40,997 bases of DNA, taken from a virus. The translations under genes and the position numbers were made by a program. The DNA lies in UHGV virus genome UHGV-0384088; one strand, given 5' to 3'. Numbering within the stretch: the stretch's first letter is position 1; every line of letters begins with the position of its first letter. Positions 1-40,997 of the stretch are shown in pieces. The notes under the pieces are model-generated. The model was not told the origin of the DNA. It was given only the letters and a program-made list of their open reading frames with translations, and searched no databases.

Positions 1-42
1 TGCTTCTCCGCCACAAAACGGGCATTTCTTTAATTCTTCCAT
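1..42 (-). CDS. Partial (N-terminus only) small zinc-ribbon protein, Lar-like (restriction alleviation family); rest of gene lies beyond window start
   Basis: Minus-strand ATG near 42 preceded by GGAGTGAG RBS; translation MEELKKCPFCGGEA... matches CPFCGG zinc-ribbon N-terminus typical of Lar-family small proteins. Confidence 0.3.
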   Translation of the reverse strand, partial: MEELKKCPFCGGEA

Positions 43-92
43 GTTACTCACTCCATTTAATTTTCTGACCGCAATTCGGGCAATAAAAATGT

Positions 93-434
93 TCATATCC
101 TTTTTTCGCAAATATATTCACTTTTGCACGTAGGGCATTTAAAGTTAATGTCACCAAGTATGTAGTCCATTATATTCGGCTTCTTTGCCGTATCCCGCTC
201 TTTCAACTCATGCATCTGATTCATCAGCTTCGCACACTGGCTACTTGTAAAATCATTGATCTTGTTATACTGGTTCAAAATATCGCACACAAACCGCCCC
301 ATCTTGCATTCTGCGCATTTATCTTCCAGTGCTTCACCACTTAAATGATCTGGATGCTTGCACAGGTTGTCGCAGATATGCTCCATCATTTCTGTGGTGA
401 TCCCATCCATCCATGTTTCTTCTGTTTTTGGCAT
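93..434 (-). CDS. Cys-rich hypothetical phage protein (113 aa, multiple CxxC pairs)
   Basis: ORF track; GGAGG-type RBS (aggaggaatgactaATG) upstream; several CxxC motifs suggest zinc binding. Confidence 0.5.
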   Translation of the reverse strand: MPKTEETWMDGITTEMMEHICDNLCKHPDHLSGEALEDKCAECKMGRFVCDILNQYNKINDFTSSQCAKLMNQMHELKERDTAKKPNIMDYILGDINFKCPTCKSEYICEKRI

Positions 435-449
435 TAGTCATTCCTCCTA

Positions 450-1811
450 CTACGCAAACCTAATTTGCTGCTCATCCTCATATATTTCTATGTTCGGCAC
501 CCTATTCCCGATTTTTAAATACGGGCAGTTTGCTTCTACCAGTTTCTGTGCCATGATTGGCACTACACTGTTTCCGATTCTAGCCACTTGTTTTGCGATC
601 GGATATCTCCTGTATTTGTAATCCCTGTCAATAATGTAATCCTCTGGAAATCCCTGCATTAATTTAAGTTCTTCCGGTTTTAACATTCTCAGGAAAATAT
701 CCTTCATGACATACTTTTCACCTTCGATATCCAGAATCACATTTACTAATCCGAAACGATCTTTTGTGGTAATCGTTGCAAGCGGATTTGAAAGTTCTTG
801 TCCTCCGCCAGTTCCGTAATACTTAATTAAAAACGCAGATATCAATCCAAAATGTCCAGGTGATGTTGTGGTTGTGTGTAAAGGTTCGTTGCATCCCTGT
901 CCGATTCCACTTTTATAAAATTTTGTAATAAAAGCTGTCACCAGACCGTACCTGTTTGATGTGTCGATTGTTTTAATTGGTTCTGTCAGTAACTGTCCTC
1001 TTGATTCTCCAATTTTTGTTTCTCCGTGGTATTGAATCATAAATGCAACAGCATCTTTGTTTCTCACGATATAGGGAGATGGATTGTCTATTACATATTT
1101 TCTGATTCCATTTGCAATCCTTTTCATCGTTGCATCCGCCAACGGTTTTGGTCTATCAAATATCGTTTTCCCTAAATCAGACCAATCGATATATGCCCCG
1201 CATTCCTGCCATTTCGGATCTCTGGATTTAAAATTTGTCTTTTCTGGCCACACGATGTCTTTTCCATCTCTTCGAAATATTGCATACCAGCGCTTTCTTG
1301 TAGTTGGCGCGCCATAGTCTGCCGCAATAAGCTCCCGGCAGTCGAATATATACCCGAGACTCTTCATTGCCGTAATGAACTTCTTATAATCTTCCCCACG
1401 CCGCTCCTTAATCGGATGCCCGTCTTCATCCAAAGGTCCCCACTGTTGGATTTCTTCCACGTTTTCCATGATAATCACATCAGGAAGAATTGCTTTTGCG
1501 TGTTTGTATACCGCCCAAGGCAAAATCCGAAGCCCTTTTTCCCTCGGCTTCCCACCTTTCGCCTTGCTGTGGCTGGTACAATCAGGACTCGCCCACATTA
1601 AAGCAACTCGCTTTCCTTTCACATATTTCTTCAAATCCACCTTGAAGATATCTTCTGTGAGATGCAATGTTTTCGGATGGTTTGTCTTGTGCATCAAAAT
1701 CGCATCAGGATCGTGATTGATTGCAATATCTACTTGTCTTCCAAGTGCCATTTCTATTCCTACACTCGCTCCACCTCCTCCGGCGAAGCAATCTATAATC
1801 AAATTTTCCAT
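450..1811 (-). CDS. DNA (cytosine-5)-methyltransferase
   Basis: 453 aa; motif I DCFAGGGGASVG, PC-like motif SPDCTSHSKAKGG, ENV motif IIMENVEE; typical phage-encoded orphan C5-MTase. Confidence 0.85.
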   Translation of the reverse strand: MENLIIDCFAGGGGASVGIEMALGRQVDIAINHDPDAILMHKTNHPKTLHLTEDIFKVDLKKYVKGKRVALMWASPDCTSHSKAKGGKPREKGLRILPWAVYKHAKAILPDVIIMENVEEIQQWGPLDEDGHPIKERRGEDYKKFITAMKSLGYIFDCRELIAADYGAPTTRKRWYAIFRRDGKDIVWPEKTNFKSRDPKWQECGAYIDWSDLGKTIFDRPKPLADATMKRIANGIRKYVIDNPSPYIVRNKDAVAFMIQYHGETKIGESRGQLLTEPIKTIDTSNRYGLVTAFITKFYKSGIGQGCNEPLHTTTTSPGHFGLISAFLIKYYGTGGGQELSNPLATITTKDRFGLVNVILDIEGEKYVMKDIFLRMLKPEELKLMQGFPEDYIIDRDYKYRRYPIAKQVARIGNSVVPIMAQKLVEANCPYLKIGNRVPNIEIYEDEQQIRFA

Positions 1812-1861
1812 TTTCTCAGAAGCCCGGTATACCCTTGCCCCGGCCGGAGGCTGGCTCCTTT

Positions 1862-2161
1862 CTATTTTTCTTTCTTCTTGTCTCCCGGAACGATCAACAT
1901 TCCTTTGATTCTCTCATTTCCTCTTAGATTTTCGCAGTATTCCTCCCATTCAAAGACCTGTTTCTGCGTCCATCCTTTTACCACTCTGCGTTTCCGGATC
2001 CCAGTCTCATCCATATACCGGACGAGAATTTCCTTTGAGAACTGCACATCATTCTGTGTATCGTGTAAGACCTTGAGGATATAATCGTCTGTGCATCTAA
2101 GTTTCACCATTTCTTCAATCTGGAATCGGTACTTATCCAAAAAATGTGCTGGTCTACTCAT
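1862..2161 (-). CDS. hypothetical phage protein (99 aa)
   Basis: ORF in operon orientation with flanking early genes; no recognisable domain. Confidence 0.35.
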   Translation of the reverse strand: MSRPAHFLDKYRFQIEEMVKLRCTDDYILKVLHDTQNDVQFSKEILVRYMDETGIRKRRVVKGWTQKQVFEWEEYCENLRGNERIKGMLIVPGDKKKEK

Positions 2162-2267
2162 TTTCCTCTCACCCTCTTCTTTCTCTTGCGCTTGGAGCTA
2201 ACTTTTGTGTAAAAATCCATGTTTCCGTGTCTTTTCTTGCAAATCTTAAACCCATATCTTTTCATGT

Positions 2268-2852
2268 TCATGCCTGTTCACCCTTTAAACTCCACCATGC
2301 TTTCACATTCTTTCCGTACCCTGTAGTCTGGATTCTTACTCCAAGTTCTGCCTTTGCTTTCATGATGTCTGACCGTTTGATTCCCGCTGCATCTGACTCC
2401 ATGAGCAGCTTCATTCCGTCATATCGTCCGCCTGCCATTTTATCTTTTAACCATTCCACCGCCTTATCATAATCGGTCTTTGACATCGTATTGACCTTGT
2501 CCTTGATCTTTTCCAATTGGATGGTGTTGGTGTTCAGCTTGTTCCAGATCTTTTCAAAATTCTCCTGCATGATTCTTCGGTTTTCTAAAATCTCATCCCG
2601 GATGACTGTAAGTGCCTGCGCTGCGGTCATACCTTTCTTTTCCGGCTCTTTTACCAGACTTCCCGGTTCAAGCCCGAGAAGTAAACACATGGTTCTTTCA
2701 AAATCTTCTGTCTGTTCCGGGTTCTTCGCCATATTGCAGACAAAAGACTTGCTTCTCCCGAGTTCCGCCGAGAATTTCTCTTTCGTCTTGCCCTGCTTTT
2801 CTAGTTCCTTGCAGAGCAAAGCGTAGTTTATCGTTACTTTCTTCGGTTCCAT
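2268..2852 (-). CDS. HTH-domain phage protein (194 aa), possible replication-module accessory or regulator
   Basis: N-terminal XRE-like helix-turn-helix (FSAELGRSKSFVCNMAKNP); sits upstream of and co-directional with the replisome organizer. Confidence 0.45.
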   Translation of the reverse strand: MEPKKVTINYALLCKELEKQGKTKEKFSAELGRSKSFVCNMAKNPEQTEDFERTMCLLLGLEPGSLVKEPEKKGMTAAQALTVIRDEILENRRIMQENFEKIWNKLNTNTIQLEKIKDKVNTMSKTDYDKAVEWLKDKMAGGRYDGMKLLMESDAAGIKRSDIMKAKAELGVRIQTTGYGKNVKAWWSLKGEQA

Positions 2853-2861
2853 AATTCCTCC

Positions 2862-3683
2862 TTAATTCGAGTTCAGTAGTTGTTCTTCCAGAGAGTCCAT
2901 GTCGTAATTTCTACGATCAAAGTTGTTATTATTTCTATGTGTCGGTTCTGATCTAACTGGCATTCTTCCCTTATCCTGTTCTTTGGATAGCCAGGAATTT
3001 ATAAATCTTGCGATTCCTCTCTTTGTTTTTCTTCTCGCTTTATTGCTGTCTAACCAAGATTTCATTTTTCTGAGTTCCTGCATCACATCAACAGCAGGGA
3101 ATAATTCACTCCACTTTGATACATTGTCTTCGTAAATCCAATGCTCTGTGTTGTCATTTAATGAGAGTGAGATGACTTTTTTCCGGTCTGGAGCTTCTAG
3201 CTCCGGACAAGTAGTATTTATACTACTCTTATCTATACTATCCTTACCTAACCTAACCTGGGTTTCCAGAACGTCAACCGCATGGTTACCACTTGGTTGA
3301 CATGTGGTTGATAACTGGTTGACAGATGGTTGACAAGTAGTCGAAAGAATGTATTTTCCGTTCAAATTTTCCAATTTATTCAGCTCATCCAAACATCTTG
3401 TCTGTGTGTATCTATCTTTCCTGATCGAATTGTTTGTTTTCCAGTCAGAAATCACGATAACGCCACTTTCAAATGGAATGATAAACCCTTTTGCGACCAG
3501 TATTTTCAAATCATCTTCCGCTGCTCCAACCATTCTCACGATTTGCTTCGGAGACGATACAAAGCCGTCATCATCAGCTTTCATGCCGAATTGTAAGTAC
3601 AGAGCTTGAGTCGATGACGGCATTTCAACAAACTTATCTGTGCATACCACATCTGCCGAAAACATTCTTCTGTTCGCCATCAC
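2862..3683 (-). CDS. Phage replisome organizer / replication initiator (DnaD-like N-terminal domain)
   Basis: 273 aa; N-terminus MANRRMFSADVVCTDKFVEMPSSTQALYLQFGMKADDDGF resembles phage replisome-organizer N-domain; central repeated peptide LSTTCQPSVNQ/LSTTCQPSGNH is encoded by DNA iterons, the known architecture where the origin lies inside the initiator gene. Confidence 0.65.
   Translation of the reverse strand: MMANRRMFSADVVCTDKFVEMPSSTQALYLQFGMKADDDGFVSSPKQIVRMVGAAEDDLKILVAKGFIIPFESGVIVISDWKTNNSIRKDRYTQTRCLDELNKLENLNGKYILSTTCQPSVNQLSTTCQPSGNHAVDVLETQVRLGKDSIDKSSINTTCPELEAPDRKKVISLSLNDNTEHWIYEDNVSKWSELFPAVDVMQELRKMKSWLDSNKARRKTKRGIARFINSWLSKEQDKGRMPVRSEPTHRNNNNFDRRNYDMDSLEEQLLNSN
3246..3335. 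repeat. Iteron array, putative phage origin of replication: CCTAACCTAACCT followed by 5 copies of TGGTT(G/A)(A/C)(C/T)A at exact 11-bp phasing (about 3283, 3294, 3305, 3316, 3327) plus an inverted copy CGTCAACC at about 3272
   Basis: Direct reading: ggttacc acttggttgacatgtggttgataactggttgacagatggttgacaagtag; one helical-turn periodicity is typical of initiator binding iterons. Confidence 0.6.
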
Positions 3684-4090
3684 TCATCCTCCGCAATATA
3701 GACCACCACGCAAGGCGTGTCCGAATATACCTTTTCAATTTCCAAACTGGTCACCTGCTTATCGTCCGTATATGCGACTCCATTCAAACCATCCAAAATG
3801 ATTTTTGTGATATTATCTAAGTCCGGCTTCTTATTCGGCTTTATTTCTCCTTTTAATGCTTTCTCCTTATTCTTCTTAGACCAGCTCTCTGGAATCGGAA
3901 ATTTCGCTAAAATTCGAACTCTCAGAGGTATCTCTGTATAAAGAACGCCTGCGCTTTGTTTATAAATCCTTGCAACTTCCTTTTCGTACTTCTTTGTTTC
4001 TGGTGGCGTGTATGTAATGACCTTAAATCCAGCTCTGCGGAATTTTGGTCTTGCTTTTCCAACCGGCTTACCCGGAATTGTAATTATCAT
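3680..4090 (-). CDS. rusA: RusA-family Holliday junction resolvase
   Basis: 136 aa; MIITIPGKPVGKARPKF...KPDLDNITKIILDGLNGVAYTDDKQV matches RusA endodeoxyribonuclease signature (GKxRPR, catalytic D-rich segment). Confidence 0.8.
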   Translation of the reverse strand: MIITIPGKPVGKARPKFRRAGFKVITYTPPETKKYEKEVARIYKQSAGVLYTEIPLRVRILAKFPIPESWSKKNKEKALKGEIKPNKKPDLDNITKIILDGLNGVAYTDDKQVTSLEIEKVYSDTPCVVVYIAEDE

Positions 4091-4203
4091 TCGTTCTCCT
4101 TTCTGCTCCCGGAGTTACCGGGAGACAATGAATCTGGCTTACTTAAGGTATTTGTGACGTACTACACAGCAGCCATGAACGGGTTACAATTTATAGCAAA
4201 GGT

Positions 4204-4584
4204 TTAACCCTTACTAACATAGTGAAATTCTTGTCGGAACTGCTCTTCTGTTCCGTAGTGCTGCAAATAATACTCCTTGCAGCGTTTTCTTAAGTATCGG
4301 TCAACTTTCGATGCATTCTCCCCTGCCCTTGTTCCGTTTGGATGCAGATCCGGTCTCAATGGAGCTATGAATCCGTAATCTTCCGAAAGCTCAATTTCTC
4401 TCGATGTGTGGCTAAAAATATGATGACGCTCCACTCCGTAAACTCCGGTGTACATGCAATGATCCATGTCCTCTGTAAATATGCTCCACAGCTTCTTTGG
4501 TCTGCCGGATGCTCTTTGATGACCTTTTTTCTTTTTCTTTCGCTTCGGCTTTGGGAATGTCATGTCACTGTAATCAATACTCAC
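4204..4584 (-). CDS. hypothetical phage protein (126 aa), lysine-rich N-terminus; possible HNH-like/nucleic acid binding
   Basis: ORF track; K-rich stretch KPKRKKKKKGHQRASGRPKK and ERHHIF segment; family not recognised with confidence. Confidence 0.35.
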   Translation of the reverse strand: MSIDYSDMTFPKPKRKKKKKGHQRASGRPKKLWSIFTEDMDHCMYTGVYGVERHHIFSHTSREIELSEDYGFIAPLRPDLHPNGTRAGENASKVDRYLRKRCKEYYLQHYGTEEQFRQEFHYVSKG

Positions 4585-5123
4585 AGTTCAATTCCCCATT
4601 TTTGTCTAAGCTCTTCTTTTTCATCTGGGGTCAAAAGGTCTGCATCCGGTATTCCAACCTCTCTGCAATCTTCCAACACGCCTTTGATGAGTCTGCTCAT
4701 TTCCTTGGTGTTATACTTGCTTGACCCTTTGTAGCATTGCAGAGTGTGTAATGTTTCAGCCCTACCTTTTAGGTCTTTTACTTCCTGTGCTCCACGATCT
4801 ATCACAATCCGGAACACTGACTGTGCCAGATAGATGTCTTTTTCTCGGAGTGGTATATACTCGAAAGCGACGTGGGATTTTAATTCATTTAGGTACGCTT
4901 GCCACCTGGTGATGTCCAACTTTTCCGCTAATTTATCGAGTAACACCCACAAATAAGAGTTCGCGTCAAGGCTTCTCTTCGCTCTGTACGGCTTTATTTC
5001 AAGCGTTAATTTCTCATAATCTTTCAGTTCATCGTAGGCTTGTCGGAAGTCCTCTACGGATTCGAATAGGATGGTGTGGCAATCTATCAAACGACCTTTT
5101 AATCTTCCTGTAAATTTCATCAA
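4581..5123 (-). CDS. NinB/Orf-like recombination mediator protein
   Basis: 180 aa; segment KRSLDANSYLWVLLDKL parallels lambda NinB RSLDQNRKLWACLGDV; located between annealase and resolvase. Confidence 0.5.
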   Translation of the reverse strand: MMKFTGRLKGRLIDCHTILFESVEDFRQAYDELKDYEKLTLEIKPYRAKRSLDANSYLWVLLDKLAEKLDITRWQAYLNELKSHVAFEYIPLREKDIYLAQSVFRIVIDRGAQEVKDLKGRAETLHTLQCYKGSSKYNTKEMSRLIKGVLEDCREVGIPDADLLTPDEKEELRQKWGIEL

Positions 5124-5740
5124 TCATCACCGTATTTATTTTTTATTGCGCTTAGCATTGTTGCAGCTTCTATCTCGGTAAGTGTCTGCTCAGTCCTATT
5201 GTTTTCTCTCAACCAGCGTTCAAGATTGATGCCGTGAGATACGCATAGATTCTTGAGAGTCTTGATTTTCGCTTCAGACGCTCTGTTTTCCCCCGTTTCC
5301 GGTATTTGAGCATACATCTTGTTGTATTCCTCTTTAAGCCACAAATCGAACCCTAAGCCGGTATGTATTGCTACGCACTTCACAAACGCCCTGCACATGC
5401 TGTTCCAGACTCTTTGCTGACTCATAGAGTTGTCTTTTACAGGGTTTGCCCCATTCATCACAGGTGTTTGCATCTCGTACACTTGATCATCTATCACAAC
5501 ACGGATTCTGGTCTCGTAACATCTATTTTCAACTCCGTTTTTATCTTTAAACACCGCTTTTGTCATCCTTAGGCTACTTCCTGTTTCTGGGTCTGGAATC
5601 GGAGTAAAATAAACATTTTCAGCCCCATTTTTATGTAATAAATCAATGCACATTGCCCAGTTTAAATAGTCCATACCATCTCTTTTTTCGAGGTATGGTT
5701 TTACATCTACTTTCCTCATTTCTTCATAGCTTTTAAGCAT
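5120..5740 (-). CDS. Single-strand annealing protein, Sak/DUF1071 (Rad52-like) family
   Basis: 206 aa; DYLNWAMCIDLL... and MQTPVMNGANPVKDNSMSQQRVWNSMCRAFVKCVAIHTGLGFDLW match the DUF1071 conserved blocks (YLxWAxAW..., LPVMD..NKA..., RCLVKAxAxxGLG). Confidence 0.6.
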   Translation of the reverse strand: MLKSYEEMRKVDVKPYLEKRDGMDYLNWAMCIDLLHKNGAENVYFTPIPDPETGSSLRMTKAVFKDKNGVENRCYETRIRVVIDDQVYEMQTPVMNGANPVKDNSMSQQRVWNSMCRAFVKCVAIHTGLGFDLWLKEEYNKMYAQIPETGENRASEAKIKTLKNLCVSHGINLERWLRENNRTEQTLTEIEAATMLSAIKNKYGDD

Positions 5741-5918
5741 AGGTTTCCTCGCTTTCTTCCTTTACCCAACTCCCAGAGTAAAACCATTCCACCAGCATTT
5801 CTTTAAATTCTTTTTGGTCATCCGGTGTCCCATGCAAGCATCTTTCCAGTGCGTAATCAAATGCTTGGTCATCCGTTACTACCGTGTCTTTCTCCGGTCC
5901 GATACCTACATACATCAT
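5733..5918 (-). CDS. small hypothetical protein (61 aa)
   Basis: ORF track; 4-nt ATGA overlap with upstream small ORF suggests translational coupling. Confidence 0.35.
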   Translation of the reverse strand: MMYVGIGPEKDTVVTDDQAFDYALERCLHGTPDDQKEFKEMLVEWFYSGSWVKEESEETYA

Positions 5919-6073
5919 TCTTCCTCCATGCCGATAATTGCTTTTATACTATCTGCGTCCACAAAATTTCCTTCTACGAACGACAAGAATCCAATTAACG
6001 CATCCATCTTCCCATCTAATCTACAAAGACGGGCATATTCCTGTTCGCTTACATAAATTTTATTGTTATCCAT
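5915..6073 (-). CDS. small hypothetical protein (about 52 aa, MDNNKIYVSEQEYARL...)
   Basis: Not in ORF track (under 60 aa); strong RBS ttttAGGAGGataagcaATG; stop overlaps start of next gene. Confidence 0.3.
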   Translation of the reverse strand: MDNNKIYVSEQEYARLCRLDGKMDALIGFLSFVEGNFVDADSIKAIIGMEEE

Positions 6074-6160
6074 TGCTTATCCTCCTAAAATCTGTTAATA
6101 TAGAATCGTATTTTTTCCTGAGTACCTACGGCTCCCCAGCCTTTTTGTAGGTGCTCATTT

Positions 6161-6346
6161 TTAATACCCAACCACTAGCCACCACGCCAGTAGCACCAGT
6201 CCAAACCCGATCACGGACACTGCGACCTTGTGCCAATAGGGCTTGTCCTTTTCCGGCAATTCTACGGATACGGAACGGATATCCCAACTATTTAATGCGT
6301 TCGGCTGCTGGGTAGTCTGGCAATGGTAAGTTCCTTTAACTTTCAT
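6161..6346 (-). CDS. small membrane protein (61 aa, C-terminal TM helix)
   Basis: ORF track; hydrophobic C-terminus VAVSVIGFGLVLLAWWLVVGY. Confidence 0.35.
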   Translation of the reverse strand: MKVKGTYHCQTTQQPNALNSWDIRSVSVELPEKDKPYWHKVAVSVIGFGLVLLAWWLVVGY

Positions 6347-6368
6347 AGCTTGTCCTCCCTTCTACCGC

Positions 6369-6521
6369 CTAGGCGGTTTTTCTTCTTTCGAATCCTATAT
6401 TTTTCATCGTTTCATCTAATTTGCTTTCTAAGATCCGAGAAAGCTCTTCTTTACTTAACTCATCTTGATTCACCCATGAGCCATTGATTTTGATCATGCT
6501 TACTACTTCGATTCCTTTCAT
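6369..6521 (-). CDS. small hypothetical protein (about 50 aa, MKGIEVVSMIKINGSWVNQDELSKEEL...)
   Basis: Not in ORF track; RBS AAGAGGGGTGGTGAA before ATG; perfect palindrome CCGCCTAGGCGG overlaps the stop codon. Confidence 0.3.
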   Translation of the reverse strand: MKGIEVVSMIKINGSWVNQDELSKEELSRILESKLDETMKNIGFERRKTA

Positions 6522-6580
6522 TTCACCACCCCTCTTTACTGTATGCAGGTTGATCGTCCTGTGTATGTTGTCCTACGTTT

Positions 6581-7396
6581 TTAATTAGCATCCGAATCTC
6601 TGACGATGACATGATATTTCTTCACTTGTCCATCGCACTGTGTGTATGGGATTTCTCTTGGATATCCATTGTTGGCGTACCACTGCTCTACCATCCCGAT
6701 CACTTCCGGCGCATATTTTCTAACAGTGCCTTGCCACTTCCCTTTGGATTCCCATGTTTCCGTATACATGTCTTCTGACAAATCTAACCTACGAATAATC
6801 TCATTCACAGCTTTGTCTGCTGGTTTGCCGGAGCTCTGAAAGTAAAGTCTTGCCTGCCTTGCGATATGTACCGTATCTACATACTGCTGATCCGCTTCTA
6901 TCGTGATTGGAAGATTTACTCCTGCTTTCTCATAAAGTGATTTTGCGGTCAGGAGCTGGATTTTACTGTTGCATCCTGCTGCTTGGAGCATCGGCGTTAA
7001 AATCTTCACAGCATTGTTGACACTGGCGAGACGTTCGTTGTTTTGCTTCTTCTTTGGCATTTCATAAGAGCCCGTCTTTCTGATAGACGGAATAACATCC
7101 ATCGCAAGCCAGTTTTGAAATTTCTCAGCTACTGGGTTGCTTGCCTTCATTCCAAGACGATAAAACAGTGATTCTGGAATGTAATCATCTTTCCCCACTT
7201 GTGGGGAAAATCCCATTTCTCTACAAAATGAGTTTAGCCTTTCCCATTTCACATAGATTTTCCCATTCTTCTCTTGCGTCCAGCCAAATCCAATGGCAGT
7301 ATCTTCTGCGCTAATGGAAATGCTTCCATCTGGATTCGGCAGTGTTCTTACACTTAAACCAAGTTCCTTATTTTTAAAAATTTTTAATTCGTTCAT
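6581..7396 (-). CDS. Phage antirepressor, Bro-N N-terminal domain + KilA-C/ANT C-terminal domain
   Basis: N-terminus MNELKIFKNKELGLSVRTLPNPDGSISISAEDTAIGFGW is a Bro-N signature; true start taken at MNELKIF (GGAGG RBS at about 7403-7407) rather than the upstream in-frame Met of the ORF track. Confidence 0.75.
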   Translation of the reverse strand: MNELKIFKNKELGLSVRTLPNPDGSISISAEDTAIGFGWTQEKNGKIYVKWERLNSFCREMGFSPQVGKDDYIPESLFYRLGMKASNPVAEKFQNWLAMDVIPSIRKTGSYEMPKKKQNNERLASVNNAVKILTPMLQAAGCNSKIQLLTAKSLYEKAGVNLPITIEADQQYVDTVHIARQARLYFQSSGKPADKAVNEIIRRLDLSEDMYTETWESKGKWQGTVRKYAPEVIGMVEQWYANNGYPREIPYTQCDGQVKKYHVIVRDSDAN

Positions 7397-7407
7397 ATTA
7401 CCTCCTG

Positions 7408-7593
7408 TTATCGTGTTAATAACAACACGATTATTATGATTATCAGAATTCCTATGACGCATCTGTATATGGTGCGTCTTCGATAAATCATTTCAAAAAA
7501 TTCTTTTTCGTCATCGGAAATTTCAAACAACTCCGCAAATTTGTTCCAGTTAATTTTTACCACACCTCTTTCCTTTTGAATCTTTATTGTCAT
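7408..7593 (-). CDS. small protein with C-terminal TM segment (61 aa)
   Basis: ORF track; IGILIIIIIVLLL hydrophobic tail. Confidence 0.3.
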   Translation of the reverse strand: MTIKIQKERGVVKINWNKFAELFEISDDEKEFFEMIYRRRTIYRCVIGILIIIIIVLLLTR

Positions 7594-7661
7594 TTGTTTC
7601 CTTATCTCCTATAATTCAATTACCGAGCACCAGTCGGAATAATTACGAAAGGAGAGATTTG

Positions 7662-8012
7662 ATGAATTTAGATGATATAAATTTCCCGGATATTACTGCT
7701 CCTAATTTGCGCCGCGACATCCCGGATATTCATCTGACGGAATGGGATGACGGTGAAAGCCCTTATGAGCTATTGCATAAGAATGCACATAATAGCGAAA
7801 AGCAACGAAAAATTCTCGAAAAGCAGATTGCACCATTAAGAGAGATCGCTAAAGCTTCTAAAGTTCAAGCAAGTATCGCTTTAAAGAAATCCAAGGAAGC
7901 GGATATTAAAGGATGGATCGCTATCATTCTTTCTTCCATAGCACTTTTCTTTGAATTCGCTACAAATCATTCAGAAATTATCAGCTTTTTAAAATCACTT
8001 TTTAATCACTAA
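7662..8012 (+). CDS. hypothetical protein with C-terminal TM helix (about 116 aa), plus-strand gene embedded in minus-strand early region
   Basis: RBS AGGAGAG 7 nt before ATG at about 7662 (ORF track gives longer 7587 start); C-terminal WIAIILSSIALFF; followed by an intrinsic terminator. Confidence 0.45.
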   Translation: MNLDDINFPDITAPNLRRDIPDIHLTEWDDGESPYELLHKNAHNSEKQRKILEKQIAPLREIAKASKVQASIALKKSKEADIKGWIAIILSSIALFFEFATNHSEIISFLKSLFNH

Positions 8013-8315
8013 TTCTACAAATATCTTGAATAACAATACGAACATGGAAAATCCGAGGGAAAAATTCGCAAGTCTTTCGGATTTTTTTGTTTCTTTCTCT
8101 GCGTCAAGAATCATTAATTCCAAGTCATGAAACTCCATGTCGAATGTTTCTTTTTCATTAGGACATCCACAATATTGACAATATTTGTTTGAACTGTGTA
8201 TTAAATTTATGCACCGAGCGCAGCGAATGAAATTTTCGTGTTTTAATAAGTATTCGCTGTACTCTTCTTGTTCCATGGCTGCGCTGTCATCTTCTTCATG
8301 TTCTGTGTATCCCAT
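7995..8315 (-). CDS. zinc-ribbon protein with C-terminal TM helix (about 106 aa)
   Basis: CARCINLIHSSNKYCQYCGC (two CxxC pairs) and C-terminal FSMFVLLFKIFVELVI; start placed at MGYTEHE with GGAGG RBS. Confidence 0.45.
   Translation of the reverse strand: MGYTEHEEDDSAAMEQEEYSEYLLKHENFIRCARCINLIHSSNKYCQYCGCPNEKETFDMEFHDLELMILDAEKETKKSERLANFSLGFSMFVLLFKIFVELVIKK
8048..8090 (+). terminator. Rho-independent terminator after plus-strand gene 7662..8012
   Basis: AATCCGA ...loop... TCGGATT followed by TTTTTTT. Confidence 0.5.
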
Positions 8316-8328
8316 TCTTCCTCGCCTC

Positions 8329-8514
8329 CTACTCCAAAAAATACTCAACTGATACACCGAAGTAATCGGCTAAGATTTTTAGTTTTTCTACTTTCGGCTT
8401 GCTTCTCCCTGTTTTCCAGTCTGTAAACGTAGACTTTGTAATTCCTGTATCAGAAGCAACTCTGTAATCCGTAATTTCTTTCGAATCACGCAACTCTGCA
8501 TATTTTTCGTACAT
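8329..8514 (-). CDS. Cro-like XRE-family HTH transcriptional regulator
   Basis: 61 aa; HTH TDYRVASDTGITKSTFTDWKTGRSKPK; divergent from CI-like gene across an operator-rich intergenic region. Confidence 0.75.
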   Translation of the reverse strand: MYEKYAELRDSKEITDYRVASDTGITKSTFTDWKTGRSKPKVEKLKILADYFGVSVEYFLE

Positions 8515-8527
8515 TTTTTCACCTCTT

Positions 8528-8696
8528 TTCCGAACTTTCTATTGATTTTAGTTCGGAAATCAGTTACAATATATTTACCAGATACATTGACAAAGAATTG
8601 CGCTACAATTCTGTTTTGATTTCCGAACTTTGTAGCTTTATTATAGTGCGGATTTCAGAACTTGTCAATACTTTTTTGTACTGATTTCAGAATTTT
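8528..8696. promoter_or_regulatory. Immunity-region operator/promoter cluster: 4 direct and 1 inverted copy of GATTTC(C/A)GAA(C/T)TT (about 8528, 8550 inverted, 8618, 8651, 8683)
   Basis: Direct reading of the 185-bp divergent intergenic region between the Cro-like and CI-like genes; TTGACA/TTGTCA hexamers interleaved with the repeats. Confidence 0.55.
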
Positions 8697-24055: not shown

Positions 24056-26843
24056 GACTTCGTTCTCCTTTCAGTCTCATCCTCATACTCTCTCGACTCT
24101 CCAGCTCTTTCTGCGTAAATTCCGCCGTAACTCGTGCTGCTTCTCTTCCGTTGTACTCAACTGGAACAACGATTGTGTATGTAGTATTCCGGTTATAAGA
24201 ATAATCACCGGAAAGTTCAGAATCCAAAGCACCTGAAGCTCGCATTCTCATGTCTGTGGATAATGTTGGGATCTCCACAATGTTCTGCGTAGCTTCTGCA
24301 ACCTTTCTGGACATCGACTCAATTCCAAGCGCAAATCCCTCTCCTACATAGGCGCCCAGCCCCGCAAATACTCTTGACGGACTGTGGATTTTTGCTTTTG
24401 CCCTGACTGCAGCATCTGCAGCCGCAGCCATTTGCGCCGCAACTGATCTGATATATCCTAAGGTTGCCGACATACCATCCGCAAAGCCTAACCCTATGTT
24501 GTATCCGCTACTGTATGCGCCGCTTGCACCGGAAGCCAGGGATGATAATACTGCAGATACAGTTTTGGTTGCGACTGCCTGTGTCGGCTGTAGTCCGTTC
24601 TGTACGCCCTCTTTTGCACTGTCCCCAAGTTTCCGTCCAGAGTTTCTCGCTTTTCCTGCGCCGTTGTCAAATGCGCTTACAATAGATTTCACCGCACTTT
24701 TCGCCTTATTACCAAGCGCATCTAGCCCATCATTTACAATGCTTACAGAATCTTTCATGCTGGTAATGGATTTCTGCGCTGTCTTTGCATTCTTAGCAAT
24801 GGACTTCATACTGGAATTTACCGCCAATAGCGCCGCAGCCATTGCAAGTACACCAACACACGCTGCTACCATTGCGACGCCGAATGCTACCACTCCGACT
24901 GTGACACCAAGTACTGCAACACCTACCGCAAGCAATCCAACCGCGAGAACCGTGCATCCAACTCCTGCCACAATCGTACCAGCTCCAAATACCGTCATTG
25001 CAGCACCTAACGCCCCGATAGCTACAGATGCCTGCAATCCATACTCAGCAACAATCGGAAGTACACTTGCCACGATCGCAAGGCCTGCGCTCGCAAGCAA
25101 TACTGCCGCTCCAACAAGTGCCGCAGCCACACCGAATGCAATCAAACCAACAGCTCCTGCTGTAAGGACGGGAGCCACTGCAGCCGCTACGACCATCAAT
25201 CCACCAATTGCTACGATCAGGCCGAACATCACTGCGATTGCAAGCGGTCCTGCATTCGCCAAGGAAATTGCGGACATAGTTAATACGGCGATTCCGGCCG
25301 CTGCCAAAACAACAGCTGCGCCGAATGCAACAAATCCGGCTGCGCCAGAAGATAATGTCGGAGCTACCATTTTTGCAACAATCAAAAGACCTGCAATCGC
25401 CGCCACCATTCCAACTAAAACTGCAACCGCTAAAGGACCCGAGTCCGCTACTGCCTTTGCCCCCTGGGAAAGCAGGAAAAACCCTGCACTAATCAGAGCG
25501 ACACCTGCACCGAGCATCATAAACGCTTTCGCTGATTCCATAGTGCTTTTCACACTTTCTTTGCTCGACACGCCGACTTCTTTCTGCCCTTTGGAAATCC
25601 CAAATAATTTTCCGGCAATTTTGCTGATTCCTTTACCGGCAAGACCGGCAATTGCACTGGTAAATGCACCTACAAATGGAGCAACGCTTTTTGCAATCTT
25701 AAAGCCTTTATATGCAACGATTAGTTTTGGGAGTTCAGTGATCACTCTCGCAATGATATCTGCATGCTCTTCCAAGAATCCTGCAAACGCTTGGAGCGCA
25801 TCCCCAGCTCCTTGAATCGCATCGCGGAACCCGTTCACGCTCTCTGTAGAGCCAAATGCTGGAATAAGTTTTCCAAGTTCTTTTCGGATTGCTCCAAATG
25901 CATCCCCAAAAGCCACAGAAACTTGAGAAGCCTCTCTTTTTAAGATTTTCCAATAGGATCCCAAGCGAATCATTGTTGCTGGAATCCAAGTCTGCAATCT
26001 GGAAAACACGCTTTCTACTTTTCCGTTAAATTGATTGATCGCATCCACAGCCTTACCTTTAACAAAAGAATCGTAAATGGACTGCATTCCGCTTGTCACC
26101 GTTGCTTCAAGGTTTCCCATTGCTCCTTCGAATGTCGTAACTGATTGCGCGGCTTCTCTTGCCATATCTGTCATCCCTATATTGTTCATCGCCTGCCCCA
26201 GAAGATCGGCTGTGATAGCTCCATCTTCCATTGCCTGTTTAAAATCCTCTCCTAAAATCGGATTCAATTTAATCAATTCTTTTCTTAATCCACCGGCAAG
26301 CTGCGGACTCGCATTGACGATCTGGTTCCAATCCTGCGCATGTAAAGCGCCAGATGCCATCGCCTGTGAAAATGCGAGTGCAACACTACTAAACTCCTGT
26401 GCGCCACCACCGAATACAGCAACTGCATTTCCAACGGATTCCGTTAATTTCTCTGCGTCTTTAACCCCATTTGCAGACAGAGATCCAAAGGTTGACATTA
26501 CATCCTGCAAAGAAAAGACTGTTTTATCAGCATAGGTCTTTAACGTTCCTGTTGCACCTGCGATTCTCTGTATTTCATCCTCAGCGTATCCGCTAAACCT
26601 CATAGCCTGTTGGAGTTTCTGCATTGCATCCGATGTGTTGATCGTTTCTTTGGTTAACCCAGAAAGGCTTCCGGACACGACAGATACAGCTTTTTGTCCA
26701 ATTGCCATCATTGCTCCAAAGCCAATCCCACCCATAAGTGTACTTTTTAACTCTTTGGCTGACTTTGTGGCTGCTCCGAAAACAGATTTGAACCCCTTAT
26801 CCTGCGCAGATAATATTGCCTTCACGGAAAAACTTTCTGCCAT
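24048..26843 (-). CDS. Tail tape measure protein
   Basis: 931 aa; helical N-region, long Gly/Ala-rich multi-TM central segment, position after G/GT chaperones. Confidence 0.85.
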   Translation of the reverse strand: MAESFSVKAILSAQDKGFKSVFGAATKSAKELKSTLMGGIGFGAMMAIGQKAVSVVSGSLSGLTKETINTSDAMQKLQQAMRFSGYAEDEIQRIAGATGTLKTYADKTVFSLQDVMSTFGSLSANGVKDAEKLTESVGNAVAVFGGGAQEFSSVALAFSQAMASGALHAQDWNQIVNASPQLAGGLRKELIKLNPILGEDFKQAMEDGAITADLLGQAMNNIGMTDMAREAAQSVTTFEGAMGNLEATVTSGMQSIYDSFVKGKAVDAINQFNGKVESVFSRLQTWIPATMIRLGSYWKILKREASQVSVAFGDAFGAIRKELGKLIPAFGSTESVNGFRDAIQGAGDALQAFAGFLEEHADIIARVITELPKLIVAYKGFKIAKSVAPFVGAFTSAIAGLAGKGISKIAGKLFGISKGQKEVGVSSKESVKSTMESAKAFMMLGAGVALISAGFFLLSQGAKAVADSGPLAVAVLVGMVAAIAGLLIVAKMVAPTLSSGAAGFVAFGAAVVLAAAGIAVLTMSAISLANAGPLAIAVMFGLIVAIGGLMVVAAAVAPVLTAGAVGLIAFGVAAALVGAAVLLASAGLAIVASVLPIVAEYGLQASVAIGALGAAMTVFGAGTIVAGVGCTVLAVGLLAVGVAVLGVTVGVVAFGVAMVAACVGVLAMAAALLAVNSSMKSIAKNAKTAQKSITSMKDSVSIVNDGLDALGNKAKSAVKSIVSAFDNGAGKARNSGRKLGDSAKEGVQNGLQPTQAVATKTVSAVLSSLASGASGAYSSGYNIGLGFADGMSATLGYIRSVAAQMAAAADAAVRAKAKIHSPSRVFAGLGAYVGEGFALGIESMSRKVAEATQNIVEIPTLSTDMRMRASGALDSELSGDYSYNRNTTYTIVVPVEYNGREAARVTAEFTQKELESRESMRMRLKGERSHV

Positions 26844-26847
26844 GCCA

Positions 26848-27162
26848 TCACTCTCCTTTCATCATTCTGCCGATTATGTCCAATCTTTCGTTTTTCTTCT
26901 TGCGATTCTTCACACGATCTACTTCTTTTTCGTAATCAAAAAACTTTCTGAATCTCTGATAAACTGGTTTAGTCTTATTCTTTCCGACCTTTTTCTCTGC
27001 TTTCACAGCAAAATTTAGGAACGCTTGCAGATGATTTCGATAGTCCCTGTCTACTTCTCTTAGCTGCACAGCCTCCATGAGCAGGGTGTATTCTGGAATT
27101 GTCAACCTATCCACTTCTTCAAAGCTCTTAAAGCCAAGATATCGGAAACAATTCAACGCCAT
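26848..27162 (-). CDS. Tail assembly chaperone, GT-type extension (likely expressed by -1 frameshift from upstream G-like gene)
   Basis: Frame is -1 relative to 27186..27611 and stays open back across its 3' end. Confidence 0.45.
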   Translation of the reverse strand: MALNCFRYLGFKSFEEVDRLTIPEYTLLMEAVQLREVDRDYRNHLQAFLNFAVKAEKKVGKNKTKPVYQRFRKFFDYEKEVDRVKNRKKKNERLDIIGRMMKGE

Positions 27163-27185
27163 CTCTCTGTAGGATTCTTCAAAAT

Positions 27186-27611
27186 CTACATCATCAGCTC
27201 TCTCTTCTTCGCTTCTTCCTCTTCCATTCTCTGTTTCTCTTTCTCCACAGCGTCCACGATCTCGTCCGTAGCTTTTTTCGTAGCATTGGCACTCTTCAAG
27301 AAACCCATTACTGTTTCTGTAAGTTCATCAATATCTGTGTCCTCATCGTCGATATACTCATCTAAAAGGCCTCTTGTCACTCTCGGATTCTGCCCTTTAT
27401 TCGCAACATCAAGAATGTTTACCAGCGCATCCGGATCACCATTCACTAAGTTCATAAGCGCATATCGGAATCCTACGTCTTTTTTTACTCCCGGCAATCC
27501 ATCCACAGGCATATTCGTCTGCTTGTTGATCTCTCTTAAAAATCCCATTCCGAATTTAAACTGGTACACCTGTCCGTTAATTGTTAATTCCATCATATTT
27601 TTTACCTCCAT
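27186..27611 (-). CDS. Tail assembly chaperone (gpG-like)
   Basis: 141 aa acidic protein between major tail and tape measure; acidic C-terminus. Confidence 0.55.
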   Translation of the reverse strand: MEVKNMMELTINGQVYQFKFGMGFLREINKQTNMPVDGLPGVKKDVGFRYALMNLVNGDPDALVNILDVANKGQNPRVTRGLLDEYIDDEDTDIDELTETVMGFLKSANATKKATDEIVDAVEKEKQRMEEEEAKKRELMM

Positions 27612-27717
27612 TAAAAGAGAGCGGTCTCGCCGCCCTCTATGTACATGATCTATTCTTTTCCTACTTTTGCCTTTCCTACTTTACCTCTGCCGATTAAGGC
27701 TACATCGTCAGAGGGCA

Positions 27718-28245
27718 TTATTCCCCCTCTTTCACGCTGTCCTTAAACACATAAGCTGCTACTTCCTGCTGCTGTGCAGTTACAGTAACATCCCCTCGTT
27801 TTCCAGAGCCGTTAACACCAAAAGTAAGAGACACCTCTACATTTTCATCTGCCGAGGATATGATCTCAAATTCCGTGAGATATCCCTGGAAATACATGCC
27901 CTTAAACTTATTCGGACCAGGTTCTGCCGGATCCTCAAGGTTTGCTTCCCAGATTTCAAGCAACTCATCCGAATCCATCGCGTCCTCTAACTCGGAGATT
28001 AACTTATCTTTCTTCGCAAGGATAGCAGTGGCCGTGATTTCTGTTTCCGCAGCCCCAGGTGTACGAATCGTTCCATCCTTCGTTGCTGTAGAGTCTGCAT
28101 CCTTGCTTTTTGTTCTTCCATTTTCTGTCGTAAACGCAAGATTTTTCGCAGCCTCTTCTTTGGCTTTTCCTGCAAGTCGGTACAAATAGACAATTTTCTT
28201 GCCAGATACCGCCTCTGCAAATAACTGTAAACCTGTCTTAAACAT
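27718..28245 (-). CDS. Major tail protein
   Basis: 175 aa; position; N-terminus MFKTGLQLFAE carries the same LQLFA motif as scaffold and capsid. Confidence 0.65.
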   Translation of the reverse strand: MFKTGLQLFAEAVSGKKIVYLYRLAGKAKEEAAKNLAFTTENGRTKSKDADSTATKDGTIRTPGAAETEITATAILAKKDKLISELEDAMDSDELLEIWEANLEDPAEPGPNKFKGMYFQGYLTEFEIISSADENVEVSLTFGVNGSGKRGDVTVTAQQQEVAAYVFKDSVKEGE

Positions 28246-28259
28246 GCTTTTTCTCCTCT

Positions 28260-28643
28260 CTAACTAAAACTAAATTCTATTTCCAGCAACCCGTGTAAAA
28301 GAGGCTGCTTTGTTGTTGCATCCGGAAGAATCCTCTGATTTACATTCCGGACATCCCATGCAAAATTTTCGGTATGATCCAGTTTTCTGCATGTGGTTTT
28401 GATCGCCAACAGCATTTTTGATACCGTTCCTCTCTGTCTTGGATTGTTGTGCCAAACATGGATTGTCTGATGGACACTGCCAAACACAGCGGTCTTATTC
28501 GCATCATCGATCAATTGGCTGTCTGCGAGATAAACAAAAGGATACGGCGTACCATCCGGCGGTAAGAAGCCGTCATATACGTCATATCCTGATTTTTTTA
28601 TCTCTGTAAGTAATTTTGTAAATAATTCTTGCTGTGGATCCAT
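28260..28643 (-). CDS. Tail completion / tail terminator-like protein
   Basis: 127 aa; position between HK97 gp10-like and major tail genes. Confidence 0.4.
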   Translation of the reverse strand: MDPQQELFTKLLTEIKKSGYDVYDGFLPPDGTPYPFVYLADSQLIDDANKTAVFGSVHQTIHVWHNNPRQRGTVSKMLLAIKTTCRKLDHTENFAWDVRNVNQRILPDATTKQPLLHGLLEIEFSFS

Positions 28644-28646
28644 ATC

Positions 28647-28985
28647 TCACCTCACAAGCTTTTGCAAATCTTTTTCAAACTGTTTCTTTTGCTCCTCAAA
28701 TGCGGGGTTTAAATAGGGTTGGGCTTCCATGAATCTGGTTCCGAGTTCTACATAAGGCGCATACTCAGCTGTTGGTTCGACAGTGGCGGTCATCCCACCA
28801 TCAGAGATGTCAATACCGATACTTCTTTTCAGTGTTCCAGTATCGACTGGAGCATTCCTCTGCGCTTTCTTTTGCATATCTGCCCCGTTTTTCCGTACAA
28901 CTGTCTGCACAGCGCTCATATCCATCCGCTTCTTCAAACCTTTATTCAGCTTTGCGATTCCTTCGATTTTTAACGTAGCCATCAC
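28647..28985 (-). CDS. HK97 gp10-family head-tail joining protein
   Basis: 112 aa; ...NAPVDTGTLKRSIGID...VEPTAEYAPYVELGTRFMEAQPYLNPAFEE typical of the HK97 gp10 family. Confidence 0.6.
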   Translation of the reverse strand: MMATLKIEGIAKLNKGLKKRMDMSAVQTVVRKNGADMQKKAQRNAPVDTGTLKRSIGIDISDGGMTATVEPTAEYAPYVELGTRFMEAQPYLNPAFEEQKKQFEKDLQKLVR

Positions 28986-29284
28986 TGCACCTCCGACACT
29001 ACAAACACATGCTTTGTTCGCAGTTTTCGTTCAAAATCCACTCTGTACACTTTCATTCCAACTCTGATCCGGTGGAATGTTTCTGCATAATGAGTCTGCA
29101 ATTGGATTATAAGACTGCCCTGTTTAATGCTGCCATAAATCAGGTTCATCGTTTCTGTTCCAGTGTCTGAAACACTTCCATACTTCTTCACTTCCGTCAC
29201 GTGGTCATCTGCGTAATCACCAGTCTCTGGATTGTACGCTCCGTGTTCTGCTGTTTGAAAATATATAGCTTTATCATACCTCAT
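28982..29284 (-). CDS. Head closure / head-tail adaptor protein
   Basis: 100 aa; synteny between gp6-like connector and gp10-like protein. Confidence 0.45.
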   Translation of the reverse strand: MRYDKAIYFQTAEHGAYNPETGDYADDHVTEVKKYGSVSDTGTETMNLIYGSIKQGSLIIQLQTHYAETFHRIRVGMKVYRVDFERKLRTKHVFVVSEVQ

Positions 29285-29607
29285 AGGAATCGCACCCTCC
29301 CACGTTTTGCCCCGTCTACAGAGTCAAGATACGCTTGTATCTCGTCCATATAGGCGGAAAAATCATTTTCATTGTACGAAGTGCTTTCTCCAGCCACACT
29401 GTGGGAAGACATGCCCTCAGAGCCAATGCGGTTAAAACGGATCACTGCCACATCCGTAACGATATGCTGCATACTCGATGGCACTTCCATGCCACCGAGA
29501 AGCAGTTTCAAACGATTTCGCACAGATTCCAGAATCAATAAAAGCTTTTCATCAGAATCCCTATCGGAAACATCAATTCCCAGAAGAATTTTTAAATCAT
29601 CCAGCAT
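29281..29607 (-). CDS. gp6-like head-tail connector (DNA packaging/connector) protein
   Basis: 108 aa; MLDDLKILLGIDVSDRDSDEKLLLILESVRNRLKLLLG resembles Phage_connect_1 N-terminus. Confidence 0.55.
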   Translation of the reverse strand: MLDDLKILLGIDVSDRDSDEKLLLILESVRNRLKLLLGGMEVPSSMQHIVTDVAVIRFNRIGSEGMSSHSVAGESTSYNENDFSAYMDEIQAYLDSVDGAKRGRVRFL

Positions 29608-29621
29608 TCAATTTCAACTCC

Positions 29622-30062
29622 TTACGAATTCACCATAACACCAGCAGTTTTTAACGCTGCTAAAGCGGCATTTAATTTTGCCTTAGTCTCGTTAGCAAGT
29701 GCCACTACTTTATTAAATTCTGCCTGTGTTGGATTTGTTGCTGCTGCGTTTGTTGCATCTGCTGCTGAGACATTATCTACTTTCGTAGCCTGTTTTACAC
29801 CACCAATGCTTGTAGATGCCGCAGGAAGAACGTATTTATTCGCCTGTTCTGCAATTCCGTCCAGTTTCGCCTTGTCCTCTTTAGACATCAAACCATCTTT
29901 AGATCCAGCAACTGCTTTAACAAGTTTACCCTCAATCCCGCTGATTTTTGTATCCTGCTGTGTGTTTTTTGTGTCATTTGATGCAACCCCGGACTCAATG
30001 TTGTTCATTGCCTCTTGTGTAATTACTTCATCATTGTTCCATGTCTTTTTCGAATAAGCCAT
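29622..30062 (-). CDS. hypothetical structural protein (146 aa), possible head decoration/fibre
   Basis: Between capsid and connector genes; Ala/Lys-rich, low complexity. Confidence 0.4.
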   Translation of the reverse strand: MAYSKKTWNNDEVITQEAMNNIESGVASNDTKNTQQDTKISGIEGKLVKAVAGSKDGLMSKEDKAKLDGIAEQANKYVLPAASTSIGGVKQATKVDNVSAADATNAAATNPTQAEFNKVVALANETKAKLNAALAALKTAGVMVNS

Positions 30063-30148
30063 TTTTACTCACATCCTTTATTCTGATTTTCCAATTTTCG
30101 CCTTACCGATTTTCCCCCTGCCTACCAAGGCGAGGTCTTCAGGGGGTG

Positions 30149-31075
30149 CTATTCCCCCACTGTCACTTTTACTACCGCCTTTTTATTATCGTTCGGAATA
30201 AATTCTCCAGCCTTACCAGCTCCCTGCAAAGCTACACCGTCGAAATCCTCGGATTCGATTGTTCTCGCTGTGTTAATTCCGGTAAATGCTTTTGCAACTC
30301 CGGCAATATATGCATAGGCGCATTCTTTAGACTGGAATAATTCATCCGGAATCTCCTCTACAAGGAATCCCTTGAACTTCACAACCTCATTGCCATCAAT
30401 GTTTACAGTGGAGTTTTTAGCAGCCGTATTCAAAGGATGATCCACGACGGCATTGTACAGATCGGAACAAACCTTAATTTTTTTCGTTCCAACTGCTTCG
30501 ATGTTATTAAAATACTTAGACAGCTCATTAAACAGCTTTAATACATTGTCTGCCGTATAATCTGTGGCTTTCAAAGACTTTCCGGCAGAATGGGAAATAA
30601 AATTTCCGTGCTGTTTGTTAAACTGCTTTGTCTTAGCCCTCGCCTGCAGTTCCAAGCGATCTGCTACCGCAACGTCAAAATCATTATTCACGGTGTGTCG
30701 GTCAATCCCCTCGTGGTAATTCCATCCCCAAGAGTAATTAACCGGCGTGTTCGCGTAGATAATCTCTTTTCTCTCCCCGAAACGGCTAGAGTTCCCTGTT
30801 CCCGTTCCAAACGCTTTCGTAGCTGTTTTATCGTACCCAGTTCCAACCACAACCGGAATGTCTGATGTTTTTACATAAAAGGCTGTTTCATTTTCTCTGA
30901 CTCCATCCAGTACCTCAAGTTCGCCGACGAAAAAATCCGCGAAATAAGACATCTTTTTAAATACTACCTCTAAAAGGCTTTTAAACTCAAGCTGGTAGCT
31001 TCTTACCGGCATATCATTGTTGTCTCCTGCCGCAAATAACTGTAACATCATAAATTCTTTATTCTTCATCTTCAC
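30149..31075 (-). CDS. Major capsid protein
   Basis: 308 aa immediately downstream of scaffold; N-terminal propeptide-like MKMKNKEFMMLQLFA. Confidence 0.65.
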   Translation of the reverse strand: MKMKNKEFMMLQLFAAGDNNDMPVRSYQLEFKSLLEVVFKKMSYFADFFVGELEVLDGVRENETAFYVKTSDIPVVVGTGYDKTATKAFGTGTGNSSRFGERKEIIYANTPVNYSWGWNYHEGIDRHTVNNDFDVAVADRLELQARAKTKQFNKQHGNFISHSAGKSLKATDYTADNVLKLFNELSKYFNNIEAVGTKKIKVCSDLYNAVVDHPLNTAAKNSTVNIDGNEVVKFKGFLVEEIPDELFQSKECAYAYIAGVAKAFTGINTARTIESEDFDGVALQGAGKAGEFIPNDNKKAVVKVTVGE

Positions 31076-31083
31076 ATTCTCCT

Positions 31084-31659
31084 TTATTTATACTTTGCAA
31101 GCCTCTTTTCGAATTCAGACAACTGGCTTCCTGAGTTCGTCATGGTTTTTGGTGTAGTTCCGGTTGCTCTGGCGATCTCGGCTTTCTTAAGCTGGTATTC
31201 CACGATTTTTACAAGCTTATCAATTTTTGCATTCGTATCATCAGCGTCATTCCCTACAACAAAATCAAGAACATCCTGCGTTGCTTCAATTCCTTTTTCT
31301 GCAAGAATGCCTGTGGCGCTTCTGCTAAGCTCAACCTTTGCAGCCTTCTGCTTCAGTTTTTCATTCTCTTTTTGCAACTTCTCGATCTCGTAATTCTGTT
31401 TCTGCTCAGCATTCATTTTTGCAAGCTTTTCTGCCTCTTCCTTAGCACTCTTTACCGCCTGTTCCTGCTCAGTTTTCCATTTTGCGAATCTTTTGTTTAC
31501 AATCGCATCCACATCCTTGTCTGTGTACTTTTTTTCTTCCCCGCTATCATCAGATGTGTTTTCCGGATTAACACTATCTTTCACCGCATCAGGTTCTGCT
31601 GTATGATCTACGGTTTCTTCTGCAAATAACTGCAGCATTCTAAACATCCTGCTCTTCAT
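31084..31659 (-). CDS. Scaffolding protein
   Basis: 191 aa, highly charged coiled coil (EEAEKLAKMNAEQKQNYEIEKLQKENEKLKQKAAK); N-terminus MKSRMFRMLQLFAEE. Confidence 0.65.
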   Translation of the reverse strand: MKSRMFRMLQLFAEETVDHTAEPDAVKDSVNPENTSDDSGEEKKYTDKDVDAIVNKRFAKWKTEQEQAVKSAKEEAEKLAKMNAEQKQNYEIEKLQKENEKLKQKAAKVELSRSATGILAEKGIEATQDVLDFVVGNDADDTNAKIDKLVKIVEYQLKKAEIARATGTTPKTMTNSGSQLSEFEKRLAKYK

Positions 31660-31741
31660 TTTCTTTACCTCCTAAAAGTTTAATGACATTCTTCATGGTC
31701 CTTTCCCCTAGCTTTTTACGCCTTCAAGACTTGGGCGCGAA

Positions 31742-32029
31742 TTACATAATTGCTACATAATCCGGAAACTCATCGGCAATCGAGCGAATGCCAACGAAAA
31801 AGGAATCCACCAGAGTTTTTGATTTCTCTGACAGATTCCTGTATTCTATCTCAGCCTTTCCGGGAGATATTCTGTATTCTATTTCATCATCCGTTAAGTC
31901 ATCAATCGACTGAATCAGCGTCTGTGTAAGTGCTGTCACAGCTGCACACACAATATCTTTTCCCGGCTCCGCATACCCGGCGTGTCCAGAGATTTTAATT
32001 CGCTCTGGTCGAATTCTCACCTCAATCAA
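31742..32029 (-). CDS. prp: Prp-family cysteine protease (ribosomal-processing cysteine protease Prp/DUF464 homolog)
   Basis: 95 aa; ISGHAGYAEPGKDIVCAAVTAL closely parallels the Prp His-Cys dyad region (GHA....G.DIVCAxV); located in head module. Confidence 0.75.
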   Translation of the reverse strand: MIEVRIRPERIKISGHAGYAEPGKDIVCAAVTALTQTLIQSIDDLTDDEIEYRISPGKAEIEYRNLSEKSKTLVDSFFVGIRSIADEFPDYVAIM

Positions 32030-32086
32030 ATCGCATCACCTCCAAAATGCGCATAAAAATACCATCAGCCCGCTCGACCGATGGTA

Positions 32087-32326
32087 TTACATTGCTTCAA
32101 TTTCTACTTCTTTTACTAGATCGTTTAACGACTTTCCACTATAAAATTTATCATTCATAACTTTATCCACATTATCATACTCTTTCACGTCATCGCCATG
32201 CCACGCTTGATATGTCGGAACATAATTATGAACTTCAACTGTCACTCCAGATGACAATCCTCTGTAAGAGAAAGAAATATCATTGCAACACTCAGATAAA
32301 ATTTGTCTTAATTCATCTTTATTCAT
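32087..32326 (-). CDS. hypothetical protein (79 aa)
   Basis: ORF track; between minor head protein and Prp. Confidence 0.35.
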   Translation of the reverse strand: MNKDELRQILSECCNDISFSYRGLSSGVTVEVHNYVPTYQAWHGDDVKEYDNVDKVMNDKFYSGKSLNDLVKEVEIEAM

Positions 32327-33612
32327 AATATATCCCCATTCTCCTTTCTTTCCTCTTCGCTTAATTCGCGAGTTGTCTTATCCTTCAGTCTGCCGTCTTC
32401 TCCCCATGTATAGTCATGCGCGTGTTCCCCATGATTTCCATAAGGATGCTGCTTAGGATTCCCGTGTGCGGTTGTATGGATATCTTTAAATTTTAATTTC
32501 GACTCTCCATAAAAAGCTCTTACATCTACTTTCCCGTCTTTTCCGATATGGTCTATTACCGCTCCTGCCTCTGCCATTTTAGGCGTTCCAGAATGTCCGC
32601 TGACGGTTTTATCTGCTTTTATTATACCAAACGTAGATTTCTTTTCAACCCTCTTCTTCCAAGTTTCAAAATCCATCCCGTGCTCAGAATACCCGTCCAG
32701 CCATTCATCATACTCTTTATCATCCATATATGCTGCTGTACTGCACCGGCAACGTGGATGCATTGGATGCGCATTCTCTCCTGGCATCATCTTCGATACC
32801 TTAAAATGCTTTCCATCTAAAGCCCGGCAGATCGGGCAGGCGGTAGGTTCTGCGATAAACTCATACTCATCAAATCCATTGCGTACATAAGACTGTTTCT
32901 GCGCTTCTGCCTGCACCCTTGACAGTTCCGTTATCATCAGTCGCTCTGCATTTTCCCGGCTTACTCCAAACAGTTTGGTAAGGTGTCTTGCCAGTGTTCT
33001 TGGATTCTTACCCTGTATCAAACCAGTCTGTAATAGTTTCGACAATTCAGCTTTCAGCATATCTTGATACATCCAAATACGGTCTGAGTATCTCGCATTA
33101 TGGAAAGAAGCGTTCACGATCGAATGTGCCATCTTCGCATTGTTCTGGATGGATTTTCCAAGGATTCCTGCCTGCCGTTCAAATTCTTCCAGTGTTTTCT
33201 CCGTCAGGATCTGGTCAAAATACTTCTGAAGCTCATCAAAACCACCGACAAGATGCATTCCGATATTCGCTTTAAGCATTTCCAATCGATTAATTTTCAT
33301 TGCTGCGTTATAGAGCCGCATTTCCTCATTGGCTTCCTTAGAGAAATTCTTATCCCTTACATACTGTGCTGCTTTTCGACTGTATGCATCAATATCCATT
33401 TTAGATACCCGCTTTTTTGCCTCTGCGATTGTGATCCCTTCTGCTTTTGCATAACGTGTGTAAAATCCATGAATCTCTTTCTGGATTTCATCCATCATAT
33501 TCACATAGATCTTCTCAATCTCTTTCGCGTATTCAGCTTCGTCCTTGATATTCTTCTTCCTCTGTTCTTCTTCCCTATTCTTCCAGTACGTCCTGCTGCT
33601 CATCCGCCGCAC
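32323..33612 (-). CDS. Minor head protein (SPP1 gp7 / Mu F-like head morphogenesis protein) with about 130-aa His-rich C-terminal extension
   Basis: 429 aa; conserved MuF C-terminal motif HPMHPRCRCS; extra C-terminal region GIIKADKTVSGHSG...HGNPKQHPYGNHGEHAHDYTWGEDG beyond the usual domain end. Confidence 0.7.
   Translation of the reverse strand: MRRMSSRTYWKNREEEQRKKNIKDEAEYAKEIEKIYVNMMDEIQKEIHGFYTRYAKAEGITIAEAKKRVSKMDIDAYSRKAAQYVRDKNFSKEANEEMRLYNAAMKINRLEMLKANIGMHLVGGFDELQKYFDQILTEKTLEEFERQAGILGKSIQNNAKMAHSIVNASFHNARYSDRIWMYQDMLKAELSKLLQTGLIQGKNPRTLARHLTKLFGVSRENAERLMITELSRVQAEAQKQSYVRNGFDEYEFIAEPTACPICRALDGKHFKVSKMMPGENAHPMHPRCRCSTAAYMDDKEYDEWLDGYSEHGMDFETWKKRVEKKSTFGIIKADKTVSGHSGTPKMAEAGAVIDHIGKDGKVDVRAFYGESKLKFKDIHTTAHGNPKQHPYGNHGEHAHDYTWGEDGRLKDKTTRELSEEERKENGDIL

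Positions 33613-40997: not shown

Follow-up and report, generated by a model that had tools for sequence, protein, structure and literature searches.

Why would a phage carry, among its head genes, a copy of Prp, the protease of ribosomal protein L27, and do its own structural proteins bear sites for that enzyme? We addressed this in UHGV virus genome UHGV-0384088, whose 40,997 nucleotides were analyzed as a whole (the window). The window represents a temperate siphophage (a gut prophage) with an 80alpha-type morphogenesis module in its late operon, plus a phage prp gene. A preliminary description had reported a Prp-like ORF and, at the N termini of the scaffold, capsid, and major tail proteins, extensions ending in LQLFA; all four ORFs were confirmed on the minus strand at the coordinates below with agreeing sequences, and all three extensions were found as described.

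36178-36759: TerS, upstream of TerL
34935-36200: TerL, upstream of the portal gene
33575-34933, minus strand: SPP1-type portal, upstream context gene
32323-33612, minus strand: MuF-like minor head protein, upstream context gene
32087..32326, minus strand: small ORF between MuF and Prp, 79 aa, phrog_15041 its sole match
31742..32029, minus strand: Prp-family cysteine protease (catalysis predicted), 95 aa, TTG start, pI 4.66
31084..31659, minus strand: head scaffolding protein, predicted Prp substrate, 191 aa, DUF4355
31624..31659, minus strand: predicted scaffold propeptide MKSRMFRMLQLF, 12 aa, predicted cut before Ala13 (codon 31621-31623)
30149..31075, minus strand: major capsid protein, predicted Prp substrate, 308 aa from GTG or 306 from ATG
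31034..31075, minus strand: predicted capsid propeptide (V/M)KMKNKEFMMLQLF, 14 aa (12 from ATG), predicted cut before Ala (codon 31031-31033)
29622-30062, minus strand: head fibre, context gene
29281-29607, minus strand: connector, context gene
28982-29284, minus strand: 100-aa ORF, context gene
28647-28985, minus strand: HK97-gp10-like protein, context gene
28260-28643, minus strand: tail terminator, context gene
27718..28245, minus strand: major tail (tube) protein, TP901-1 family, predicted Prp substrate, 175 aa
28219..28245, minus strand: predicted tail-tube propeptide MFKTGLQLF, 9 aa, predicted cut before Ala10 (codon 28216-28218)
27186-27611 and 26848-27162, minus strand: two chaperone-position ORFs, context genes
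24048-26843, minus strand: tape measure, 931 aa

A phage-encoded Prp in an 80alpha-type head module

The ORF at 31742..32029 is a full-length member of the Prp family (C108), with cysteine protease activity predicted from its sequence and modeled fold. Its assignment to Prp held in a profile search against PF04327 (81.3 bits, gathering score 27), in which residues 1-92 matched profile positions 1-89 of 90, and it also matched phrog_4478 "peptidase" (E=2e-29). The ORF includes the block SGHAGYAEPGKDIVCAAVTAL that had been read as the catalytic dyad; in a residue-level alignment to 4PEO/7KLD, 2G0I, and 2IDL, both dyad residues are kept, His16/Cys28 aligning with His22/Cys34 of Staphylococcus aureus Prp (4PEO/7KLD). 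Gly23/Asp25 correspond to Gly29/Asp31, which hold the P3 Gln in the S. aureus enzyme (PMC9405229), and the long L2 loop (G15-D25), a feature typical of Prps that cleave L27, has the same 11-residue length as its S. aureus counterpart (G21-D31). The essential Ser38 is replaced by Thr32. G15, H16, G23, and C28 are invariant over phage Prps and S. aureus Prp, and the block G-H-A..G-x-D-I-V-C-A is invariant throughout a large family of full-length members. Sequence identity to solved Prps is ∼30%. An AF2 model (pLDDT, 89.1) has a b-b-a-b-b-a-b fold (element order E-E-H-E-E-H-E), and with this predicted structure as the Foldseek query against the PDB, all 14 matches at E<=1e-3 are Prp structures (2G0I/J, 2IDL, 7KLD, 7JVS, 1S12, and 4PEO; TM, 0.74 to 0.90). 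The TTG start is preceded by the ribosome-binding site GGAGGTGATGCGAT.

This Prp is a family member and not the ribosomal orthologue (ysxB between rplU and rpmA), since its gene lies between those for MuF and the scaffold and its NCBIfam Prp equivalog scores all fall far short of the cut-offs (best score, 47.5 bits; cut-off, 171). A partial chromosomal Prp included as a control likewise scored under the equivalog cut-offs.

The remainder of the head module is of the 80alpha/SPP1 type, with PF05133 (portal), PF04233 (MuF), PF14265 (DUF4355 scaffold), and phrog_840 (capsid). The scaffold matched PF14265 at E=2e-30 and phrog_172 at E=5e-40. The capsid matched phrog_840 "major head protein" at E=9e-116, beginning at residue 18, right past the tag; Pfam and PDB sequence searches with the capsid gave no match. 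The tail protein matched PF06199 (E=3e-16), phrog_238 (E=2e-51), TIGR02126 (88 bits, cut-off 37), and the structures of the Brochothrix NF5 tail tube protein (9M7C, E=1e-39) and 80alpha gp53 (6V8I, E=3e-19). The small ORF at 32087..32326, which had no Pfam or NCBIfam match in profile searches, accompanies Prp in close relatives by synteny. The same slot is filled by a small ORF in 80alpha, BL3, PLgT-1, and Fontainebleau, the sequences being without visible relation.

No classical prohead protease turned up in the fully enumerated head module or among the remaining ORFs of >=110 aa; none of these ORFs matched the S78/U35, S14, S49, or S77 protease families, and their sole protease-family match is an ImmA/IrrE M78 domain in the lysogeny module. 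The run 24048..30062 has no gap big enough for such a gene. The lack of a prohead protease had been proposed to follow from the presence of Prp. The absence itself stands for ORFs of >=110 aa; it is not a consequence of Prp, because 80alpha/SPP1-type modules normally do without one.

N-terminal tags and their recurrence among related phages

In six-frame translation of the window, LQLFA occurs three times, each time at the N terminus of the scaffold, major capsid, or major tail protein and always 11 to 14 residues past a stop codon, whereas 300 shuffles gave a mean of 0.057 and a maximum of 1. The N termini read MKSRMFRMLQLFAEE (scaffold), (GTG)KMKNKEFMMLQLFAAG (capsid), and MFKTGLQLFAEA (tail). 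Taking a Prp-substrate motif as P4 Leu, P3 Gln, P1 Phe, and a small P1′ within the first ∼10 to 15 residues, we found LQLF↓A (the arrow marks the scissile bond) at residues 9-13, 11-15, and 6-10, respectively. A GGAGG-type ribosome-binding site lies 4 to 10 nt before each gene's start, and translation from these starts includes the motif; for the capsid, the start may instead be the ATG two codons further in.

The proposed resemblance to the L27 pro-sequence applies to the motif core, and Clostridia have exactly LQLF↓A as their L27 site: chromosomal prp-rpmA pairs recovered in a genome scan read ..SLQLF↓AHKKG and ..NLQLF↓AHKKG. The published L27 motif is MLxx(D/N)LQ(F/L)F'A(S/H)KK, and P1′ is Ala in all Table 2 entries except one with Ser (PMC9405229); by the same table, Escherichia coli has no Prp. 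Outside the core, P5 is occupied in the window tags by Met, Met, and Gly and P6 by Arg, Met, and Thr, without the P5 N/D and P6 L that L27 typically has; in related phages, P5 is mostly N/D/G and P6 mostly M/L/F (tag logo, K-(M/L/F)-(N/D/G)-L-Q-x-F↓A). The cut had previously been placed after the Ala (LQLFA↓EE), one residue too far, since Prp cuts between F and A (PMC5744158, PMC9405229). The predicted mature N termini are AEETV.. (scaffold), AAGDN.. (capsid), and AEAVSGKK.. (tail).

The tail-protein tag appears to be a detachable add-on, judging from alignments in which the predicted mature N terminus coincides exactly with the start of tagless homologues. Profile position 1 of TIGR02126 falls on residue 10, the P1′ Ala, and this Ala lines up with the start Met in tail-protein homologues that have no tag; the Brochothrix NF5 tail tube protein (9M7C) begins MAEAKKG, compared with AEAVSG in the window's predicted mature form.

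The Prp-plus-tags arrangement is common and recurs in hundreds of phages. Prp relatives were found on at least 592 IMG/VR contigs. Clustering of proteins at 90% identity gave about 994 clusters. Across 170 dereplicated Prp loci, strict or relaxed tags are present on 133/142 scaffolds, 122/137 capsids, and 94/115 tail proteins. Counting all ORFs before dereplication, the strict tag begins 362 of 457 scaffold, capsid, or tail-protein ORFs versus 13 of 4101 others (0.3%). Conversely, where loci were sampled via the tail protein and the head module was covered, a Prp gene was present in 66/66. N-terminal LQLFA is written in 73 distinct 15-nt encodings over 280 sites in related loci, which argues that the peptide is what is conserved, not a DNA or RNA element. 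Prp can also persist without obvious substrates, as in the close relatives L028, L031, and L033, where it adjoins an untagged head and tail set.

In one Prp clade, enzyme and tags changed together. The 11 loci of the Fontainebleau clade encode a Prp with a 14-residue active-site loop that ends in Asn, and 23/23 of their tags read NLQLF↓D; in the 170 loci examined first, Fontainebleau itself is the only one whose tags have Asp at P1′. Every tag in this altered-loop clade has thus gone from F↓A to F↓D, a switch suggestive of the phage enzyme being the cognate protease. The clade is not the window's own, and the switch is a single evolutionary event.

Comparison with characterized systems

The closest characterized counterpart is phage 80alpha, which shares the gene order portal, MuF, small ORF, DUF4355 scaffold, capsid, and then a TP901-1-type tail protein. 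BLASTP identities to the window are 33% for the scaffold (gp46), 35% for the tail protein (gp53), 29% for MuF, and 26% for the portal. Like the window, 80alpha has N-terminal tags of this type (..NLQFF↓A, ..NLQHF↓A) and no dedicated prohead protease, and host Prp was shown experimentally to cut those of capsid (gp47) and scaffold (gp46), as the preliminary description had stated (PMC5744158). In contrast to the window, 80alpha has no prp gene and depends on the essential host enzyme, and its major tail protein is untagged (MANMKNSND..). The window's module is the 80alpha head/tail module with two additions, a phage-borne Prp and a tag on the tail tube, a third predicted substrate. Cleavage of capsid and scaffold is dispensable in 80alpha, in which only the intact scaffold N terminus matters (PMC5744158), and the term "maturation step" may therefore overstate the role of the cut.

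Chromosomal Prp/L27 of Firmicutes (rplU-prp-rpmA; MEROPS C108, PF04327) agrees with the phage pair in family, dyad, loop length, predicted fold, and the scissile motif LQ(L/F)F↓A. It differs in that chromosomal Prp sits between rplU and rpmA and the window's Prp in a phage late operon, and in that the presumed phage substrates have acidic or small P2′ residues where L27 is basic (AHKK/ASKK).

The same arrangement is present in cultured phages, namely, Brochothrix BL3, Latilactobacillus TMW 1.1365 P3 and 1.1447 P1, Lactococcus garvieae PLgT-1, Dorea DO134P1, and Acutalibacter Fontainebleau. In these, the Prp gene lies in the head module, scaffold and capsid are tagged, and the tail protein often is (BL3 tags: NLQLFA, NLQKFA, and DLQKFA). 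Their Prps are 28 to 65% identical to the window's and are annotated solely as "peptidase," "ribosomal protein," "gp6," or hypothetical; we found no description of their function in the searched literature. BL3-type phages have prp before MuF, whereas the window has it after MuF, and Fontainebleau tags are F↓D where the window's are F↓A.

Classical prohead proteases (HK97 gp4/S78-U35, ClpP-like S14, S49, and T4 gp21) occupy a like niche, phage-encoded head proteolysis, but are unrelated to Prp in fold and chemistry. Proheads package these enzymes, whose targets for degradation are scaffold or delta domains; to our knowledge they do not process tail-tube proteins. The protease of pneumococcal phage Cp-1, the other member of MEROPS clan CR, is described in a review as a phage-encoded cysteine protease that trims an N-terminal extension of the major capsid protein; by that description, it belongs to another family, removes ∼40 residues, and serves a podovirus (PMC9405229).

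Predicted processing by the phage enzyme and alternatives

What the computations show is a prp gene, a set of tags, the conservation of these tags, and the way they co-vary with the enzyme; from this we infer, with a probability of roughly 0.7, that the phage Prp is the cognate protease and trims the scaffold, capsid, and tail-tube propeptides at F↓A. The extra gene, a C108 Prp copy between the MuF and scaffold genes, would be co-expressed with its substrates, which would be made with propeptides of 12, 12 to 14, and 9 residues, each ending L-Q-L-F followed by Ala, the P4-P1′ core of the L27 pro-sequence. Prp would bind the tag and, by analogy with S. aureus Prp, the P1 Phe would stack on the catalytic His, a small P1′ would be required, and Gly/Asp of the flexible loop would hold the P3 Gln; cutting at F↓A would leave mature proteins beginning with Ala. 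As to purpose, the tags might hold self-assembling proteins in an assembly-incompetent or chaperoned state until processing. In addition, an own enzyme might provide capacity, with roughly at least 800 cuts needed per virion: 80alpha has 415 capsid and 130 to 320 scaffold copies (PMC5744158), and ∼200 tube subunits were estimated from the 931-aa tape measure. It may also free the module from the specificity of host Prp.

It is less probable, though still to be reckoned with, that cutting of the tags falls to the chromosomal Prp of the host, as in 80alpha, and that the phage copy is redundant, boosts capacity, or has another purpose such as keeping host L27/ribosome maturation going in infection or lysogens. 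Host Prp could indeed also cut, since Clostridia L27 has the same LQLF↓A site, and the Prp-less relatives 80alpha, Brochothrix NF5, and Enterococcus B1578 have a tagged scaffold, with or without a tagged capsid, while Prp-less Streptococcus thermophilus phage 9871 retains a degenerate NLQLS↓A tag and orphan Prp genes adjoin untagged modules. Against this, prp lies inside the late head operon directly upstream of its putative substrates and is present in all of the 66 relatives sampled, the tags of the F↓D clade follow the phage enzyme and not the conserved L27 site, and the tail protein is tagged in 0/4 Prp-less relatives checked versus 94/115 Prp-bearing loci.

We consider it improbable that the tags are functional N-terminal peptides (for chaperone or Prp binding, folding, or regulation) that are partly or wholly retained, with Prp acting mainly as a binding or chaperone partner, a reading that would concern the tail-tube protein in particular. 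The need of 80alpha for an intact scaffold N terminus and not for cleavage would fit, as would some tail-protein tags with Cys or His at P1, perhaps uncleavable yet kept; however, the catalytic dyad and the P1/P1′/P3 determinants are strongly conserved, and the start of tagless homologues coincides exactly with P1′, which would be expected were the mature form the functional one. A chance result or annotation artefact, with the motif in an untranslated leader or with a host-derived pseudogene in decay as the ORF, has only the unusual TTG and GTG start codons in its favor and is refuted by the excess over shuffles (3 versus 0.057), the ribosome-binding sites before motif-including starts, the 73 synonymous tag encodings, and the large full-length family with its invariant block.

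Trimming by the phage's own Prp remains the preferred reading. The earlier interpretation is supported overall, and the comparative data go beyond it. The description of a phage-borne Prp and a processed tail tube as less explored is apt insofar as we found no study of the arrangement, and no experimental cleavage evidence for any phage with its own Prp, in the searched literature; it is less so in that phage-borne Prp is common and already labeled "peptidase," "YsxB-like," or "cysteine protease" in databases, and in that the motif on a major tail protein was remarked for staphylococcal phage phi13 (PMC5744158). What is new over 80alpha is the combination of the phage's own Prp with a tagged tail tube, which is shared by hundreds of related phages.

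The protease operon and its Prp-like ORF

The protease ORF and the three structural genes whose products carry a Prp-type tag lie in a late morphogenesis operon, all of it on the minus strand.

Late morphogenesis genes of the window (coordinates, strand, product)
36178-36759, minus, TerS
34935-36200, minus, TerL
33575-34933, minus, portal, SPP1-type
32323-33612, minus, MuF-like minor head protein
32087-32326, minus, 79-aa ORF (phrog_15041)
31742-32029, minus, 95-aa ORF (Prp)
31084-31659, minus, scaffold (DUF4355)
30149-31075, minus, major capsid protein
between capsid and major tail genes, minus, head fibre, four connector/neck genes and tail terminator
27718-28245, minus, major tail protein
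between major tail and tape measure genes, minus, two chaperone-position ORFs
24048-26843, minus, tape measure

Because integrase, lysogeny, lysis, and replication-type genes are present elsewhere (serine integrase, HTH/ImmA pair, holin, endolysin, anti-repressor, DnaD-like loader, RusA, and a methyltransferase), the window is a near-complete prophage of a temperate siphophage. Its closest genome match is Faecalicatena contorta (69% identity), and its host is probably a member of the Lachnospiraceae. The lysogeny block (8700-13794, plus strand) comprises an HTH repressor, an ImmA/IrrE M78 peptidase, a DUF6978 protein, two PHROG-unknown proteins, and a large serine integrase, and a tail-region protein (18749-20155, minus strand) carries a Listeria-Bacteroides repeat (Flg_new) domain. 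The 79-aa ORF directly upstream of Prp is coinherited with it in close relatives; the same slot holds unrelated small ORFs in 80alpha (gp45), BL3 (gp5), PLgT-1 (Orf28), and Fontainebleau. A GC-rich 84-bp stretch (30075-30158) in the intergenic space from capsid stop to head-fibre start shares 87 to 89% identity with sequence just 3′ of the major tail gene in six R. gnavus phages and may be a mobile element, regulatory or terminator in function, that sits behind strongly expressed structural genes; the predicted RNA fold at 30060-30165 was not significant (z = -1.2). The R. gnavus phages were dropped as a control, as their head module is unrelated (HK97-protease type) and they share only the head fibre and this intergenic element.

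The preliminary description had assigned a Prp catalytic block to 31742-32029, and profile and structure comparisons bear this out. The ORF gives a full-length match to Pfam PF04327 (81 bits; threshold, 27) and a match to PHROG 4478 ("peptidase"), and its sequence matches Prps with solved structures from S. mutans, S. pneumoniae, and S. aureus. Both catalytic residues are accounted for, with His16 and Cys28 aligning to His22 and Cys34 of S. aureus Prp, and Gly23 and Asp25 align to Gly29 and Asp31, the pair holding the P3 glutamine (PMC9405229). This dyad call rests on alignment to the solved Prps; one alignment, A1, used an S. aureus sequence whose first ∼20 residues are approximate. The flexible loop has 11 residues in both enzymes, and the protein is acidic, as Firmicute Prps are (pI 4.66). 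Its AlphaFold model (pLDDT 89) has a b-b-a-b-b-a-b topology, and all 14 significant Foldseek matches in the PDB are Prp structures. Judged by homology and modeled fold, the ORF is a genuine Prp-family protease. It is not the ribosomal orthologue: it lies outside rplU-rpmA and scores far below every NCBIfam Prp equivalog cutoff; as a discriminator of phage from chromosomal Prps these cutoffs proved uninformative, with a partial chromosomal control also falling below them. Identities between phage Prps (28 to 37%) are as low as those between phage and cellular Prps for this 95-aa protein.

N-terminal tags and the predicted cut site

The four sequences quoted in the preliminary description are exact. 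Each of the four genes has a GGAGG-type Shine-Dalgarno sequence 4 to 10 nt before its start codon, and the motif falls inside the ORF. LQLFA occurs three times in the six-frame translation of the window, every time at the N terminus of scaffold, capsid, or tail protein; 300 shuffles gave 0.057 occurrences on average and never more than 1. The proposal that a motif of this kind marks three structural proteins stands; the cut, which had been placed after LQLFA, was set one residue too far, because published Prp cleavage is between F and A (PMC5744158, PMC9405229). An apostrophe between residues marks this bond below.

Predicted processing of the tagged window proteins (propeptide; mature N terminus)
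Scaffold: MKSRMFRMLQLF; AEETV..
Capsid: (V/M)KMKNKEFMMLQLF; AAGDN..
Tail protein: MFKTGLQLF; AEAVSGKK..

The L27 consensus is MLxx(D/N)LQ(F/L)F'A(S/H)KK (PMC9405229), and chromosomal prp-rpmA pairs that turned up in a genome scan have MIKFSLQLF'AHKKG (Saccharofermentans) and MFKMNLQLF'AHKKG. As Clostridia chromosomal L27 thus carries LQLF'A, the window pentapeptide is literally the Clostridia L27 site; the window tags are without the usual N/D at P5.

In the tail protein, the tag appears from alignment to be a removable addition whose end coincides exactly with the start of tagless homologues. Tagless proteins (MSVIKGKRIIYLYR, MGAIRGSRIIYLYR) have their initiator Met aligned with the P1' Ala (the residue after the cut) of tagged ones, and the TP901-1 major tail model TIGR02126 begins at window residue 10, the same Ala. 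The closest solved homologue, the major tail protein of Brochothrix phage NF5 (PDB 9M7C/9M8O), starts MAEAKKG.., compared with the predicted mature AEAVSG.. of the window. Tail proteins of five related loci (L043, L054, L064, L075, and L079) carry MNKLQMF'A followed by a ∼30-residue polar/acidic linker before the conserved body; propeptide and mature core are therefore separable. The tape measure has an internal LQAFA (25782-25796, ..GDALQAFAGFLEE.., residue ∼354), kept as ALQ[A/T]FAGFL in the tape measures of many relatives, and other relatives have ELQEFAEDTIY at residue ∼97. The LQAFA could be an internal Prp site, with the tape measure itself processed, or just a helical motif that is conserved.

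Distribution of Prp and tags, and the candidate proteases

In 50,697 phage records, tblastn found the Prp gene in cultured phages of several hosts: Dorea DO134P1, Acutalibacter Fontainebleau, Brochothrix BL3, Lactococcus garvieae PLgT-1, and two Latilactobacillus phages. BL3 and a Latilactobacillus phage have all three structural proteins (scaffold, capsid, and tail protein) tagged, and PLgT-1 has two, scaffold and capsid. At least 592 IMG/VR contigs carry a Prp relative, and a protein database holds ∼994 Prp clusters at 90% identity, some labeled "cysteine protease" or "YsxB-like protein" of Caudoviricetes. We took a census of tags in 170 dereplicated Prp loci drawn from two IMG/VR scans, cultured phages, and prophages of Faecalicatena, Merdisoma, Diplocloster, Dubosiella, Enterococcus, and others.

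Tags in 170 dereplicated Prp loci (proteins found; strict LQxF[ASG]; relaxed; none)
Scaffold: 142; 108; 25; 9 (mostly ORF-start artefacts)
Capsid: 137; 117; 5; 15
Tail protein: 115; 91; 3; 21

Without dereplication and over all ORFs, the strict tag is present in 362 of 457 scaffold, capsid, and tail protein ORFs versus 13 of 4,101 others. Its logo is K-(M/L/F)-(N/D/G)-L-Q-x-F'A, with E/D or A at P2'. Tags are kept across nonhomologous capsid types (293 aa and 387 aa) and appear in 73 different nucleotide encodings; it is the peptide, not the nucleotide sequence, that is conserved. Among the best 80 relatives of a tagless tail protein homologue, the head module was covered in 66, all of which have Prp and a tagged scaffold. 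Prp with its tags is thus a widespread, conserved module, common in gut- and food-associated Firmicutes phages and poorly annotated, and it appears to be uncharacterized: a full-text literature search found no paper describing a phage-encoded Prp and no cleavage data for any phage-borne Prp; several of its hits were spurious (PRPP, PRPS). Wall et al. (2015) may mention phage homologues.

The staphylococcal phage 80alpha has the same gene order as the window (identities: scaffold, 33%; tail protein, 35%; MuF, 29%; portal, 26%) but a 56-aa ORF where the window has Prp, and it has tags on scaffold and capsid only, whereas the window has them on the tail protein too. The other three Prp-less relatives checked are Brochothrix NF5 (L288), tagged on scaffold only (LNIQYF'AEPGG), Enterococcus B1578, tagged on scaffold and capsid, and S. 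thermophilus 9871, with a degenerate scaffold tag. Tail protein tags were seen in 0 of 4 Prp-less relatives checked versus 94 of 115 Prp-bearing loci, an anecdotal comparison consistent with the notion that a phage with its own enzyme also has a larger load of substrates. The phi13 major tail protein had already been noted to bear a tag (PMC5744158). Two phages that share Brochothrix as host show two strategies: BL3 (L003) has its own Prp and three tags, versus NF5 without Prp and with the scaffold tag only. On sequence grounds, the window mechanism is probably a variant of 80alpha Prp processing in which the protease is phage encoded and the tail tube joins the substrate set; with the corrections made here, the interpretation in the preliminary description is supported and its observation confirmed.

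Operon position and coinheritance suggest that the phage enzyme is the cognate protease. Host Prp, which cuts capsid and scaffold of 80alpha (PMC5744158), is a plausible alternative or additional protease for the window tags. Further evidence on the cognate enzyme comes from the Fontainebleau Prp clade (11 loci; 70 to 100% mutual identity, 37% to the window). These Prps have a 14-residue active-site loop whose last residue is Asn, not Asp, and all 23 tags in the clade (scaffold, capsid, and the tail protein where present) are NLQLF'D; in the first 170 loci, the only tags with Asp at P1' were those of Fontainebleau itself. Such a coordinated change on several proteins, accompanied by an altered enzyme loop, is expected under enzyme-substrate coevolution. 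The P1' residue of L27, in contrast, stays small (Ala in all but one Table 2 entry, Ser there), and the S. aureus Prp complex has a tight size limit at that position (PMC9405229). The covariation of loop and tags is the strongest argument for the phage enzyme as cognate protease and would make the Fontainebleau pair a natural specificity variant; it is confined to one clade, hence one event, and that clade is not the window's.

Three loci with an "orphan" Prp (L028, at 7225-7512, L031, and L033) have in common a portal-MuF-79-aa ORF-Prp block that shares 86% identity with that of the window; behind it come inserted ORFs and another set of scaffold, capsid, and tail proteins, all untagged. In L212 to L223, L233, and L235, tail protein tags have a non-Phe P1 (MRRFDLQLC'AAPE, MRRINLQLH'AEAV); these Cys/His tags may be decaying or uncleavable, with Prp and the tagged scaffold kept. 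In 80alpha, cleavage is dispensable for viability (PMC5744158).

Our reading of the phage enzyme as cognate protease extends, tentatively and with a probability of about 0.3, to a widespread, self-contained maturation cassette of Firmicutes siphophages. One small phage Prp would license scaffold/capsid assembly and tail-tube polymerization alike, and enzyme and tags would coevolve (F'A versus F'D clades), leaving the module independent of host Prp specificity.

Implications for Prp biology

To our knowledge, 80alpha is the one known system of Prp-dependent trimming of phage proteins, and its Prp is hard to manipulate because it is an essential host protein. If the cassette reading is true, this would be, as far as we know, the first time that a role is demonstrated for a C108 protease encoded by a virus, and the first case of a siphophage tail-tube protein matured by dedicated proteolysis. 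Narrow-spectrum antibiotics that target Prp are being sought, and the abundant Prp paralogues of gut Firmicutes prophages are therefore relevant as possible reservoirs of bypass or resistance. In annotations, "phage Prp-like maturation protease" should replace "ribosomal protein" or "hypothetical," and the mature N termini of many capsid, scaffold, and tail proteins should be predicted at F'A. E. coli lacks Prp (PMC9405229, Table 2), and a phage with its own Prp and three tagged substrates is a clean system that could be reconstituted there and could test tag function, proteolytic gating of tail-tube assembly, and the coding of Prp specificity, for which the natural F'A and F'D clades are ready-made material. 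The system is not categorically new; it is a clean, testable case for what Prp propeptides are for and, if the reading is true, would give a tractable handle on why Prp substrates, L27 included, are made as precursors.
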